DNA of 64,000 bases from a virus: positions 1 through 64,000 of the IMG/VR virus record IMGVR_UViG_3300034418_012737; one strand, given 5' to 3'. Within the stretch, counting starts at the first letter, position 1, and each line of letters begins with the position of its first letter. Position numbers and translations under genes: made by a program. Shown here piece after piece: positions 1-64,000 of the stretch. The notes beneath the pieces were generated by a model. That model made no database searches and was not told where the DNA came from. It saw only the letters and a program-made list of their open reading frames with translations.

Positions 1-96
1 TTTTAAAATATACCCCTTACCAGCGCCAGGGGCACCCGCTAATATAATAGCTTTAGGTTTACCTTGTATTTCTTTTAAGATATCATACAATTTCAC
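1..96 (-). CDS. N-terminus of a P-loop NTPase/kinase (zeta-toxin/AAA_33-like), truncated by the window edge
   Basis: Not in the ORF track. GTG at 96 gives (M)KLYDILKEIQGKPKAIILAGAPGAGKGYILK, with Walker A GAPGAGK. ATATTTAT motif upstream at 112-119. Confidence 0.75.
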   Translation of the reverse strand, partial: MKLYDILKEIQGKPKAIILAGAPGAGKGYILK

Positions 97-118
97 AGCG
101 AAGTATTTGTTATAAATA

Positions 119-883
119 TTACAAATCCCTTTTAGCTGATGTCCTAAATTGTGTAAATGCTGGTTTATGGTTTGGGTTTTCTAGATCAAATAAAGTACGG
201 ACCGATTTATATATTTCTAAATTTTCTTCAATAGTTCTTGATGATTCATACATTTCCCATCCTTTACCTTGCATTTTACCTTTTGCGGCTTTTCTTTTAG
301 AAGATTTTAACCATAAAATACCAGTACGATCTACTTTTTTACCAAAACATTCTTCAAAACATTTAGCATACATAGCTGTTTGTAAATCATAAGTAGTTTG
401 TAAGTGATTAGATGTTTTAAAGTCTATAATCCATAATTCACCATTAATTTCACAAACTAAATCACAAGTACCCGCTACTTTTAATTCATCTGAAAATAAG
501 TGGACTTCTGCTTCAATTAATGTTGGTTTATATTCTTCCCACCATTCAACAAATTTCATAAACATTTGCCAAATATTAGGATGGTACATAGGAATACCAT
601 GTTGAAGATAATTTAATTCTTCTCCATTAAGATAAGCCTCAATCATTTCATGTACTTGAGTACCTTCCTCACTTGCTTTTTTAACAATATAATCTGCAGA
701 ATAACCTACTTTTTTAAGCCAATCCTCAAAGAATTTACCTTTAGGGTAATAAGATAAAACGTAAGTTACTGATGGGTAGAACTCACCATTTCGTTGATAA
801 TACCTCCCGTCAGGTAGAGTTATTTGTTTTGCGTCATCAGATATTTCTAATATTCTGTCGTAAGCTTTTTTAATTTTTGTCAT
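119..883 (-). CDS. PD-(D/E)XK exonuclease (lambda-exo/RecB-like phage exonuclease)
   Basis: YPSVTYVL, GTQVHEMIE, E...GTCD...IIDFKTS and LQTAMY motifs; adjacent to primase. Confidence 0.85.
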   Translation of the reverse strand: MTKIKKAYDRILEISDDAKQITLPDGRYYQRNGEFYPSVTYVLSYYPKGKFFEDWLKKVGYSADYIVKKASEEGTQVHEMIEAYLNGEELNYLQHGIPMYHPNIWQMFMKFVEWWEEYKPTLIEAEVHLFSDELKVAGTCDLVCEINGELWIIDFKTSNHLQTTYDLQTAMYAKCFEECFGKKVDRTGILWLKSSKRKAAKGKMQGKGWEMYESSRTIEENLEIYKSVRTLFDLENPNHKPAFTQFRTSAKRDL

Positions 884-1803
884 AAGGCTAATTTTTTAGC
901 CAAAAGCCCAGATAAGGTTAACGGAACAGACTTTTGAATAAGTTCAGTAAAACATTTAAATCCTAACTCACTCGGGTCCTTATCATCCATTTCTAATAAA
1001 TGGACTTCTTTACCTTCATTCATAAATGTTTCACAAAATTTAAGTGCAGACTTAATAGCATCACTATCAAGTGCGATATATATTTTTTCAACTTTAGAAG
1101 AAACAATTTTCTTCATTAAGTTACTTTGTATATTTTTTCCTAAAAGCGGGATAGCATTCCTTTTGATGGCTATGGCGTCAAATGGCCCTTCGCACAATAC
1201 CAACGGGCTACTCCAGTTTATAAACATTTCAAACGGCACAATATCGCGAGATACTGATGGGTTTTTATATTTGCGGAATGGTTCTTTTTCAAAACTACGA
1301 GCTGTAAAGTAGTTAAGATTTCCGTTAACATCATATGAAGGAATAATAATCATATTTTGGTATTCTCCACTTTCACAATAACCAATATTGTATTTTATAA
1401 TATCATCCATAAAAATACCCCTTCGCTTAAGATAAGCTAAAGCATGTTTTCCCATAATATCTGAGGGATGGTCTATAAGGGAAGTAAATTCGGAGGGTAA
1501 TGTAATTGTATTTACTATTTCTACCTCTTCAACAAATTGTCCTTTAGGGACTAATTTGATGGCTTCTTCAATATGCTCATACGATTTAGATCGTTTAAGT
1601 AAAGAAACAATAGTTTTACCTCTGGTGTTACATACCCAACAATGCCAAGGATTGTGTCCCTTTTTATTTTCGGTAAAATTAATTTCTAATTTAGGTTTGT
1701 GGTGCTGGCAAAAAGGGCAATGGTAAGCATAATTACCCCTTGCTGTTTGTTTACCTTTTCCTAAAACTCTGTCAACTAGAGTAACTAGTAAATGATTTAC
1801 CAT
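880..1803 (-). CDS. DNA primase (Zn-finger plus TOPRIM)
   Basis: CPFC...HCWVC zinc finger, YLKRRG, KYKNP, TOPRIM EGPFDA and ALDSD, KDPSE. Confidence 0.92.
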   Translation of the reverse strand: MVNHLLVTLVDRVLGKGKQTARGNYAYHCPFCQHHKPKLEINFTENKKGHNPWHCWVCNTRGKTIVSLLKRSKSYEHIEEAIKLVPKGQFVEEVEIVNTITLPSEFTSLIDHPSDIMGKHALAYLKRRGIFMDDIIKYNIGYCESGEYQNMIIIPSYDVNGNLNYFTARSFEKEPFRKYKNPSVSRDIVPFEMFINWSSPLVLCEGPFDAIAIKRNAIPLLGKNIQSNLMKKIVSSKVEKIYIALDSDAIKSALKFCETFMNEGKEVHLLEMDDKDPSELGFKCFTELIQKSVPLTLSGLLAKKLAL

Positions 1804-1827
1804 AGTATGGAATGTACGGTAAGTAAT

Positions 1828-2277
1828 TTAAATATCAAAGTCTGAGGTAAAGAATTTACCAAGTATATTATCGTTATAATATTTTTCGGGTTGTTCTAAT
1901 ACTTCAAGCTGGAATAACCATTTGGTTTCGAGGTATGTAAGGTGTTTTTTATTGAAAGCGAGCTCAAGAATTTGTTTTTGCAAATCTTTCAGCGTAACTT
2001 CTCCTTCTATAATACGTTTTTTAAGATGGGTGTTGGATCCATAATATGTTTTCCAATCACTTTCTTTAGTTATTATTTTATGGATTGATTTACGTCCCCT
2101 TCCAACTTGCTCGGCTAATTCTGCTCGGGTTTTCTTACGTTTTTGATTGTGATATAGGACTTTTTTTCCTATATATTTTTTCCCTTCGGGGGTAATCACT
2201 TCATAAACAAAACCAAAGGTATTGGGAGGAAATTGAGTAATATTTTCAATCTCCTCCCCCTTATATTTCCAATTCAT
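1828..2277 (-). CDS. GIY-YIG family endonuclease (Seg-like)
   Basis: GFVY...YIGKK, WKTYYGS, E...YYN motifs. Confidence 0.75.
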   Translation of the reverse strand: MNWKYKGEEIENITQFPPNTFGFVYEVITPEGKKYIGKKVLYHNQKRKKTRAELAEQVGRGRKSIHKIITKESDWKTYYGSNTHLKKRIIEGEVTLKDLQKQILELAFNKKHLTYLETKWLFQLEVLEQPEKYYNDNILGKFFTSDFDI

Positions 2278-2281
2278 TTAA

Positions 2282-4792
2282 TTATGCTGGGTTTTGGGCA
2301 TCCATTCTAGTAGCAGTCAATGTTGATAATCCTTGAATTCCATTTGAAGAACTATAGAACATAAATTTAGTTACATACTCATGGCCTTGTCCTATTGTAA
2401 TGGCACTTCCTGCTAAATCTTTTATAGAGGCTGAGTATTGGTTACCCATATCATTTGTACGATAAATTTCCATATCGTTTTGGGATGCTCCTACCATTTC
2501 TATTTCTATGATCACAGAATCACCAGAAGTTACTGAGGCTGTTGGAGGGGCAATAACAAATTCTGAAACTGTATCTGAATAATTTCTTACAAGCCATTTA
2601 TTGTATCCTGCAGAAGCAGTTGCGTGATAGTAAGGAACATCAATTTGTACTGTTCCATTAGTAGCACCCTCAGAATAAGTACCAGAACCTCCTACTGCAG
2701 TATTATCATATCCAATAGTCATACCATATGGTTGGAATATTACACTAGTTACTTTAAAGCTACGATTTGTAGTACTTTGCTGGATAGAAAGGTTAGTACC
2801 AGTGTGGTTTAATAATTGTCTAGTAAAGGCATAACCATACGAACCTGTGTTTATATTAAAGGTACTTGTAGTAGTAACATCAGCATTTCCAAAAGCTATT
2901 ACATTATCTGTAGCCGCTGGAGTACCCCCTGAAATACTTACTGCCATTGAAGATATAGTTTCATCTATACTAAAGTTAATAGTTCTTTCTTCAGCTGGGA
3001 TTGAATAACCTTCATCACCATTTCCTGTTGATGGGGGAGTAACTTCGATTACTTTACCTTCGGAATCTATTGATAAAGCATAAGCTTCAGTACCTGTATA
3101 ATTTCCGGCCCCATATTGATTAAACATAATAGCTCTAGAAGAAGAAACTAATAAACCAGTTTTTGGAGTACCATTGTCGGGAGATTGAAGAGTTTTAAAC
3201 TCAATACTAGCTTGACCTGTGTAAGGTGGGGAAAGAGTACTATCTGCTGTTATTTTTATCTCAGCGACATTAACACCTCCTGTTAAATCATCACTAGCTT
3301 GTATATCTATAGAAGCTATCTCACTTCCAGAAACTATAGAGGTTTCTAGTGTATCTAAAATTAATGCAGGTTGTCCTGATGCAGCTTGGATTGTTACTAC
3401 ATTATTAGTTTCGTCATAAGTAAATCCGGAATCCCCACCAAAAGCACCATTATCATTATATTGCACTTCAGTATTATTTCCTCCTGGGGTGCCTCCTCCA
3501 GGGCTAGTACCTGATGTACCTGATGCACCTGATGTACCAGAAGTACCTGTAGCACCCGTAGCACCATCAGCACCACTTGTACCAGAAGTACCTGTAGCAC
3601 CCGCAGCACCATCTACACCACTTGTACCTGAAGTACCTGTCAAGCCTGACGTACCAGAAGTACCTGCTACTTCAAGAGTAGTGGTACCTGATGTACCTGA
3701 TGTACCAGAAGTACCTGTAGCACCCACAGCACCATCAATACCACTTGTACCTGAAGTACCTACACTACTTATACCTGAAGTACCTGAGGTGCCTGATCCT
3801 CCTCCCCCTCCAATATTTGAATTGGCTACATAACATACATTATTAGTTCCTGTAGAAGGGGAAGTAGGAGCTGAACCATTTCCTGATTGGTAAGTTACAT
3901 CAAAACTATAAACATTTCCTGCTGTAGAACCCGAATTAATTAAATAGGTGCCATCATTTCCATTATCCCAAGTTACTGTAAGAGTGCCTCCTGCAGATTG
4001 TAGTGCCCCTAATACATTAGATTGGTCTGTACTATCATCGTCAGTATTAAAAAATTTCCAAGTGGTAATGCTTGCAATAGCAAACACATTATAATTAGCT
4101 TGTCCTGTACTAGGATCACCAGTATCAGAAATTAATTCATAACTCATACATCCTGCTGATCCTGATACTGATGTACCTGATATACCTGATGTACCAGAAG
4201 TACCTGTAGCACCTGCAGCACCATCTACACCACTTGTACCTGAAGTACCTGCGGCACCTGGTGAATTTATTCCCGATGTACCTGAAGTACCTGCGGGGCC
4301 TGTACCACCATCAACACCACTAGTACCGGCAGGGCCCGTAGAGCCATTAATACCACTAGTACCTGAAGTTGCAGATCCTGTATCTATAGTTATTGCAAAA
4401 GTGTTTCCATCCCCTTCAGTAAAAGTAATTATATTACCTGATACTGAAGCTGTTTCTATAAGAGAACCTGTGTCTATTTGTATACTACCTGTTTGGCTAA
4501 TTAATAAGAAAGTATCTCCCGCAGATACACTTTGACCTTTTTTGACTTCTCCTGTCGTTGAATCTAAAACTAAAGTTGAATATCCACTATCAACATCAGG
4601 GGTACCATATAAAGTAGTAGACCCACTTAATAAGGTAGATCCTGTTACCATAAAACTACCACTTAGAGTTATGTTGTATTCATATTCTCCAGTAAAAGCA
4701 TCTACGGATTGAGAAACATGCCAAGCGTTTATAACAAAAGTTTGATTTACTTGGTCATTTCCTGTAAAGATTTTTTTTAATGTGTTTGCCAT
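2282..4792 (-). CDS. Tail fibre/virion appendage protein with collagen-like (G-T-S)n repeats
   Basis: Two blocks of GTSGTSG G-X-Y triplets, a [12 protein letters not shown] fibre motif and a Ser/Thr/Gly-rich beta-type C-terminus; located at the end of the baseplate operon. Confidence 0.75.
3500..4380. repeat. Degenerate 9-bp coding repeats (GTACCTGAT/GTACCAGAA-type) encoding GTS triplets
   Basis: Repeated gtacctga(a/t) units at about 3507-3795 and 4165-4370. Confidence 0.85.
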
Positions 4793-4793
4793 T

Positions 4794-5906
4794 TTATCTA
4801 TCTAAATTTATTACTATGGTAGTATCTGTCGTTTTTGAGGTGGGTAAAGGTTGAGATAATTTTCCTATTGCTAATAATTCTTGATCTTCATTATACAAAC
4901 CTACAGTAGTAACATAAGGTGTAAAATCCGAACCGGTTACGTAATATACATATGTTGATTCTCCGGAACATAAAAGTTTATTCTGCCCCTTTATAGAATC
5001 TTCTAATAAAGAAGGATTTAATGAATAATTAAATTCATTAGCATTTATGGTACATTTGTATTGAGTTTCAATTATATCAAAAGAAGATGAAAAGGAACAA
5101 GTAATATTATTAGTAGCTACAAAATTATGTAACCAAGGAGCATAGTTTACAAAACCTACTTCAGTATCTCCATAAGTACTAAGTCCATATACATCTTGTC
5201 CATACCCATTTATTTCCAATCCAATTAGGATAGCTAAACCTTGATTATAAATAATATTACCACAGTAAGAACCATTTAATAAAAGATTACCTTCCCCATC
5301 ATCAGTTATGTTATAATAGGAATGGTTAGAACTAGTTTCTAATAAGGAAGTTCCGGGGATAGGTTTAAATTTTAAATGGAAAGTAGTAGGTTGTATATAA
5401 TTACCATATAATTTAGAAGGTATAGATAATACCCCTAAAGTAGGATGATCACCTTGAGGAAAAACTCTACTTTCAGTTAAATTGGTTTGGGGATAATTGT
5501 AAAATCGACCTTGAGAAGATGCAGGACCTGCTAAGACATTCCCTTCTATATTTGCCCCAGGTAAAAGACTTGCCGTAGTTAAAGAGTCACCCCAAGATGA
5601 TGTAGTAAAATTAGAATAATATAATTGTTTAATAGTATTAAATACTAATTTTTGGTAATATTTTTTAAAATATCCTGTAGTAGGTTCAGTAGTTAAATCA
5701 AAGTAAGAAGATGTAGGAGTGTCGTATGCTAAAAACCTATCTATAAATACATCATTAATACTTTCATTTGCATCTTCACCATAGAGGTTAGTCCCATAAT
5801 AGGCGCTGCCATAAGCAATTTCTTCGCCTGTAAAAGAAAAGTACTTGTTTACTTCAAAAGAGCTAACTACTACGTCAGAGGTTAAAATAGGTTTGTAAAC
5901 ACTCAT
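4794..5906 (-). CDS. Virion structural protein (baseplate region), paralog of 5910..6992
   Basis: Shares the C-terminal FNYSxNPS...TTxGLYN..xELLAxxKLSxPL motif with the neighbouring ORF. Confidence 0.65.
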   Translation of the reverse strand: MSVYKPILTSDVVVSSFEVNKYFSFTGEEIAYGSAYYGTNLYGEDANESINDVFIDRFLAYDTPTSSYFDLTTEPTTGYFKKYYQKLVFNTIKQLYYSNFTTSSWGDSLTTASLLPGANIEGNVLAGPASSQGRFYNYPQTNLTESRVFPQGDHPTLGVLSIPSKLYGNYIQPTTFHLKFKPIPGTSLLETSSNHSYYNITDDGEGNLLLNGSYCGNIIYNQGLAILIGLEINGYGQDVYGLSTYGDTEVGFVNYAPWLHNFVATNNITCSFSSSFDIIETQYKCTINANEFNYSLNPSLLEDSIKGQNKLLCSGESTYVYYVTGSDFTPYVTTVGLYNEDQELLAIGKLSQPLPTSKTTDTTIVINLDR

Positions 5907-5909
5907 TCA

Positions 5910-6992
5910 TTAGAAATCTAGTTTAACTCTAACAAGAGCTTCTTTTGTAAAATCTTTAGTAAGGGGTTTGCTCAATTTAGCAACAGCTAATAATTCATTG
6001 GCATCATTATATAAACCTATTGTAGTAATAAAGGTTTGGGGTTGATTAATAAAATCAGTATAAATTACATCCCCTGTAGAACCACTAATAAATGATGGGT
6101 TTGCCGAATAATTAAACTCACTATTTTTAGCTCTTATAAAAATATAATCTGAAGTTATGTTTTCTTGGCTGTTTAATGTAAAATTACTTCCGCGGTCTAT
6201 AGCTCCAAATAATTTACTTTGATTATTTGCTTCTGTATTAGAAGTATAAGAAGTATTTAAAGATATACCACCATTACTTTCAGCTAAATCTAAAGCTGAG
6301 GGGTTTAATATTAAAGTACCAATATCGGGTAAAAACAAACCATAAGAACCCGAAGGTGTCATCCCGTTAGCTATAGCATTAGAAGGGGTAGAATCTGCAC
6401 TAATAGCATTTCCATTAGAACCTGATACTATTTGGAATACTCTACCTGCTTCATTATATGTAATTGTATTTATATCTCTGCTATTATCAGTTAATTCTAG
6501 TCTCTCCCCCCCAGAACCTACTAATACAAGTGATAAAGTCCCTGGAAATAAACTTCCTTTGAATTTAGATCTTTCAATGCTTATACTATATATACTTTGA
6601 GTTGTTAGTGTAACCCCTCCTATAGTATTACCACAAGATCCAGATCCTCCAGTTGTACCAAATGTAAAATTACTATTTTCATCTCCTAAAACTATATTTT
6701 GAAATTGTCCAAATATTGTAGATGTAGGAGATTTACCATCTACTCCAGAGTCATACAATATTGAACCTGATCCGTTACTATCTCCAAAAGCTATTTCAAA
6801 TTGGGTTTCCGATTGGGTATTACTAGGATCTAGTTGAAAAACACTTAAGTAATATTTCCCACTAGTTCCTGCAACTTGGATAGAAGAAGTGACAAAATTA
6901 TCTAAAGTAGGAAGATTTCCAGTCCATGCCCCAGCAGTAACACTGTCCGCACTTATCAAAAAATCATCTGATTCTAATCTTTTAAATGACAT
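5910..6992 (-). CDS. Virion structural protein (baseplate region), paralog of 4794..5906
   Basis: FNYSANPS...ITTIGLYNDANELLAVAKLSKPL; SGS/TGS-rich. Confidence 0.65.
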   Translation of the reverse strand: MSFKRLESDDFLISADSVTAGAWTGNLPTLDNFVTSSIQVAGTSGKYYLSVFQLDPSNTQSETQFEIAFGDSNGSGSILYDSGVDGKSPTSTIFGQFQNIVLGDENSNFTFGTTGGSGSCGNTIGGVTLTTQSIYSISIERSKFKGSLFPGTLSLVLVGSGGERLELTDNSRDINTITYNEAGRVFQIVSGSNGNAISADSTPSNAIANGMTPSGSYGLFLPDIGTLILNPSALDLAESNGGISLNTSYTSNTEANNQSKLFGAIDRGSNFTLNSQENITSDYIFIRAKNSEFNYSANPSFISGSTGDVIYTDFINQPQTFITTIGLYNDANELLAVAKLSKPLTKDFTKEALVRVKLDF

Positions 6993-7001
6993 TAGTTATA
7001 A

Positions 7002-7655
7002 TTAAGTTTGTGTAATAGTTACAGGGATAGTTACACGAGCACCACTATCTCTTCCTACTATTTGTAATGTAGTATTTAACTGGGTTGTATTATTAAATAA
7101 AGTATTAACAGTAGTAGCAGTTAAATTAATTGTAGATCCTACTACAGTTTTAGATACATTAGTACCTATAGTTTGAGATTGATTTAATTGTGTAGCTTCG
7201 GGTATTTGTATACCAATACCCTCAAATGAACTTAACACCCTTACATCAGCTATGGTTGCTGTGTATCCATTAGATTCAAATACTTGGTTGTTTCCAAGAT
7301 AATTAAGGGTTTGGGGAGTTATAGCTAAAGATGCCCCTTGTTTAATCCTAATATTAGAATATCCTATATCTAGAACAGGCATTTTAGCTGTTCCTCTAGG
7401 AAGAGTAACTAATTTATATCTTAAGTTTTGTGTAGCTTCAGGAAAAGCCTCTAATAGAGGCATATTTTCAATAGCTTGTCCATAAAAAGTACTTCCAGAA
7501 GGATGGGAAGGATTATATAAAGTATAATCAACTTCATCATCAGATAAAGCAAACTGTGTTATTCTAAAAGAACTATCACCCCTTGCTAAAAGTTCTCGGC
7601 CTTTATTTGTTAATATGGCATCTATTGTTACTACGGCGTTATTTAAAAATCCCAT
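7002..7655 (-). CDS. Virion structural protein (baseplate/tail-collar-like N-terminus)
   Basis: LTNKGRELLA...ITQFALSD resembles tail-collar/baseplate N-termini; ATATTTAT motif upstream. Confidence 0.6.
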   Translation of the reverse strand: MGFLNNAVVTIDAILTNKGRELLARGDSSFRITQFALSDDEVDYTLYNPSHPSGSTFYGQAIENMPLLEAFPEATQNLRYKLVTLPRGTAKMPVLDIGYSNIRIKQGASLAITPQTLNYLGNNQVFESNGYTATIADVRVLSSFEGIGIQIPEATQLNQSQTIGTNVSKTVVGSTINLTATTVNTLFNNTTQLNTTLQIVGRDSGARVTIPVTITQT

Positions 7656-7698
7656 TTTGTAATGTATATATTATAAATATTGTTACTTTTATTTTTTA

Positions 7699-9066
7699 TT
7701 ATTCTTTTATTATTCCTTTTTCTTTTAATTGAGAAATAATTTTATTAAAATTATCTTTTAATGTTTGAGAAGGATATTTAGGTAAAATAAATCCTCTAAA
7801 ATTTTGAGTATCGTTTTGGGGAAGCTTTTTTACATCTAAGATAATGTAAGCTGGGTCTTGTTGTTGGATTCTATGGAATACAAAATTATTTAACTCAGTC
7901 CCTTCAGGAATAGTAGTGTTTAATCTAAATTTTAATTTATTATCACTATCCTCATCAGGAGAAGTTACTTCATATATAGTATAGTCTTTATTTTTGTTAT
8001 ATTCAAATCTAATTCTATCTCCTTTTTGTAAAGTAAAAGGTTCAGTTACAGGAGAAAAACCAAATGCTGAAGCTAAAGGTAACTCAGCTTGGATTTTTCC
8101 ATAGTTGTTTGATAAAAATTGTGAGCCTGTAATCCATGTATTAGAACTTGTTTCTAGTAAAGGTAAAGTGTTTGTAGAACCAGAGACACTACTAGGAGTT
8201 TGACTTTTAATACCAAACAACATACTATTATATTTTATGTCATTATCAAAAGTAGCATAAAGTGCAAATTCGGGATTCCCTGCTAATTGAGAACTATTTA
8301 AATTTAGATAAAAATTAGTAGTAGTTGGCCCACTCTCTCTAATTTTGTATTCAACATTTCCTAAATAATAAGAATCATTAGAATTATTATCTTTTAAATA
8401 ATAATCAATAAACTTATTAGCTTGACCTTGATTTATAGCAGAAAAAGTTATTCTGAATGATACTTCGCTTATGTTGATTAAGCCTGTTGTTATAATGCTA
8501 TAAGTGCCATTAGTAGCATTTAAAGTAGCTACGGAAGGATCAGGATTAATATCAATAGTAAAATTACCAATTTGATTTACCCCACTCCCAGTTAAATAAA
8601 AAGGACCTGTTCTTTTTAAATCCCCCAAAATACTTGGAGTAGAAGGGTAAATTCCTGGTAGAGTTGTTTCTTGGAATGTAATCCCTAGATCATACTGAGA
8701 TTGTGAATATCCAGTTTGGGTATATAAAAGGGGTTGTTGTTTTCCTATCCCGGTTACAGTTAACTCTCCCCCTAATTGTTCATTAAGTATTGTACCATTA
8801 TCAATTCTAACTACAACAGACTCTTGAATAGGAAAATTTTGTATTAAATTATAAAAAGAATCAGTATTTAAAGTAGGTTTAGCAACATTACCATTTTCGT
8901 CTACCAAGTATGTTATGAAATAAGCAGTATTATCTATAATCTCAGGAGAAGTATCTCCTGCTTCTTCAAAAACTAAAAAATAACTTTGATTTCTTTCAGC
9001 AGTGGCTAAACCATTTAATACTCCTTGTGTGGGTCCCCCTGTTATTTTATCATTTACAACACTCAT
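7699..9066 (-). CDS. Putative virion structural protein
   Basis: 455-aa beta-rich ORF inside the baseplate operon. Confidence 0.5.
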   Translation of the reverse strand: MSVVNDKITGGPTQGVLNGLATAERNQSYFLVFEEAGDTSPEIIDNTAYFITYLVDENGNVAKPTLNTDSFYNLIQNFPIQESVVVRIDNGTILNEQLGGELTVTGIGKQQPLLYTQTGYSQSQYDLGITFQETTLPGIYPSTPSILGDLKRTGPFYLTGSGVNQIGNFTIDINPDPSVATLNATNGTYSIITTGLINISEVSFRITFSAINQGQANKFIDYYLKDNNSNDSYYLGNVEYKIRESGPTTTNFYLNLNSSQLAGNPEFALYATFDNDIKYNSMLFGIKSQTPSSVSGSTNTLPLLETSSNTWITGSQFLSNNYGKIQAELPLASAFGFSPVTEPFTLQKGDRIRFEYNKNKDYTIYEVTSPDEDSDNKLKFRLNTTIPEGTELNNFVFHRIQQQDPAYIILDVKKLPQNDTQNFRGFILPKYPSQTLKDNFNKIISQLKEKGIIKE

Positions 9067-9069
9067 TGA

Positions 9070-12000
9070 TTATCCATTTTCTATATTAATATTAAAATCA
9101 GGAGAACTTACTCTAACCCCTTCATATCTTGCATTTTTTAATGTAGTATTATAATTATAATCTTGAACAGGAGCACGCTTTGCTGTGTTACTTACTATAG
9201 GATAAAAATTTATAGGAGTAATAGCTTTTAATGAGTAATCAATTTCCATAAATTTTTCTGATAGTCTAGTGTTAGAAGTATTGTTTAATAAAGGTGCAGA
9301 GCACATTATTTTTTGAATGTTATTAGTATTAATAACTAAATTCATAGTAATATCTAAAGAACTAAGGGTATTATATTGTCCATTATCATTTACAAATATA
9401 GGTGCTCCTTCCATAACTTTTTTAGGGTTATTTACTTCTATAAAGTAATAATCTAGTCCTGTTCCATTATCATAATTTTTACTAATTCCTGCTATTTCAA
9501 AATCAAAATTCTGCAACTCAGGTTGGGTAGGGTAATTACCATTAGTAGTTTCTAGTTCTATAGAAAGAATATCCCCAGATCTATATAAATCTAGGCTTGA
9601 AGTTAAGTTAAGTCCTAAAGGAGTAGTAGATCCAATTTGTATATGGGTAATTCCTTCATTATTATTAGGTTTATAAAATATTAATTTATCTTTAGTAGTT
9701 CTCCCATTATTTGCAGGAGGATTAAACTCTAAAGATGAAGTTAAAATATACACTCCAGTATCTCCAGATTTAGAAAATTCAAAAATACTACTTGTAGGAT
9801 TAGTAATTTTTGTTAAGGGACAATTTAAACTACCTGTTGTAACTATAATATTACTTCCACATAATTCTCCATTATAAAATTCATCTTGGGTAGAAGTAGT
9901 ATATCCTAAAGATCCACTAGGGGTTATAATATTTTTGGTACATAATTGTTTATATCCATTATATTCAATAAGATTACTAATACCATAAACGTCAGTTACT
10001 CCATAAACAGCACTTCCATAAAAACTACCTGTAAAAATTGGGGGAAGAACGTTATATACATTAAATACTCCCCCTGCACCACCACTAATAAACCCTGAAG
10101 TTATAGAAGCTGAGTATTCATGGTTACTATAATTAACTTGTGGGGGTCTATATTTGTTTCTTTCTAATAAATGTTGTTTAATAACTAAACCTGTAGAAAC
10201 AGAAGATCTAGCAGGTGTAAAATCTTTAATTAATTTAAATAAAGAATTATCAAAATACTTAAGAAGTCTAACATAATCTGTCCAATTATAATTAGTATAA
10301 TATTTTAAAAAGTAAGTATTTCTTAATTGATCTAAATTTGGATAAGAAGTAGCAGAAGATGAAATTTGACGGGGATCCCCTATATAATCCCCTATATTAA
10401 AATGTCCAAATGAAGAATTTATATCATCATTAATTTCATTTTGAGGAGAAAACGCTATTTCACTATAATTTATATCTTTAGTATAATTATTAGATCTAGG
10501 AGTGTTATATTGTTGTTGTATGGTTCTATAAGGAGATAATACATCCCCTTCTACCAGAGAATGTGATACTATTCTTATTTTTTCAGATATTCTATTTCTT
10601 ATTCCTATAGCTGGTTGGTCATAATAATAGAAATCTGTTTCCCCTTCAAATCTTAACCCGGGATGAACTTGATATACGCTGTTACCTACTTCTTGAGTTA
10701 TATTACCATACTCATCTACAGGATTACCATACGTAGCTCCCCCATATATACTGCCTGTAAATGGGATAGTAATAAATGAAGAGGTAGCATAACCATCTTT
10801 AAAATAAAAAGAATAAGGATCATTAGCATATTCATAAGATCCTGTTACCTTGGGGTGAACTGAAATAAATCCTAAGGGGCTGTCGCTGAAAGTTTCACGA
10901 AGTACATAACCACTTTCATTTTCTAATCCAATTAAAAAAGCGTTTTCTTGTAAAATATAATAACTATCATCTACACTTTCTAGTAAATCTAAAGAAGCTC
11001 TAAATATTAAACTTTCCTCAGAAGAAGTAGGGTAGGTACCTTCTATAGAACGAGGATTCATTACATAATCATCAAATGTACTTTGACTTATATAATCATT
11101 ATAATACCTTAATTCTTGCCAAGAACCTGTTAAAGGGTAATACGTAAGACTATTAATAATATCACCCGATGATGAGTTAAAAGGTAAATAAAATTTAGAA
11201 CCTGAGAACCAGGCTTCTTCACTAGCATCATCACCATATATTGAAGTGCCATAATAAGATTCACCATATGCTTGGATCATATAAAATAAATCCCCAGTAT
11301 CTGAACCTGTGGGTCCTATTTTGAATCCATCATTACCATTATAAATTTTACATCCAGTTCTTAATGTATATAATTCAGCATTACCAAAAATATCAGTTCT
11401 ACTTAACATAACAGACCACCATTCTCCATTGTAAAAAGGAGCATTTACTTGAACTAAAGCACTACTAGTAGGATTGTTATAATAGCTTAAAGTAGCATAA
11501 TCATTAGAAGCAGAAGGAATTGACCCAGAATATGAGCCACTACTATAACCAGAACCTGTATATTCTAAAGTTAAGAAAGAAGTTGCTGTAGAACCTGATA
11601 TGGTAGCTACTATTGCTCTTTCACTTCCACTAGGTACAATATTACTTGGTTTAAATCTAAAAGCGATTGTCTCAGGAACATCATTTAGTGAATTCCATAA
11701 AGGGTTTACTTTCCAATCAGCTTCAACATATGCATCTTCGGATCCTGTGTTGGTAACATAGTATGAAAAAACATTTTGATGGTAGTCCCAATCATTATGG
11801 GGAATTTTATCTTTTCCCCCAAACTCGGATATTCTTAATATAGTATCGGGGATACCATAACATGCAATTAAAGCTCTAAGTCCTTCTACTGTACCTTTTT
11901 TCTTTAAAAGATAAGGAAGATTGTGGTATAATCTTTTATATACTTCCTTATTAAGATTACTTAAGGGAATAGCCTCATTAGATGAAGTAATATAAGTACT

Positions 12001-13566
12001 TATAAACTCAGAACCCGTAGGAGGTAATAAGCTTCCCGAAGCATTGATACCAATTAATCCTGAGTATAATCCTTCTGAGGAAAAATTATTTTGGTATAAA
12101 TTTATACCCATAGATTTAAGGGCATCACCTACTAGATCTTTAGAGATTCCAAAATCTAATCTATTATCGGCATCATATCTATCAGATATAGCTTTTATGT
12201 AAGAATATAATATATCAAAGTGTTGTCCTATCATACTTAAGAACAACTTGTAACCATCATTATCAGGATCTTCAGCTAAATAATTAGGTATGCTATTTAT
12301 TAAACTATTTTGATTTTCATCATCATATAAAGAAGCACTTAACAATAAACCTCCATAATAAAGAGTGTTTTCTTGATTACTACCTAACCATTGAAGTACC
12401 TTTGTACTTCCTGTAGGAGATAAATTATAGGGGGGAAGTGAATTATCTTTAGGATAAGTTAAACTACTTGAATTATAATATAAATAATTTTCATACCCAT
12501 CAAAGTTTTTTATAATATTAGTTATATTATTTTCAAGTGTTTGGATACTAGCAGATACTTCTACAGAATTTCTATTAGATCCTGTAATATTATTTAATTC
12601 TGTTATAGAATAACTACAAGATTGAATTAAACCTACTTTATAGTAAAAGTTTTGTGCTCTTTGTTGGGCTGAACTAAAGTGAACAAAATTATTAAAAGAG
12701 GTATAATCTATGTTAACTTCTATTCCTTTTTGATTAAGTATATTTTGTAATCTATCATAAGAAGAAGTTAACTCAGTATTTTGAATTAAAAAATTATAAT
12801 CTACTTCTTCAGTAGAATTATTTACTTCACCTTGTAAAGGAATATTAAAATTAGGACCTTGTATATATTCTTTTTCTTTTTCAAGATCTATAGGTAAAGA
12901 AGGTATACTAACATTATACCCTATAGTTTCTGCTTTTTCTAAAAATACTTTTAAAGTAGTATCAACATCTATCTCAGAAGGAAGAGGTTGATATAATTTT
13001 AATAAAATAGTATTAGGAACCGTTGTAGTATCTAATAAAACATTATTAGCTATATAATATGAAGTACCTATATTTACATAAAAATCTTTTAAATATGGTC
13101 CCTCAAATATTCTAGAGCTTAAATTATTTACTAATACTTGTAATTCTTCATTACTTACATTATTATTAGTACTAATTCTAATTTCTTTTCTTGAAGGGGA
13201 GATTTCTTTTATAAAAAAGGTATATAAATTAGAATTTAAACTAGGCTCATAAAAATTATAATAAACATTATACTCTCCTATTTCATACCCAGCTTTTTCT
13301 AAATCGTTTAAAGGGTATAGTACTACATTTTGTATAGCATTAGTATTTATGGTATTTTTTACATTTCTTATTGTATAAGATGTTAAATCTGTATCTCTAT
13401 AAAGAAAAGTCCCATCTGGCAGTTTTACAGTAAAAACTACTGAATCTGTACTAGGGGCAAATATAGAAGAAGAATCAAAAGAGGGGATCAATGAAATTTG
13501 TTGTTCATTATACTCTTCTTGGGTAGGATAAACTTTATCCCCTTCTATTTGGTTTATACTAATCAT
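9070..13566 (-). CDS. Large baseplate wedge protein (gp7/P2 gpI-like segment)
   Basis: IPNYL...FLSMIGQHFD and LYHNLPYLLKKKGTVEGLRALIACYG are wedge-type motifs; 1498 aa. Confidence 0.7.
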   Translation of the reverse strand: MISINQIEGDKVYPTQEEYNEQQISLIPSFDSSSIFAPSTDSVVFTVKLPDGTFLYRDTDLTSYTIRNVKNTINTNAIQNVVLYPLNDLEKAGYEIGEYNVYYNFYEPSLNSNLYTFFIKEISPSRKEIRISTNNNVSNEELQVLVNNLSSRIFEGPYLKDFYVNIGTSYYIANNVLLDTTTVPNTILLKLYQPLPSEIDVDTTLKVFLEKAETIGYNVSIPSLPIDLEKEKEYIQGPNFNIPLQGEVNNSTEEVDYNFLIQNTELTSSYDRLQNILNQKGIEVNIDYTSFNNFVHFSSAQQRAQNFYYKVGLIQSCSYSITELNNITGSNRNSVEVSASIQTLENNITNIIKNFDGYENYLYYNSSSLTYPKDNSLPPYNLSPTGSTKVLQWLGSNQENTLYYGGLLLSASLYDDENQNSLINSIPNYLAEDPDNDGYKLFLSMIGQHFDILYSYIKAISDRYDADNRLDFGISKDLVGDALKSMGINLYQNNFSSEGLYSGLIGINASGSLLPPTGSEFISTYITSSNEAIPLSNLNKEVYKRLYHNLPYLLKKKGTVEGLRALIACYGIPDTILRISEFGGKDKIPHNDWDYHQNVFSYYVTNTGSEDAYVEADWKVNPLWNSLNDVPETIAFRFKPSNIVPSGSERAIVATISGSTATSFLTLEYTGSGYSSGSYSGSIPSASNDYATLSYYNNPTSSALVQVNAPFYNGEWWSVMLSRTDIFGNAELYTLRTGCKIYNGNDGFKIGPTGSDTGDLFYMIQAYGESYYGTSIYGDDASEEAWFSGSKFYLPFNSSSGDIINSLTYYPLTGSWQELRYYNDYISQSTFDDYVMNPRSIEGTYPTSSEESLIFRASLDLLESVDDSYYILQENAFLIGLENESGYVLRETFSDSPLGFISVHPKVTGSYEYANDPYSFYFKDGYATSSFITIPFTGSIYGGATYGNPVDEYGNITQEVGNSVYQVHPGLRFEGETDFYYYDQPAIGIRNRISEKIRIVSHSLVEGDVLSPYRTIQQQYNTPRSNNYTKDINYSEIAFSPQNEINDDINSSFGHFNIGDYIGDPRQISSSATSYPNLDQLRNTYFLKYYTNYNWTDYVRLLKYFDNSLFKLIKDFTPARSSVSTGLVIKQHLLERNKYRPPQVNYSNHEYSASITSGFISGGAGGVFNVYNVLPPIFTGSFYGSAVYGVTDVYGISNLIEYNGYKQLCTKNIITPSGSLGYTTSTQDEFYNGELCGSNIIVTTGSLNCPLTKITNPTSSIFEFSKSGDTGVYILTSSLEFNPPANNGRTTKDKLIFYKPNNNEGITHIQIGSTTPLGLNLTSSLDLYRSGDILSIELETTNGNYPTQPELQNFDFEIAGISKNYDNGTGLDYYFIEVNNPKKVMEGAPIFVNDNGQYNTLSSLDITMNLVINTNNIQKIMCSAPLLNNTSNTRLSEKFMEIDYSLKAITPINFYPIVSNTAKRAPVQDYNYNTTLKNARYEGVRVSSPDFNINIENG

Positions 13567-14042
13567 TACTCAGGAATATCTTGTTGGCTAGCCGAAGTAA
13601 AGAATAAAGCATCTAATACTTCTTGTTGTAAAGTTAAATTTTCTTCTCTTAATTGCGTTATCTCATCTAACAAAGCCTGAATATCAGGACCTTGAGTTGA
13701 AGTGTTAGCATAATCTGAGCTTTGTTGCACTAAATATTGGTGGGAATTAGAATCTCCTTCTTTAGGAATTTCAAAAAATAACTCATCATATAACTCAAAA
13801 AAATCCTCTACAGTAGGAGTAGGTTCTTCCTCAGGGACTGGGGGGGATAGTTCTGTAAAGGTAGTGTTAATAGTATTATTATAAGAATCCCTATTGTATA
13901 TTTTTTTTACTAAGGGAGTTTCTTTTTCTACTTCGTTATGAGTTTCCCCTTTCATTAAAGTACCATCAGGCATATAATGGTAACCTAAAGGTGCAGGGGG
14001 CCTCGGAGGTAAAAATGGATTATTTAGATAATTTTCAGCCAT
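13566..14042 (-). CDS. Hypothetical structural-region protein with a GYHYMPDGTLM motif and C-terminal coiled coil
   Basis: ORF track; coupled to both neighbours. Confidence 0.55.
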   Translation of the reverse strand: MAENYLNNPFLPPRPPAPLGYHYMPDGTLMKGETHNEVEKETPLVKKIYNRDSYNNTINTTFTELSPPVPEEEPTPTVEDFFELYDELFFEIPKEGDSNSHQYLVQQSSDYANTSTQGPDIQALLDEITQLREENLTLQQEVLDALFFTSASQQDIPE

Positions 14043-15162
14043 TTATTACTTTAAAATAATAATTATCATCTAACACTAAAGTTTCCCCTTCTATATCAGT
14101 TTTAATTAAAATTTGATAATACCTCTCAGGTTCTAAACCATTCATATACAATGTAAAGTAACTACTTTTACTATCAGCACTTATTTGAGTGTAATTAGTA
14201 TCAAAATCTATAATAAATTCATTTGTGTCTAAATCTTTAATTGCATAATAAGAAGAAGTAGGTAAATAGTAATTAATTGTATATAAAGAAGCAGTTTGAA
14301 ATACTCTAGTAGGAAATTGAGGTCTACAATTTACTCTAAATTTTTCTACACTATCCCTCCTATATAAATTTTTGTTATTATCTAAAGAAGCTACTAATCT
14401 AGAAGTATTAATTATAGTATTTGTTGAGGATCCTGTATTAAAATTGTAATCTCTCCATTTTATAGCTAATAATGGGGGATAAATAGTATGGGTATCTTTT
14501 GAAAAATACCTTAGTGTAGTATTATAATTTCTATCTGGAATAAATTCGTCTTTCTGTTTGAGGAGTAGACCATCGTTAGTAAATCCTCCAAGTCCATTTG
14601 AAGAACTATACCAATTTAATGTAATATTTGTAACATTAATATCAATATCTAAGCTAGAACTTAAGATTTGGCTTGAAGTTACATTTAATTCTAAAGTTGA
14701 GCCTGTGTACCAATTTCCTCCTCCATAGTTGGAGCCACTAAATGAAGCAGTTACATAAGGTGAAAAGCTAGAAGTTGCCCAAGGATTTACTCCTGAGGAT
14801 GTTTTATCCTTCCATGAGACCCCATTTCTAGTCTCAGGCTCATTAGAAAATCTCCCAGTACCCATTTGCCAAGATCCGGAAACAGCATAAGCTTCTAAAA
14901 CCGTATTTAAGTTAACCCCATAAGAATTAGCTATAAAGCATTTTAAATTAGATTGAAAAGTAGAAGTTTCTACTTTATTATCTATAATATCATTAATTTC
15001 ACTTTGAGGAAATTTTATAAGGAATCTACTTGTTTGTGGATATAAGCTAGGTTCATCAAAAAATGTAGAAGTTTCCATAATTTCATCCAATCCTGTGTTT
15101 AATTCAGGATATCCTGAGTACATGGTTGCATCTTTTTCAGGGTAAATGTGGTATACTGCCAT
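14035..15162 (-). CDS. Virion structural protein (DNRLRE-like N-terminus)
   Basis: IYPEKDATMYSGYPELNTG...SRFLIKF...PPLLAIKW pattern. Confidence 0.55.
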   Translation of the reverse strand: MAVYHIYPEKDATMYSGYPELNTGLDEIMETSTFFDEPSLYPQTSRFLIKFPQSEINDIIDNKVETSTFQSNLKCFIANSYGVNLNTVLEAYAVSGSWQMGTGRFSNEPETRNGVSWKDKTSSGVNPWATSSFSPYVTASFSGSNYGGGNWYTGSTLELNVTSSQILSSSLDIDINVTNITLNWYSSSNGLGGFTNDGLLLKQKDEFIPDRNYNTTLRYFSKDTHTIYPPLLAIKWRDYNFNTGSSTNTIINTSRLVASLDNNKNLYRRDSVEKFRVNCRPQFPTRVFQTASLYTINYYLPTSSYYAIKDLDTNEFIIDFDTNYTQISADSKSSYFTLYMNGLEPERYYQILIKTDIEGETLVLDDNYYFKVING

Positions 15163-15172
15163 AGGTTTAGGT

Positions 15173-17083
15173 TTATAGAGGAACTACTCTTCCTTTAATA
15201 TCTGTGTTAGGATTTTTAAGTTCAAAAATTGAAGGATCCTTAGATGGATAAATTATCCCATTTAAAGTAGCTCCTTTCATATCATAACCATATTTAGAGT
15301 ACCCTAAAGACTCACCAGCTATGTTTTCTATAGTAATAGATTTAGTATTTTGTACCCCTTCAATAGCATTGAGATTTATATATAACTGGTTTAACTCAAT
15401 AGGTTGGTTTATTTGGGCTTTAGAAGTATCAAAGTAATTAGATATAGTATTAATACACTTTACTATTAATTCATTACTATTATAATTAGGTAAAGTTACT
15501 ATTTCAAACTTAACCCTAAAATTAATTATAAAAGCATCTTTAATTCTGACTGAATCATTTATTATACGGTATTGGGATAAATAAGTAGCTAGATTGCGCT
15601 TTAAAGTATTAGAAGGGGTAGCAAGAGTGCCATCACTATTATAAGCACACACATATAAATCTAGTGTAGGTAAAGCTTCATTTATATTTTTATCTTGCAA
15701 AGTAGGAATTTCTGCATAAGCTTTAGCTAAAGAACCATATTTAGAAGGCATACTAAGAGCCCTAACTAAATAATCTTCTTTAGTAACTGCTCTTAATTGG
15801 CTCGCATAATTAGCTATTATATTATACCTTAAATCTTCCATAGAATCTCCATTCCCCCCTCCGGTTGATTTATTAGGATTAGTACAAGTTAAAGAATTAA
15901 AGGTATCTTGGGCAAGATTAGGGTCTAAAGTATCAAATGCAAATTTAACTTGGGAAGTATTTAATCCTGTTAAAGTATTAGCAGGGATATTAGCCCCAAC
16001 CCCTCCCCCAGTAAGGTATCTTACAGTTAAAGTAGTATTTGAAGGAGCAATACCATAAGTTTTAGTGTATAAAAAATTAGAAGGATCATAAGCTGTAGTA
16101 AGCTTATTTCTAGTAACAGGAAGTCCTATACCTACATTTTCAGGGTTAGGAGTAATTTCTTCATCAAAGTCTTGAGTAGTACCTGCTCCAAATTGAAGTT
16201 GGAGGGTAGCAGATCCACTATTTAGATTATTGTTACTTACAAATCTTGAAACAAATCTTCTAGGAACTTTTTCTAAACTTAAAATATAGGGAACTTCACT
16301 ATAATCAGATTGAGCATTAATGTCATTAGGAAAAGGATTAGTATTTTTAATTGTATTAAAAATTGTTTCTTGAGCTAGATAATCTACCTCTTTCCATTCA
16401 TTCCCATCTGAATCATACACATCCAGGATTCCTATAAGATTTTGGTCTTGAATTTCAAAAGTAGAAAATCTTTCTGGTTCCCCCGCCGAGAAATTAATAC
16501 TAGCTATAGTTGCAGAGTACGCCTCTACTGTTTTTTTAAGTAAAAAACTTTGAGGTGTATCACCTTCAATGGCATACACAGATACAATTGTAGGATCTAA
16601 AGAACTAGATTGACTAAAATCAACTACATTTTGTGTAATAAAATTTATATTAGATTCACCATCTGTTGTGATGCTAGTATTCTCAGGTATTATTAAGGAA
16701 TAACTAAAATCAGGAATATCCCTACCTAGGGTAGGATTATATATTGCTGGAACTATTTGGAATATTTCAACTTCTGTAGTTGAAGGAGTGCTAACACTGG
16801 GTTTATACCCCATCATATAAGCTAAAGCATATAAATTATTTAATTGTTTAGCATACTGTGTAAAATTTTCTTGAATTTGGTTATCTGTATAGAAGGCCAT
16901 AATGTCTCCTACATAAGAAGCCATTTCTATAAACATAGTGCTAGGAGAAGCAGGACTAAAATCTGTTACAGTATTAGGGAAATAAGTTTTAGCAAATTCT
17001 ATCAGATTTGCTCTTAATTCTGTAAAGTCTCTATTTACATACTTAATATCCCTATTAATTTTATTTTGGTTATTGTATCTCAT
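15173..17083 (-). CDS. Baseplate wedge subunit (T4 gp6/baseplate J-like)
   Basis: RDFTELRANLIEFAKTYFP..TDF, GGGVGAN, GGGNGDSMEDLR, QLRAVTKEDY motifs. Confidence 0.9.
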   Translation of the reverse strand: MRYNNQNKINRDIKYVNRDFTELRANLIEFAKTYFPNTVTDFSPASPSTMFIEMASYVGDIMAFYTDNQIQENFTQYAKQLNNLYALAYMMGYKPSVSTPSTTEVEIFQIVPAIYNPTLGRDIPDFSYSLIIPENTSITTDGESNINFITQNVVDFSQSSSLDPTIVSVYAIEGDTPQSFLLKKTVEAYSATIASINFSAGEPERFSTFEIQDQNLIGILDVYDSDGNEWKEVDYLAQETIFNTIKNTNPFPNDINAQSDYSEVPYILSLEKVPRRFVSRFVSNNNLNSGSATLQLQFGAGTTQDFDEEITPNPENVGIGLPVTRNKLTTAYDPSNFLYTKTYGIAPSNTTLTVRYLTGGGVGANIPANTLTGLNTSQVKFAFDTLDPNLAQDTFNSLTCTNPNKSTGGGNGDSMEDLRYNIIANYASQLRAVTKEDYLVRALSMPSKYGSLAKAYAEIPTLQDKNINEALPTLDLYVCAYNSDGTLATPSNTLKRNLATYLSQYRIINDSVRIKDAFIINFRVKFEIVTLPNYNSNELIVKCINTISNYFDTSKAQINQPIELNQLYINLNAIEGVQNTKSITIENIAGESLGYSKYGYDMKGATLNGIIYPSKDPSIFELKNPNTDIKGRVVPL

Positions 17084-17508
17084 TAAACAATAATATTAAA
17101 TTCAACGAATTCATTTAAACTATTAAAAACCGAGTAAAATATTTGAATTGTAACTGTATGATATTCAGTATCAGGGATTACATTTATAGAGGTAACTTTT
17201 ATTTGGGGAAATATTAAACTTACTTCTTCTTGTATTTGTCCTTTTAAAGTAGATATATTAAAATCATCTATTTGTTCAAATACAAAATTATTTATTACAC
17301 TCCCAAAATTAGGATTAAAAATTCTTTCTCCTTTCATATGTAAAAAATAATTAATAAGATTATATTTAATCTGTTCAGCAGTAGTATAATTTACCTTAAA
17401 TAAGGAATCAGAACCTGAAGTAGGGGAGGCTAGGAAAGGTAAAGCTAGTCCTATCCCAGTACTTTCTTGAAAATCTAAAGCAGGTATGTTTCCTATTTTA
17501 ATACTCAT
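17083..17508 (-). CDS. Baseplate wedge protein, gp25/GPW-like (sheath initiator)
   Basis: IKYNLINYFLHMKGERIFNPNFGS...FE signature. Confidence 0.9.
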   Translation of the reverse strand: MSIKIGNIPALDFQESTGIGLALPFLASPTSGSDSLFKVNYTTAEQIKYNLINYFLHMKGERIFNPNFGSVINNFVFEQIDDFNISTLKGQIQEEVSLIFPQIKVTSINVIPDTEYHTVTIQIFYSVFNSLNEFVEFNIIV

Positions 17509-17846
17509 TTTTTACCCATTAAATTCATTATTTGATCCATAGAAACATTCCCGTCAGGAAGGCTTGATCCTTGAGAAGTTGTATCTACAGTTCTTATTTG
17601 TAGGGGCCTTTCAACATGTTGACTATTAAAAGCATTCCCCATATCTCCTAATATGTTTTGGTATGCCGCTCTCTTTTCAGCGGAGCTCATAGAAGGCCCT
17701 TCAATTACTTGTTGTTTAGGTTGAACACTTTCAACTACAGCTTGTTTAGGAGCACGAACTGCTTCAAGAAGGATGTCTTTTATTTCTTCTTGTATTGCTT
17801 CTTTAACTGCTTGTTTTATTATTTTTTTTAAAGCGTCTTGTTTCAT
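17505..17846 (-). CDS. Conserved hypothetical phage protein (possible head-associated)
   Basis: LKKIIKQAVKEAIQEE..ILLE N-terminus; ATATTTAT motif 5 nt upstream. Confidence 0.6.
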   Translation of the reverse strand: MKQDALKKIIKQAVKEAIQEEIKDILLEAVRAPKQAVVESVQPKQQVIEGPSMSSAEKRAAYQNILGDMGNAFNSQHVERPLQIRTVDTTSQGSSLPDGNVSMDQIMNLMGKK

Positions 17847-17862
17847 TAATTATAAATATTAT

Positions 17863-19065
17863 TTATTTTGCTTCTATATCTTCTATGTCAATTAAAAATT
17901 TTAATTCATTTATTAATACACTAGGGTCTGATGCAAAAGATGAATCACTAGTTAGTTGTACTTGCCCTTTAGTGTTTAAAGCAACTGCATATCTTAAGGG
18001 CCAAGGAGTAGTATTAGATTTATCAAATCTTATTTCAAATGTAAAACCTTTATATTGATAAGAATTATTATTTACATCTTGTTCATTAATAGCTTCTAAA
18101 GTTTCTACCCCTAATTCATTTAAAAGATTATTAATATCTTGATAATTAGTACTTTCTTCCCCAGGTGAAAAGGTTCCTATAGGCAACCCCCCAGGGTTAA
18201 ATGCTCCAGTACCAATACCTGTACCTGTACCTGTACCTGTACCTGTACCTGTACCTGTACCTGTACCTGTACCTGTACCTGTACCTGTACCTGTACCTGT
18301 GCCTGTGCCTGTGCCTGTATTTATATCTATCCCAGTATTTCCCCCTATGCCTCCATTTATATTTGCATTTGAAGCATTAGCACGTTCTTGTAGTACACTA
18401 TTTTGGGCGCATACTAAAGTTAGTATATCTAAAAATTCTAGAGCATCTTGGATGTCCCCTATTATGTCACTTATAATATCCCCTACTTCTTTTATTCCAC
18501 ATCCTATCCTAGCAAATTGTTCTAGTAATTTTTTTAAATTCTCTAATATATCACCTGCAAAATTTATAGCTCCTGTGGGGACAACAGCAGCAGGAATAGG
18601 GGCAAATTTAATAACTTTTAATACAACTTTTAAAGGAGGGGGAATTTTACTAACAGTTTTACCTGTTTTAAGTAAGGTATTAACTTTATTTTCAATTTGT
18701 TCTAAACCCTTTGCAATATTATTTCTTTTTTTAATAATATTTTCCAACTCAGATTTAGTAGGACATGATGTATTTAATTGGGTTAATATATCATCTCCAT
18801 ACTCTTGTCTAAGAGTATTTAATGTTATATTATTACCATATTTAGCTTTTAAAGCTTGGGGGTCTATGTTTTTTAAATTCCCAAAAGAATTTTTTAATCC
18901 TTCTATTTGATTTATAATCCTTTCTTTGATAACAAAAACTTGGGCAAGAATAGTTTGTACTAAAGTTGCTATGGGATTTGGGGCACAAGGATTGGTTAAA
19001 GCATCTAAAGCACCTGCTACTTCATCTCCTAATTTTTCTTTTATTTTATCCTTTAATTTACCCAT
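17863..19065 (-). CDS. Hypothetical helical protein with a (Gly-Thr)n linker
   Basis: ORF track; GT dipeptide tract. Confidence 0.6.
   Translation of the reverse strand: MGKLKDKIKEKLGDEVAGALDALTNPCAPNPIATLVQTILAQVFVIKERIINQIEGLKNSFGNLKNIDPQALKAKYGNNITLNTLRQEYGDDILTQLNTSCPTKSELENIIKKRNNIAKGLEQIENKVNTLLKTGKTVSKIPPPLKVVLKVIKFAPIPAAVVPTGAINFAGDILENLKKLLEQFARIGCGIKEVGDIISDIIGDIQDALEFLDILTLVCAQNSVLQERANASNANINGGIGGNTGIDINTGTGTGTGTGTGTGTGTGTGTGTGTGTGTGTGTGIGTGAFNPGGLPIGTFSPGEESTNYQDINNLLNELGVETLEAINEQDVNNNSYQYKGFTFEIRFDKSNTTPWPLRYAVALNTKGQVQLTSDSSFASDPSVLINELKFLIDIEDIEAK
18217..18318. repeat. Hexanucleotide tandem repeat (ACCTGT)14(GCCTGT)3
   Basis: 14 perfect ACCTGT units at 18217-18300, then 3 GCCTGT units. 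Confidence 0.95.
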
Positions 19066-20318
19066 TATAAAGTTTTACAAATAGGAGATTTTATATATTC
19101 GTTTCTTAATTTAGTTACTTGGGTAGTTAAAGTTTGTTTAGCAGCAGTTGCAGAAGCATTTACAGGTATATTAGGAACCCCAGCAGGAAATCCTACAAGA
19201 GTTTCTAGGGTTCCTAATACTAAAATTAATTGATCTAAAACTGATACTAATACCTCGGTTGTTTTTCCCCCTAGTGCCACAGGTTCAGTTGCATTTTTAC
19301 TTCCTAAGTAAATAGTGTGCAAACCTTGGGAATCCTTTTTAGCATTTAAATTATTACAGTTTATAACAAATTTATCCTTAGAATCTATGTTAACTGTTCC
19401 TTGGGAATTTAAGTTTATAGATGTAGCAGAATTTATAAGAGTATGATCAGAATTAGAATTTAACACTAATCTACCAGAATTAATTACTACTTGTGAAGAA
19501 TCAAATTCATTAATAAATTTAGGAGCGATATCATATGAACCATAACTAAAAGTATTAGCTTCTAAGGGTACAGTTTGTTTAGTAGTTAAATATATAGAAG
19601 CACTATCACTCTGGATGTTTTCTTCTATAGTAATACCAGGATCTTGTGATTCTCCTTGTCCGCTTCTTATTATAACATTAGCGTATTCTCCTTTATTACT
19701 CCCAAGTTTTATAGAATTACCAAATCTTCCTTCTATCAAAACATCCCCTTCCTGAGGTTGGAGAGGATTAACCCCTGTAGTTTTTTTAAATGTTTTACCT
19801 AATGAAAATTCTGTAATTTTATTGGTAATTTTATTAGTGCTTCCTACTTCTGCTTGTTGTGGGGATTTTCCTAATTTTGAATAATAACTTTGAGGAACTA
19901 AATAGGGAGAACTATTTACATTAGTATTTTTCCATATGTTAATAGGGGGAAAATAATAAAATATAGGAGAAATATTTTTTTGTTCCCAAGGATTAGCATT
20001 AGGGAGAATTATGGCAAATACTAGTTCTCCTATTAAAGGATAATGTTTTATGTTAGCAAAATAAGGATAAGCATATGAATAAAACTCTTCATTTTTAGCA
20101 GATGTTGTAATATTTTCGAATAAAATTGCCCCAATAGCATCCCACCCACCAGCATTTTCAAAATCTTTATCTGATGGGGATAAAATTATGTCTTTAACCC
20201 TTAGTACTGCAAATCCTGAAGAGTTACTAAGGTTAGAAGGGTTTATGTTTTGTTTAGTAGAGGTACCAAATAAACTTCCCCCCATACTTGCAAATCCGTA
20301 TTCCGCTTTCCCAGGCAT
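19065..20318 (-). CDS. Baseplate hub/spike protein (gp5/gpV-like)
   Basis: N-terminal OB-like YP...PLIGELV, EGDVLIEGRFGNSIKLG, beta-helix repeats, IYLGS..ATEPVALG. Confidence 0.7.
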   Translation of the reverse strand: MPGKAEYGFASMGGSLFGTSTKQNINPSNLSNSSGFAVLRVKDIILSPSDKDFENAGGWDAIGAILFENITTSAKNEEFYSYAYPYFANIKHYPLIGELVFAIILPNANPWEQKNISPIFYYFPPINIWKNTNVNSSPYLVPQSYYSKLGKSPQQAEVGSTNKITNKITEFSLGKTFKKTTGVNPLQPQEGDVLIEGRFGNSIKLGSNKGEYANVIIRSGQGESQDPGITIEENIQSDSASIYLTTKQTVPLEANTFSYGSYDIAPKFINEFDSSQVVINSGRLVLNSNSDHTLINSATSINLNSQGTVNIDSKDKFVINCNNLNAKKDSQGLHTIYLGSKNATEPVALGGKTTEVLVSVLDQLILVLGTLETLVGFPAGVPNIPVNASATAAKQTLTTQVTKLRNEYIKSPICKTL

Positions 20319-20656
20319 TATTTTTTATCTTTACCGAATTTTTTTATCTCTCCTAATAACTGCTCTTTTTCAGCATCTGTCATACCAAAACCCTCATCAT
20401 CAGTATCATTTTGAACTGCTTTTTGGACAATATTTGCCATTTTAATAAGCTGTTCATCGTTCTTAACAGATATTTCGAGATATTCTTTAAGTAAAGGAAC
20501 TACCAAGGTAGCATCCCCAATATCTTGAATAAGAGGTTTTAACTCAGAAATAAGAGTAGAAATTTGTTCTTCTTTTTTCTTTTGATTATTGTAAATTTCT
20601 TCAAGAAGATCAGAAAACTTTTTATTTCCAAATATACTTTTATCTAGCTGTCCCAT
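20318..20656 (-). CDS. Conserved hypothetical phage protein
   Basis: Helical ORF; ATATTTAT-N4-ATG. Confidence 0.6.
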   Translation of the reverse strand: MGQLDKSIFGNKKFSDLLEEIYNNQKKKEEQISTLISELKPLIQDIGDATLVVPLLKEYLEISVKNDEQLIKMANIVQKAVQNDTDDEGFGMTDAEKEQLLGEIKKFGKDKK

Positions 20657-20673
20657 GACAATAAATATAAATA

Positions 20674-21399
20674 TTACTCAAAATTTGTGTATCCGTTTTC
20701 TAAATAAAAAATATAATGAGTTTTATAAATATCAAATAATTTATTAGCTATTTTAGTTATATGGGGAGTTTTAACATCTACCATTTCTCTAATGTAGATA
20801 TAAAGAGCTTTTTTATTAAAAACATCTAAATTTTCCCTATGTTCAAAAATAGAAAGAATAGCATCTGCTACTTGAGCATCTCTTTGTTTAGGAAATAAAT
20901 TTTCTAACTGAGAAGTACAATGTCCCACAAATTCATCAATAAAATCAGACAAATGATCTTTTTCTAAGGGGTCATCTTCTAAGTCATATAAAAAATCTGA
21001 AGAGGGGACATTGTGGTATAATTCTTCAATTGGGGATTTATCTACTCTTTTTTTATAGTTTTTAGTATTTTGTATAATTAAATACCGTTTAGCAATTGTC
21101 CCAAAGTATGAAAAAGCTTTAGCTCCCCGCTCAGGATTAAATAAATGAATTTTATCTAATAAAAATGTAATAACCTCATGTTGAAGGTGTTCAATTTCAT
21201 CTACCTCGGTATAATAAAATTTAAAAGTATGGATTATATTTTCCGTTAGTTTAAAAAAAGCGTAGTGGATCTCATCTCGATAGATCCTACTACGCTCTTC
21301 CGGGTCAATTGTATTATTATATTTTACTATAGCATCCTCTGTTGCTTGAGTAAAGTATTGATTTTTAGTTTTCTTTTTTCTTTTTCTTATTTCACTCAT
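20674..21399 (-). CDS. Phage RNA polymerase sigma factor (T4 gp55-like late sigma)
   Basis: KIHLFNPERGAKAFSYFGTIAKRYLI resembles the sigma region-2 motif of gp55-type proteins. Confidence 0.7.
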   Translation of the reverse strand: MSEIRKRKKKTKNQYFTQATEDAIVKYNNTIDPEERSRIYRDEIHYAFFKLTENIIHTFKFYYTEVDEIEHLQHEVITFLLDKIHLFNPERGAKAFSYFGTIAKRYLIIQNTKNYKKRVDKSPIEELYHNVPSSDFLYDLEDDPLEKDHLSDFIDEFVGHCTSQLENLFPKQRDAQVADAILSIFEHRENLDVFNKKALYIYIREMVDVKTPHITKIANKLFDIYKTHYIFYLENGYTNFE

Positions 21400-21677
21400 A
21401 ATTTATCTATCCTAAATTGGGATAGAATTCTCTGAAGTTCTTTTATTTGTTCATACATGAAGCCAATCTCGTCATCGCTTTTAAAGATTCCACGCTCGTC
21501 TATTTTTTTGAGCTTTTCATCAGAGATTTCTATAATTCGACTTAATTGATCCAAGTAAGTAATATACCCCGTAAGTATATCTTCTTGTTTTTCATTTTTA
21601 CGTAAGAGGTTAAAGGTTGTGAATCCTAAGACCACAACCAAAACCCCTAATATACTGATGACGATAGTTTCTATCAT
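21396..21677 (-). CDS. Small membrane-anchored protein
   Basis: N-terminal TM helix followed by a coiled coil. Confidence 0.6.
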   Translation of the reverse strand: MIETIVISILGVLVVVLGFTTFNLLRKNEKQEDILTGYITYLDQLSRIIEISDEKLKKIDERGIFKSDDEIGFMYEQIKELQRILSQFRIDKL

Positions 21678-22444
21678 AATTTATCAAAGATATTTTTTAA
21701 ATTCTCATTTTTAAGCTGAGAAAGTGCTTTATCTTTTGTTGATTTTTTGACTTCTTTCTGTAATGTAAAATTACCTTCCTGGGTAGGCACGGGATTTTTA
21801 AACTTAGGTAACCACTCACGCTCAAATTCAATACGGGCAGCCATCAGATCTGCTTGGTGTAGAATAAATGGAAGAGAAGTACGTGGCTTTTGTTCTGGTT
21901 GGAATGAGAATAGGTATTTTTTGTTGCCCTCATCATACAAACCATCATGTGTTTGAATAGCAACCATTTCATTAAAGCTATACCGAATCCCATGGGATTG
22001 GAGTAAAAACAAACCACGGTCTGGGACTGAAGCAAATGGAACTGCCTTGTTAAACATGTAATCCTCTCCAAGTTTTTCCCGTCTCCACTTATCAGTTTGG
22101 GGGATGTATGATTCGTTTTCCTCATCACCCATTTTACCCAAATCATGGTTAATAGCGGAGAATACGAGTTCTTCTTCGGTAAAAGTAGACATGTCTGCCC
22201 CTTCATCAGCCCATAATCCCTGTTGTTTAATAGCACAACGAACAACTCGATTTACGTGTTCAACATAACCACCTGGGAAAGCATTATGGTATTCTTTTTT
22301 ATGAGCAGCAGGCATCATCATGATGCGGTCCTCATATTTCTCGTAAAACTCAAGAAGTTTTTCTCTGCGAGGTGATGAAATATAAGTTTCAATATTTTCG
22401 CAGAATTCATCCCAATTGGATTGAATCTGTTCAGCTGTAAGCAT
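21674..22444 (-). CDS. HD-domain metal-dependent phosphohydrolase (YhaM-like)
   Basis: PAA...HNAFPGGYVEH, HDLGK, HDG, LHQAD. Confidence 0.88.
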   Translation of the reverse strand: MLTAEQIQSNWDEFCENIETYISSPRREKLLEFYEKYEDRIMMMPAAHKKEYHNAFPGGYVEHVNRVVRCAIKQQGLWADEGADMSTFTEEELVFSAINHDLGKMGDEENESYIPQTDKWRREKLGEDYMFNKAVPFASVPDRGLFLLQSHGIRYSFNEMVAIQTHDGLYDEGNKKYLFSFQPEQKPRTSLPFILHQADLMAARIEFEREWLPKFKNPVPTQEGNFTLQKEVKKSTKDKALSQLKNENLKNIFDKL

Positions 22445-22446
22445 AA

Positions 22447-22647
22447 TTAAACTTTGTTATATTCGTTAGGGGTACGAGGTTCTCTATCTACTACAGACTT
22501 TAAATCTTCAAGTATGTCATGGCATTCTTCTATAGCTCTGTACATTTCTTGAATGTCACCTTGTCCTCTATTTACCCAAAATTTTAATTTTTTAAGACTA
22601 GCTTGCCCTGCTTCTAGTTTATTTTGAATGTGGTCTCTAAAATACAT
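22447..22647 (-). CDS. Hypothetical protein
   Basis: ORF track; fits the operon. Confidence 0.55.
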   Translation of the reverse strand: MYFRDHIQNKLEAGQASLKKLKFWVNRGQGDIQEMYRAIEECHDILEDLKSVVDREPRTPNEYNKV

Positions 22648-22670
22648 TTTTTTAATATTTAATAACTAAG

Positions 22671-23129
22671 TTAAGTTAAAGATTTTACAAAATCAAGTTG
22701 TTTTTTAAGGAAAGCACACTTTTCATATTCTTCTTCATTTTCATAAAATTTAATTGCAAGTGTATATGCTTCTTTTAATTTAGATGTGTTTTCTTCTTTA
22801 AGAAGTTTTTGATGGTATTTATCTTCTAAATCTATTTTTTTAATAAACCCATAAGCACGTGAATATAACATCCGTTCCCCTGCATACTCAATCTCATTAA
22901 TTGCTAAGGAAGGGTCAGCTTGACTAAAAAAATCAACTAATTTTTTACCATAAGAAAGATGATTAATTATCAATTTCCAGAACATTTTAATAAAATACCT
23001 AGGATGGTTTTCATCTTCTATAGGAAGTGTTCTAGGGCTATAATAGTTATAGCTCCTCTGATTCCACCCCCAACTATTAGAAGAAGAATCTGGTGAGTCA
23101 AATGAGCCAAATATTTTATTTATATCCAA
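22671..23129 (-). CDS. Hypothetical protein with a C-terminal UVR-like motif
   Basis: C-terminal YENEEEYEKCAFLKKQLD. Confidence 0.6.
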   Translation of the reverse strand: MDINKIFGSFDSPDSSSNSWGWNQRSYNYYSPRTLPIEDENHPRYFIKMFWKLIINHLSYGKKLVDFFSQADPSLAINEIEYAGERMLYSRAYGFIKKIDLEDKYHQKLLKEENTSKLKEAYTLAIKFYENEEEYEKCAFLKKQLDFVKSLT

Positions 23130-23328
23130 AATGTCTTTCTATAGTTTCAAGTAAATCCTCAGCCTCCCCTAATTTGTTAATTGCTTTTTTAGCTTCTTCT
23201 AGGAAATGACCTGAAGTGTGTTCTCCTATACCTGCAGGGTTATCTAAAAGGGTCTCTAATGTAAGTAAAGCTTCCTGTTTATCCGCCTCCGCTTGTGTTT
23301 TTAAAGCCTTGATTAATCGTGGTTCCAT
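23116..23328 (-). CDS. Hypothetical protein
   Basis: NPAGIGEH motif; ATATTTAT-N4-ATG. Confidence 0.6.
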   Translation of the reverse strand: MEPRLIKALKTQAEADKQEALLTLETLLDNPAGIGEHTSGHFLEEAKKAINKLGEAEDLLETIERHFGYK

Positions 23329-23348
23329 GTTTATAAATATGTTATAGT

Positions 23349-23798
23349 TTATTTACAATGATAATCTGCCGCTCTCGTGGCGATTTGTTTGTTGGGTTTG
23401 ATATTAACTTTATAACCATATGATGTAGCCCACCCTTTAGCAGCTGAGACTAATCTGTTACTCATGTAATATTCATCCTCATTGTAATCCATATCAATTT
23501 CAAATCTAAGGCCTGGGAATTCTTTAGATAATGGTTGTACTACTTGCATAGTACGTTCTGTTTCTAACCATAAACGAGACCAATCATCTTTGATAGGAGG
23601 AAATATTTCTTTCCAATAAATGTAATGAACTCCTCTAAATGGATAACGATAAGCTATTGCTGTAACGTATATAATTTCTGATCCTACCCTTTGAGAATCG
23701 CTTCCAATATGGATTTCAACATGGGGTTCATTTTTCACCACATTTCTTGTATGAATAATGGGGCTAACTTTTTTCCCATTTACTGTTCTAAAATTCAT
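23349..23798 (-). CDS. RNase H-like YkuK/DUF458 family protein
   Basis: HIGSDSQ, E.ERT, EIDMD, IKP...ATRAAD. Confidence 0.8.
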
Positions 23799-23799
23799 G

Positions 23800-23884
23800 C
23801 GGTGAGAGAGGGATTCGAACCCCCGTTACGTTTCCGTAAACTTGTTTTCAAGACAAGCGCAATCGACCACTCTGCCATCTCACC
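23800..23884 (-). tRNA. tRNA-Ser(UGA)
   Basis: GGTGAGA acceptor, CTTGT-CT-TGA-AA-ACAAG anticodon arm, long variable arm, GGTTCGAATCC. Confidence 0.95.
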
Positions 23885-23896
23885 AAATTGCTACCC

Positions 23897-24115
23897 TTAA
23901 CGGGCAGCAATTTCGGATTTGATCTGCTCCAAATCTCGAGCAAGATCACTATAGAGACTTTCAAAGTCACGATCAAGATCTCTATCTACTTCATCAAATG
24001 AGTCATCAACATCATCAATCGCTTCTTCAAGATCGCGAACACGATTGTAGAGGTTAAACATAACAGCGAACGTAGCAGCAAAAGCAGCTGCAATCAAATA
24101 AGGAATAAATTCCAT
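23897..24115 (-). CDS. Small membrane-anchored acidic coiled-coil protein
   Basis: N-terminal TM helix, D-rich tail. Confidence 0.6.
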
Positions 24116-24142
24116 AATAAAAAAAATTAAAAGGTTAAAAAA

Positions 24143-24307
24143 TTAAAGGATATCCCATTCATAAGCCGCTTGTGTATAAGCGGATCCCATACCAAGATGG
24201 GGGTTGTCTTTAATAAAGGCCATTGCGGTAGACCTAACTTCGGACCTCAAACCGTAAATTTCGGCTTGTTCAAGAATCATTTCAACAGTCATGCTTCTTT
24301 CCATCAT
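24143..24307 (-). CDS. Small hypothetical protein (54 aa, not in ORF track)
   Basis: MMERSMTVEMILEQAEIYGLRSEV...YEWDIL*, directly downstream of the promoter at 24314. Confidence 0.6.
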   Translation of the reverse strand: MMERSMTVEMILEQAEIYGLRSEVRSTAMAFIKDNPHLGMGSAYTQAAYEWDIL

Positions 24308-24313
24308 TTTCTA

Positions 24314-24345
24314 AATATACGAAAATTTTTTTAAAATTCAAAATT
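24314..24345 (-). promoter_or_regulatory. Bacteroidetes-type promoter (TTTG...CGTATATT) without the double GTCAT box
   Basis: Plus strand aatatacgaa at 24314-24323 and caaa at about 24339. Confidence 0.6.
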
Positions 24346-24354
24346 TTGTGATCC

Positions 24355-24376
24355 GGGGGAGGCAATTCCTCCCCCT
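24355..24376 (-). terminator. Stem-loop after DUF932 (terminator or processing site)
   Basis: gggggagg-caatt-cctccccc. Confidence 0.55.
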
Positions 24377-24394
24377 TCACACAAACAACATGGC

Positions 24395-25228
24395 TTACGC
24401 TGCAAACTCCTTTGCAACGTCGTAAAGTTCTTGGTTAATCTTCAAGTCTTGCTTGAAGTTCTTGATTTGGCGAGCTTTGCGGAGCTTAACACCACTCACA
24501 TACTCAAAATCACCTTCAATAACCTTCTCTTGAACGACATTAAACACGTTCCAAAGGTCATCACCCGCATCCTCTTTACGGACAGGGGCCAAGATTGCAT
24601 CAAGATCAATCTTGTAAACATCTTCGATTTTTTGTCCTTCTTGGACTTTAAATCGAGTCGCAAGCGCCTTACGAGCAAGATCATACTTTTGCTCATTAGT
24701 AAGTTTGGTTTGCTTGAACTTATTCATGCTCTCAACAGTCAAGGGCAACTGCTCAACCATTTCGGTCATGGTTTCACGGAGGGTTTCAAAATCATAACCC
24801 ATGTGGCGAATTTTCATTCGACCAAACTCTTGGTCGGCAATAACCAAACCATTAGAGCAAACCAAGCGGTACATACCTGCTTGGAAAGTAAATGAATTCT
24901 TACCATCGTGAGAATTCGTAAGGATGATTTGGGGATAAACCGTATCACCATCATTACCTTCAACAACAATATCTGTGTTGCGGAAAGTAATCATATGCTT
25001 TTGAGTACCCTTGGTATGGGACTTACGAGCATTAACTTGTTGGGCACTAACAACACCCCATCCAAGTTTTTCCATATCTTCAATCACTCGGAAAGTGGGA
25101 ATATGAGTGTAATGTGCTGAAACCTCCTTGCTGGGTTTCTCGGTAAATGCCGTAGGGCAATTTTTGCGAATTTGCTCTTGGCTCAGGAACTCCATGTTCT
25201 CTTCGTAGGTGGTCATCAAATCTTCCAT
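24395..25228 (-). CDS. DUF932/DUF945-family phage/plasmid protein
   Basis: YTHIPT..VIE, KHMITFR, NSHDGKNSF..QAGMYRLVCSNGL, DLWNVFNVVQE. Confidence 0.88.
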   Translation of the reverse strand: MEDLMTTYEENMEFLSQEQIRKNCPTAFTEKPSKEVSAHYTHIPTFRVIEDMEKLGWGVVSAQQVNARKSHTKGTQKHMITFRNTDIVVEGNDGDTVYPQIILTNSHDGKNSFTFQAGMYRLVCSNGLVIADQEFGRMKIRHMGYDFETLRETMTEMVEQLPLTVESMNKFKQTKLTNEQKYDLARKALATRFKVQEGQKIEDVYKIDLDAILAPVRKEDAGDDLWNVFNVVQEKVIEGDFEYVSGVKLRKARQIKNFKQDLKINQELYDVAKEFAA

Positions 25229-25273
25229 GTTTAAAAAATTAATTTGTTTTTTCGCGTTTTTCTCGATGCCCGG

Positions 25274-25336
25274 AAGATACGAAAGGGATCCGGCGCCGCC
25301 AAATTTACTGCAAAGGAAGAATGACTTTTATATGAC
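25274..25336 (-). promoter_or_regulatory. Box promoter A: GTCAT-N6-GTCAT + TTTG + CGTATCTT, with the box about one helical turn further upstream
   Basis: aagatacgaa at 25274; atgac at 25321 and 25332 (offset 47). Confidence 0.75.
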
Positions 25337-25337
25337 T

Positions 25338-25360
25338 AAAAAAGGGCCGAAGCCCTTTTT
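25338..25360 (-). terminator. Intrinsic terminator (bidirectional-type)
   Basis: aaaaaagggc-cgaa-gcccttttt; on the minus strand a C-TTCG-G loop followed by a T-run. Confidence 0.85.
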
Positions 25361-25363
25361 AAA

Positions 25364-26179
25364 TTAGATATATTTAAAATAATCATAATACCATTTATAA
25401 TTATTTTTTATCCAATCACACGCACCTTTCCCCAGTATTTGTTTAGCATCACTTACTATAGGTTCTAATTTAGGTCTTATATTATGGTCTCCATAAATAC
25501 CATAAATTTTATCGTCTTCTTCTGTAAGTTGTTCTATGTTATTAAAATCATGCTCAAAATAAGGAAGTTCTAAATAGTTATATATTTTTTCCATTTCTTT
25601 TTGAGGGCTTTTACTAAAAGTCTCAAATTTAACAAAATGGATATGTTTATCATTACCTTCTTTTATTATTTGATATAAACGTTCTATAGCCATTCCTACT
25701 GGGGGGTTAGCAGCCCATATGTCTATTCTTTTTTCTGTGGTAGTCCCTTGCATTTGAGCATGATTTATTATCTCAGGATGCTTTTCTGGGTGTTTCCTAA
25801 AGTTTTTTTCCATAGAAGAATATATATCTCTTAGGTCCCTAACCATACAAATAATTTTAGGATTTGGGTAAAAAGTATTTAAAAGACCATAATGATACCC
25901 CCATCCTCTACTTTTATCTAGAACATAAGGTTTATCAGTAACAGCATCAAAAAAACCTAACATTCCTTGTCTACAAAAATTTAAAAACCCTTCTCTCATT
26001 AATTGGGGGTCTTGAGCTGTAAATTCGGGGGAATTAGTATAATTTAATCTAGCTCCAAATACTAATTCTAATACACCTGAAGTAGGGGTTACGTAAAAGT
26101 TTGGGTTTTGACCCATTATATTTTGGAATAAAGTTGAACCCGCTCTGGGAAGAGAGGCTTGGAAAAATAATTGTTTCAT
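25364..26179 (-). CDS. Sulfotransferase (PAPS-dependent)
   Basis: SLPRAGSTL 5'-PSB loop, DKSRGW, MVRDLRDIYSS 3'-PB motif. Confidence 0.88.
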   Translation of the reverse strand: MKQLFFQASLPRAGSTLFQNIMGQNPNFYVTPTSGVLELVFGARLNYTNSPEFTAQDPQLMREGFLNFCRQGMLGFFDAVTDKPYVLDKSRGWGYHYGLLNTFYPNPKIICMVRDLRDIYSSMEKNFRKHPEKHPEIINHAQMQGTTTEKRIDIWAANPPVGMAIERLYQIIKEGNDKHIHFVKFETFSKSPQKEMEKIYNYLELPYFEHDFNNIEQLTEEDDKIYGIYGDHNIRPKLEPIVSDAKQILGKGACDWIKNNYKWYYDYFKYI

Positions 26180-26182
26180 TTT

Positions 26183-27082
26183 TTAGTTATTAAAAGTATC
26201 TCCTTCTATAGAAGAAAAAATTTCGTTTATATCTATAACGCTAGTATCTATAATAGGACATTCATGGGGGGTACCTGTAAAATTATAATCAAACAAATAA
26301 CTATCAGGGAGATTAAAATCTTCAGGAAGGGAAGCTACTATATTATCATGCATAGTATAACCAAATATTTTAGGAGAAGTACCAAACCAAATTACTGTTG
26401 ATTTCTTTTCTAAAGCAGCCGCGGCATGTTGTAAACAAGAATCTATTAGTACTTGTTTAGTAGAAAATAATAATAAAGAAAATAACTCCATATTACTCAT
26501 GTTATTTGAAATAACTTCTACTCCTGGAAGGGCTTGTTCTGGTTTTCTACATATTTGAATAATATGGTATTGTTCTTTATATCTTTCAACTAAAGCTAAT
26601 CCCAACTCATAAGGCATATCTCTAGTCCATGAATAATTATAAGGTTGTTCTTGGAAAGGACCTCCATTAGTTTGGATTACCATTATAGGTTTGTTTCTAA
26701 CCCACATTCTGTGTCCTTGTCCTGTTTGGACTGTATTAAAGACTATTTCAGGGGTCTCTCCTGTATAGTTTAAGTTGTATAATTTACACCAGTTTTCAAT
26801 TAATTTTAACTTTTTATGGACATGATCCGTGGTAAAATAAGGTTCATGTTTAAAAATTAAACTATCTTGGTTTTTTATGTAATCTTGATAAAAATAGGGT
26901 GTATTGCCTACGCGATACACCCTATCTACATATTTTAAATTTATAAACACTTCAGGCCAAGCACATACAACTATTAATTCTCTCTCAGGATGATTTTTTT
27001 TAATACATTTAGCAACGGCTGTAGCTGCTACATGTTTCCCAAGTCCACCTTCAATGTGAAATACTGAATAACTTTTTTCCAT
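26183..27082 (-). CDS. GT9-like (heptosyltransferase-fold) glycosyltransferase
   Basis: GGLGKHVAATA at the N-terminus; IDSCLQHAAAA..K.STVIW at the C-terminus. Confidence 0.78.
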   Translation of the reverse strand: MEKSYSVFHIEGGLGKHVAATAVAKCIKKNHPERELIVVCAWPEVFINLKYVDRVYRVGNTPYFYQDYIKNQDSLIFKHEPYFTTDHVHKKLKLIENWCKLYNLNYTGETPEIVFNTVQTGQGHRMWVRNKPIMVIQTNGGPFQEQPYNYSWTRDMPYELGLALVERYKEQYHIIQICRKPEQALPGVEVISNNMSNMELFSLLLFSTKQVLIDSCLQHAAAALEKKSTVIWFGTSPKIFGYTMHDNIVASLPEDFNLPDSYLFDYNFTGTPHECPIIDTSVIDINEIFSSIEGDTFNN

Positions 27083-27124
27083 AAGACTAATTATAATAAC
27101 AATTTAACTATAAGCCAAATTAGC

Positions 27125-27391
27125 TTATAGTCCCAACTCAGCTTTTAAAGCATTCCAAGTAGTTAAGTCGGTTAAATCTTCCCAATCTAATACTTCTTTT
27201 CCATCTGTTCCTATATATACTACTTTACCTTCATCTACTACTCTACATTTCTTACATTGTGTAGTATCTCCATTTACTAAAGTTTCAACATAAGTTTTAA
27301 ACGCTTCAAAGGTAGTTAATCCACTTAAAGGACTGTTAGTTACTTGAGGACCTCTAACTTCATTGTTTTGAACATCAAAATTTACTATCAT
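27125..27391 (-). CDS. Hypothetical protein (possible fibre chaperone)
   Basis: Immediately downstream of the fibre gene. Confidence 0.5.
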   Translation of the reverse strand: MIVNFDVQNNEVRGPQVTNSPLSGLTTFEAFKTYVETLVNGDTTQCKKCRVVDEGKVVYIGTDGKEVLDWEDLTDLTTWNALKAELGL

Positions 27392-27427
27392 GTTATTTGT
27401 TTTTAATATTGTTTATTTATTTTTTAA

Positions 27428-30235
27428 TTATCCTAAAGAAATTTTTATATCTGTTCCACTTCTATATAACATGCCTACTATACCAGGATCAGCAGTTGGA
27501 AGAGAGCCTGTCTCTAATAATATATTAGGCATATGGACTGAAGATGTTGCTCTAGTGCATATGTTAAATCCTCCAAGAATAATAGCTCGTTCGTGATTTA
27601 CACAAGCTAATTGAGAAGCTATAACTGATCCAAAACAAACTCCACAAATATATCCTCCTGCAGAAGCAATAACTGAACTTTGGGTAGCTCCTGATCCTGT
27701 TATACATGACGCACTACCTCCAATGACAGTATTAGTATTTCCTTGGCAACACATATTATGGCTATTTCCACCTATAATTGTATTAAAATTTGATGCAGCG
27801 CCTGTTGTTGCAGATTGTATTGTACTACTGTAAGAGGCAATAATGTTTCCACTTCCTCCTACCTGCATTCCGTAAATCCTATTTTGATATCCTATCACTG
27901 TACTACATTGTACATCCTGAATAGTATTATTTCTTATTCCTAAGATAGCATTAGAAGAAACGTTATCGTTATAGTGAGATAAAATTTTATTATTATATCC
28001 CCCAGCAATAAAATTCATCCCAACACTACCACCAATAGTAGAATTACTTGCATTACCAATAGTATTACACAAACCACCTACTATATTATTAAGATAGTTA
28101 TAAGAACCTGAATTAGTACCTGCTATTTGGCATATTGTGTTTATACTTCCTCCCCCTATAAAATTACTTCCTAATGGGTAATTTCCTGAGCAGCTACTTC
28201 CTGTTATTTTATTATTTGTTCCTCCTACAATGACATTACCTCCTGTATAGGTCCAATAAGCACTACATGTGTTTGTAGCTTCACTTCTTATTTCATTATC
28301 TATACCACCTCCAATAAAGTTAGGAGCTAAACTATAATCATTATTGTAAACACTAGCGGAGTTCATGAAAATAGTATTTCGAGCACCCCCCATTATAGCA
28401 CTAAATGAACCACTAGCACCTGTAAGGGCAGGAACACTATAATTATTTACCCCTAATGATAAAGCTATATTACAATCTGCTGCAGTATTACACATACCAG
28501 AGAAAATACCTATACCCGAATAATTTGAACCATGTGCACAGTTTCGATATCCTCCCCCTATTATAGAGCAATTAGTGTATGCTATACAATTATCACATCC
28601 ACCTCCTATAAATCCAAATGCACTATAAGTGGAACTGTTAGAACATCCTCCCACTACAACAGCATGCGTTCTTCCCCCAACTGAATTCACACTTCCACCC
28701 CCAATAAAACCACAACTTGCACCTATTGAGATGACATTAAGAGTACCACCACTAATAGTAGCTTTATTGACACTAGATCCGTCTACACGATTGGCGCATC
28801 CACCCCCAATAGTGTTCATTCCTAGACCTGGAGCATTACATATTTTATTTGTGAGACCTCCTGCAATTGTATTATTTCTACCTGCATTGCAAATGCAATG
28901 AGCACTACCTCCTCCAATAGCATTCCATCCATCCTGACCACCAATGGATGCCGAAATAATGTTATTTGCTCCACCATTAATTGAAGCTCCTGGGCTTCTA
29001 AATATTCTATTGCAACAACCCCCCGCTATGACACTTGTATATGAGTCCGTAGTATTACTACATCCACCTACAATTGTAGTAAAAATATTAGGTTGAATTC
29101 CACTACCTTTTCCATCATTATAGTTAAATCCAAATGATATAGTGTTGTTACTACCATTTAATATGGCAGTATCACTACCACTAATATAATTTCCACTTCC
29201 AGATACAGGAACTATACCACGCACAACACTACCAGAGTATATTAAAGCAGTATCTACACTACTTCCACCACCACCGGTTGCTGTTATAGTAACATTACCT
29301 GTACCTTGATCAATTGATATTCCACTACCCGCTATAATAGATGTAACACCTCCACCACTACCAGTACTAGCTTCTAGTAAACCGTTGGTTCCTACGGTAA
29401 CAGTACATCCATTACATGCACTAAAAGTACTTATAATTAAATCATTAACATGTGTTGTACAATCTCTACTAGAAGTTAAATCGCTACCTACTATAAATGA
29501 TTTTGGATGGGTTACAGAATTCCTAGTACCTCCTAAAATACCACTAAAACTACTAGAAACATTATTATTATCTCCACCCCCAATAAATGTATAGCTGGAT
29601 GCAGATATTATACAGTTATTACTTCCACCTCCAATAGCACTATAATATCCACTATCGCTTAAAGTAGAGTTTTTGGATACACAATTTCGAAATCCACCTC
29701 CAATAAAACTTCCACCTCCACATGCTACGTTATCTGAACCTCCTGCAATAGTGCTATAAAATTGACATATTCTATTTTGATATCCACCTCCAATAGTAGC
29801 ATCATAAGCACATTCTCCTATTGAATTATAACATCCTGATATAGTAGTACCTCCATCTACTGCAGAGGAAGTGTTACTTACACCAAAAACAGTTACACCA
29901 GAAGTAGATGTACTGTTGTTCATTGTTGCGCAGTTATTTCTACCACCAACAATTGTACCGGTTCCTCCTACAACAGTATTATTACATCCTCCTACTATAG
30001 CACTAAAAGAGCCGGTTGAAAGAGAGTTACTACCAGATTGAGGGACAATACCATTGGTACTGCCTGAATATATTAGAGCAGTGTCTACACTACTTCCTCC
30101 ACCCCCTACTACTGTGGTTAAATCAGTTATTGAAAGTTGTTTAGTATCACCACCAGCTACTACAGCTACTACACTGTTTCCAGTTGTTTCTGCAGCACTT
30201 CCTGTTGATAATCCTGATATTTTTACGTTTGCCAT
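27428..30235 (-). CDS. Tail fibre/adhesin-like protein with Cys-rich IGGG-x-x-N repeats
   Basis: MANVKISGL fibre N-terminus, GGVTSIIAGSGISI linker, many (S/T)IxGGxxN repeats; C-terminus shared with 30607..32634. Confidence 0.75.
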   Translation of the reverse strand: MANVKISGLSTGSAAETTGNSVVAVVAGGDTKQLSITDLTTVVGGGGSSVDTALIYSGSTNGIVPQSGSNSLSTGSFSAIVGGCNNTVVGGTGTIVGGRNNCATMNNSTSTSGVTVFGVSNTSSAVDGGTTISGCYNSIGECAYDATIGGGYQNRICQFYSTIAGGSDNVACGGGSFIGGGFRNCVSKNSTLSDSGYYSAIGGGSNNCIISASSYTFIGGGDNNNVSSSFSGILGGTRNSVTHPKSFIVGSDLTSSRDCTTHVNDLIISTFSACNGCTVTVGTNGLLEASTGSGGGVTSIIAGSGISIDQGTGNVTITATGGGGSSVDTALIYSGSVVRGIVPVSGSGNYISGSDTAILNGSNNTISFGFNYNDGKGSGIQPNIFTTIVGGCSNTTDSYTSVIAGGCCNRIFRSPGASINGGANNIISASIGGQDGWNAIGGGSAHCICNAGRNNTIAGGLTNKICNAPGLGMNTIGGGCANRVDGSSVNKATISGGTLNVISIGASCGFIGGGSVNSVGGRTHAVVVGGCSNSSTYSAFGFIGGGCDNCIAYTNCSIIGGGYRNCAHGSNYSGIGIFSGMCNTAADCNIALSLGVNNYSVPALTGASGSFSAIMGGARNTIFMNSASVYNNDYSLAPNFIGGGIDNEIRSEATNTCSAYWTYTGGNVIVGGTNNKITGSSCSGNYPLGSNFIGGGSINTICQIAGTNSGSYNYLNNIVGGLCNTIGNASNSTIGGSVGMNFIAGGYNNKILSHYNDNVSSNAILGIRNNTIQDVQCSTVIGYQNRIYGMQVGGSGNIIASYSSTIQSATTGAASNFNTIIGGNSHNMCCQGNTNTVIGGSASCITGSGATQSSVIASAGGYICGVCFGSVIASQLACVNHERAIILGGFNICTRATSSVHMPNILLETGSLPTADPGIVGMLYRSGTDIKISLG

Positions 30236-30251
30236 GTTTTAGTGTTGTTTT

Positions 30252-30569
30252 TTATGCTATTATAAAGTATTCTTCTGTTGGTGAAAAACCTCTTTCTGCT
30301 ATTATATTATCGCCTCCTTCTGTAGTTAAAAGTCTTGTTTCTCTTCCGGGATCATCCCCACCACCACTTCCCGATGGAAGAGGCCCTCCAGCACCGGCTG
30401 CTGCTGATAAAACGTTTAAAGCACTTATGGTATTTAAAGCACTTATATAATTTTCAAATAAAAGTTGTTCTTGTAAATATCTATTTCTTGCTTCCATTAT
30501 AGGAAGATTTTTTATATCTTCTCTAAGAAGAAATATATTCCAAGGCCCGGGTCCCATTATATTGTTCAT
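30252..30569 (-). CDS. Small virion-associated protein, paralog of 47192..47503
   Basis: PGPWxxFLxRxDxKNLPI...Y..E.L.(F/Y)E is shared; ends with LLTTEGGDNIIAE. Confidence 0.6.
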   Translation of the reverse strand: MNNIMGPGPWNIFLLREDIKNLPIMEARNRYLQEQLLFENYISALNTISALNVLSAAAGAGGPLPSGSGGGDDPGRETRLLTTEGGDNIIAERGFSPTEEYFIIA

Positions 30570-30606
30570 TGTGGATAAATATTATAATAAATTAAAAAAC
30601 ATTAAT

Positions 30607-32634
30607 TTAACCTAAAGAAATTTTTATATCTGTCCCACTTCTATACAACATACCTACTATGCCAGGATCCGATGTAGGGAGTGAACCCGTTTCTAGAAGG
30701 AGATTATTTACGTGTAATGATGAAGTAGTTCTAGCTATAATGTTATGTCCTGCTATAAATGAGCAATCACATTCTCCACAGTTTCCTTCACCTCCTATTA
30801 CTACGGATCCAACACCTGTAGCAGTGTTATTCCTACCTCCACCTACTATAGCATGGTTTCCTGAGGCAACGTTGTTACAACCCCCCCCTACTATAGCACA
30901 ACAACCTGAAACCGTATTGTCCCTTCCCCCACCTATTGTGGAATAAAAACCTGAAACAGTATTACATTTTCCTCCACTTATTGTAGATGAGTTACAGAAA
31001 GTAGCATTACAAGAACCCCCACTTATTACGCTGCAGTTACCTGATCCAGTGTTATAACGACCCCCACCTATTACAGAGCTAACTCCTCCAGCAGTGTTTA
31101 TAGTTCCCCCACCTATTGTAGATTGAGCAGCTAAAGCATTGTTTTGATATCCCCCACCTATTGTAGCCCAAATACTTGAACCAGAGTTAAGACTTCCCCC
31201 ACTTATTGTAGCACAATTACCTGAAGCATCATTTCTATATCCCCCACTTATTGTGGCAAATCTACCTGAAATATTATTTTCTTGACCCCCACCTATTGTA
31301 GCCATACAATTTGAAATTATGTTAGAAATGCCTCCAACTATTATGGAATAATTACCTGGGGAGCAGACAATGTTGTCACAACCCCCAACTACTATAGATA
31401 AAGAAGTGCTGGTAGTGTTATTTCTACCCCCACCTATTATGGAACAAGCACCTGAGGCAACGTTGTTACAACCCCCAACTACTATAGATCTTGTACCTGA
31501 GGCGGTGTTACAATTTCCTCCACCTACTAAAGAATAAGGACCTGAGGCAGTATTATTATATCCCCCACTTACTGTAGATGCATTACCTGAAGCTGTGTTT
31601 TGCTTTCCTCCAGCTACTGTAGTGCAAGAAAGCGATGCAGTATTACTTAAACCTCCACCTATTGTAGAAAATGGGCATGAGGCGGTGTTACAAAAACCCC
31701 CACCTATTGTAGCTCCTGAATTTGAGGCAGTGTTATCACTACCCCCACCTATTGTAGCCTTACAACCTGAAGCTATATTGGAACAGCCCCCACCTATTGT
31801 GGAAAAAATACCTGAGGAAGTATTGCTTTCACCCCCACCTATTGTGGATAAAGTACCTGAGGAAGTATTGCTTTTACCCCCACCTATTGTAGTGCAAGCG
31901 CCTGAAGCAACATTACATACACCTCCATCTACTACAGAGGAATTTGCTGAAACAACATTACATAAACCTCCACCTACTACAGAGGAATAACTTGAGACCG
32001 TATTATTACTTCCCCCACCTATTACAGAACAATTGCTCAATCCTACCGCACTATTTTTATATCCCCCACTTATTGTGGATACCCTGGCTGAAGAAGTGTT
32101 ACACGCTCCCCCACCTATTGTAGAGCAATGACAAGATGCAGTATTAAGAATGCCCCCACCTATTATGGATGAATTGCCTGAAGCATTGTTACTAATACCC
32201 CCACCTACTGTAGCCCCAGTATTTGAGGCAGTGTTATTACGACCCCCACCTACTGTAGATACAACACCTGAGGCAGTGCTGTCACAACCTCCACTTACTA
32301 CAGCTCCAGTCTGTGAAGTGGTATTACAAATACCCCCTGCTATGGTTGAAAATATACTACTAACAGTATTTTCACATCCTCCTCCTATTGTAGAAAAACT
32401 ATCTGCTTCTACCCACATCCTATTACTTCCTGATTGGGGGGTTATATTACCACTTGAGCCTGTGTATACTAAAGCAATACTTCCTGTTTCTCCTACTATA
32501 GAAGTAGTACTTAATAAGTCTGCTACTGTTATTTTCTTGTTACCCCCATCATTTATTATAGGTAAGACATCTGTAGAGGCAGATATTTCTGATGCTCCTA
32601 TTTGTGTAAATTGTGTTATTTTTTTATCAGCCAT
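30607..32634 (-). CDS. Tail fibre/adhesin-like protein with regular 15-aa STIGGGxxNTASGxx repeats
   Basis: MADKKITQF fibre N-terminus; about 35 repeats. Confidence 0.78.
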   Translation of the reverse strand: MADKKITQFTQIGASEISASTDVLPIINDGGNKKITVADLLSTTSIVGETGSIALVYTGSSGNITPQSGSNRMWVEADSFSTIGGGCENTVSSIFSTIAGGICNTTSQTGAVVSGGCDSTASGVVSTVGGGRNNTASNTGATVGGGISNNASGNSSIIGGGILNTASCHCSTIGGGACNTSSARVSTISGGYKNSAVGLSNCSVIGGGSNNTVSSYSSVVGGGLCNVVSANSSVVDGGVCNVASGACTTIGGGKSNTSSGTLSTIGGGESNTSSGIFSTIGGGCSNIASGCKATIGGGSDNTASNSGATIGGGFCNTASCPFSTIGGGLSNTASLSCTTVAGGKQNTASGNASTVSGGYNNTASGPYSLVGGGNCNTASGTRSIVVGGCNNVASGACSIIGGGRNNTTSTSLSIVVGGCDNIVCSPGNYSIIVGGISNIISNCMATIGGGQENNISGRFATISGGYRNDASGNCATISGGSLNSGSSIWATIGGGYQNNALAAQSTIGGGTINTAGGVSSVIGGGRYNTGSGNCSVISGGSCNATFCNSSTISGGKCNTVSGFYSTIGGGRDNTVSGCCAIVGGGCNNVASGNHAIVGGGRNNTATGVGSVVIGGEGNCGECDCSFIAGHNIIARTTSSLHVNNLLLETGSLPTSDPGIVGMLYRSGTDIKISLG
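30780..32400. repeat. Degenerate ~45-bp coding tandem repeat (core CCCCCACCTATTGT)
   Basis: Core recurs at about 45-bp intervals through the fibre gene. Confidence 0.85.
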
Positions 32635-32646
32635 GTTGTCAAGTTA

Positions 32647-33054
32647 TTAATAATCTAATTGTACCCCATATAATAAATCCACAGAACCACTTGGGGTAGA
32701 ACCACTTCTTACTAAACCGTTAGAAGCCATAAAAGTAACATTTTCTTGAGGAACAGTAGTTGTAGTAGCCCAATTAAATGTAGCAACAGCCCCAGGATCT
32801 ACTACAAATCCTGCTTGAAGTGATCCTGTTATTACTGAGCAATTTACTAATGTATCTAGAGAAGCGGTGTTAAAAATATCATAATGTTTATACCCATCAA
32901 ATACTCCTGATTCGCTTATGTAATAACGTGAACCTTCTATGTTAAAATAAACAGATTTGCTTACATTATTTGTTAAAGTAAACGTAGTACCATTAGTAAG
33001 ATCGGTAGAAGCAGTGTGGCGAGTTCTTAGCTGTTTTCTAGTTAATGTAGGCAT
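32647..33054 (-). CDS. Putative virion protein
   Basis: Beta-rich; ATATTTAT-N4-ATG; first gene of the fibre operon. Confidence 0.55.
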   Translation of the reverse strand: MPTLTRKQLRTRHTASTDLTNGTTFTLTNNVSKSVYFNIEGSRYYISESGVFDGYKHYDIFNTASLDTLVNCSVITGSLQAGFVVDPGAVATFNWATTTTVPQENVTFMASNGLVRSGSTPSGSVDLLYGVQLDY

Positions 33055-33065
33055 GCTAATAAATA

Positions 33066-33734
33066 TTAATTATCTACATCTATTACTCCCCCTCCTCTCC
33101 ATTTCCCTCGTTTAATAGATACACCCCCATCTCCATACATTTTCATTACAGACCAATCACCAGGTAAAGTTTTTACTTGTTTTTGTATGTAAGCTAAGTA
33201 AAATCTACCACGTCGGTTATCCATTCCCTTTTCTTCACCTTCACCAGCTTTTGGTACTATATCAAGTTGCTTAACAGGGATAGGGGTTTTATCTGCTTGT
33301 TCAATAAAATCACGAACACATTGTACTACGGTAGCTAATACTCTATATTGTTCTTGAAAATTAGTTTCTTCTTCTTGTCCAAACTCTACATCAAATGATA
33401 CATTATAAGAACTATCAAATGTTACTTCTTTTGGACCAGCATTTTTTTCTCCTCCAAGTGCCCTTCTTAGACCTCGACTGTAGTACTCATCACTAACTTT
33501 AACCCACCCCATAAAGTTTACTTTATATTTATAGCCCTTATCATTTTCAAAATTATAAAAAAACGATAAATCGGCTATCCACGGTTTATTATCATCACCA
33601 GGGTGTTTTTTACCAATGTTAGCTAAACGGCTAAGCTCGATAGTAACGGTAGGTTTTGAACTTATGGGGAATGGTTTGGCAGTCCCCTCACCAACCTCAC
33701 TTAGTATCTCCGTATATACCTCGTATAGCTTCAA
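33066..33734 (-). CDS. Hypothetical protein, possible internal head protein
   Basis: N-terminal MKLYEVYTEILSE resembles a capsid-targeting leader. Confidence 0.55.
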   Translation of the reverse strand: MKLYEVYTEILSEVGEGTAKPFPISSKPTVTIELSRLANIGKKHPGDDNKPWIADLSFFYNFENDKGYKYKVNFMGWVKVSDEYYSRGLRRALGGEKNAGPKEVTFDSSYNVSFDVEFGQEEETNFQEQYRVLATVVQCVRDFIEQADKTPIPVKQLDIVPKAGEGEEKGMDNRRGRFYLAYIQKQVKTLPGDWSVMKMYGDGGVSIKRGKWRGGGVIDVDN

Positions 33735-34114
33735 TCTTTAGTACTTCTAGTATTGTTATTTTGCGGCTTTGGAGATCTTTCGCGGTATTGGCCTAACTGC
33801 TCGGGGCGTGGTGTATTAGACAATGTAGGACCGTTATTTACGGGAGGAGCCGTCCAATTTTCAACAGGAACATAATAAACTGTTTGTGTATTTGGGTAAT
33901 ATGGATGAACATTTAAAGGTGGAGTCCAAGTACGGTAAACCCATTTTTTATATTCCCTAGAATAATAACCATACCTGGGCCCAGTAGGACAATTTTCAAA
34001 TGGGTAAAACTCGTCACACTGACGGTTTTCTTCCCCTTCACAACATTCAATTTCCTTTTGGACAGAACACCCCATGAGGAGGAGGGCTGGGATTATTAGG
34101 GTGAGTTTTTTCAT
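33731..34114 (-). CDS. Lipoprotein
   Basis: MKKLTLIIPALLLMG-C lipobox. Confidence 0.75.
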   Translation of the reverse strand: MKKLTLIIPALLLMGCSVQKEIECCEGEENRQCDEFYPFENCPTGPRYGYYSREYKKWVYRTWTPPLNVHPYYPNTQTVYYVPVENWTAPPVNNGPTLSNTPRPEQLGQYRERSPKPQNNNTRSTKD

Positions 34115-34199
34115 TTTTAAAATCCGGTTTGGCCTCCACTATGAACCAATGCTTCCATCATATGGTCTCCTAGTGTTTTTAGGTAGTTATAAATTTGTT

Positions 34200-36284
34200 T
34201 CATTTAGTAGCTAAAATATCTGCAACTTTTTGCTTCATACTACTAACAGCAGTAGACCATGACTCTTCCTGATTATCTACGTTTTGAGGTTGACGACCTA
34301 TACTAGAAGAATTTAGCCATTTGCGGATAGCAATAATACGTTCGGCTTCCTCATCTTCAAATTGATTTGCTTGTGCATTTTTGATGTAATCGGATTTAGC
34401 ACCCATATACCAAGCATCGTGTGTCCACCTTAATACTTCAACTTGACCTCCTAATTGTCCTTCGGTATTACCCGTAGTGTAATAAAGGTTTACATTGACT
34501 CCAATGGTTTCGGGTAAACTAATAAAATATTCGGCTTGTTTTACCGCTTCATTAAAAGTCATATCTTCTTCAATTTCATAACGAGAATCATGTACAAACT
34601 TACCACCTTGCTTATCCGTGCTCATAGTACGTACTTTGAAAACAAAAACGTGAGGATATTTAGTATATTTATCAAGTCCTTGAGTAAAAGTTTGGATTGA
34701 TCCTTCTTCTAAATTTTCTTTAACATCCTTTGATACAACAGCTTTGAATTTGACACCGGGGCGGTCCATAAATCCTCCATTTATTTTTTTAGCTTGAGCA
34801 TCGGCAGCTTCTTTAGTGTTATGTATGTTCTGTTCGGTTGTTGTACCGTTTTTCGATATAGTAACCATGTACTTTTCTTCATTAAGATTTTCTTTAACCA
34901 AGTCACTAGCAGCATACATTCCTTTACCACCTGGACCACCTTTAACAGGGAACACTATTTCTTTACCACCAGCACCTAATCTGTTAGATTTCATAAATTT
35001 ACCGGGGCCAGTAATGGTCATAGGAAGTTTTTTACCACCTTTTACATTTTTAAAATAAACAGTATCACCTTTTTTAAACTTGAGTTGATCATCAGCATAC
35101 TTTTGTTTTTCATTAAGTGACTCTTCTCTAAGACCATAATCTTTAGGAACTCTAATTTCATTTCCTTTACTACCATATATAGGATGTCCTTGAACATAAT
35201 TGTAGGTGTGTAATTGTTCTTTACTGTTAAAAATAACACAATAATATTCAATTCCCATATTTACATAAGCAGACCCATTCCATTCTCCGACAAATTTAGC
35301 TTTGCTTAAATAATCTTCTTTAGGCACCCATGCTATAGGTTTACTGCTTTTAAAATCTACACCTTTATTATCTAAATGTCTAAAGTCTTCTCTAAGATCA
35401 TACTCATTAGCAGCAGCAGAAATTGCATTATAAGCATCAAGAACGTTAGTGCTAGGATTAATATTAACCCCAAACTTATTTGCTTGACTTAAAAGATCCT
35501 TATATTTCTCATACTTGTCAGGATACTCGGTAAAAAATTGGATAACATTCCAATCCCCTTTAATACCAGTAGCTTTAGCATAGCCTAGAGAACCTAATGT
35601 GCTAGTATCAAGTTTAAGAGGAATAATAGCTTGGAACATATTTTTAATACCACGCAATGGGTTTCTCTCAGCGTTTGATTCTCCCAAGAAGGCTTCTAAA
35701 ATAACATCATTCTCATGTAGATCCGTATATCCTTCTATCTCATTCTCTAACCTACTACGTACCTCCCTTATCTTACCAAAGAGGTCATCTTGTTCGTCTC
35801 TCCAATCCTGTTCGTATTCAATCTCGTCGGCATAATCAAGTTCTTTATCGGTTGGATCGTAGTACCCTTCCTCAAAATTACGATCGGAGCTACCACCGGG
35901 CTCGCTAGCTTTAAAACCAGCATCCTTGATTTTAGCCATGTGCATGTCCATGTATTCTTTGGCTTTTTTACGCACACCTAACTTTTCGGCAATGTTGAGG
36001 ATTTCGGTATATAACCGTGTTACATCGTCATTATATTCATCAACCGTGATTCCCATAGAACCCAGTGCTTTGCGCTCTAAATTGAAAAATTTACGGTGTT
36101 TTATAGCGAAGTTCAATACGGTAGGGGCAGTGTTGCTAAATCCCTGGTGGACAATAGCTTGGTTTTGAACCAATTTATGAGCGCTGGGACATATATCGGA
36201 GAAGTTAAATGTTTCACCCATGATGGTGAAATCGGGCATAGTATTCTCGGATAAAAATTTTCTAAAGTTATTTAATTCTTTCAT
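34200..36284 (-). CDS. Probable internal head (ejection) protein, modular, with MKELNNFRKFLSE leader
   Basis: Shared leader; internal LRE/LNE/VKE/LEE motifs between unrelated segments. Confidence 0.6.
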   Translation of the reverse strand: MKELNNFRKFLSENTMPDFTIMGETFNFSDICPSAHKLVQNQAIVHQGFSNTAPTVLNFAIKHRKFFNLERKALGSMGITVDEYNDDVTRLYTEILNIAEKLGVRKKAKEYMDMHMAKIKDAGFKASEPGGSSDRNFEEGYYDPTDKELDYADEIEYEQDWRDEQDDLFGKIREVRSRLENEIEGYTDLHENDVILEAFLGESNAERNPLRGIKNMFQAIIPLKLDTSTLGSLGYAKATGIKGDWNVIQFFTEYPDKYEKYKDLLSQANKFGVNINPSTNVLDAYNAISAAANEYDLREDFRHLDNKGVDFKSSKPIAWVPKEDYLSKAKFVGEWNGSAYVNMGIEYYCVIFNSKEQLHTYNYVQGHPIYGSKGNEIRVPKDYGLREESLNEKQKYADDQLKFKKGDTVYFKNVKGGKKLPMTITGPGKFMKSNRLGAGGKEIVFPVKGGPGGKGMYAASDLVKENLNEEKYMVTISKNGTTTEQNIHNTKEAADAQAKKINGGFMDRPGVKFKAVVSKDVKENLEEGSIQTFTQGLDKYTKYPHVFVFKVRTMSTDKQGGKFVHDSRYEIEEDMTFNEAVKQAEYFISLPETIGVNVNLYYTTGNTEGQLGGQVEVLRWTHDAWYMGAKSDYIKNAQANQFEDEEAERIIAIRKWLNSSSIGRQPQNVDNQEESWSTAVSSMKQKVADILATK

Positions 36285-36293
36285 TCTAAATCG

Positions 36294-36548
36294 TCAATTT
36301 AATTTATTATCTGCTACTATATATCTAAGTGCCCTAGCAATCTCTGCTTTTCCTCCTGGACAGTGTTCGGTCCTGAGGAGGAGATCAAACTCGGCTACTA
36401 GCTTTTCTAAAGCTTCTTGAGTACTCATATGAGCAGCAATGAGTTTCACATTGTTATCAATATCATCATCCGCTGCTTCTTCAATTACTTCATCAAGTGC
36501 TTTATCGTTTTCCTGTAGAAATTTTCTAAATGTGTTTAGTTCTTCCAT
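36294..36548 (-). CDS. Probable internal head protein (MEELNTFRKFLQE leader)
   Basis: Shared leader. Confidence 0.6.
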   Translation of the reverse strand: MEELNTFRKFLQENDKALDEVIEEAADDDIDNNVKLIAAHMSTQEALEKLVAEFDLLLRTEHCPGGKAEIARALRYIVADNKLN

Positions 36549-36564
36549 GTTGTTTTATGTGTTC

Positions 36565-37065
36565 TTATTTTATATATGTAAATAAATTCCCATTTTTAAT
36601 TTCATAAGTATAGGTTTTATTATTTTCTTCATATGAAACTAAACCACCCATTTCTTCAACGGCTTTTTTTATAACTTCTTCTACAATACGGGCGTTACCT
36701 GCAGCTATTAAACCTACTGTAATAGGGTCATTAGGGGTTTTCCCTCTTTGTTTCCTTTTAGTGTCTTTTTTTAAAGCTACCTCCCAATCATTTAATACCA
36801 TTTTTGTTACATTAAAGGGAGTGGGGGTGACCATCCATATATTATGTTTTATAGTATCTATAAGTTCACGCCATGTTTCTTTATTAGCACCTGCCCAATT
36901 CATTGAGTGGCTTAGGTTTTTTGCTATAGATAGGAGTTCTTGTTTTTTAGAGTTTTTTTTAAAAGGCCCAAAAAATTCTTGAATTGATTCCCTAGCAACT
37001 GATCTATTCCTAGTAAACGCTGGGGATTCATTAAGGAATTTTCTAAATGCTTTTAGCTCTTTCAT
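36565..37065 (-). CDS. Probable internal head protein (MKELKAFRKFLNE leader)
   Basis: Shared leader; C-terminal AV...GG.VSY domain shared with 37369 and 37798. Confidence 0.6.
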   Translation of the reverse strand: MKELKAFRKFLNESPAFTRNRSVARESIQEFFGPFKKNSKKQELLSIAKNLSHSMNWAGANKETWRELIDTIKHNIWMVTPTPFNVTKMVLNDWEVALKKDTKRKQRGKTPNDPITVGLIAAGNARIVEEVIKKAVEEMGGLVSYEENNKTYTYEIKNGNLFTYIK

Positions 37066-37070
37066 GTTGT

Positions 37071-37367
37071 TTAATAGTTGTCTATTCCAAAGTCGGCAAT
37101 GTTGCCTTTAAATAACTCTTGTTCTTCGGGGTCTAACTTTTCAAATGGAACGCTTAACTCCATTGAGTTGTAGTACTCATATGAGTCTACATAATTGTCT
37201 TTCATATACTGGTCGGCCATTGTTTCTGCTTCCTCATTGCTGTTTGCTGCAACGTAAAGAGTTACCTCTAGTCCTTCCATTTCGTCTTGGTATTTGACGC
37301 TATAAATGGTTTGGTCCGGAGCAATGTTTTCGGCTAAGAACTTTCTAAAGACGTTTAATTCTTTCAT
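37071..37367 (-). CDS. Probable internal head protein (MKELNVFRKFLAE leader); start corrected from 37385
   Basis: The leader begins at ATG 37367. Confidence 0.6.
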   Translation of the reverse strand: MKELNVFRKFLAENIAPDQTIYSVKYQDEMEGLEVTLYVAANSNEEAETMADQYMKDNYVDSYEYYNSMELSVPFEKLDPEEQELFKGNIADFGIDNY

Positions 37368-37368
37368 A

Positions 37369-37776
37369 TTAGATAGCTTGTCCAATCAAATCTCCTTGCC
37401 CGTTTACTGAGTAAACAAAAGTAAGGTCTGGTACACCGTCACCTTTACTTACGTATGATACTTCACCCCCTAAGCTTTTAACAGCGGCTGCAATTTCTTT
37501 TGCTGCTTCTAAATCTCTCATAAGGTCGTCGTAGTCATCACTATCTTTATCTTCTTCTGTTTCAAAGTATGAAAGCTCCTCTTCGAGTTCATCCATTACG
37601 TTTACTGGTGGGGATACATCATCTCCACTTCCAAATTGTGCTACGCGGGTAAATTCACCACTTGCAATAACATCTTTGGCGTGTTCCCCTTTTACGGCCT
37701 TCTCTAAATCATCAAGTGAGGCTTCGTTGATTTGTCCTTCTGCGAGGAATTTTCTAAATGCGTGTAATTCTTTCAT
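37369..37776 (-). CDS. Probable internal head protein (MKELHAFRKFLAE leader)
   Basis: Shared leader; acidic. Confidence 0.6.
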   Translation of the reverse strand: MKELHAFRKFLAEGQINEASLDDLEKAVKGEHAKDVIASGEFTRVAQFGSGDDVSPPVNVMDELEEELSYFETEEDKDSDDYDDLMRDLEAAKEIAAAVKSLGGEVSYVSKGDGVPDLTFVYSVNGQGDLIGQAI

Positions 37777-37797
37777 TTTATTAGTAATTTCATTTTA

Positions 37798-38382
37798 TTA
37801 GTAACTTTGAGGGTATTCACCACTAGTAACCCAAAGTTGAAGTGCTAAGAGTCCATATTTGTCTGCAATACGGTCAAGTTCTGCCATAGCTTTTGAGTCG
37901 TTATTTAAGTCGTAAAGGGGGTTGCCTGGCTTACTAATGTCCATATACTCGTTTACCTCTTCACCTTCGTTGGTTGGTACTTCAAATGTTTCTCTGGATT
38001 GGGTAAACAAATCATCTCCTTTAACGTAGTAGTTATATGATTGCCCCATTTCCCCGTAAGAAACTGGTCCTATTTTCTTAACGGCATTTTTAATGATGAT
38101 TATAGCATCAAGGTCCAATTGTGCTTCTTCTATTTCTTCCTCATCATCTGTACTGTTTCTAACGGCGTTGAGCTCCTCAACGGCCTCTTGAGTTTGGTTA
38201 GTTGCGGGATATGTTCCTTCTTCTGGGAAGAAAGCACCATCCTCCATCATGTCCATTGCTTTTTGATGTGCTGGGCTGCTGCCCATAGCTTCAACGGTAT
38301 CGAAGAGCTTATCGAGTGACTCTTGACCAAATTCTCCTCTATCTTCTGCGAGGAATTTTCTGAATGCGTTTAATTCTTTCAT
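37798..38382 (-). CDS. Probable internal head protein (MKELNAFRKFLAE leader)
   Basis: Shared leader; acidic. Confidence 0.6.
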   Translation of the reverse strand: MKELNAFRKFLAEDRGEFGQESLDKLFDTVEAMGSSPAHQKAMDMMEDGAFFPEEGTYPATNQTQEAVEELNAVRNSTDDEEEIEEAQLDLDAIIIIKNAVKKIGPVSYGEMGQSYNYYVKGDDLFTQSRETFEVPTNEGEEVNEYMDISKPGNPLYDLNNDSKAMAELDRIADKYGLLALQLWVTSGEYPQSY

Positions 38383-38519
38383 TTTTTACAAATTTTGTTT
38401 GATGTGTAGTTTTCTAATACGTTTGGAAGCCAAGCGTGAATTAAAAGCGCTACACCACATGTTGTTGCGTGCCACCAATGCTGAAAATAATTCATTTTAG
38501 CTTCTTGCAAATGCTTCAT
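38379..38519 (-). CDS. Small protein (46 aa, not in ORF track; DUF6356-like pattern)
   Basis: MKHLQEAKMNYFQHWWHATTCGVALLIHAWLPNVLENYTSNKICKK*; ATATTTAT-N4-ATG; ATGA overlap with the next gene. Confidence 0.6.
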   Translation of the reverse strand: MKHLQEAKMNYFQHWWHATTCGVALLIHAWLPNVLENYTSNKICKK

Positions 38520-38539
38520 GATGATAAATATAATGAGGA

Positions 38540-38815
38540 GAGTGAAGGTATCCAAAGAAAATGGCGCGGGTCATGGTAGGGTCATGGTGGAGAGGTATGA
38601 GATATTTGTATATACTTTTGCTCTGGGCCTATAGTTATTTACGCTCTAAAAATCACCCTACACTACTATACCGGTATATGGCCCGTCGATGGACATCAGC
38701 GCCGGTGGGGTACGTGGCCGGTACGTACGGCGTACGCCCGCCCGGGTAGGGCACCCGGCCATAGCCGGGCACCCACCCATTGATAACCCTCACCACAAAG
38801 GTCATCACCCAAACT
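38540..38815. other. GC-rich, palindrome-rich non-coding island
   Basis: Abrupt GC rise; CCGG, GTAC and CCCGGG palindromes; cccggc-cata-gccggg hairpin; no credible ORF. Confidence 0.6.
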
Positions 38816-38818
38816 TTT

Positions 38819-39559
38819 TTAAGCGTTCATTGGAGCCTCATAGAGGTAATTCACACGGTTGTGGAGGTTGAGGTTAAAGAACAACTTGTTCATGTTACCA
38901 CCACGACGGTTCTTGCTAAAGTACAAATACCGACCACCGGTTTCGCTATCATGCTTCAAGTGACCCATGGCAGTGGCCATGTGCTTGATCCGGTTTGAAC
39001 CAGCAAACGAACCACTCTTAGTGACTTGATTAATCATCATGAAACACGTATTCACCTTACCCTTATTACGACCAAGGTTATGGTCCTCAAGCAGGTTGAG
39101 GATCTTCGTTGTCGCACCCTTAAACGTGCCACCGAACTTATCCTGAACCGCAACTGCAACCTCCTGAAGGCTGTCAATCAACACACAATCATAACCATCC
39201 GCAAGGACCGTCTCGAGCACCTCCATCGGACACTCATCAGCGTAATCACCCATAAACAGGATCGGCAAATCACCGAACTTGGGGAAACGCTTCACGTAAC
39301 CGACCATGTCGATTGCGTTCATCTCACCTGAAATGAACAGACACTTCTTGCCTGCCTTATTCAAGTCACCGAGCACATCAAGCAACACGGTGGTTTTTCC
39401 AACACCGGGATCACCGGTAATAACAACATTAGTTCCAGGCATGAGACCATTGTCTCCGCTGAAAAACTCATCGACCTTCCGACCCGTCTTCAACGGATTG
39501 AACAGGTTAGCCTCGAAATTCAGGCTATTCATCTTGGTGGTGGTGACTTTAATTGCCAT
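38819..39559 (-). CDS. Stand-alone RadA/Sms-type RecA-fold ATPase domain
   Basis: GDPGVGKTT Walker A, FISGEM, LIDSLQ Walker B, INQVTKSGSFAGS..IKH, KNRRG (cf. RadA KNRFG). Confidence 0.85.
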   Translation of the reverse strand: MAIKVTTTKMNSLNFEANLFNPLKTGRKVDEFFSGDNGLMPGTNVVITGDPGVGKTTVLLDVLGDLNKAGKKCLFISGEMNAIDMVGYVKRFPKFGDLPILFMGDYADECPMEVLETVLADGYDCVLIDSLQEVAVAVQDKFGGTFKGATTKILNLLEDHNLGRNKGKVNTCFMMINQVTKSGSFAGSNRIKHMATAMGHLKHDSETGGRYLYFSKNRRGGNMNKLFFNLNLHNRVNYLYEAPMNA

Positions 39560-39619
39560 TTTGGGTTTGGGTTTTTGGGTTTTTTACTTTTCTCGTTTCG
39601 GCCGTAACCTTACTCCATG

Positions 39620-39672
39620 AATATACGAACGATTGTCCGCAAATCCACAATTTCAGATGACGTCAAAATGAC
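39620..39672 (-). promoter_or_regulatory. Box promoter B
   Basis: aatatacgaa at 39620; atgac at 39657 and 39668. Confidence 0.85.
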
Positions 39673-39923
39673 GCCATCTCGAAGGTCTCGTACTTGTCGA
39701 TCTTTCCATCCAGCTGGAAATCCAGTGCATTAAGCATAACTGCATTTTCCCTCATGATGCACTGCTCCACCTCCCACTTCAACATCACAGCATCAAGTTG
39801 GGTAAAACGACCATGATCACGCTTATGGGTTTCAATCCACATTTCAAATGCTTTAAAATCACCTTTGTGGTAATTGAATGCTGCTTCCTTAATCGTGATG
39901 GGGGATTGAACGTTGTTTTCCAT
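39663..39923 (-). CDS. Hypothetical early protein
   Basis: Lies between box promoters C and B; its stop codon is inside box B. Confidence 0.6.
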   Translation of the reverse strand: MENNVQSPITIKEAAFNYHKGDFKAFEMWIETHKRDHGRFTQLDAVMLKWEVEQCIMRENAVMLNALDFQLDGKIDKYETFEMASF

Positions 39924-39945
39924 GTCGCTGTAACTTTACCCCATG

Positions 39946-39998
39946 AATATACGAAATGGGGCCCGGGCCCCCAAATTTTCGTATGACTTTGAAATGAC
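39946..39998 (-). promoter_or_regulatory. Box promoter C
   Basis: aatatacgaa at 39946; ccaaa at 39971; atgac at 39983 and 39994. Confidence 0.85.
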
Positions 39999-40038
39999 GA
40001 AAAAAAGATATATCCTTCGACCTATTTAGGTTGGGGCC

Positions 40039-40092
40039 CCGGGGGAGGGGGTTTTACATCAAAACACTCCGTGTTAGATAACACTCCCCCGG
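40039..40092. other. Branched stem-loop in the intergenic region
   Basis: ccgggggag (40039-47) pairs with ctcccccgg (40084-92), enclosing gtttt/aaaac and gtgtta/taacac hairpins. Confidence 0.6.
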
Positions 40093-40120
40093 TCTGTCAC
40101 ATACCACACATAACCCTTAT

Positions 40121-40378
40121 TCACCCAACATCCTCACTCACCCTTGTGTCACCCTTTACCCTTGACATGTCACCCTTGAAATACTCATTTAAAAACTCCA
40201 CAGGATACAGATGAACGTTCCCATGATACGCAGGATTGGAGATAAACCGTTGTTGAAATTCAATTTTTTTCTCCACGGCGGATTTATTTACCTCCGCTCC
40301 CAATTGTTGTCCAGCTGCTCTACCGAGGTAATCATACAGCGACATGTAGATAGTATCTTGTTCCATTGTGATATTCAT
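40121..40378 (-). CDS. Hypothetical protein
   Basis: SLYDYLGRAAG...YPVEFL; coupled to its neighbour. Confidence 0.6.
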   Translation of the reverse strand: MNITMEQDTIYMSLYDYLGRAAGQQLGAEVNKSAVEKKIEFQQRFISNPAYHGNVHLYPVEFLNEYFKGDMSRVKGDTRVSEDVG

Positions 40379-40680
40379 TTACTATTAATTATTTTATCCC
40401 CCCACGCTTCATTCTTCCACGGATCATACCGATCTGGATTCATCACCTCATCCACCTTATCCATCATTTCATTCATCCGCTGTTGAAATTTACAGCTCCA
40501 TTTCAGTTCAATGAGGGTTTCCAGCTGTTGGTTACAGTTTTCAGTCATTTCCTCCAAGCGTTTGATATTAGTAGTGTTTTGCTCTCTAGTATCCTTAACA
40601 CGTTGAATTTGCTTCTCCAACTCAACGATCTGTTCCTCAAGACTCATCGCCTTGACTTCTTCAATATTAAATTTACTCAT
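40375..40680 (-). CDS. Hypothetical coiled-coil protein
   Basis: ORF track. Confidence 0.55.
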   Translation of the reverse strand: MSKFNIEEVKAMSLEEQIVELEKQIQRVKDTREQNTTNIKRLEEMTENCNQQLETLIELKWSCKFQQRMNEMMDKVDEVMNPDRYDPWKNEAWGDKIINSK

Positions 40681-40682
40681 TA

Positions 40683-40859
40683 TTAAAAGCTTTGAGCGTA
40701 TGACACAATATCACCCTCCCAATCCTCACCAACTTCAGTAAACAGTTGAATCATTTTCTGCCTATACTGTTCATCTCTTTCATTACTAGCACCAACGTGA
40801 ATGTTCTCCAAACAATCAATGAGATCTTGATAGGTGTTCTCAAACCTGCAATAGCACAT
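40683..40859 (-). CDS. Small hypothetical protein (xCRFENTxxDL type); start uncertain
   Basis: MCYCRFENTYQDLIDCL; upstream Met options exist. Confidence 0.5.
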   Translation of the reverse strand: MCYCRFENTYQDLIDCLENIHVGASNERDEQYRQKMIQLFTEVGEDWEGDIVSYAQSF

Positions 40860-41052
40860 ATTAGGCATCTTTAACAATATTTTCAAGTGTATCGTGTACT
40901 CCCTTCAGTGCACCAAGTGCCTGTCCAAACAAACTATGGAGCAGGAAGTCATCTTCTCTATTATCGTAAGCACTATCCAATTCGGCAACTACCTCCTCGA
41001 TGTACTTAATCTGGTTTTCAATTCTATTTCTATCCATTTTTCCTATATTTTC

Positions 41053-41619
41053 TTATTTACATTCAACAACCCAATTCACTCGGCGGTACAACCCCCAATA
41101 CTTTTCCTGAGTATTTCCATATAACACACCATCAACAACTGCAACTGCGTGCCTTTCTACAATCACAAAAAACCGTCCTTTAGGATGTGTTTCCATAAAT
41201 GACTTCAACGTGTAACCTACTTTTTTGTTCTTGTAACGTGGGTTAGTGATCGTTTTGAATCCTCTAGGTCCCATAATCCACTTCTTATCGGGATGACAAC
41301 CATAAGCACTCAGCTTATAACCATTTTTCACCTTACCCAACACATTCACAATATTAACAGCAGTGTAAGTACCGCGCTTAAATTTTCGATTCATATGCTT
41401 CTTCACCCACCCATGAGCAACATCATAACTAACATCTAGTACAGCCATAAACGCTCTAACTACGCAATCATTGTCCTCTCTTGTGGCCAAGTTGCTTTGA
41501 CTCACTGCAATCTTATGGGAGTCTTGGAACTTATTATCCAAAATCATCTCCCGCTCTGCCCACCTAGCTCTCAGGCCCTTACCAACCAACGTTTGGGTTT
41601 TGTGTGTGACTTTCTCCAT
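41053..41619 (-). CDS. Hypothetical protein with a papain-like C...H pattern
   Basis: NDCVVRA...HAVAVVDG. Confidence 0.55.
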   Translation of the reverse strand: MEKVTHKTQTLVGKGLRARWAEREMILDNKFQDSHKIAVSQSNLATREDNDCVVRAFMAVLDVSYDVAHGWVKKHMNRKFKRGTYTAVNIVNVLGKVKNGYKLSAYGCHPDKKWIMGPRGFKTITNPRYKNKKVGYTLKSFMETHPKGRFFVIVERHAVAVVDGVLYGNTQEKYWGLYRRVNWVVECK

Positions 41620-41630
41620 GATTCCTCTAA

Positions 41631-41888
41631 TTAAAGATTAACCGTTGCCATATACTCATTGAGCTTTTCCTTCAAAATGTCGGCAAACTCCAAAACATGC
41701 TCACTCTCACACCCAAAAGTATCTACTTCAAACTTCCGAGTCACTTGGAACATCGTAGTGCTGAAACCATTGTTCTTAGGATGAACATACCAATAACCGT
41801 GTCCCTCATCATGAGCAATAAATCCTTTGCTGTCAATAAACTCGTGGAACATCCGAGTCACTTCTTGTTTTTTCTGCGTTTTTGTCAT
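41631..41888 (-). CDS. Hypothetical early protein
   Basis: Directly downstream of box promoter D. Confidence 0.6.
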   Translation of the reverse strand: MTKTQKKQEVTRMFHEFIDSKGFIAHDEGHGYWYVHPKNNGFSTTMFQVTRKFEVDTFGCESEHVLEFADILKEKLNEYMATVNL

Positions 41889-41910
41889 GTCGCTGTAACT
41901 TTACTCCGTG

Positions 41911-41963
41911 AATATACGAAAGGATTCTGGGTTCCACAAATTTTCAGATGACTTTAAGATGAC
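41911..41963 (-). promoter_or_regulatory. Box promoter D
   Basis: aatatacgaa at 41911; atgac at 41948 and 41959. Confidence 0.85.
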
Positions 41964-41969
41964 TTTAAA

Positions 41970-42212
41970 TTAAAACTCACCCGTAAAATCACTCGCTGAC
42001 AACACCCCATCACACAACAACCTGCCTGCAAATTGCTCAGGGGTCAAACACTCCCACGAGTTATACTCTTCAGCACTCATATGACCTTTATCCAAATCGT
42101 ACTTCCAATAATCAAGGTGGGCTGTCTTTTCTTCCTCCAGATGCTCTTGGCTCACTCCAGAAAGTTGTACTTTAGCTGTCACTTCGTACTCGGCGATTTG
42201 CTCTTTACTCAT
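41970..42212 (-). CDS. Hypothetical early protein; likely start MSKEQ at 42212
   Basis: Downstream of promoter E. The ORF-track extension (QQQQ...) looks like 5' leader sequence. Confidence 0.55.
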   Translation of the reverse strand: MSKEQIAEYEVTAKVQLSGVSQEHLEEEKTAHLDYWKYDLDKGHMSAEEYNSWECLTPEQFAGRLLCDGVLSASDFTGEF

Positions 42213-42266
42213 AATATTGGGGTTTTTGTTTTTTTGTTCTTGCTGCTGCTGCAACCTTACTCCATG

Positions 42267-42319
42267 AATATACGAAAGGTTCTCCGCAATCCCAAAATTT
42301 AAGATGACGTCAACATGAC
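42267..42319 (-). promoter_or_regulatory. Box promoter E
   Basis: aatatacgaa at 42267; atgac at 42304 and 42315. Confidence 0.85.
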
Positions 42320-42763
42320 TAAAGATTTTTGTTTACTTAGTTTTCTGGCTTGCTTTAGTGTTTTATAAAAAGGGTGCTTAGTATTATTCTTTAAATTTAA
42401 AGGGAGGTTATGGGATTTTATCAATTGGAGTTCTTTTTCTTTATAGTTTGAGTATAATTCATATTCCACCCTCATTTCTTCCCTTATAAATTTATCAACT
42501 ATTGTTTTAGCAGTAACCATTTCTCCTACTAACAAAGCAGATAAAGTTTGTCTTAAAGTAGATACAAATCCCGATTTAATAGAAGAAGGAGCATGTTTAT
42601 CATTATAGTGCCAATCTAATCTTTCGTTTAAATTCTTAGCTAACCCTATATAAACAAGGTATTTGTGATCTTTCTCTAAACACTCACTTATATCAACCCC
42701 CATTTGTTTTGCCCCCCTTTCAGTTATGTACCAATAATATACCCCACTTTGTTTAGGAAACAT
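42299..42763 (-). CDS. GIY-YIG nuclease
   Basis: GVYYW...VYIGLAKNLNERL..H, E.QLI...LPLN. Confidence 0.8.
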   Translation of the reverse strand: MFPKQSGVYYWYITERGAKQMGVDISECLEKDHKYLVYIGLAKNLNERLDWHYNDKHAPSSIKSGFVSTLRQTLSALLVGEMVTAKTIVDKFIREEMRVEYELYSNYKEKELQLIKSHNLPLNLKNNTKHPFYKTLKQARKLSKQKSLVMLTSS

Positions 42764-43067
42764 AAATTCTATACTTTAAATTAAATGTTGCAAGTAGAAA
42801 ACCTGCCACCATTAGAATAGGTAAAGCTCCATCAATGGGTATTGATGAATCATAACAGGGATCACTAGGGTTAAAACACCAATTGGGTGGATTATTAGTT
42901 TGACAAGCAGCACACCCTAAATTAGGATCCATAGCTTGTACTGAGTACCCTTCCCTATCAATATAGTACTCATCTAATTGGGTGTTGAAGGCATTTCCAT
43001 CAACACCTTTATACATTATTGAGTTTTCCTGTAGGAACTTATCGAGGGGACCTTGTTGGTTATCCAT
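42753..43067 (-). CDS. Small protein with a PID-CTERM-like sorting tail; likely start at 43067
   Basis: C-terminal IPIDGALPILMVAGFLLA followed by basic residues. Confidence 0.6.
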   Translation of the reverse strand: MDNQQGPLDKFLQENSIMYKGVDGNAFNTQLDEYYIDREGYSVQAMDPNLGCAACQTNNPPNWCFNPSDPCYDSSIPIDGALPILMVAGFLLATFNLKYRIYVS

Positions 43068-43068
43068 A

Positions 43069-43179
43069 TTAAAACAATTTACGCAAGTAATCAACTAAAC
43101 AATACAGGGCAAATCCACATGCTGCAGCCACACCCACAAAATAAAGGATGTTTACAATAAAATAAATATTCTCGTGCAT
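43069..43179 (-). CDS. Small membrane peptide (36 aa, not in ORF track)
   Basis: MHENIYFIVNILYFVGVAAACGFALYCLVDYLRKLF* exactly fills the gap between neighbours. Confidence 0.5.
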   Translation of the reverse strand: MHENIYFIVNILYFVGVAAACGFALYCLVDYLRKLF

Positions 43180-43180
43180 A

Positions 43181-43597
43181 TTACTTGTTTTTAAGTGCTT
43201 CTCGTTCTAATACTTCACTGAGCTCTTCCCAGTCGTTTTCAAAATCCATCATTGGGTGATTAGCTAAACACTCAAGTGTAGCACCCCCACTATGAGCGCA
43301 TACTCTATACAACCAATCTTCACCCAACTCACCAAAATTTGATGGTGTTTCTAAGTAAACCATACCTGGAGCATCACCTTTAAGATGCACAATAAGTTGT
43401 GTTGCAAAGTCCTCAATACCATTAAACTGGGTACCCAACTTTGCTTCTGCTTTTAGTCCATTAACAAACTTACCACCTTCAAGGAACTCCTTAATGGTTA
43501 CTCCCAAACAATCTGGGTTACCATCATAGTGGTGGTAAATACATGCTACTGGTTCGTCCATCATATTAGTGATGGCTATGCTTGCTCGTGTTGCCAT
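43181..43597 (-). CDS. Conserved hypothetical phage protein (MxTR...YxHxDGxP family)
   Basis: MATRASI...IYHHYDGNP..LG...WLY. Confidence 0.65.
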   Translation of the reverse strand: MATRASIAITNMMDEPVACIYHHYDGNPDCLGVTIKEFLEGGKFVNGLKAEAKLGTQFNGIEDFATQLIVHLKGDAPGMVYLETPSNFGELGEDWLYRVCAHSGGATLECLANHPMMDFENDWEELSEVLEREALKNK

Positions 43598-43618
43598 AAT
43601 TATTAAAACTTATTTAGA

Positions 43619-43858
43619 TTACTGATTCTTAAACTTGCGGGCGGTATCCATCATCCGCTTGTACTCCTCATAACTCTCATCTCCATAAAGCAACTCGTGG
43701 GTCCTCCGATCATAGTACTCAGGGTCGAAAAACTTAACAATTGCTCTATCAAGGCCATAATAAGTAACCACAAGAAAAATACCCATAAAAAACGAGGCAA
43801 TTGTGCTTGCAATACAAACAATGGCAACCAATCCTGTAAATACATCAAAAATAGTCAT
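43619..43858 (-). CDS. Small membrane protein; likely start MTIFD at 43858
   Basis: TM helix. The ORF-track start (43915) lies inside promoter F. Confidence 0.55.
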   Translation of the reverse strand: MTIFDVFTGLVAIVCIASTIASFFMGIFLVVTYYGLDRAIVKFFDPEYYDRRTHELLYGDESYEEYKRMMDTARKFKNQ

Positions 43859-43884
43859 GTGTTTCCTTTTTGCTTTACAATGTG

Positions 43885-43937
43885 AATATACGAAAGAGGA
43901 TCCGAAGATCCTCATTTTCGTATGACTTTGAAATGAC
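43885..43937 (-). promoter_or_regulatory. Box promoter F, with a TTCG hairpin in its spacer
   Basis: aatatacgaa at 43885; atgac at 43922 and 43933. Confidence 0.85.
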
Positions 43938-44273
43938 TTACTTAATTTTTCTGTAATAATAACGCTTAAGATTCAAAATCTCTGCTTTAAGATTTTCATC
44001 TACTACTTGCACTTGTTGCTTATAACTTTTAAAATCATTAATTGATTTAATATAACGAGCATATCTGTAGACATAAACTTTATGAACGTCATCAATGAAG
44101 TCTTCTCGAACTTCATACATCATATCATTAAGTAGAGTAAACGACAAGTATGTCTTATGATTAGGATTCCAAACTATGAACGGCTTAGCTTCATCAAATT
44201 GCTCAACGTCGTAAGCGTAATAGCTAGCACTCATTCTGTACTCATCGAACTTTGAAACGTAATTAATACTCAT
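43938..44273 (-). CDS. Hypothetical early protein
   Basis: Cassette between promoters G and F. Confidence 0.6.
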   Translation of the reverse strand: MSINYVSKFDEYRMSASYYAYDVEQFDEAKPFIVWNPNHKTYLSFTLLNDMMYEVREDFIDDVHKVYVYRYARYIKSINDFKSYKQQVQVVDENLKAEILNLKRYYYRKIK

Positions 44274-44296
44274 GTTGCTTTTTTTTCTTCGCGTTA

Positions 44297-44350
44297 AATA
44301 TACGCTGTGAGATTAGCGATCTCACATTTTTCGTATGACTTTAATATGAC
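44297..44350 (-). promoter_or_regulatory. Box promoter G
   Basis: aatatacg at 44297; atgac at 44335 and 44346 (offset 38). Confidence 0.8.
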
Positions 44351-44548
44351 TTTAAAGCCAATTTACTTTATTTTTAGGTATCAATTTGTTACCTACTCTA
44401 GCGTAATTTTCTAGTTGACTTGTTTCTAAAGTTAATTGCTCACCTTCTGGTGTTTCTACTAACACGCCTGTACCTTCTTCTCCTAATAATTTTAACTCCC
44501 AGGTTGGATTTACGTACATGATAATTTGGTTTTACTGTAGTCATTCCT

Positions 44549-44899
44549 TTATTTCCATAGTATTTGAATTAATACAATTGCAATAGCTAAAATTAAAGTA
44601 ACACCGGTTTTAAGTGTTATACCTTGGTTTAAATGTAACCAGGTAAGAAAAGCAAATGCTATCATACCCATTGCGAATCCTATTAGTCGTTGGGGCCACA
44701 TTTCCCCGTCGAATGCCTCCACCAAATACTGTGTGGCATAAATATAGACAAAAGATATAGGAACGCCCATTAAAGACATAACTAAGGGACGTTCCTTAAT
44801 CCAATCACTAATAAATTGTCCGTTTATCTGGTACCAAACTAATGTTTGTCCTAATAGGAATAATAAAGTTCCTTGTATTAACCTAGAAATATTTTGCAT
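44549..44899 (-). CDS. Four-TM membrane protein (DMT/SMR-like size)
   Basis: Four hydrophobic segments in 116 aa. Confidence 0.6.
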   Translation of the reverse strand: MQNISRLIQGTLLFLLGQTLVWYQINGQFISDWIKERPLVMSLMGVPISFVYIYATQYLVEAFDGEMWPQRLIGFAMGMIAFAFLTWLHLNQGITLKTGVTLILAIAIVLIQILWK

Positions 44900-44971
44900 A
44901 GTATTGTTATCAATATTCCTATAAGTCCTAAACTTACAAATTTAGCACTATCTGTGTATCGCCTACCCATT

Positions 44972-45244
44972 TTAAATAAGTTTTAACTGTTTAGCTCTAC
45001 CATAACCCACCCATTTCTGATTTTCAGGGTTAAAGTATTTGCGTTGGGTTTTAGGTAATTTAGCGTTTTTTTCCTCGAAACTTTCTTGGATCACCGCCTC
45101 CTCTACATCAACCTTCCATGGCCCGTTAGCAAACTTATCTACATCATAGTACCAGGTAATCACGCTACCATCGGTATCTATAAACTCCCTAGTGTACTTA
45201 GTAAGTGGTTTAGGGTCTTCAATTGGAGGTCGTCCCCTATTCAT
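44972..45244 (-). CDS. Hypothetical protein
   Basis: ORF track. Confidence 0.55.
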   Translation of the reverse strand: MNRGRPPIEDPKPLTKYTREFIDTDGSVITWYYDVDKFANGPWKVDVEEAVIQESFEEKNAKLPKTQRKYFNPENQKWVGYGRAKQLKLI

Positions 45245-45456
45245 TCCCTACCTACAATAAAGAGTTCAAAAAATATAGCAACTGCTATAACTCCTGCAAT
45301 AATAATATATCCCATTATCCTTCGTAATTTTCAGCAAATTTTTTCCCAAGATCAGTTAGGCGATAAGTTAATTCACCATCCTCATTAATCCCAGCTATTT
45401 CAACAAATCCTTTTTCAATTAGTCCATATAGAGCATCACTTAGCTCATTAATATCT

Positions 45457-45663
45457 TCAAACATCGTAATTAGCGTTAGGGTATAAATAATTTAAAATTT
45501 CATTCATTTTTTTATTAACTAATACATTACCCCCATCAACAGTATCAATAACTGTTTTTTCGGGGTCAATTGGACATTCACGTATTGATACGATCTTGTC
45601 ACAATAAATAATTCCGGGCTTTTTATGAGGGCCCATCTCATCAAATTTGAGGTAAATTACCAT
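45457..45663 (-). CDS. Hypothetical protein
   Basis: ORF track. Confidence 0.5.
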   Translation of the reverse strand: MVIYLKFDEMGPHKKPGIIYCDKIVSIRECPIDPEKTVIDTVDGGNVLVNKKMNEILNYLYPNANYDV

Positions 45664-45866
45664 TAATCAACGATTTTAATGTACTCACTAATACCCTCAG
45701 TCAGCGGGTAAAGATTACCTTTGGTGGGGTGAACCACCATTTCGGTCTTATCAAACTGCTTAACCAGTCCACGCTTGTTAAACACAACGCTCAGAGCGTT
45801 AACAGGCACATAACAACGGCCGTAGGCCTTAAACGTTTCTCCCTTGCGGATCGTAACTTTCATCAT
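45663..45866 (-). CDS. Hypothetical early protein
   Basis: Starts immediately after promoter H. Confidence 0.55.
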   Translation of the reverse strand: MMKVTIRKGETFKAYGRCYVPVNALSVVFNKRGLVKQFDKTEMVVHPTKGNLYPLTEGISEYIKIVD

Positions 45867-45872
45867 GCCATG

Positions 45873-45925
45873 AATATACGAAGGGAGGGTGGCATTGCCA
45901 CTCTCTCACATGACGTCAAAATGAC
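45873..45925 (-). promoter_or_regulatory. Box promoter H
   Basis: aatatacgaa at 45873; atgac at 45910 and 45921. Confidence 0.85.
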
Positions 45926-45926
45926 T

Positions 45927-47195
45927 TTAACTAATATCCTCAGTTGTCCCTACTTGATAGTAGATTTTACCATTATATTCAAAAGAAGAAGCAGTAGTAA
46001 ATTCCTCAGCATAAAATAATTCAATATTATCCAAATCCTCAAATTTAGGAGTGGACCCATCCCACGCTCTTAAATCTAATTCCCTTGCTGCATTATCTAT
46101 TCTACCTATATATGCCCTAGTTAAACTACCTGCAAATTCTATCCCTAATACTTTCCACACTCCATTTATTTGTACTAAAACCCATGATCCCGAATCCCCA
46201 CCGGCAGAAGGTCTATCGCATTCAGGGTCTACTCTCTTTAAGGAGATTTGGTCTGTGAAAATACAATTTTGGTTTGTTGCAAAACTATCCCATCTTCTGT
46301 TCTGGCTTGTATAAGTCATCTCTATAGTAAGGCCTCCTGCTTCTACTGTTAATTCACAATACCCAGGGTATCTTGCCCCCAATCTACTTCCACACATTAA
46401 TATAGGGTACGAAGAAGGATTTTCTATAACTTCATCAATTTCATCTGATGTAGCAAAAGGTGGGGGAGATGTTATGCCATCATAACCATACTGTTTCCAA
46501 CTTTCATTTACATCTATTACACTTTGGGCTGAAGAGGTTATATAAAAAGTAGCTACATCTACATAATTGTATACCTCTATTCCACCAGTACCAGCAGTAT
46601 TTCCTTTTCTAAAAATAGGAACATAATTTCTAGTACCCCCTAATAAAGTTTTGGGATCAGCACTTCTAAGTGGGTTACTAGCCTCAATTTCTTCAAGTGT
46701 ATTATACCTATGGGACTCAATTAAATCACTTGACATTTCTCCAGTGGAGTATATTCTAAGAAGCCCTACGTGTGCATTTGTTACCCCTACTAAACACCCT
46801 GTATTTGCATCTACTGCAAAACCTCCTATAGTACCATAAGTTCCTTTACTACTTACAAATTGTGCTGCTACTCCTCCTTTCATAGGACTACTGTAATCCG
46901 TAGGGGGGAAATTGGCCCCAGTATCTGTACAAGTAGCGCAATCGGACGTTGCTTCAATTACTCCTACTTCTACTACATCAGTTTTAAATACCTTGCCTTT
47001 TAAGTTAATAGTAGAGGGTAATATTTGATCACTTGATAGTGAACTAAGAGGAAGCTTTTTAGTAACTGTAAATATTATAGCTTTTTCTCCTGTAGGTTGT
47101 CCTTCTACTACTTTTTCCCCATATCCTACTCCCACTCCATCTGGGGTATTTTTAAATATATTAGGTAAATGGTGCTTTATATCTTTAAATTTCAT
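45927..47195 (-). CDS. Trypsin-like serine protease with a Nal1-like N-terminal domain
   Basis: GVGVGY.EK..G..TGE.AI.F.V.KKLP...TDVVEVG pro-domain; triad motifs TNAHV, DVA, GGDSGS. Confidence 0.82.
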   Translation of the reverse strand: MKFKDIKHHLPNIFKNTPDGVGVGYGEKVVEGQPTGEKAIIFTVTKKLPLSSLSSDQILPSTINLKGKVFKTDVVEVGVIEATSDCATCTDTGANFPPTDYSSPMKGGVAAQFVSSKGTYGTIGGFAVDANTGCLVGVTNAHVGLLRIYSTGEMSSDLIESHRYNTLEEIEASNPLRSADPKTLLGGTRNYVPIFRKGNTAGTGGIEVYNYVDVATFYITSSAQSVIDVNESWKQYGYDGITSPPPFATSDEIDEVIENPSSYPILMCGSRLGARYPGYCELTVEAGGLTIEMTYTSQNRRWDSFATNQNCIFTDQISLKRVDPECDRPSAGGDSGSWVLVQINGVWKVLGIEFAGSLTRAYIGRIDNAARELDLRAWDGSTPKFEDLDNIELFYAEEFTTASSFEYNGKIYYQVGTTEDIS

Positions 47196-47503
47196 GTTGA
47201 TGCAGGGAAATGGGCAAATAATGTTTTGGATCCTGAGAAATTAGTAAAAGATCCCTCAGGGGGAGAAGAGAGACGAGCATTATAATATATAGTAGGGTTA
47301 TAAGGATCAGTAGATGGTGAAGGACCCCCAGAAGCCGCTGAGGAGGCTACAGCAAAGTTATTTAAAGTAGTAGTAATAAATGTTTCGTAGTTTAACTTCT
47401 CAGTAAGATATTTTTTCTTTACTTCAGATATAGGCAAATTTTTATTATCATGCCTTTTTAAAAAACTTGCCCAATCTCCAGGGGATTCACATGGTATTAT
47501 CAT
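47192..47503 (-). CDS. Small protein, paralog of 30252..30569
   Basis: SPGDWASFLKRHDNKNLPISEVKKKYLTEKLNYE; GTATTTAT-N4-ATG. Confidence 0.6.
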   Translation of the reverse strand: MIIPCESPGDWASFLKRHDNKNLPISEVKKKYLTEKLNYETFITTTLNNFAVASSAASGGPSPSTDPYNPTIYYNARLSSPPEGSFTNFSGSKTLFAHFPAST

Positions 47504-47520
47504 GTAAATAAATACAATAA

Positions 47521-47555
47521 AAAAGGTAGAGACCCAAAAAAAGCCTCTACCTTTT
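47521..47555 (-). terminator. Intrinsic terminator
   Basis: aaaaggtagag...ctctacctttt inverted repeat. Confidence 0.65.
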
Positions 47556-47579
47556 GTAAAGTGATGGGAACCCCCTCGT

Positions 47580-49103
47580 TTATTTATTTCTTACTTCTTT
47601 ATCCATAAAGTCCTGTCTTAGGTCTTCTAAAGAGGAAAGTAGCTCATCTGACATTTCATCAGCGTGCATATCAATTATTTTGTCTAAAACTGTAGTATTA
47701 ATTACTTCGTCTAGTACTTTATCGTTTTCCTCTAACTCAATCATTTCTCTCATTTTAATACCTTCTTTTTCGAAGTATTTTGCAATAGCGTCCTTATACT
47801 GCCCACGTAAATTTCTAGGTATTTTAAAATCAAAGTCTGCACCAAAATCCCCCATGCTTTTCCCGTTACGACCTTGTACACTAAATGATGGTTCAAATTG
47901 TTTAAATGGAGAACCTGTAGTAAGCACTCCAAGAACACGGAAAAACTCTTTAAAATCTTTACCCATATCCTTGGCATCGTTTGCCTCTTTCTGGGAAACA
48001 TAAAGGGTAATGGAATGAAGAGGACCATCCTCAGGGGCTTCCTTCATTGGGTAAAAAGTTGTGGTTACTGCTCCGACTAGATCCTTAGGTACGTCGAACC
48101 CTTCACTTTTTCCTGATTTTTTGGCTGTTTTTACCGCTTTATTTAATGCTTTATATATAGGACTTTTCTTGAAAGTTTCAAGACCGGGGGCGTAATTAGG
48201 ATCACTTCCGAAGTTCATTTCACGCCAATCAACGGGTGAACCAAACCCAAATATCTCATTAGTGGGTTCTTTATCGTTTTCCTTTAGCATATCTTCATAC
48301 CCCATTATTTGCATAGCTGGTACAAAAGCATCATCAAATGCTACTTTATCATCCTCTTCCATAGCGTCTGTCATTTGTATGAAAAGAGGCTTAAGTTGCT
48401 CCTTCTTACCAGGAAATCTATATAATCTAGGGGCAATAAATTGGAATCTTGACTCGAGATCATTCCCGAAATCTTGGGGGTCCCCACCAAAATCCTCTTC
48501 ACCACCATCATCCCTAAACTCTCTCATCATATCTCTACCTACTACTTCAGGATCATCAGATACATTTTGGAACATACTTCTTCTTTCTGATCTGTCTCTA
48601 TCATTTAAATAGGCTTCAATTTCACCTGCTAATTGGGGGTGTGATTTAGCAAATACATCTTTATAAGCATCTACTACTCTTGATTGAGCGTATGGAATAT
48701 CATCTGTATCCCTAGTGGCTTCTTCAAAGTCCTCTTTAAACGAATCCATAATAGCTCTAAGGTCCCAACCTGGTTTATCGAATTTGTCTTCCTCTAAGCT
48801 ATCAAAGTAATCAGCAGCAGCATCTAAATCTTCAGGGGAAATTTCTTCAGCTTCGGGGTTGATAAGGGATTTTTCCTCCATTATTTTTCCTCCTTTCCTA
48901 ATAATAGCGCGGGCATTAGATAAATCAACTCCATCAATATCATCGCTTCCCTCTTCTCTAAATTTTCTATGTAGATAATGGGTTTCTTGTCCTGTCTTAC
49001 CTAAAATATTAACAGCGGCATTAATAATTTCCCTATCTGTTTCTTTGTTACCTGAGGCTTCTTCAATTATGTATTGCCTCCATTTATTCCAGCTAAAGCT
49101 CAT
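47580..49103 (-). CDS. Acidic probable internal head protein; likely start MSFSWNKWRQYIIEE at 49103
   Basis: Leader-like N-terminus; ENDKVLDEVI is shared with 36294..36548; late motif at 49116. Confidence 0.55.
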   Translation of the reverse strand: MSFSWNKWRQYIIEEASGNKETDREIINAAVNILGKTGQETHYLHRKFREEGSDDIDGVDLSNARAIIRKGGKIMEEKSLINPEAEEISPEDLDAAADYFDSLEEDKFDKPGWDLRAIMDSFKEDFEEATRDTDDIPYAQSRVVDAYKDVFAKSHPQLAGEIEAYLNDRDRSERRSMFQNVSDDPEVVGRDMMREFRDDGGEEDFGGDPQDFGNDLESRFQFIAPRLYRFPGKKEQLKPLFIQMTDAMEEDDKVAFDDAFVPAMQIMGYEDMLKENDKEPTNEIFGFGSPVDWREMNFGSDPNYAPGLETFKKSPIYKALNKAVKTAKKSGKSEGFDVPKDLVGAVTTTFYPMKEAPEDGPLHSITLYVSQKEANDAKDMGKDFKEFFRVLGVLTTGSPFKQFEPSFSVQGRNGKSMGDFGADFDFKIPRNLRGQYKDAIAKYFEKEGIKMREMIELEENDKVLDEVINTTVLDKIIDMHADEMSDELLSSLEDLRQDFMDKEVRNK

Positions 49104-49125
49104 GTTATTTTTATTATAAATATTA

Positions 49126-49692
49126 TTAAATATTTCCAATCATTGTTTTTAAAACTTCTTTCCCTCCAATCTTACGTGAGTACCACCCGTTGCCAGGTTT
49201 TTTATTTTGGGGGTGGGCTCCATACCAAGTAATATCTTTACCGCCTAATATTGCCCTTACTTTCTCCTCATCATCAATTACAGGTACCCCACCTCTCTCG
49301 TGAAATACTCTATAAGCATCACCACTTACCTCAACATAGTTACCAGGAGATTTTAACTCACTAGTTTTTCTAGTTAAAACGTGCTTAATATGAGGTTTCT
49401 TACCATCGTGACCCATTCCAGTGTGCTTAACACCAAAAGATGTATTCTTACCAAAGTAAGTAACATCTAACTCAGGATCATCATCAATATCAGCAGCCAT
49501 CCAAAAACTTATATCAGGAGCCATAACATCTTCAGGGGAATTAATATTTAAATGTCCCCCAATTGGAGCATAAGCGGTTTGTACTAAATCAAATAGCTCT
49601 CCTTTTGCCTGTTCAAGCTCCTCCCCACTTAAAGGAACATACTCTCCTTTAGGGTAGTCTCTCTCCAGGAGTAAATCTATTAGCTTAATCAT
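49126..49692 (-). CDS. Conserved hypothetical phage protein (MIKLIDLLLE leader)
   Basis: AYAPIGGH...YSRKIGG; ATATTTAT-N4-ATG. Confidence 0.6.
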   Translation of the reverse strand: MIKLIDLLLERDYPKGEYVPLSGEELEQAKGELFDLVQTAYAPIGGHLNINSPEDVMAPDISFWMAADIDDDPELDVTYFGKNTSFGVKHTGMGHDGKKPHIKHVLTRKTSELKSPGNYVEVSGDAYRVFHERGGVPVIDDEEKVRAILGGKDITWYGAHPQNKKPGNGWYSRKIGGKEVLKTMIGNI

Positions 49693-49703
49693 GCTAATAA
49701 ATA

Positions 49704-50186
49704 TCAGTCCTCCACGAAACGTTCCATAATATCAACAAAAACATCAAGTGGGGTTCTGTGTCCCATTTTCTCAACAGGAATCACACTCAAACCATCGTAA
49801 AAGGCATCAGAAGCAACCATGTTATACGTTTCTGTAGGGTTGATAACATCATCCTCCAACCCAAGCACTACATGACCATTAACACTAAATTCACCATTCG
49901 TAACACCATAAGGTTCAAAACTACGAGAATGAACAGCTGGATTAAACAACATAACTTCAGTGTCCTCAAAGTGAGTTGCCAACTGGTGGGCAAAATATCC
50001 ACCCATACTAGAGCCAATAATCAAATCAAACTCCTCAGCAGCACACAAGTCAATCATTTCCTCAAACAACTCATTGTTATCATAATCCATAGCAGGAGCA
50101 TAACACATAAAACGATCGTTGAGGTACTTAACCTTAGAACCTCCGGGCTTGCTTTCCAAGCCATGCAAATATAATACTCTTTTCAT
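49704..50186 (-). CDS. YqiA/YcfP-type alpha/beta hydrolase (esterase)
   Basis: YLHGLES, GSSMGG nucleophile elbow, FNPA, DDV, GH. Confidence 0.88.
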   Translation of the reverse strand: MKRVLYLHGLESKPGGSKVKYLNDRFMCYAPAMDYDNNELFEEMIDLCAAEEFDLIIGSSMGGYFAHQLATHFEDTEVMLFNPAVHSRSFEPYGVTNGEFSVNGHVVLGLEDDVINPTETYNMVASDAFYDGLSVIPVEKMGHRTPLDVFVDIMERFVED

Positions 50187-50254
50187 TTTTTAACTTTCTC
50201 CAGTAACCCACTGGTAAATTAGTGACACACAAATAAATAGAAAAAGATACATCA

Positions 50255-50458
50255 TCAGTTCAAAACACTTAAAATTTCCTCCTTTGATTGAACGAACGCC
50301 TCCGTAGGCATCAAACCAATCAACTCATCACCCTCAAGCAATCCGTATATTTCACGTTCACTCTCACTCATTTCACTTAACTCACGTAACTCACGGAGCA
50401 TTTCCACAGCTTGGTCAATATCAATCTCACAAACCAAATTAAACATTAACTTATCCAT
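50255..50458 (-). CDS. Small acidic hypothetical protein
   Basis: ORF track. Confidence 0.55.
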   Translation of the reverse strand: MDKLMFNLVCEIDIDQAVEMLRELRELSEMSESEREIYGLLEGDELIGLMPTEAFVQSKEEILSVLN

Positions 50459-50838
50459 TAGAACGGCAGGTTTTCGGTTTCAACTTCAGTTTCTTTTTCC
50501 TTCATGTTCTCAGGTACCCACTCATCCACATAGGTAACCTTCACACACTTCAAATCCTCAAAATAGAGCGTTTTGGTAATCTTGGTACCAAAGAAATACG
50601 TTGTGGCAACCATTCCTTTACCATTCCTCATCAACTCAACATTTGCAACATACTGGTTCCAATCACTCAGAATACAATTTCCATACTTGCGAGTGTTCAA
50701 AATCAACGTGAACTTCTCATTATCCAAACCTCCACCACGTGGACGCTCAAACTGGATATGTGCTTCTTGAGGGTTACCTGCTTCCAACTGTTGGGCAAGA
50801 CGTTCTTGGGCGTTTTTAACTGCTTGATCCATGTTCAT
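50458..50838 (-). CDS. Hypothetical early protein; likely start MNMDQ at 50838
   Basis: The ORF-track start (50925) lies inside promoter I. Confidence 0.6.
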   Translation of the reverse strand: MNMDQAVKNAQERLAQQLEAGNPQEAHIQFERPRGGGLDNEKFTLILNTRKYGNCILSDWNQYVANVELMRNGKGMVATTYFFGTKITKTLYFEDLKCVKVTYVDEWVPENMKEKETEVETENLPF

Positions 50839-50878
50839 TTGTTTTTTGGGTTTTTTCTCGCTGTTTCTCAACACCCGA

Positions 50879-50931
50879 AATATACGAAATCCGGTTGCGG
50901 ACCCCAAATCTGCAGATGACGTCAATATGAC
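50879..50931 (-). promoter_or_regulatory. Box promoter I
   Basis: aatatacgaa at 50879; ccaaa at 50904; atgac at 50916 and 50927. Confidence 0.85.
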
Positions 50932-51326
50932 TCAACCTCTCCCAAATAACTCCTTAATGAAGTGATACACTACAACCAGTACCATAATGGGCCAAAACAC
51001 CCACAATACCAAACGTTCCCAGAAGTTAAAATTTAGGTCCATATATTTACCGAAGTGCTCCATTAGGAACCCAAAGCAAACACCAATTAATATGTATTCT
51101 AGTACGCCCATTGTATATACGGATTAGGGGAGGGGGGTGGGTAATTAAAAGCTTGCTTAATTAATACTCGTAGGAATCATCTCCATATTCATCCCAATTA
51201 TCGTTTAGTTGACGTTCGGAGACAATATCAACAAAATCATCAAACTCATCACCATACGAGTCATCGATCATATCGGGGTTAATACCTTCCTTACGGAGTT
51301 GTTCACGCAGTGCGTCTTCTTTTGGA

Positions 51327-51659
51327 TCAAAGTGCATTTCCTTTTCTTTTTTTAAATTCACGGGGGTCAATATCATCAACAAAGGCTAATTTTCCAACTT
51401 CTACATTTGACGAATTTATGACTTTATTCGTTCCATACATATAAACAGGTCCATCGTAATCTTTGTATGTGCTTGTAACATTTTCGTTGTCCTTAATATC
51501 ACCTTCCAAATGTAGGATTCTACGCTTGCCTACAAAACTTCTAAACTCATTTGGGGTAACTCGGTGCCACCTATCTAAACCCGGTGAGAACACCTCACAA
51601 CACAGCTGTTCGGGGAATGGAAACTTAAGTTTTACAGTGTTACCTTTTTTCTCAGACAT
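51327..51659 (-). CDS. Hypothetical protein
   Basis: WHRVTPNEFRSF..RRI...YDGPVY. Confidence 0.6.
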   Translation of the reverse strand: MSEKKGNTVKLKFPFPEQLCCEVFSPGLDRWHRVTPNEFRSFVGKRRILHLEGDIKDNENVTSTYKDYDGPVYMYGTNKVINSSNVEVGKLAFVDDIDPREFKKRKGNAL

Positions 51660-52183
51660 TCAATTGTTTCTTTTGCGGATGTGTGTAATATACCAATTCC
51701 TCCTTTGGATTCCCACTGTTCAATGTTATCTTTTCTATCATCAATCAAGATATGGGAAGGAGCAGCATACTTTTGCTTGTTATGGGAATAAGCCAAGTTA
51801 AGTTTAACTCCCAACTTATGATTTCTAACCCACAAACGCTTACCTAAACGTGAGTGTTCTGCTCGGGAAGGGGAAGAAAGCAACTCAACATAGAAGTTTT
51901 CAGTAATAAACTTAAATAGTTCCTTACCATCTTCCATCCAATCCATTCCTACCCAAAAACCTACACCTCTAGCATCAATAAGTTCCCAAAACTCATCTTT
52001 ACCATTTTTTTCAGTAAACTTTTTGGGACCCCAAGGATGAATTTCGCTAAACTGCTTATCAAAGTCAGTAAGCACTCCATCCATGTCACAATAAATCCTC
52101 GGCCGAAACTCTTTCGATACCATAAGTGCTTCCTCTTCGGATAGCTCCAAACTGTTCATTGTTGTAAATTGGTTTTGCTTCAT
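51632..52183 (-). CDS. HAD-superfamily 5'(3')-deoxyribonucleotidase; true start probably near 52123
   Basis: IYCDMDGVLTDF, LSSP, K..W, LIDD...N...W...GG.GI. Confidence 0.88.
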   Translation of the reverse strand: MKQNQFTTMNSLELSEEEALMVSKEFRPRIYCDMDGVLTDFDKQFSEIHPWGPKKFTEKNGKDEFWELIDARGVGFWVGMDWMEDGKELFKFITENFYVELLSSPSRAEHSRLGKRLWVRNHKLGVKLNLAYSHNKQKYAAPSHILIDDRKDNIEQWESKGGIGILHTSAKETIECLRKKVTL

Positions 52184-52471
52184 TTATATCTTCACTAAAA
52201 TATGGGTACCCTCTCCTCAACCCAGCAAACACCCTTGCATACTCATCTATTACGTAAAAGGGGCGTTTGCGTTCTTCTGCTATTTTAAGGTCGATCTCGT
52301 TCTCCCGGCGCCTCAGGTCGATGTACATAATTCTGGGATTTACGTTGGATTTCTTCTGCTATGAACCTTATTTGGAGGAGGTGGTTATATACTTCCTCTG
52401 GGATATCTTGGTAATGTCTAGCGTCTAGCTCATTAAGGTGGTTCAAGATATATTGCGCCTCCTTATAGATT

Positions 52472-52701
52472 TTATTCGTCTCCATCGAGCATCAGATTAT
52501 TGTTTTCCAAAAAATACCAGAAACGTTCGAGCCATAGGGCAATTCGTACGTCATCAATGGTGTCGTCAAATTTAGCACCTTCAGCACGAGCATCTGCTAC
52601 TTTCATAATACCAAAGTCAGCTAGGTCACGTGCTTTGTCTTCATCACCACGTGCTAGCGCTTCACGTGCATTTGCGTAACAATCAGAGACTGTCATTTTC
52701 A
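52472..52701 (-). CDS. Hypothetical early protein (start approximate)
   Basis: MKMTVSDCY...LWLERFWYFLENNNL; downstream of promoter J. Confidence 0.5.
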
Positions 52702-52825
52702 TTTTTATGTTTTGTTTTACGGGTATACTTACTTTTGTCAGTATGTACCTTATTAGAGGGTTGGCGGAAATATTTACCCTCAGGTACACTAGCGTTTATG
52801 TTTTTCCGCTTTTTCATCATGGGTA

Positions 52826-52878
52826 AAGATACGAAAGTTCCCGGCAAAAACCACATTTTCATATGACTTTAATATTAC
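52826..52878 (-). promoter_or_regulatory. Box promoter J (distal half-site degenerate)
   Basis: aagatacgaa at 52826; atgac at 52863; attac at 52874. Confidence 0.75.
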
Positions 52879-53486
52879 CAAGAATTGATAGCAGTTTTAT
52901 ATTTAATATCCTTAATAGTGGAAAGTTTCATATTGCTATATTCTAAAGCCCACTTAAAAAATATTTCACAAAACCATGAGGGGTCTATACCTGGGGGATT
53001 TCCGTTTTGGTAAAAGTGGAGATTTTTTTCTATACTACTTAAATAATCCTCAATTTTAAAAGAAAAACAATTAGTAGCAAGCCCATTACTAGGTCCCCAA
53101 CCATAAACTATAGGTTTACCTTCTTTTCCTTTTTCCATTAAATTGTTAAAGTCTTTTTCCTCAAATACTACATCATAATTTAAATGATGGATATAATCAA
53201 ACCCCAAAGATTGACATAACTTAAAACCCTTGCCAATTTGGTGGAGGTGGGCATAGCCATAATCTGGGGTACTTTTTCCATTAAAATATATTACTCTATT
53301 TGTTTTGGGGTTTTCCTTTATGTATAAAGTATAATCTACTTGAGATTGAATTTCAGTAGGCAGAGGAAAATTACCCACAAATACTATAGGTAATCCTTTA
53401 TCTTGTAAAAAAGCTAAAAGATCAAGAGCTACTTTTATCTTATTTGGTGTGTTTAAATGAGAAGTAATTAATATACAAGTGTTCAT
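52875..53486 (-). CDS. Putative glycosyltransferase-associated protein
   Basis: IHHLNYD motif; AT-rich; paired with the next ORF. Confidence 0.45.
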   Translation of the reverse strand: MNTCILITSHLNTPNKIKVALDLLAFLQDKGLPIVFVGNFPLPTEIQSQVDYTLYIKENPKTNRVIYFNGKSTPDYGYAHLHQIGKGFKLCQSLGFDYIHHLNYDVVFEEKDFNNLMEKGKEGKPIVYGWGPSNGLATNCFSFKIEDYLSSIEKNLHFYQNGNPPGIDPSWFCEIFFKWALEYSNMKLSTIKDIKYKTAINSW

Positions 53487-54277
53487 ACATACTGTTTTAA
53501 TAGATCAATATTTTTACATCCATGATATACCATTATGTCTGAAGTATTCAAAATTCTAACATCAGTCATGCCTGGGTTGTTGTACATATTCTCATATTTT
53601 TCGCCAAATTCCATTAAATGAAAATAATACTTATTATGGGTTACTACATTAGCATGACATTGACCCAAATTTAATTTTCCATTTACCCTACACAAAATTG
53701 AATTATATACTATTTCATCTCCTGCAGGGTAATTAGTGAAGTTTAATTTTTCAGTATAAGGAGAAGTTAAACACAATTTAGCCCATTTCTCAATAAAAGA
53801 TTTACTTTCCTGCCCAAAGAGAACTACATTAGTTTGAGTATAGGTAAAATCATAATTAGTTCCTAAAACATAATTTATTTTATTTACTAATCCTTTTTTC
53901 CAATTAGGTTCTAAATTACACGTATGATATGATGCTAGGGGTGTGATTAAAGTAGAAGCCTTACTTAAAAGTAAATCAGGATTAAATCTTTTTCCTATAA
54001 TATGGTCGGTATCAAGGTAAAGCATACTTTCATCTTGAAAATCCTTTAAAGCTTGTAAAAGTATAGAGGGCTTAATTCTTCTAGCATGTTCAGGTTCACT
54101 TAATATCTCTAAAGGAATATATTTGTAAGTAACTTGGGGATGAGGGCTAGATACCTCAAAATCTACAGTGTAAAGGGTAAACTGGTGTTTCTCAGTAAAC
54201 CCTAATTTTTCTGCGGATTTAATTAAATACTCATAAGGAGCATATGCTTGTTTATTACAAAAGGATATTATTCTCAT
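53483..54277 (-). CDS. Putative GT-A glycosyltransferase (nucleotide-diphospho-sugar transferase-like)
   Basis: KP.ILLQAL...LYLDTD (DxD), GDE..YN, YHG.K. Confidence 0.65.
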   Translation of the reverse strand: MRIISFCNKQAYAPYEYLIKSAEKLGFTEKHQFTLYTVDFEVSSPHPQVTYKYIPLEILSEPEHARRIKPSILLQALKDFQDESMLYLDTDHIIGKRFNPDLLLSKASTLITPLASYHTCNLEPNWKKGLVNKINYVLGTNYDFTYTQTNVVLFGQESKSFIEKWAKLCLTSPYTEKLNFTNYPAGDEIVYNSILCRVNGKLNLGQCHANVVTHNKYYFHLMEFGEKYENMYNNPGMTDVRILNTSDIMVYHGCKNIDLLKQYV

Positions 54278-54486
54278 GTTAAAGTCATTACTTCGGAATG
54301 ATGGTAAAATTTACCCCTCTTAAAATCTGCTTTTTTAATCCTACGGCCTTTACCAGCATCAGCCCTTTGTACAAAGTAATAAGGTCCTTCTCTATCATCA
54401 TAGGCTACTTGGTTAATTTCAGCAGTAACAATATAATCATTACCCTTACGTGAGTCTGGGACTCGAACTTGTTCAAACATTTTCAT
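54274..54486 (-). CDS. Hypothetical protein
   Basis: ORF track. Confidence 0.5.
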   Translation of the reverse strand: MKMFEQVRVPDSRKGNDYIVTAEINQVAYDDREGPYYFVQRADAGKGRRIKKADFKRGKFYHHSEVMTLT

Positions 54487-54505
54487 TTTATAACTTATTT
54501 AGTTG

Positions 54506-54585
54506 TACCTAAGGTGGGACTCGAACCCACAAGCCGAAGCACTAGTTCCTAAGACTAGCGTGTATACCAATTCCACCACTTAGGC
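54506..54585 (-). tRNA. tRNA-Leu(UAG)
   Basis: CTAGT-CT-TAG-GA-ACTAG; GGTTCGAGTCC. Confidence 0.95.
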
Positions 54586-54594
54586 ATATGACCC

Positions 54595-54819
54595 TTAATG
54601 GGTCATCTTAGCCTCAGGCTTAACAGCTGCAAGACTATCAAGTAGATCACTTACAGTTGTAATTGAGTCTGTATTAAAAGGTATTTCTACACCTGTAGTA
54701 TCCCATTGAAGGCTATCAGTTGCACAGCTGTCAGTCATGGGTGTGGTACAGCACTCGTCTTCGGTTCCTCCACAAGAGGTAAGAGCAACAATTGCTCCAA
54801 TAAAAAATAGTTGTTTCAT
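54595..54819 (-). CDS. Small lipoprotein
   Basis: MKQLFFIGAIVALTS-C. Confidence 0.75.
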   Translation of the reverse strand: MKQLFFIGAIVALTSCGGTEDECCTTPMTDSCATDSLQWDTTGVEIPFNTDSITTVSDLLDSLAAVKPEAKMTH

Positions 54820-54835
54820 CGTTTTATGTTTAAAA

Positions 54836-55039
54836 TTATTGAACAGGAGAAAGAGGAGTACCAGTTGTTAAATCATTTCCTGGGGTTCCGTCCATGTCTA
54901 AGGAATCCTTAGGGGGGATTGGGGGAGTAGAGTCTGCAGGGACAGCATTAGGAGGGGGTGCAGGGACTGTGTGGGGGTTATCAAATCCACAAGATGCAAG
55001 TAGGATTGTAAATCCTATAGTAAAAAATAGTTGTTTCAT
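54836..55039 (-). CDS. Small Pro-rich lipoprotein; start at 55039
   Basis: MKQLFFTIGFTILLAS-C; same N-terminus as its neighbour. Confidence 0.75.
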   Translation of the reverse strand: MKQLFFTIGFTILLASCGFDNPHTVPAPPPNAVPADSTPPIPPKDSLDMDGTPGNDLTTGTPLSPVQ

Positions 55040-55241
55040 CGTTTTGTATTTTGGTTTGTTAAAATGTACCATGGTGGTACGTCTGATTTCTTTTTTGGTA
55101 GTTTTCTAAATGTTTGTACTTCGGGATAATTATACCCTTCATGTAGTAATCTAACTGTTTTATCTTTGGTATTAATGTTAAGAACCTCTCCTTGGACCTC
55201 CTCGCCAAATAGAAAGAAATTTATAATATCTCCTACTTTCA

Positions 55242-55457
55242 TTACCAATCCCTTTGACATTGCTTACGGGGGACCCTAGCATATCTAGTACGAATCCCAT
55301 TGTTATAGGAATTACCTCTTCCACTATACCTCATATGAGAAAATTTTCCATCATTAGTAAAAACAGCAGATTGGGTTCTGCTATTGTAATAATAAGGAGA
55401 ACAACTTGACAATCCAAGGGCAATAAATAACCCCAATAAGTAACTTAAATATTTCAT
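55242..55457 (-). CDS. Small lipoprotein
   Basis: MKYLSYLLGLFIALGLSS-C. Confidence 0.7.
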   Translation of the reverse strand: MKYLSYLLGLFIALGLSSCSPYYYNSRTQSAVFTNDGKFSHMRYSGRGNSYNNGIRTRYARVPRKQCQRDW

Positions 55458-55474
55458 TTTTCAATAAATATTAG

Positions 55475-55548
55475 TAGGAGATACTGGATTCGAACCAGTG
55501 ACCTTTCGGATGTAAACCGAATGCTCTAACCAACTGAGCTAATCTCCC
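55475..55548 (-). tRNA. tRNA-Val(UAC)
   Basis: TTCGG-TT-TAC-AT-CCGAA. Confidence 0.95.
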
Positions 55549-55698
55549 AATTGCCCCAGCCAGCGCTGAGGACTTGTCCGTCTGGTATCTCGTCGGACCA
55601 CTGAGATTCTATATTCTAGGCTATAGAAAACCTAGTCTCCCATATTAGACTAAGGGTTATTATGGGGTGATGTCTGTTCCCCTCTCTGACCCCAAATG

Positions 55699-55771
55699 TA
55701 GGCCAACTGGGAATCGAACCCAGAGACATCGACTACTAGAATACTGCCATATCCGTTCGCACTTTTACCCC
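55699..55771 (-). pseudogene. Degenerate tRNA-like element (73 nt)
   Basis: Perfect T arm CTGGG-TTCGATT-CCCAG at canonical positions 49-65 and G18G19 present; acceptor stem imperfect; no paired D or anticodon stem. Confidence 0.6.
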
Positions 55772-55794
55772 TTTCCCCCTGGCAGGGGAGAAAT

Positions 55795-55871
55795 TGGAGC
55801 CACTAGCAGGATTCGAACCCGCGACCTGCTGATTACAAATCAGCTGCTCTAGCCAACTGAGCTATAGTGGC
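55795..55871 (-). tRNA. tRNA-Thr(UGU), CCA encoded
   Basis: GCTGA-TT-TGT-AA-TCAGC. Confidence 0.96.
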
Positions 55872-55891
55872 TGCATTCGCCTCACACGCTG

Positions 55892-55964
55892 TGATCCCGG
55901 TCGGGCTTGAACCGACGACCCTTCCCTTAAAAGGGGAATGCTCTACCAGCTGAGCTACGGGATC
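55892..55964 (-). tRNA. tRNA-Lys(UUU)
   Basis: TTCCC-CT-TTT-AA-GGGAA. Confidence 0.95.
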
Positions 55965-55967
55965 AAT

Positions 55968-56316
55968 AAATGAAGGAATGGGTAAAGAGTTATTCAGGCT
56001 CTTAAGCGCGACAAGCAGGCGGTTGTATTGGTAAATCATAATGGCACAAGAGGAGTGTTAAACCCGCATCCCATTAATTATTTCACTTCATGGCTGCTAA
56101 CCCCAATTGAAGTTCACAATATCGCTTAGTAGAATTTAGTTCCACTATCACACAACCACACACTAAATAAGCCCACCTCAACGGTTCTCACCTCTCACTA
56201 GCGCTTGCTAGTGAGTGAAGCTACTTATCAGCATGTGTACTTTATCCCCCTAAACAAGGGACACATTCAGTCATACCCCCCCGTGCGTGATCAGCGCGGT
56301 GGGGTTTCCTTCATTT
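55968..56316 (-). ncRNA. Candidate ~350-nt structured ncRNA of unknown class
   Basis: 11-bp terminal helix, multiple internal helices and a candidate pseudoknot; fills the gap between tRNA-Ile and tRNA-Lys. Strand inferred from the flanking tRNAs and G-U-compatible pairing. Confidence 0.7.
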
Positions 56317-56317
56317 G

Positions 56318-56391
56318 TAGGAACGGCAGGAATCGAACCTGCGACCTCCAAGATATAAGCTTGATGCTCTAACCAATTGAGCTACGTTCCC
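56318..56391 (-). tRNA. tRNA-Ile(UAU)
   Basis: TCAAG-CT-TAT-AT-CTTGG; canonical D and T arms. Confidence 0.9.
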
Positions 56392-56465
56392 ATATTGGTG
56401 CGTCATTTTATTACGCAGTGACGTCATCAGCGAATGCTATTTATTTCAGTATGTAAAGAACCTAG

Positions 56466-56539
56466 TACTCCCTACAGGAGTCGAACCTGTGACCCACAGC
56501 TTAGAAGGCTGTTGCTCTATCCAGCTGAGCTAAGGGAGC
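56466..56539 (-). tRNA. tRNA-Arg(UCU)
   Basis: ACAGC-CT-TCT-AA-GCTGT. Confidence 0.95.
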
Positions 56540-56547
56540 ATATTTTG

Positions 56548-56632
56548 TAGCGCTGGGGGGACTCGAACCCCCACGGACCTACGGTCCAACAGATTTTAAG
56601 TCTGTCGTGTCTACCACTTCCACCACAGCGCC
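56548..56632 (-). tRNA. tRNA-Leu(UAA)
   Basis: ACAGA-CT-TAA-AA-TCTGT; long variable arm. Confidence 0.95.
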
Positions 56633-56759
56633 ATATTTTTATTTTTTAATGTACTTAAAGTAATTGTAAATATTGATAGGAATACAAACCCCAACCACAA
56701 CTACATAAATAATAATCCAAACCTGATCTGTCATTTCTCTGCCTTAACTTTACCCCATG

Positions 56760-56812
56760 AATATACGAACCGAATTTTCAAATCCCACATTTTGGGATGA
56801 CTTTAAGATGAC
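56760..56812 (-). promoter_or_regulatory. Box promoter K (upstream of the tRNA/ncRNA cluster)
   Basis: aatatacgaa at 56760; atgac at 56797 and 56808. Confidence 0.85.
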
Positions 56813-57117
56813 CTTCTTCTTCCTTTTTTAGGCTCAATACCCAACTGCCTTTCCAATTCACGCAACTCACGGTTCCGCTTGACTTTTTCCTTACCAACAG
56901 CAACCTGCTGTTTGCTAGGGACTCGGTCCTCCATCTCACCACGGAACTCCCTCATGAACTCCTCGCAGTCACGGCGGTCCATTTTTCCGCCATAACGTAC
57001 TGCCTCTTTATAATGCCTAGCAACAGCTTCAGCATTTCCAGTAATCATAGCATAGGCTAGTTCAGCCATTCTACCATGGTAGTTCCGCTTACGGCGGCGA
57101 TTGTTGTGATCACGCAT
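56803..57117 (-). CDS. Basic hypothetical protein
   Basis: Arg-rich; ends inside box K. Confidence 0.55.
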   Translation of the reverse strand: MRDHNNRRRKRNYHGRMAELAYAMITGNAEAVARHYKEAVRYGGKMDRRDCEEFMREFRGEMEDRVPSKQQVAVGKEKVKRNRELRELERQLGIEPKKGRRRSS

Positions 57118-57538
57118 TTTTCAGTTCTTTAATATGTTTACACTCTCTAGTTTTCGATCTCCATACTCCTGGGCAGTTACAACTAAATGTAATTTTTCCA
57201 GTGGGTAAAGTCACCTTACGTGCCTCATAGGTAATATCAGGATTACTCTTAGAAGTAAACTCCATAACTACCATATTTGGCTCTTTTAGCTTAACCTCAG
57301 GACGTTCCCATTTAATGTCACTCAATTTGGTTTCAGGATGTACCTCTGTCCAAGTGGGCATAATGTATTTTTTACCATCCATCACTATAAGTGAGGGGGG
57401 CATCCAATCATGTTCATGCTCATATGTTAAGCGTTGTACATTCACAAACTTGTGTCCTTTAGGTTTATACTTAAATTGTGAAGAATCTTGTACTACCTCT
57501 CGGTATTTACCATCTTCCCAAATTTGAAAAATCGCCAT
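57110..57538 (-). CDS. SWIM zinc-finger protein
   Basis: C-terminal CNC...CKH. Confidence 0.75.
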   Translation of the reverse strand: MAIFQIWEDGKYREVVQDSSQFKYKPKGHKFVNVQRLTYEHEHDWMPPSLIVMDGKKYIMPTWTEVHPETKLSDIKWERPEVKLKEPNMVVMEFTSKSNPDITYEARKVTLPTGKITFSCNCPGVWRSKTRECKHIKELKNA

Positions 57539-57760
57539 TGCTTAAACTTATTCCATAAATATAAGAATAAATTTTTAGGCTTCCCCGGTTTTGCTATGAC
57601 GATTTTATGACTGACTTCTTTATCTTCCTTTTCTAATTGGTCTTCTAAAGTAACCATCATACACATCCCATTAAGCATCATGGGGTAATAAGCCGCTACA
57701 AAGGCTAGATCTTCATCAGACATAGCCTCCATAGCCTGCTTAGCTGTCACTATTTGGGGG

Positions 57761-57940
57761 TCAACGCTTACCACGCTTACCACTGTAGTAATCTTCCAAG
57801 TCCTCTTCATCAGGAGGAAGGTAACCTGGTTTTTTGGGTTTTTTCTTCTTGCGCTCCTTATAAGCGGGAGACTCATGTTCCATAAAACGATCCCATTTTT
57901 GGAACGCATCTAACCTTTGGTGTGGGCTATTTTTGCTCAT
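57761..57940 (-). CDS. Small protein (59 aa, not in ORF track)
   Basis: MSKNSPHQRLDAFQKWDRF...YYSGKRGKR*; ATGA-coupled to the upstream gene. Confidence 0.5.
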   Translation of the reverse strand: MSKNSPHQRLDAFQKWDRFMEHESPAYKERKKKKPKKPGYLPPDEEDLEDYYSGKRGKR

Positions 57941-58077
57941 CGTCCTTGACCTTTATAGGCTTTTTTATAGTTTTTAGAATTTTTACTTTTGCTGGTTTTT
58001 GTTTTAGCGTGAACACCAGGGCGGCTCACTTTGTTAATGCTAGGGGCAAAGTCTAATGCTCCAGTTTTTTTAGCCAT
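57937..58077 (-). CDS. Small basic protein (46 aa, not in ORF track)
   Basis: MAKKTGA...RPGVHAKTKTSKSKNSKNYKKAYKGQGR*. Confidence 0.65.
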   Translation of the reverse strand: MAKKTGALDFAPSINKVSRPGVHAKTKTSKSKNSKNYKKAYKGQGR

Positions 58078-58396
58078 TTTTTAATTTTAAATAGTTTATC
58101 GCTTCAGTTATTTTAATACAATCTTCGTATTCTTCTTCACGCTCATAATGAGCTAAGTTTGTTTCTAAGATATCAATAAATTCATCGGTTTCCATTGATA
58201 ATGTATAAATAGCTCCTTCTTCCTCTACTTCTACTTCAAAAACAGGAATTTGTTTTTTCTTAGTGTCTAAGTTATTTAATACTTTTTCTACAATTCCTTT
58301 AGCAAGCATAAAATCTTTAGTTTTAGCCATATTAAGGAATTCTTCATACGTTCCTACCTTTATGTGTTTCACGTACGGCATATCAAAATAGATCAA
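58070..58396 (-). CDS. Hypothetical protein with a C-terminal UVR-like motif
   Basis: YEREEEYEDCIKI. Confidence 0.6.
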   Translation of the reverse strand: MIYFDMPYVKHIKVGTYEEFLNMAKTKDFMLAKGIVEKVLNNLDTKKKQIPVFEVEVEEEGAIYTLSMETDEFIDILETNLAHYEREEEYEDCIKITEAINYLKLKNG

Positions 58397-58524
58397 GGTA
58401 ATCTCCTTTTATTTGTTTTGACTTGAATTTAAGCATCTTTTCGTCATTCTCCAAACTTTTTGTCGCAAGCTTTTCAAGATGTTTACGTTTTTGTCCATCG
58501 TAATCGTCTACTAATTTTTGATGC

Positions 58525-59232
58525 TTACGCTTTTTCATACTTAAAGTATTTTATAGTAAAATTACTAAGTGGTATTTCTGAATAGGGCATATCTTGTGTG
58601 ACATGGTTGTTTATTACAACATTCATTTTAGTATTATTTACCTGTTTCATTACAACTGGGTCACTTACTACACGGACTAATCTGTCATTGTAATAAAACT
58701 TTAATGAGTCTAAGCTCCAATTTAATTTGTACTTTAAGAAGTGTTTTGTGGGATCTTTAAAGCCCATAAAATGACTTTTAGGTCCCCACATTTTATTTTT
58801 ACCCCCTTCAGAGTAGTGCACATTTGTATCTATATGCCTACAAGCCCAAGGTTTGTTCCAATTAAACCTATGATAATTTGGTTTTTTATGAGAATAACCT
58901 TCAAATATATCAATTTCAGGGGGCCAACTGTCCCAACTCCACATCCAAAAAGCAGGCCATAAGTTCTTACCATATGGTAATTTAGCTTTTATTTCAAATA
59001 TGCCAGGACCAAATTCAGTAGCACATGATACCAAACCTACACCTACTTTAGGTCTAATTCCTAATTCTTTAAATTCCTTAGGATTATATTGGGTTTTTAA
59101 ATTTAAGTAGTTTTTTAATGTAATTTCAACAGCACTAGGATCATACCAACAATAAGGCTTATCCTTGTGTACCTGTCCCCACCTTTCTTGGGTTAACCAT
59201 TTATATCCTGACCATTCTATTATTTTACTCAT
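58525..59232 (-). CDS. Glycoside hydrolase family 16
   Basis: WPAFWM and the catalytic EIDIFE motif. Confidence 0.88.
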   Translation of the reverse strand: MSKIIEWSGYKWLTQERWGQVHKDKPYCWYDPSAVEITLKNYLNLKTQYNPKEFKELGIRPKVGVGLVSCATEFGPGIFEIKAKLPYGKNLWPAFWMWSWDSWPPEIDIFEGYSHKKPNYHRFNWNKPWACRHIDTNVHYSEGGKNKMWGPKSHFMGFKDPTKHFLKYKLNWSLDSLKFYYNDRLVRVVSDPVVMKQVNNTKMNVVINNHVTQDMPYSEIPLSNFTIKYFKYEKA

Positions 59233-59855
59233 ATCCTTGATATCAAGTCTAGTTCATCTTTATCTTCTAAACCTAGTTCTTTTAAGCGTTGGAGGTGGTA
59301 ATCATCAATTTCCCAATTTACTTGACCTTCATTAACTGGTTTGTATTCCTCCATTGTTTGGATCTGTTTGTCACTAAATATGTCCCCAACTGTTAAAAAG
59401 TAACAATTATAACAAAGGAGTTCTACGTTATCTAATTTATAGTTTTTTTTATTATCGTCTTTAAAGTTCATTATTAATGGAACTTTGTAATCTAATACCC
59501 TGCGTTCATTAAATGAGCAATTTGAACAACAATCCTCTAAATAACCCTCTCCTATCATTCTCTCACGAATTTTAGCAGCAGAAAAATGAGAACTATCAAC
59601 TCTACCTTCTATAATGTCTAATACAGCAGGTTGTTTTACACTACCATTTAAAAACTTAGGTATACCTTTACCTGCTTGATTTTTATGTTGTTCAAATAGG
59701 TCTGGGTAGCCTTCTTCAGTGGCCTCATAGTTTTTAGCCCATTTTTTGTAGTGAATGTAGGAAACACCTAAGTAACGAGCAGCTGCACGATTAGACATAG
59801 TCTTATTCATAGCTGCTTGTATCTGTTGTTTACTTAGGGGTTTTGCCTTGGGCAT
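59229..59855 (-). CDS. HTH plus degenerate HNH/zinc-binding protein
   Basis: SNRAAARYLGVSY HTH; CSNC...DDNKKN..LDN..LLCYNC. Confidence 0.7.
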   Translation of the reverse strand: MPKAKPLSKQQIQAAMNKTMSNRAAARYLGVSYIHYKKWAKNYEATEEGYPDLFEQHKNQAGKGIPKFLNGSVKQPAVLDIIEGRVDSSHFSAAKIRERMIGEGYLEDCCSNCSFNERRVLDYKVPLIMNFKDDNKKNYKLDNVELLCYNCYFLTVGDIFSDKQIQTMEEYKPVNEGQVNWEIDDYHLQRLKELGLEDKDELDLISRI

Positions 59856-60258
59856 TTTTATCTATTTTTATTTTTAGGTCTACTAAGTATTCCCACAATT
59901 CTTCTTTAGTATTAAACATATGTTCAACACCCTCATCATCTAAAAATGGTACTACTCGTTTATTATCGTCAAATCTTGTGTATACATAAAACAATATTGC
60001 TTCAGCAGCAACAGGTTCAAAGCAAAAATGAACTAGGCTTTCTATAACTTGAAAGTAAATATCATCAATTGTTGATATATCTATTTTAAATTCGTCGTAT
60101 AATTTGTGTTGACGTTGCCAAGCTTCTTCAAATAAATCTATTATACGACTAAACTCGTTTTTTATTTTAGTTTCTGCATCCTCTTTATCACTAGTAAAGT
60201 GAATAGTAGTCCCTAAAATAGATTCAAGTATTTCCTTTATTTCTCTTTTCTGCCCCAT
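59830..60258 (-). CDS. Hypothetical protein
   Basis: ORF track. Confidence 0.55.
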   Translation of the reverse strand: MGQKREIKEILESILGTTIHFTSDKEDAETKIKNEFSRIIDLFEEAWQRQHKLYDEFKIDISTIDDIYFQVIESLVHFCFEPVAAEAILFYVYTRFDDNKRVVPFLDDEGVEHMFNTKEELWEYLVDLKIKIDKNAQGKTPK

Positions 60259-60571
60259 TAACCTTTTGTTTTAACCTAACCAATTCAGCACACTTATCAT
60301 AATCTTCTTGTTTTTCGTAAAACTTAATAACTCCTTCAATAGCAGCTTTAAAATTACGTCTATAAATAGTTACCGAACATTCTAAGTTAGGTATATAAAT
60401 TATCTTAGCTGTGGTAGAACTAGATTCTAGTGCTTCCTCTATCCCACTTACAACTTCATCAAATAATAGCTTGTGGAAATCCTCAGATTCAGTTAGTATA
60501 TCTAAATCTTCTTTATCATCATAAAGTATTTCCACAGCAAGGATTTCACGTTTTTTTATTTCCTTATCCAT
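60224..60571 (-). CDS. Hypothetical protein with a C-terminal UVR-like motif
   Basis: YEKQEDYDKCAELVRLK; ATATTTAT-N4-ATG. Confidence 0.6.
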   Translation of the reverse strand: MDKEIKKREILAVEILYDDKEDLDILTESEDFHKLLFDEVVSGIEEALESSSTTAKIIYIPNLECSVTIYRRNFKAAIEGVIKFYEKQEDYDKCAELVRLKQKVNGAEKRNKGNT

Positions 60572-60582
60572 GATTATAAATA

Positions 60583-61494
60583 TTACAAATAAACTAACTC
60601 ATTTTGATACTCTTGTAAGGAATTAACTGTAATTTTTAAGTTACCCAATTCAAAAGTACCTAATTGATTGTTATCTTTAATTATATCATTTAATTGTTGA
60701 ATATAAGTGTAATCTTCTTGGGTAAAATTATTTCCATCTACCTCAACAACAATATCTTCTCCCTCATTAAACCATATACCTAATGTATTTTTAAGTTGGG
60801 TGGTGAAATTATTTAAGATTAGTTTTTTCTTATACACTACATTATAGTGTGATTTTCTAAAACCCCACTTTTTAATAAAGTTAATATTAGATTCTTGTTC
60901 TACACTTTGATAGTTACCTACTCTAGAAGTTTTACTTACAAAATGGTATACTTGAGCAGGGGAAACTACTTTTTTAAACCCTCCTATTTTATACCTTAGA
61001 TGTAAATCATCATCTTCACAAAACATTTTAAATGTATCACCATCTAATTTTATATAATCTTCTTTTAAACACCCAAAAAATATTTGAGAGCCCCCTTCAG
61101 TTGTATTTTCAGATACAGGATAATCTAAAAACTTTTGGTGATTATAGGATTTTAAATCGGTTCCACAGTCTAAAATTTCTTTCCCAGGATAAGTGTCTAA
61201 GTATATAGGGGGTTCTACCCTTGTGTAAGATACAATAGTATTTTTTTGAATAGCTTTATCCATTAGTTCTACAAACCCAGGTTTAAGAACCATATCATTA
61301 TGGAGAAGGATAATTTTATCTCCCTTAGCACGAGCTACAGCATTATTATAATTTTCACTTAATGTAACTTGATTATTTAGTTCTAAAATTATTTCTACTT
61401 CATTTTTATTAGGGTAAATTTCCCTAATATTATTTAGCAAGTACTTAGTATATTCAGAGTTTGTTTTATTAGTAGGTATAACAAGGGAAATCAT
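60583..61494 (-). CDS. Glycosyltransferase family 2
   Basis: ISLVIP, YNNAV..AKGD.IILLHNDM, EDDD...R, VYHF.S. Confidence 0.85.
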   Translation of the reverse strand: MISLVIPTNKTNSEYTKYLLNNIREIYPNKNEVEIILELNNQVTLSENYNNAVARAKGDKIILLHNDMVLKPGFVELMDKAIQKNTIVSYTRVEPPIYLDTYPGKEILDCGTDLKSYNHQKFLDYPVSENTTEGGSQIFFGCLKEDYIKLDGDTFKMFCEDDDLHLRYKIGGFKKVVSPAQVYHFVSKTSRVGNYQSVEQESNINFIKKWGFRKSHYNVVYKKKLILNNFTTQLKNTLGIWFNEGEDIVVEVDGNNFTQEDYTYIQQLNDIIKDNNQLGTFELGNLKITVNSLQEYQNELVYL

Positions 61495-62288
61495 ATGTAA
61501 TTTTCTTTAAATTTACTCCAAAAATCAGGCACAACATTTGTATAAGCTAATGTTGTGGACCCTAAGTGGAAAATAATTCCTTTATTAAGGAAATCAAAGG
61601 ATTTATAATTATTTATAAAATCTTGATCAGTATTATATAAATAAGGAACTTGACAATTAAAATCTTTTGGTAAAACCGTTAATTCTTCACCAAATAACTC
61701 TTGTATGGTTAAATTAATAGCAGTTTGGTCCATAGCATCTAATCTTATCCCTCCCTGTTTTCCTATACCTTCTACGTGACAATTTATATCTTTTTCTTGG
61801 TAATAAAACTCTTTATAAAATTTTATTTTGTCTTGGAGGAGAGTTAAATGTTTTGGTTTTAAAGTAACAAATCCTGCATTAAAATAAGTTTTTATATAAG
61901 GTACTACTTCTGGGAAGTAGGGAACCCACTGGTTTAGGTGGTAATTAGCTACGCTATTTCCTCCTTGGTCTGGGATAACTCCAACTTCAACATTGTGGTT
62001 TTCTAATACCTCTATAAAATTATAAGCATCCCATCTGATTATAGTATCACCATCAACAAAAGTAAGACGTTCATAATCTCCATAAGAAGGAACTTCAACC
62101 CACCTGTCAAAACACATAGCGGCATAATCATTTTCAACATTTTTATAAGATTTATGTCCTGTTAAAATGATTAAATCTATATTATATTTTTTACAATAAA
62201 ATTTCCAAGTTTCTAAACAAATCTCATAGTTAGGGTGACCAAATAATCCATTGTATCCTGGGATTATTATGGCATTTTTGCTTTTCAT
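61491..62288 (-). CDS. Glycosyltransferase, GT8/GT34-like
   Basis: FVDGD, YFNAGF, DQTAIN, FN...FH. Confidence 0.8.
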   Translation of the reverse strand: MKSKNAIIIPGYNGLFGHPNYEICLETWKFYCKKYNIDLIILTGHKSYKNVENDYAAMCFDRWVEVPSYGDYERLTFVDGDTIIRWDAYNFIEVLENHNVEVGVIPDQGGNSVANYHLNQWVPYFPEVVPYIKTYFNAGFVTLKPKHLTLLQDKIKFYKEFYYQEKDINCHVEGIGKQGGIRLDAMDQTAINLTIQELFGEELTVLPKDFNCQVPYLYNTDQDFINNYKSFDFLNKGIIFHLGSTTLAYTNVVPDFWSKFKENYI

Positions 62289-63211
62289 GTTATAATATTT
62301 TTAGATTTTAGGGTGTTAAGATGAGTTTCAATATAGCTACGCATATTAGATTCAAAATGATGTCTTTGATTAGGAATATTATTTAACACTAAAAAATCTT
62401 TATAGTACTTATTAAAACCATCTACCTCAGATGTAGCTAGGGGGCCAGAAGGATACATCCATATTGTTTCTCCTCTAAGAAGATATTGTTGAAAATCTAC
62501 TCCTAAAGGTTTAACATTTTCTGTTATAATCATAGAATACCAATCCCAAGGTCCATACCCTTTCCAATTTTCTTGAAAAGGACATAATTCTTCATAAAAT
62601 TTTTTGCTATATAAATCAAACCACCCCGCCCATTTACTTTTTTTAGTAGGGTATAATTTTATTTCTTCAGAAGAATGTTTATTACTATACCAAACATCGA
62701 AAGTATCAACTTTTAGGTAATCATTATAAGATATATCTACAAACTTAGGATCTGTTATTTCATCCCAAGCACTATCTCCTACTTTTGATATTTGGGGAGT
62801 AAGGACAAAATATTCATTTTTAATTTCCTTAGCAGATTCTATTAAATAGTATAAAAGATGTTCACTAAACAGCATATCAGGGCATACTGACATGTAATAA
62901 TCTACTTCAGAGGAAATGCATTCCCTTTGTAAATTTAAATGCCCATACAACTCATCTCCTTCATATATTTTTTTGATATGGTTGTATTTTTCTAATAAAA
63001 GAGATATTTGATTATATTTTTCAATAAAAAATTCTTTAGGTAGCTTACTTTTTTCCCAATTAATAATATAAGAGGATAAATTAAGACAAGTTTCTATTGT
63101 TATATTATCTTCATCTGAAAGATAATAGTGGGATTTTTTAAGTTGGGAAAAAGCTAATAAGGCATAATCCATTTCCCATGGCATTAAATGACATATAATT
63201 TTTATATTCAT
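62285..63211 (-). CDS. Putative glycosyltransferase (GT-A-like)
   Basis: CPDM, GYGPWD motif; inside the GT cluster. Confidence 0.55.
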   Translation of the reverse strand: MNIKIICHLMPWEMDYALLAFSQLKKSHYYLSDEDNITIETCLNLSSYIINWEKSKLPKEFFIEKYNQISLLLEKYNHIKKIYEGDELYGHLNLQRECISSEVDYYMSVCPDMLFSEHLLYYLIESAKEIKNEYFVLTPQISKVGDSAWDEITDPKFVDISYNDYLKVDTFDVWYSNKHSSEEIKLYPTKKSKWAGWFDLYSKKFYEELCPFQENWKGYGPWDWYSMIITENVKPLGVDFQQYLLRGETIWMYPSGPLATSEVDGFNKYYKDFLVLNNIPNQRHHFESNMRSYIETHLNTLKSKNIIT

Positions 63212-63978
63212 TTTAATTTACTATAAACTTCTTTAATGCCTTGTTCTAATCCTATGTAATCTATTCCTAAATTAGTAAATGTACCTGAATATGAAGGAAA
63301 ATCTCCTATCCATTCTTGTCTTATTCTCCGTCTAGAGCCTCCTTGGTCACTAATTAAAGAGGCTATTTGGGTTAAAAATAAAGACTTATTATAAGTGCAA
63401 TCAATAATTTTAGGGGGATTATCATTTTTTATGTAAAAGTTAACTAATTTAATTAAATCTTTCATATAAAAAAAATCCATTTTCTTTTCGGCAAACACAT
63501 ATAAATCTTCTCCATTTAAATAACGTTTTATATTAGATTTAATAAACCTAGTATCTAACTCATTTTCATCAAAAACGGCAAATATTCTAATATTATAGAA
63601 ATTATCCTCAATATTACAAATATCTTTTATAATTTTTTTACTTAAACCATAAGGAGTAGTAGGTTGTCCTAACTCAGCACCAGATCCAAATTGGATTAAT
63701 TTACTAAAATGGAATTTATTATAATATAAATTATAAAACATTTGAAGATTTTGATAAAAAACCTCCCCAGTATCAGGTTTAAGACGGCTCCCTCCTTTAA
63801 TAGCCGTATGGATAACTACATCAAAATATTTATCAGTAAACCACTTATCAGTAGCTTCTTTATCTGTAAGGTCAAAATCCTCTCTTGTAACACAAGTTAT
63901 ATCATAAGGAAATAAGCTCAGGCCTTTTTCAAGGCTCTGAGCTATGTATCCATTTCCTCCTGTAATGAGAATTTTCAT
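63208..63978 (-). CDS. NAD-dependent epimerase/dehydratase (SDR)
   Basis: ILITGGNGYIA, HTA, GSGAE, YGLSK. Confidence 0.9.
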   Translation of the reverse strand: MKILITGGNGYIAQSLEKGLSLFPYDITCVTREDFDLTDKEATDKWFTDKYFDVVIHTAIKGGSRLKPDTGEVFYQNLQMFYNLYYNKFHFSKLIQFGSGAELGQPTTPYGLSKKIIKDICNIEDNFYNIRIFAVFDENELDTRFIKSNIKRYLNGEDLYVFAEKKMDFFYMKDLIKLVNFYIKNDNPPKIIDCTYNKSLFLTQIASLISDQGGSRRRIRQEWIGDFPSYSGTFTNLGIDYIGLEQGIKEVYSKLK

Positions 63979-64000
63979 TATCTTTTAATAGGACTGTCTG

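What the first reader, a model, noticed from the sequence alone, without database searches (positions are those of the whole stretch)
55968..56316. A ~350-nt multi-helix, pseudoknotted ncRNA candidate between tRNA-Ile and tRNA-Lys
Seen: the inter-tRNA gap is closed by a perfect 11-bp helix, AAATGAAGGAA (55968-78) with TTCCTTCATTT (56306-16), within 1-3 nt of the flanking tRNAs, so tRNA processing would release it. Internal pairings on the minus strand: CCCCACCG...CGGGGGG; ATGTGT...ACACAT enclosing TCCCTT/AGGGGG; long-range GAUAAGUAG (56221-29) with CUGCUUGUC (56010-18); perfect 9-bp CTCACTAGC/GCTAGTGAG (56194-56215); GCTTA/TAAGC with ATTTAGT/ACTAAAT; ACTTCA/TGAAGT; TAATGG/CCATTA; AAGAG/CTCTT. 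The loop sequence GUGGUUGUGU (56150-59) can form 10 consecutive pairs with AUACAACCGC (56019-28), a candidate long-range interaction or pseudoknot. The G-U pairs work only on the minus strand. I see no RNase P (GAGGAAAGUCC) or tmRNA end signatures, and it is shorter than typical GOLLD/ROOL RNAs, which are known to sit beside phage tRNAs. Inference: possibly an undescribed large phage ncRNA or ribozyme class, transcribed from box promoter K.
Basis: partly seen in the sequence, partly recalled or inferred. Interest (0 to 1): 0.85.

Follow-up and report, generated by a model that had tools for sequence, protein, structure and literature searches.

The report
Large manA-like RNA in phage tRNA operon
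The 352-base gap between two tRNA genes of this uncultured aquatic phage encodes a real, conserved, intricately folded RNA that is in no RNA catalogue, shares its front module with the phage "manA" RNA (recently reported to build RNA-only cages), and has no known function.

Summary
Confirmed: window 55965-56316 (minus strand) is a structured non-coding RNA gene, flush between tRNA-Ile(UAU) and tRNA-Lys(UUU).

- **Homologues:** pattern scans found 48 homologous stretches in viral and metagenome contigs, 29 of them distinct full-length versions.
- **Structure:** an 86-pair, 10-helix structure is 99.4% canonical, against 43-52% when partners are slid. Twelve pairs show compensatory double changes.
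- **Conservation:** the RNA stays 85-99% identical where flanking genes drop to about 78-80% identity or become unalignable.
- **Expression:** metatranscriptome contigs from four studies cover it.
- **Known families:** no Rfam family reaches threshold. RNase P, tmRNA, GOLLD, ROOL and group I introns are excluded.
several were wrong. Its "pseudoknot" is neither supported nor excluded.

New here: the 5' module (hairpin, G-run, UGACUGAAU, hairpin, UAAAGU) matches the manA motif (RF01745). A model built only from this RNA picks the manA locus, in register, out of three whole cyanophage genomes.

It fails manA membership (13.6 against 55.2 bits) and is almost twice as long.

A 2026 preprint shows that manA RNAs form RNA-only 8-, 10- and 60-mer cages, so self-assembly is the leading but untested mechanism.

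Earlier agents of this scan found the same RNA on other DNA.

The parts
55965..56316 (-). The whole structured RNA (352 nt), from the base after tRNA-Ile to the base before tRNA-Lys.
   Evidence: Conserved in 48 stretches and 29 distinct full-length versions. Structure statistics. RNA-library contigs.
56306..56316 (-). P1, 5' strand (AAAUGAAGGAA) of the closing helix.
   Evidence: Pairs with 55968-55978. A-U to G-C covariation in 10 of 29 sequences. Extended to 16-17 bp in most relatives.
55968..55978 (-). P1, 3' strand (UUCCUUCAUUU).
   Evidence: An RNA-library contig of X16 ends exactly at 55968.
56275..56305 (-). P2 hairpin (ACCCC-CCGCGC / loop CUGAUCAC / GCACGG-GGGGU). The loop holds the invariant palindrome UGAUCA.
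   Evidence: 100% paired, with only C-to-U (U-G) changes. The inner hairpin aligns to manA P1. The manA of P-TIM40 has the same CUGAUCA loop.
56239..56274 (-). manA-like core: AUG-ACU-GAAUG, the P3 hairpin (UGUCCCU...GGGGAUA), then A-AGU. It contains the invariant UGACUGAAU.
   Evidence: P3 covaries at 58:74. Aligned with high posterior to manA positions 21-65. Model R2 finds manA loci in register.
56157..56237 (-). P4 domain: a long stem (CACAUGCUGAUAAGUAGC / GUGGGCUUAUUUAGUGUGUG) enclosing P5 (56194-56215) and a GNRA-loop hairpin (56183-56192, GGU-GAGA-ACC).
   Evidence: P4 has 2 covarying pairs and P5 has 4. The GNRA hairpin carries GAAA, GAGA, GGAA or GUAA loops, with a U-G to U-A closing change, and is absent from 10 of 29 versions.
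56006..56153 (-). P6 domain: long-range helix GUGUGAU (56147-56153) with GUCGCGC (56006-56012). It encloses P7 (56128-56146), P8/P8a (56078-56119), P9 (56039-56076) and the conserved strand J9/6 (56013-56038).
   Evidence: P6 changes A-U to G-C in 8 sequences. P9 covaries at 247:279. P8a is invariant. It holds a 44-nt stretch (CGAUAUUGUG...GAAGUGAAA) invariant in the first five homologues; only one column of it varies among all 29.
55985..56003 (-). P10 hairpin AAGAG-CCUGAAUAA-CUCUU.
   Evidence: Two covarying pairs: G-C to A-U in 8 sequences and A-U to G-C in 12.
55979..55984 (-). C-rich tail UACCCA after the last hairpin. It is the positional counterpart of the 3' pseudoknot strand (CCUCCC) of manA.
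   Evidence: Order of elements compared with the manA consensus. Pairing not tested, because the columns hardly vary.
56317..56391 (-). tRNA-Ile(UAU), immediately upstream.
   Evidence: ARAGORN and Rfam.
55891..55964 (-). tRNA-Lys(UUU), immediately downstream. It follows the RNA within 1-6 nt in all 29 versions.
56641..56670 (-). Promoter-like site (TTTACA-18-AAAAAT) ahead of the first tRNA of the operon.
   Evidence: Consensus scan only; matches are not enriched over shuffles.
55631..55654 (-). First terminator-like hairpin downstream on the minus strand, after tRNA-Thr.
   Evidence: Consensus scan only.

Best explanation
It is the gene of a stable, trans-acting, highly structured RNA of about 350 nt that belongs to the phage's tRNA operon.

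Shown:
- The RNA fold is under selection. It has a closing helix P1, a 5' hairpin P2, a manA-like core (UGACUGAAU, P3, UAAAGU), a variable P4/P5 domain with an optional GNRA hairpin, a large near-invariant P6 domain and a terminal hairpin P10.
- The element always sits flush against tRNA-Lys.
- RNA libraries contain it.

Inferred, processing: it is co-transcribed with tRNA-Leu, Arg, Ile, Lys and Thr. RNase P cutting at the 5' end of tRNA-Lys would make its 3' end. 3' maturation of the upstream tRNA (RNase Z, RNase E or exonucleases) would make its 5' end. P1 would protect both ends.

Inferred, ancestry: it is an enlarged relative of the manA motif RNA of marine phages. It has the same order of elements and a shared 5' module, but a multi-helix P6 domain stands where manA has one long hairpin.

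Inferred, mode of action (weakest step): like manA, GOLLD and ROOL, it acts as an RNA-only homo-oligomeric assembly. The contacts would be conserved complementary loops and strands (UGAUCA; GUGGUU with AACC or ACCA; AGCAG with CUGCU) and the GNRA loop. What the assembly does in the infected cell is unknown.
For: Real structured RNA:
- 86 pairs are 99.4% canonical, against 43-52% when partners are slid.
- 12 pairs have changes on both sides, against 0-3 when slid.
- A whole base pair is deleted from both strands of P5.
- The GNRA loop varies only within GNRA.

Selection:
- Identity to the window is 91-99% in the tRNA/RNA block of L007 and L039, where flanking genes are about 78-80% identical.
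- In L033 the block is 85% identical and the flanks are hardly alignable.
- GC is 46% in a genome of about 30% GC.

Operon context:
- Constant order Leu-Arg-Ile/Met-[RNA]-Lys in all loci examined.
- The helix ends within 0-7 nt of the tRNAs.
- No terminator-like site lies between promoter-like 56670-56641 and 55654.

Expression:
- Contigs of four metatranscriptome studies cover it.
- In X16 a 323-nt contig lies wholly inside it (55968-56290) at depth 23, against about 2-6 over the adjacent protein-coding stretches.
- X18 and X20 have no cover of those stretches.

manA relation:
- manA is the best non-tRNA Rfam hit. Its positions 1-65 are aligned with high posterior.
- The reverse model R2, built only from this family, gives as top hit of whole 183-233 kb cyanophage genomes the 5' end of their manA RNA, in register (17.4, 16.5 and 15.0 bits).
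- The best other hit in about 1 Mb of phage DNA scores 11.5 bits.
- The aligned rows share UGACUGAAU, a loop ending in UAG, and UAAnGU.
- The manA of P-TIM40 has the same CUGAUCA loop.
- The manA of S-SSM7 is likewise followed at once by a tRNA.

Assembly precedent:
- manA RNAs form 8-, 10- and 60-mer RNA-only cages through kissing loops and a GNRA-receptor contact (bioRxiv 10.64898/2026.07.01.735769).
- GOLLD and ROOL cages are encoded near phage tRNA islands (PMC12286853).
Against: - The full manA model scores only 13.6 bits (threshold 55.2), and its second half aligns poorly.
- In the most divergent version (L053) manA is not reported at all at E<=10.
- The R2 E-values are marginal one by one (0.07-0.3 per genome), and the three hit manA RNAs are related to each other. 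The shared module of about 60 nt could therefore be a reused motif rather than common descent of the whole RNA.
- The manA pseudoknot (GGGAG:CUCCC) has no proven counterpart. Here the G-run can pair with a 5' ACCCC instead.
- No assay or covariation bears on oligomerisation.
- RNA-library contigs cannot show ends, strand or level, and DNA carry-over is possible.
- All known members are 85% or more alike, so much of the core structure rests on invariant columns.
Confidence: 0.55

Rival explanations
1. It is an independent, new class of phage RNA. The manA-like 5' module is a small reused or convergent motif. The RNA works with a protein or cellular partner, for example as a decoy or sponge for host tRNA-directed nucleases or other RNA-binding defence or translation factors, rather than as an RNA-only assembly.
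For: - It fails the manA gathering score, and the 3' two-thirds do not align.
- Stretches of about 40 nt hardly vary: 44 nt are invariant in five homologues, with a single variable column among all 29. That suggests contact with a conserved partner.
- Its constant linkage to tRNA-Lys(UUU) fits a tRNA-related role. tRNA-Lys is a known target of anticodon nucleases (general knowledge, not tested here).
Against: - The order of all elements parallels manA, not just the module.
- No conserved partner gene was seen next to it, and flanking genes are mosaic.
- No anticodon-loop mimic was identified in the RNA.
Confidence: 0.28
2. It is a cis-acting element: a processing or regulatory spacer, riboswitch-like as first proposed for manA. 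It would control maturation or yield of the downstream tRNA-Lys, and not function as a free RNA.
For: - manA was classed as a cis-regulatory or riboswitch candidate (PMC2864571).
- The RNA is invariably followed by tRNA-Lys, while the upstream neighbour varies (Ile, Met, or a 90-nt spacer).
Against: - 350 nt with 10 or more helices, closed by a 11-17 bp terminal helix, is far more than tRNA processing needs.
- Other tRNAs of the same operon are 7-20 nt apart without any such element.
- RNA-library contigs lie within the element itself.
Confidence: 0.1
3. It is a divergent copy of a catalogued RNA (RNase P RNA, tmRNA, group I intron, GOLLD or ROOL), or non-functional DNA such as decayed tRNA genes or a small inverted-repeat mobile element.
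For: - Size and end-to-end helix recall RNase P and tmRNA.
- The terminal inverted repeat recalls a MITE.
Against: - No such Rfam family appears even at E<=10.
- ARAGORN finds no tmRNA.
- Compensatory changes and conservation above the flanks rule out junk.
- There is a single copy per genome at one fixed site.
- No tRNA-like match lies inside it.
Confidence: 0.04

Closest known systems
manA RNA motif (Rfam RF01745; Weinberg et al. 2010, PMC2864571)
   Same: - Found in marine and aquatic tailed phages.
- Same order of elements: hairpin with a GA(U/C)-type loop, G-run, UGACUGAAU, C/G hairpin whose loop ends in UAG, UAAnGU, then a multi-hairpin domain with a GNRA loop, further hairpin(s), and a last hairpin followed by a C-rich tail.
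- Reciprocal model hits.
- One bona fide manA (S-SSM7) also abuts a tRNA gene.
   Different: - 352 nt against about 190 nt.
- An added closing helix P1.
- manA's single long hairpin is replaced by a 150-nt multi-helix P6 domain.
- It scores 13.6 bits against the 55.2-bit threshold.
- It lies inside a tRNA operon, not in a 5' UTR.
- The manA pseudoknot is not demonstrated.
GOLLD (RF01998) and ROOL (RF03087) RNAs
   Same: - Large ornate RNAs of phages and prophages, often beside tRNA islands, of unknown function.
- GOLLD has a conserved 3' part and a variable 5' part, as this RNA does (PMC12286853).
   Different: - No sequence or structure match at E<=10.
- About half their size.
- Whether it forms cages is unknown.
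Phage T4 stable RNAs rnaC (species 1) and rnaD (species 2) of the tRNA gene cluster
   Same: Small stable RNAs of unknown function encoded among phage tRNA genes and cut from the same precursor. This is general knowledge, also named by an earlier agent (e1-6040130).
   Different: - Much shorter (about 120-140 nt).
- No sequence was on hand, so no comparison was run.
rRNA-style processing stalks and the tRNA punctuation of mitochondrial transcripts
   Same: - The mature RNA is bounded by a long helix formed from its two flanks.
- Neighbouring tRNAs, once processed, release it.
   Different: This is an analogy of processing logic only. No homology is implied, and RNase III cleavage of P1 is untested.

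Membership tests
manA RNA motif (RF01745) | Scores at or above the Rfam gathering threshold (55.2 bits) with the family covariance model. | tested here: not met
   13.6 bits in the window. Not reported at E<=10 in version L053. Bona fide manA RNAs score 122-176 bits.
manA RNA motif (RF01745) | 5' module: P1 hairpin, G-run, UGaCUGAAUAA, P3 hairpin, UAAgGu closed by AC/GU. | tested here: met
   High-posterior alignment to model positions 1-65. Model R2, built from this family, finds manA 5' ends in register in 6 of 7 loci. In 3 of 5 whole genomes that is the top hit.
manA RNA motif (RF01745) | Pseudoknot between the G-run (GGGAG) and a C-rich strand (CUCCC) after the last hairpin. | tested here: inconclusive
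   UACCCA follows the last hairpin (55979-55984). However, the G-run can equally pair with ACCCC at 56301-56305. The columns are nearly invariant, so covariation gives no information.
manA RNA motif (RF01745) | Central domain with three hairpins: GUGGUG loop, GNRA loop, ACCA loop. | tested here: inconclusive
   A GNRA hairpin is present in 19 of 29 versions. Invariant GUGGUU and ACCA/AACC segments exist, but in junction strands. The Rfam alignment of this part is poor.
manA RNA motif (RF01745) | RNA-only closed oligomers (8-, 10- and 60-mers). | not testable with these tools
   Reported for manA in bioRxiv 10.64898/2026.07.01.735769. No RNA 3D or assembly tool was available here.
GOLLD / ROOL | Match to the family covariance model. 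| tested here: not met
   No hit at gathering score or at E<=10.
GOLLD / ROOL | Encoded in phage or prophage DNA beside tRNA genes. | tested here: met
   It lies inside the tRNA operon in every locus examined.
Bacterial RNase P RNA | Match to RNase P models, including the conserved P4 strands. | tested here: not met
   No RNase P family at E<=10. GGAAAGUCC is absent from the sequence.
tmRNA | tRNA-like domain with T arm plus a tag reading frame. | tested here: not met
   ARAGORN reports no tmRNA, standard or permuted. No tmRNA family at E<=10.
T4 rnaC/rnaD-type stable RNAs | Stable RNA excised from a phage tRNA precursor. | not tested
   The context fits. Ends and stability need Northern blots or RACE. 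No T4 sequence was compared.

The most novel reading that the evidence does not exclude
This is the protomer of a new, larger kind of natural RNA-only cage. It would be a 350-nt manA-type RNA made in step with the phage's own tRNAs. It would self-assemble through its invariant complementary loops, and enclose or organise tRNAs or host translation or defence factors during infection.
Probability: 0.22. Interest if true: 0.85.

Novelty: new variant of a known kind. Interest (0 to 1): 0.66.

Why it matters
Large ornate RNAs without known function are rare, and each new class has been informative. This one is abundant in freshwater, estuarine, salt-marsh and marine data, and it appears in RNA libraries.

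It links two observations. Phage "ornate" RNAs cluster with tRNA genes. The manA fold, long filed as a riboswitch candidate, is reported to be a self-assembling unit.

A double-sized relative with a conserved core, swappable peripheral helices and natural excision by tRNA enzymes offers a direct test. That test is whether RNA cages are a general phage device, and what they do. It would also prompt re-annotation of manA-type elements as trans-acting RNAs.

Tried and rejected
- **Rfam:** at gathering score only tRNAs were found. At E<=10 the other hits were junk: Plastid-ycf2 on the antisense of tRNAs, snoRNAs, and Tombus_3_III in L053. A 12.6-bit queA hit shares ACUGAAUGUG but has E = 8.
- **BLAST against 50,697 phage records:** only the tRNAs matched.
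- **Related contigs found through neighbouring proteins:** the 264-aa neighbour gave nothing. The 235-aa neighbour gave 22 loci, of which only the closest carry the RNA. The baseplate protein gave one locus.
- **BLAST of the RNA against 18 related viral records:** only chance 14-15-mers, one of them inside a coding region.
- **Model R1 (P6 domain) on 15 relatives, including two near-complete 250-290 kb phages, Flavobacterium phage immuto and Microcystis phage Mel-JY01:** no hit except 15.5 bits at E = 0.125. These relatives have only 1-3 tRNAs.
- **The 19-mer in 185,579 prokaryote genomes:** one chance match in a coding region.
- **A raw scan for covarying column pairs:** swamped by phylogenetic signal.
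- **AAAUGAAGGAA as a dispersed repeat:** only the two arms match exactly.
rejected.
- **Small peptide or tag reading frames:** indels in P3 break any frame.
- **Depth of RNA-library contigs:** not used to rank expression. Parts without cover in X18 and X20 count only as weak hints.

Full report
**What is there**

The window is part of a 79,954-bp IMG/VR viral contig, estimated 47% complete. It is AT-rich (about 30% GC) and nearly every sizeable ORF lies on the minus strand.

ARAGORN and Rfam place a run of minus-strand tRNA genes at 54505-56632. tRNA-Ile(UAU) is at 56317-56391 and tRNA-Lys(UUU) at 55891-55964.

The 352 nt between them (55965-56316) has these properties:
- No ORF of 30 aa or more lies wholly inside it.
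- It is 46% GC, like the tRNAs.
- It folds somewhat better than shuffled sequence on either strand: z = -3.6 on the minus strand and -3.3 on the plus strand. That alone proves little.

**Homologues**

One neighbouring protein led to related viral contigs. The closest of these carry a 92%-identical element at the same place.

Three exact-pattern scans used invariant 17-19-mers. They raised the set to 6 viral and 42 metagenome stretches, of which 29 are distinct full-length versions (alignment A4).

The same pattern gave only one chance hit in 185,579 prokaryote genomes.

Sequencing runs that hold the sequence are labelled freshwater, estuary and salt-marsh metagenomes.

In every locus examined the order is tRNA-Leu(UAA), Arg(UCU), Ile(UAU) or Met(CAU), then the RNA, then Lys(UUU). 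tRNA-Lys follows within 1-6 nt in all 29 versions. The upstream neighbour can be another tRNA or a 90-nt spacer.

**Structure**

RNAalifold on A4 gives 86 pairs in 10 helices. Counted against controls:

| Measure | Structure as given | 3' partners slid by 1-3 columns |
|---|---|---|
| Cells forming a standard pair | 99.4% | 43-52% |
| Pairs with changes on both sides | 12 (71 cells) | 0-3 |

No shuffle reached the observed values.

Individual features:
- The closing helix P1 changes A-U to G-C in 10 sequences. In most relatives it is extended by flanking bases to 16-17 bp, reaching to within a base or two of both tRNAs.
- P5 shows four covarying pairs and the loss of one whole base pair from both strands.
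- P10 switches AAGAG/CUCUU to AAAGG/CCUUU and to AAGGG/CCCUU.
- The long-range helix P6 (GUGUGAU/GUCGCGC) becomes GUGUGGU/GCCGCGC in 8 sequences.
- A small hairpin in the P4 domain carries GAAA, GAGA, GGAA or GUAA, always a GNRA loop. It is missing from 10 versions.
- Thirteen G-U pairs in the window's copy would be A-C mismatches on the other strand, so the RNA is read from the minus strand.

Variation is concentrated in P3-P5 and P7. The 5' 56 nt are nearly invariant. A 44-nt stretch of the P6 domain is invariant in the first five homologues and varies at a single column among all 29.

**Selection and mosaicism**

| Locus | tRNA/RNA block vs window | Adjacent genes vs window |
|---|---|---|
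| L039 | 97.6% identical | 80% |
| L007 | 91% | 78% |
| L033 | 85% | hardly alignable |
| L002 | 91.5% | 96% |

The block is more conserved than its surroundings, and it is exchanged between phages as a module.

**Expression**

Contigs assembled from metatranscriptome libraries of four studies cover the element.
- In X16 a 323-nt contig lies wholly within it (55968-56290). One end falls on the last base of P1. Its depth is 23, against about 2-6 over the neighbouring protein-coding stretches.
- In X15 a 418-nt contig spans the RNA and the edges of both tRNAs.
- X18 and X20 cover the element but not those protein-coding stretches.

Contigs cannot show ends, strand or level, and DNA carry-over is possible. 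This is supportive, not conclusive.

A promoter-like site lies ahead of the first tRNA (56670-56641). The first terminator-like hairpin on that strand comes after tRNA-Thr (55654-55631). Such matches are not enriched over shuffles.

- Right: the closing helix, P2, inner P3, P5, P8a, P9 and P10.
- Rejected: GAUAAGUAG with CUGCUUGUC. Its first pair is absent in 26 of 29 sequences, and the strand pairs locally in covarying P4.
- Rejected: GCUUA/UAAGC with AUUUAGU/ACUAAAU, and AUGUGU/ACACAU, both of which clash with P4.
- Unresolved: the 10-bp GUGGUUGUGU:AUACAACCGC candidate. It remains 94% pairable, mainly through G-U. However, its 5' side never varies and the central U-A is broken in 15 of 29 sequences. 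It overlaps P4 and P6, and one C in L007 favours P6.

**What it is not**

No Rfam 15 family reaches its threshold. At E<=10 nothing resembling RNase P, tmRNA, SRP, group I or II introns, GOLLD, ROOL, HEARO or any self-cleaving ribozyme appears. ARAGORN finds no tmRNA.

**The manA lead**

The only non-tRNA hit inside the element is manA (RF01745) at 13.6 bits, far below its 55.2-bit threshold. I first set it aside. A note from an earlier agent of this scan on a sister genome (e1-6038303) made me test it.

The alignment is good only for model positions 1-65. There, inner P2, the G-run, UGACUGAAU, P3 and UAAAGU line up with high posterior probability. The rest is poor.

As a reverse test I built model R2 from 9 versions of this 64-nt module alone. 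I then searched five whole cyanophage genomes that contain bona fide manA RNAs.

| Cyanophage genome | R2 score at the 5' end of its manA RNA, in register |
|---|---|
| P-TIM40 | 17.4 bits (top hit) |
| S-SSM4 | 16.5 bits (top hit) |
| S-SSM7 | 15.0 bits (top hit) |

The only other hit in about 1 Mb of phage DNA scored 11.5 bits. With filters off, 6 of 7 manA loci are hit in register. The best off-target hit in the 64-kb window scores 10.7 bits.

The aligned rows share UGACUGAAU, a hairpin loop ending in UAG, and UAAnGU. The manA of P-TIM40 has the same CUGAUCA loop as P2.

Beyond the module, the order of elements runs in parallel:
1. A multi-hairpin domain with a GNRA loop.
2. Further hairpin(s).
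3. A last hairpin followed by a C-rich tail.

The differences are that this RNA has a 150-nt multi-helix P6 domain where manA has one long hairpin, and an added closing helix.

In S-SSM7 the manA RNA ends at the very base where a tRNA begins. The tRNA link is therefore not unique to this element.

The E-values are marginal one by one, and the three manA RNAs are related to each other. In the most divergent version of this RNA the whole-model manA hit disappears. My reading is a shared module and probable common ancestry, but not membership.

**Mechanism**

The processing route rests on geometry and on textbook tRNA maturation, and it is inferred. It comprises co-transcription, RNase P making the 3' end, upstream-tRNA 3' processing making the 5' end, and P1 sealing the termini.

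For mode of action the best available analogy is assembly:
- A July 2026 preprint reports that manA RNAs form RNA-only octamers, decamers and a 60-mer shell. These are held by kissing loops (L5-L7', L8-L9', L3-L8') and a GNRA loop-receptor contact, with a conserved core and varying peripheral helices.
- GOLLD and ROOL, also encoded near phage tRNA islands, form cages too.

This RNA has the corresponding raw material:
- An invariant palindromic loop (UGAUCA).
- A GNRA hairpin that comes and goes.
- Several invariant complementary single-stranded pairs that a nested fold cannot all satisfy: GUGGUU with AACC or ACCA; AGCAG with CUGCU; UGGGGUU with AACCCCA.

The first of these recalls the manA loops GUGGUG and ACCA. 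By my reading of the Rfam consensus numbering these would be L5 and L7. None of this has been tested.

**Host and relatives**

The nearest cultured relatives by baseplate wedge protein are Flavobacterium phage immuto (43.5% identity) and Microcystis phage Mel-JY01 (41.9%).
- They and the more distant viral relatives lack the RNA by BLAST and by model R1.
- They carry only 1-3 tRNAs.

The element therefore marks one sub-lineage of uncultured aquatic myoviruses. The host is unknown.

**Verdict**

This is a real, expressed, strongly selected structured RNA gene. It is a new family that is best described as an enlarged, tRNA-operon-borne relative of manA. Its function is unknown and self-assembly is the leading hypothesis. 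Earlier agents of this scan reached compatible conclusions on another genome. I found no paper that describes it.

Noticed in passing
L096:1501-1750 (Synechococcus phage S-SSM7, NC_015287.1 151363-151612): A bona fide manA RNA (123.6 bits) is preceded by a TTGACA...TATAAT-like promoter. It ends at the very base where a tRNA begins (Rfam tRNA match from L096:1701). Part of it is annotated as a hypothetical protein in one record and lies under tRNA-Gly in the sister record. This argues against a purely 5'-UTR role for manA.
   Followed up: partly
window 55549-55794 (minus strand): The 246-nt spacer between tRNA-Thr and tRNA-Val holds a T-arm-like CUGGGUUCGAUUCCCAG but no tRNA by ARAGORN. It folds no better than shuffles (z = -0.38). 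Other first-stage notes call it a permuted tmRNA-like or decayed tRNA (e1-6095339, e1-6095333). Relatives such as L007 and L072 carry extra tRNAs (Pro, Asn, Tyr) downstream of tRNA-Thr instead.
   Followed up: partly
window 54586-55473: An 888-nt stretch inside the tRNA cluster has raised GC (up to 45%). It carries four small minus-strand ORFs of 71-78 aa, none examined.
   Followed up: no
window 56257-56332 (minus strand): A weak queA RNA (RF03093) match (12.6 bits, E = 8) has a single-stranded tail, ACUGAAUGUG, identical to the junction of this RNA. The CUGAAU motif also recurs in the P10 loop (CCUGAAUAA). It may be a motif shared by several marine or phage RNAs.
   Followed up: no
window 52000-62000 against L002, L007, L036, L033, L039: The tRNA/RNA block and its flanking genes have discordant identities: L039 is 97.6% in the block and 80% in the genes, while L002 is 91.5% and 96%. 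This indicates recombinational exchange of the tRNA module between related phages.
   Followed up: partly
L092 (Microcystis phage Mel-JY01, PP395634.1 134614-135178): A 565-nt unannotated gap is touched by a weak, non-significant hit of the P6-domain model (15.5 bits, E = 0.125).
   Followed up: no
window 59229-59855 (minus strand): An HNH endonuclease-like ORF (phrog_14736, E = 5e-12) lies about 3 kb upstream of the tRNA operon.
   Followed up: no
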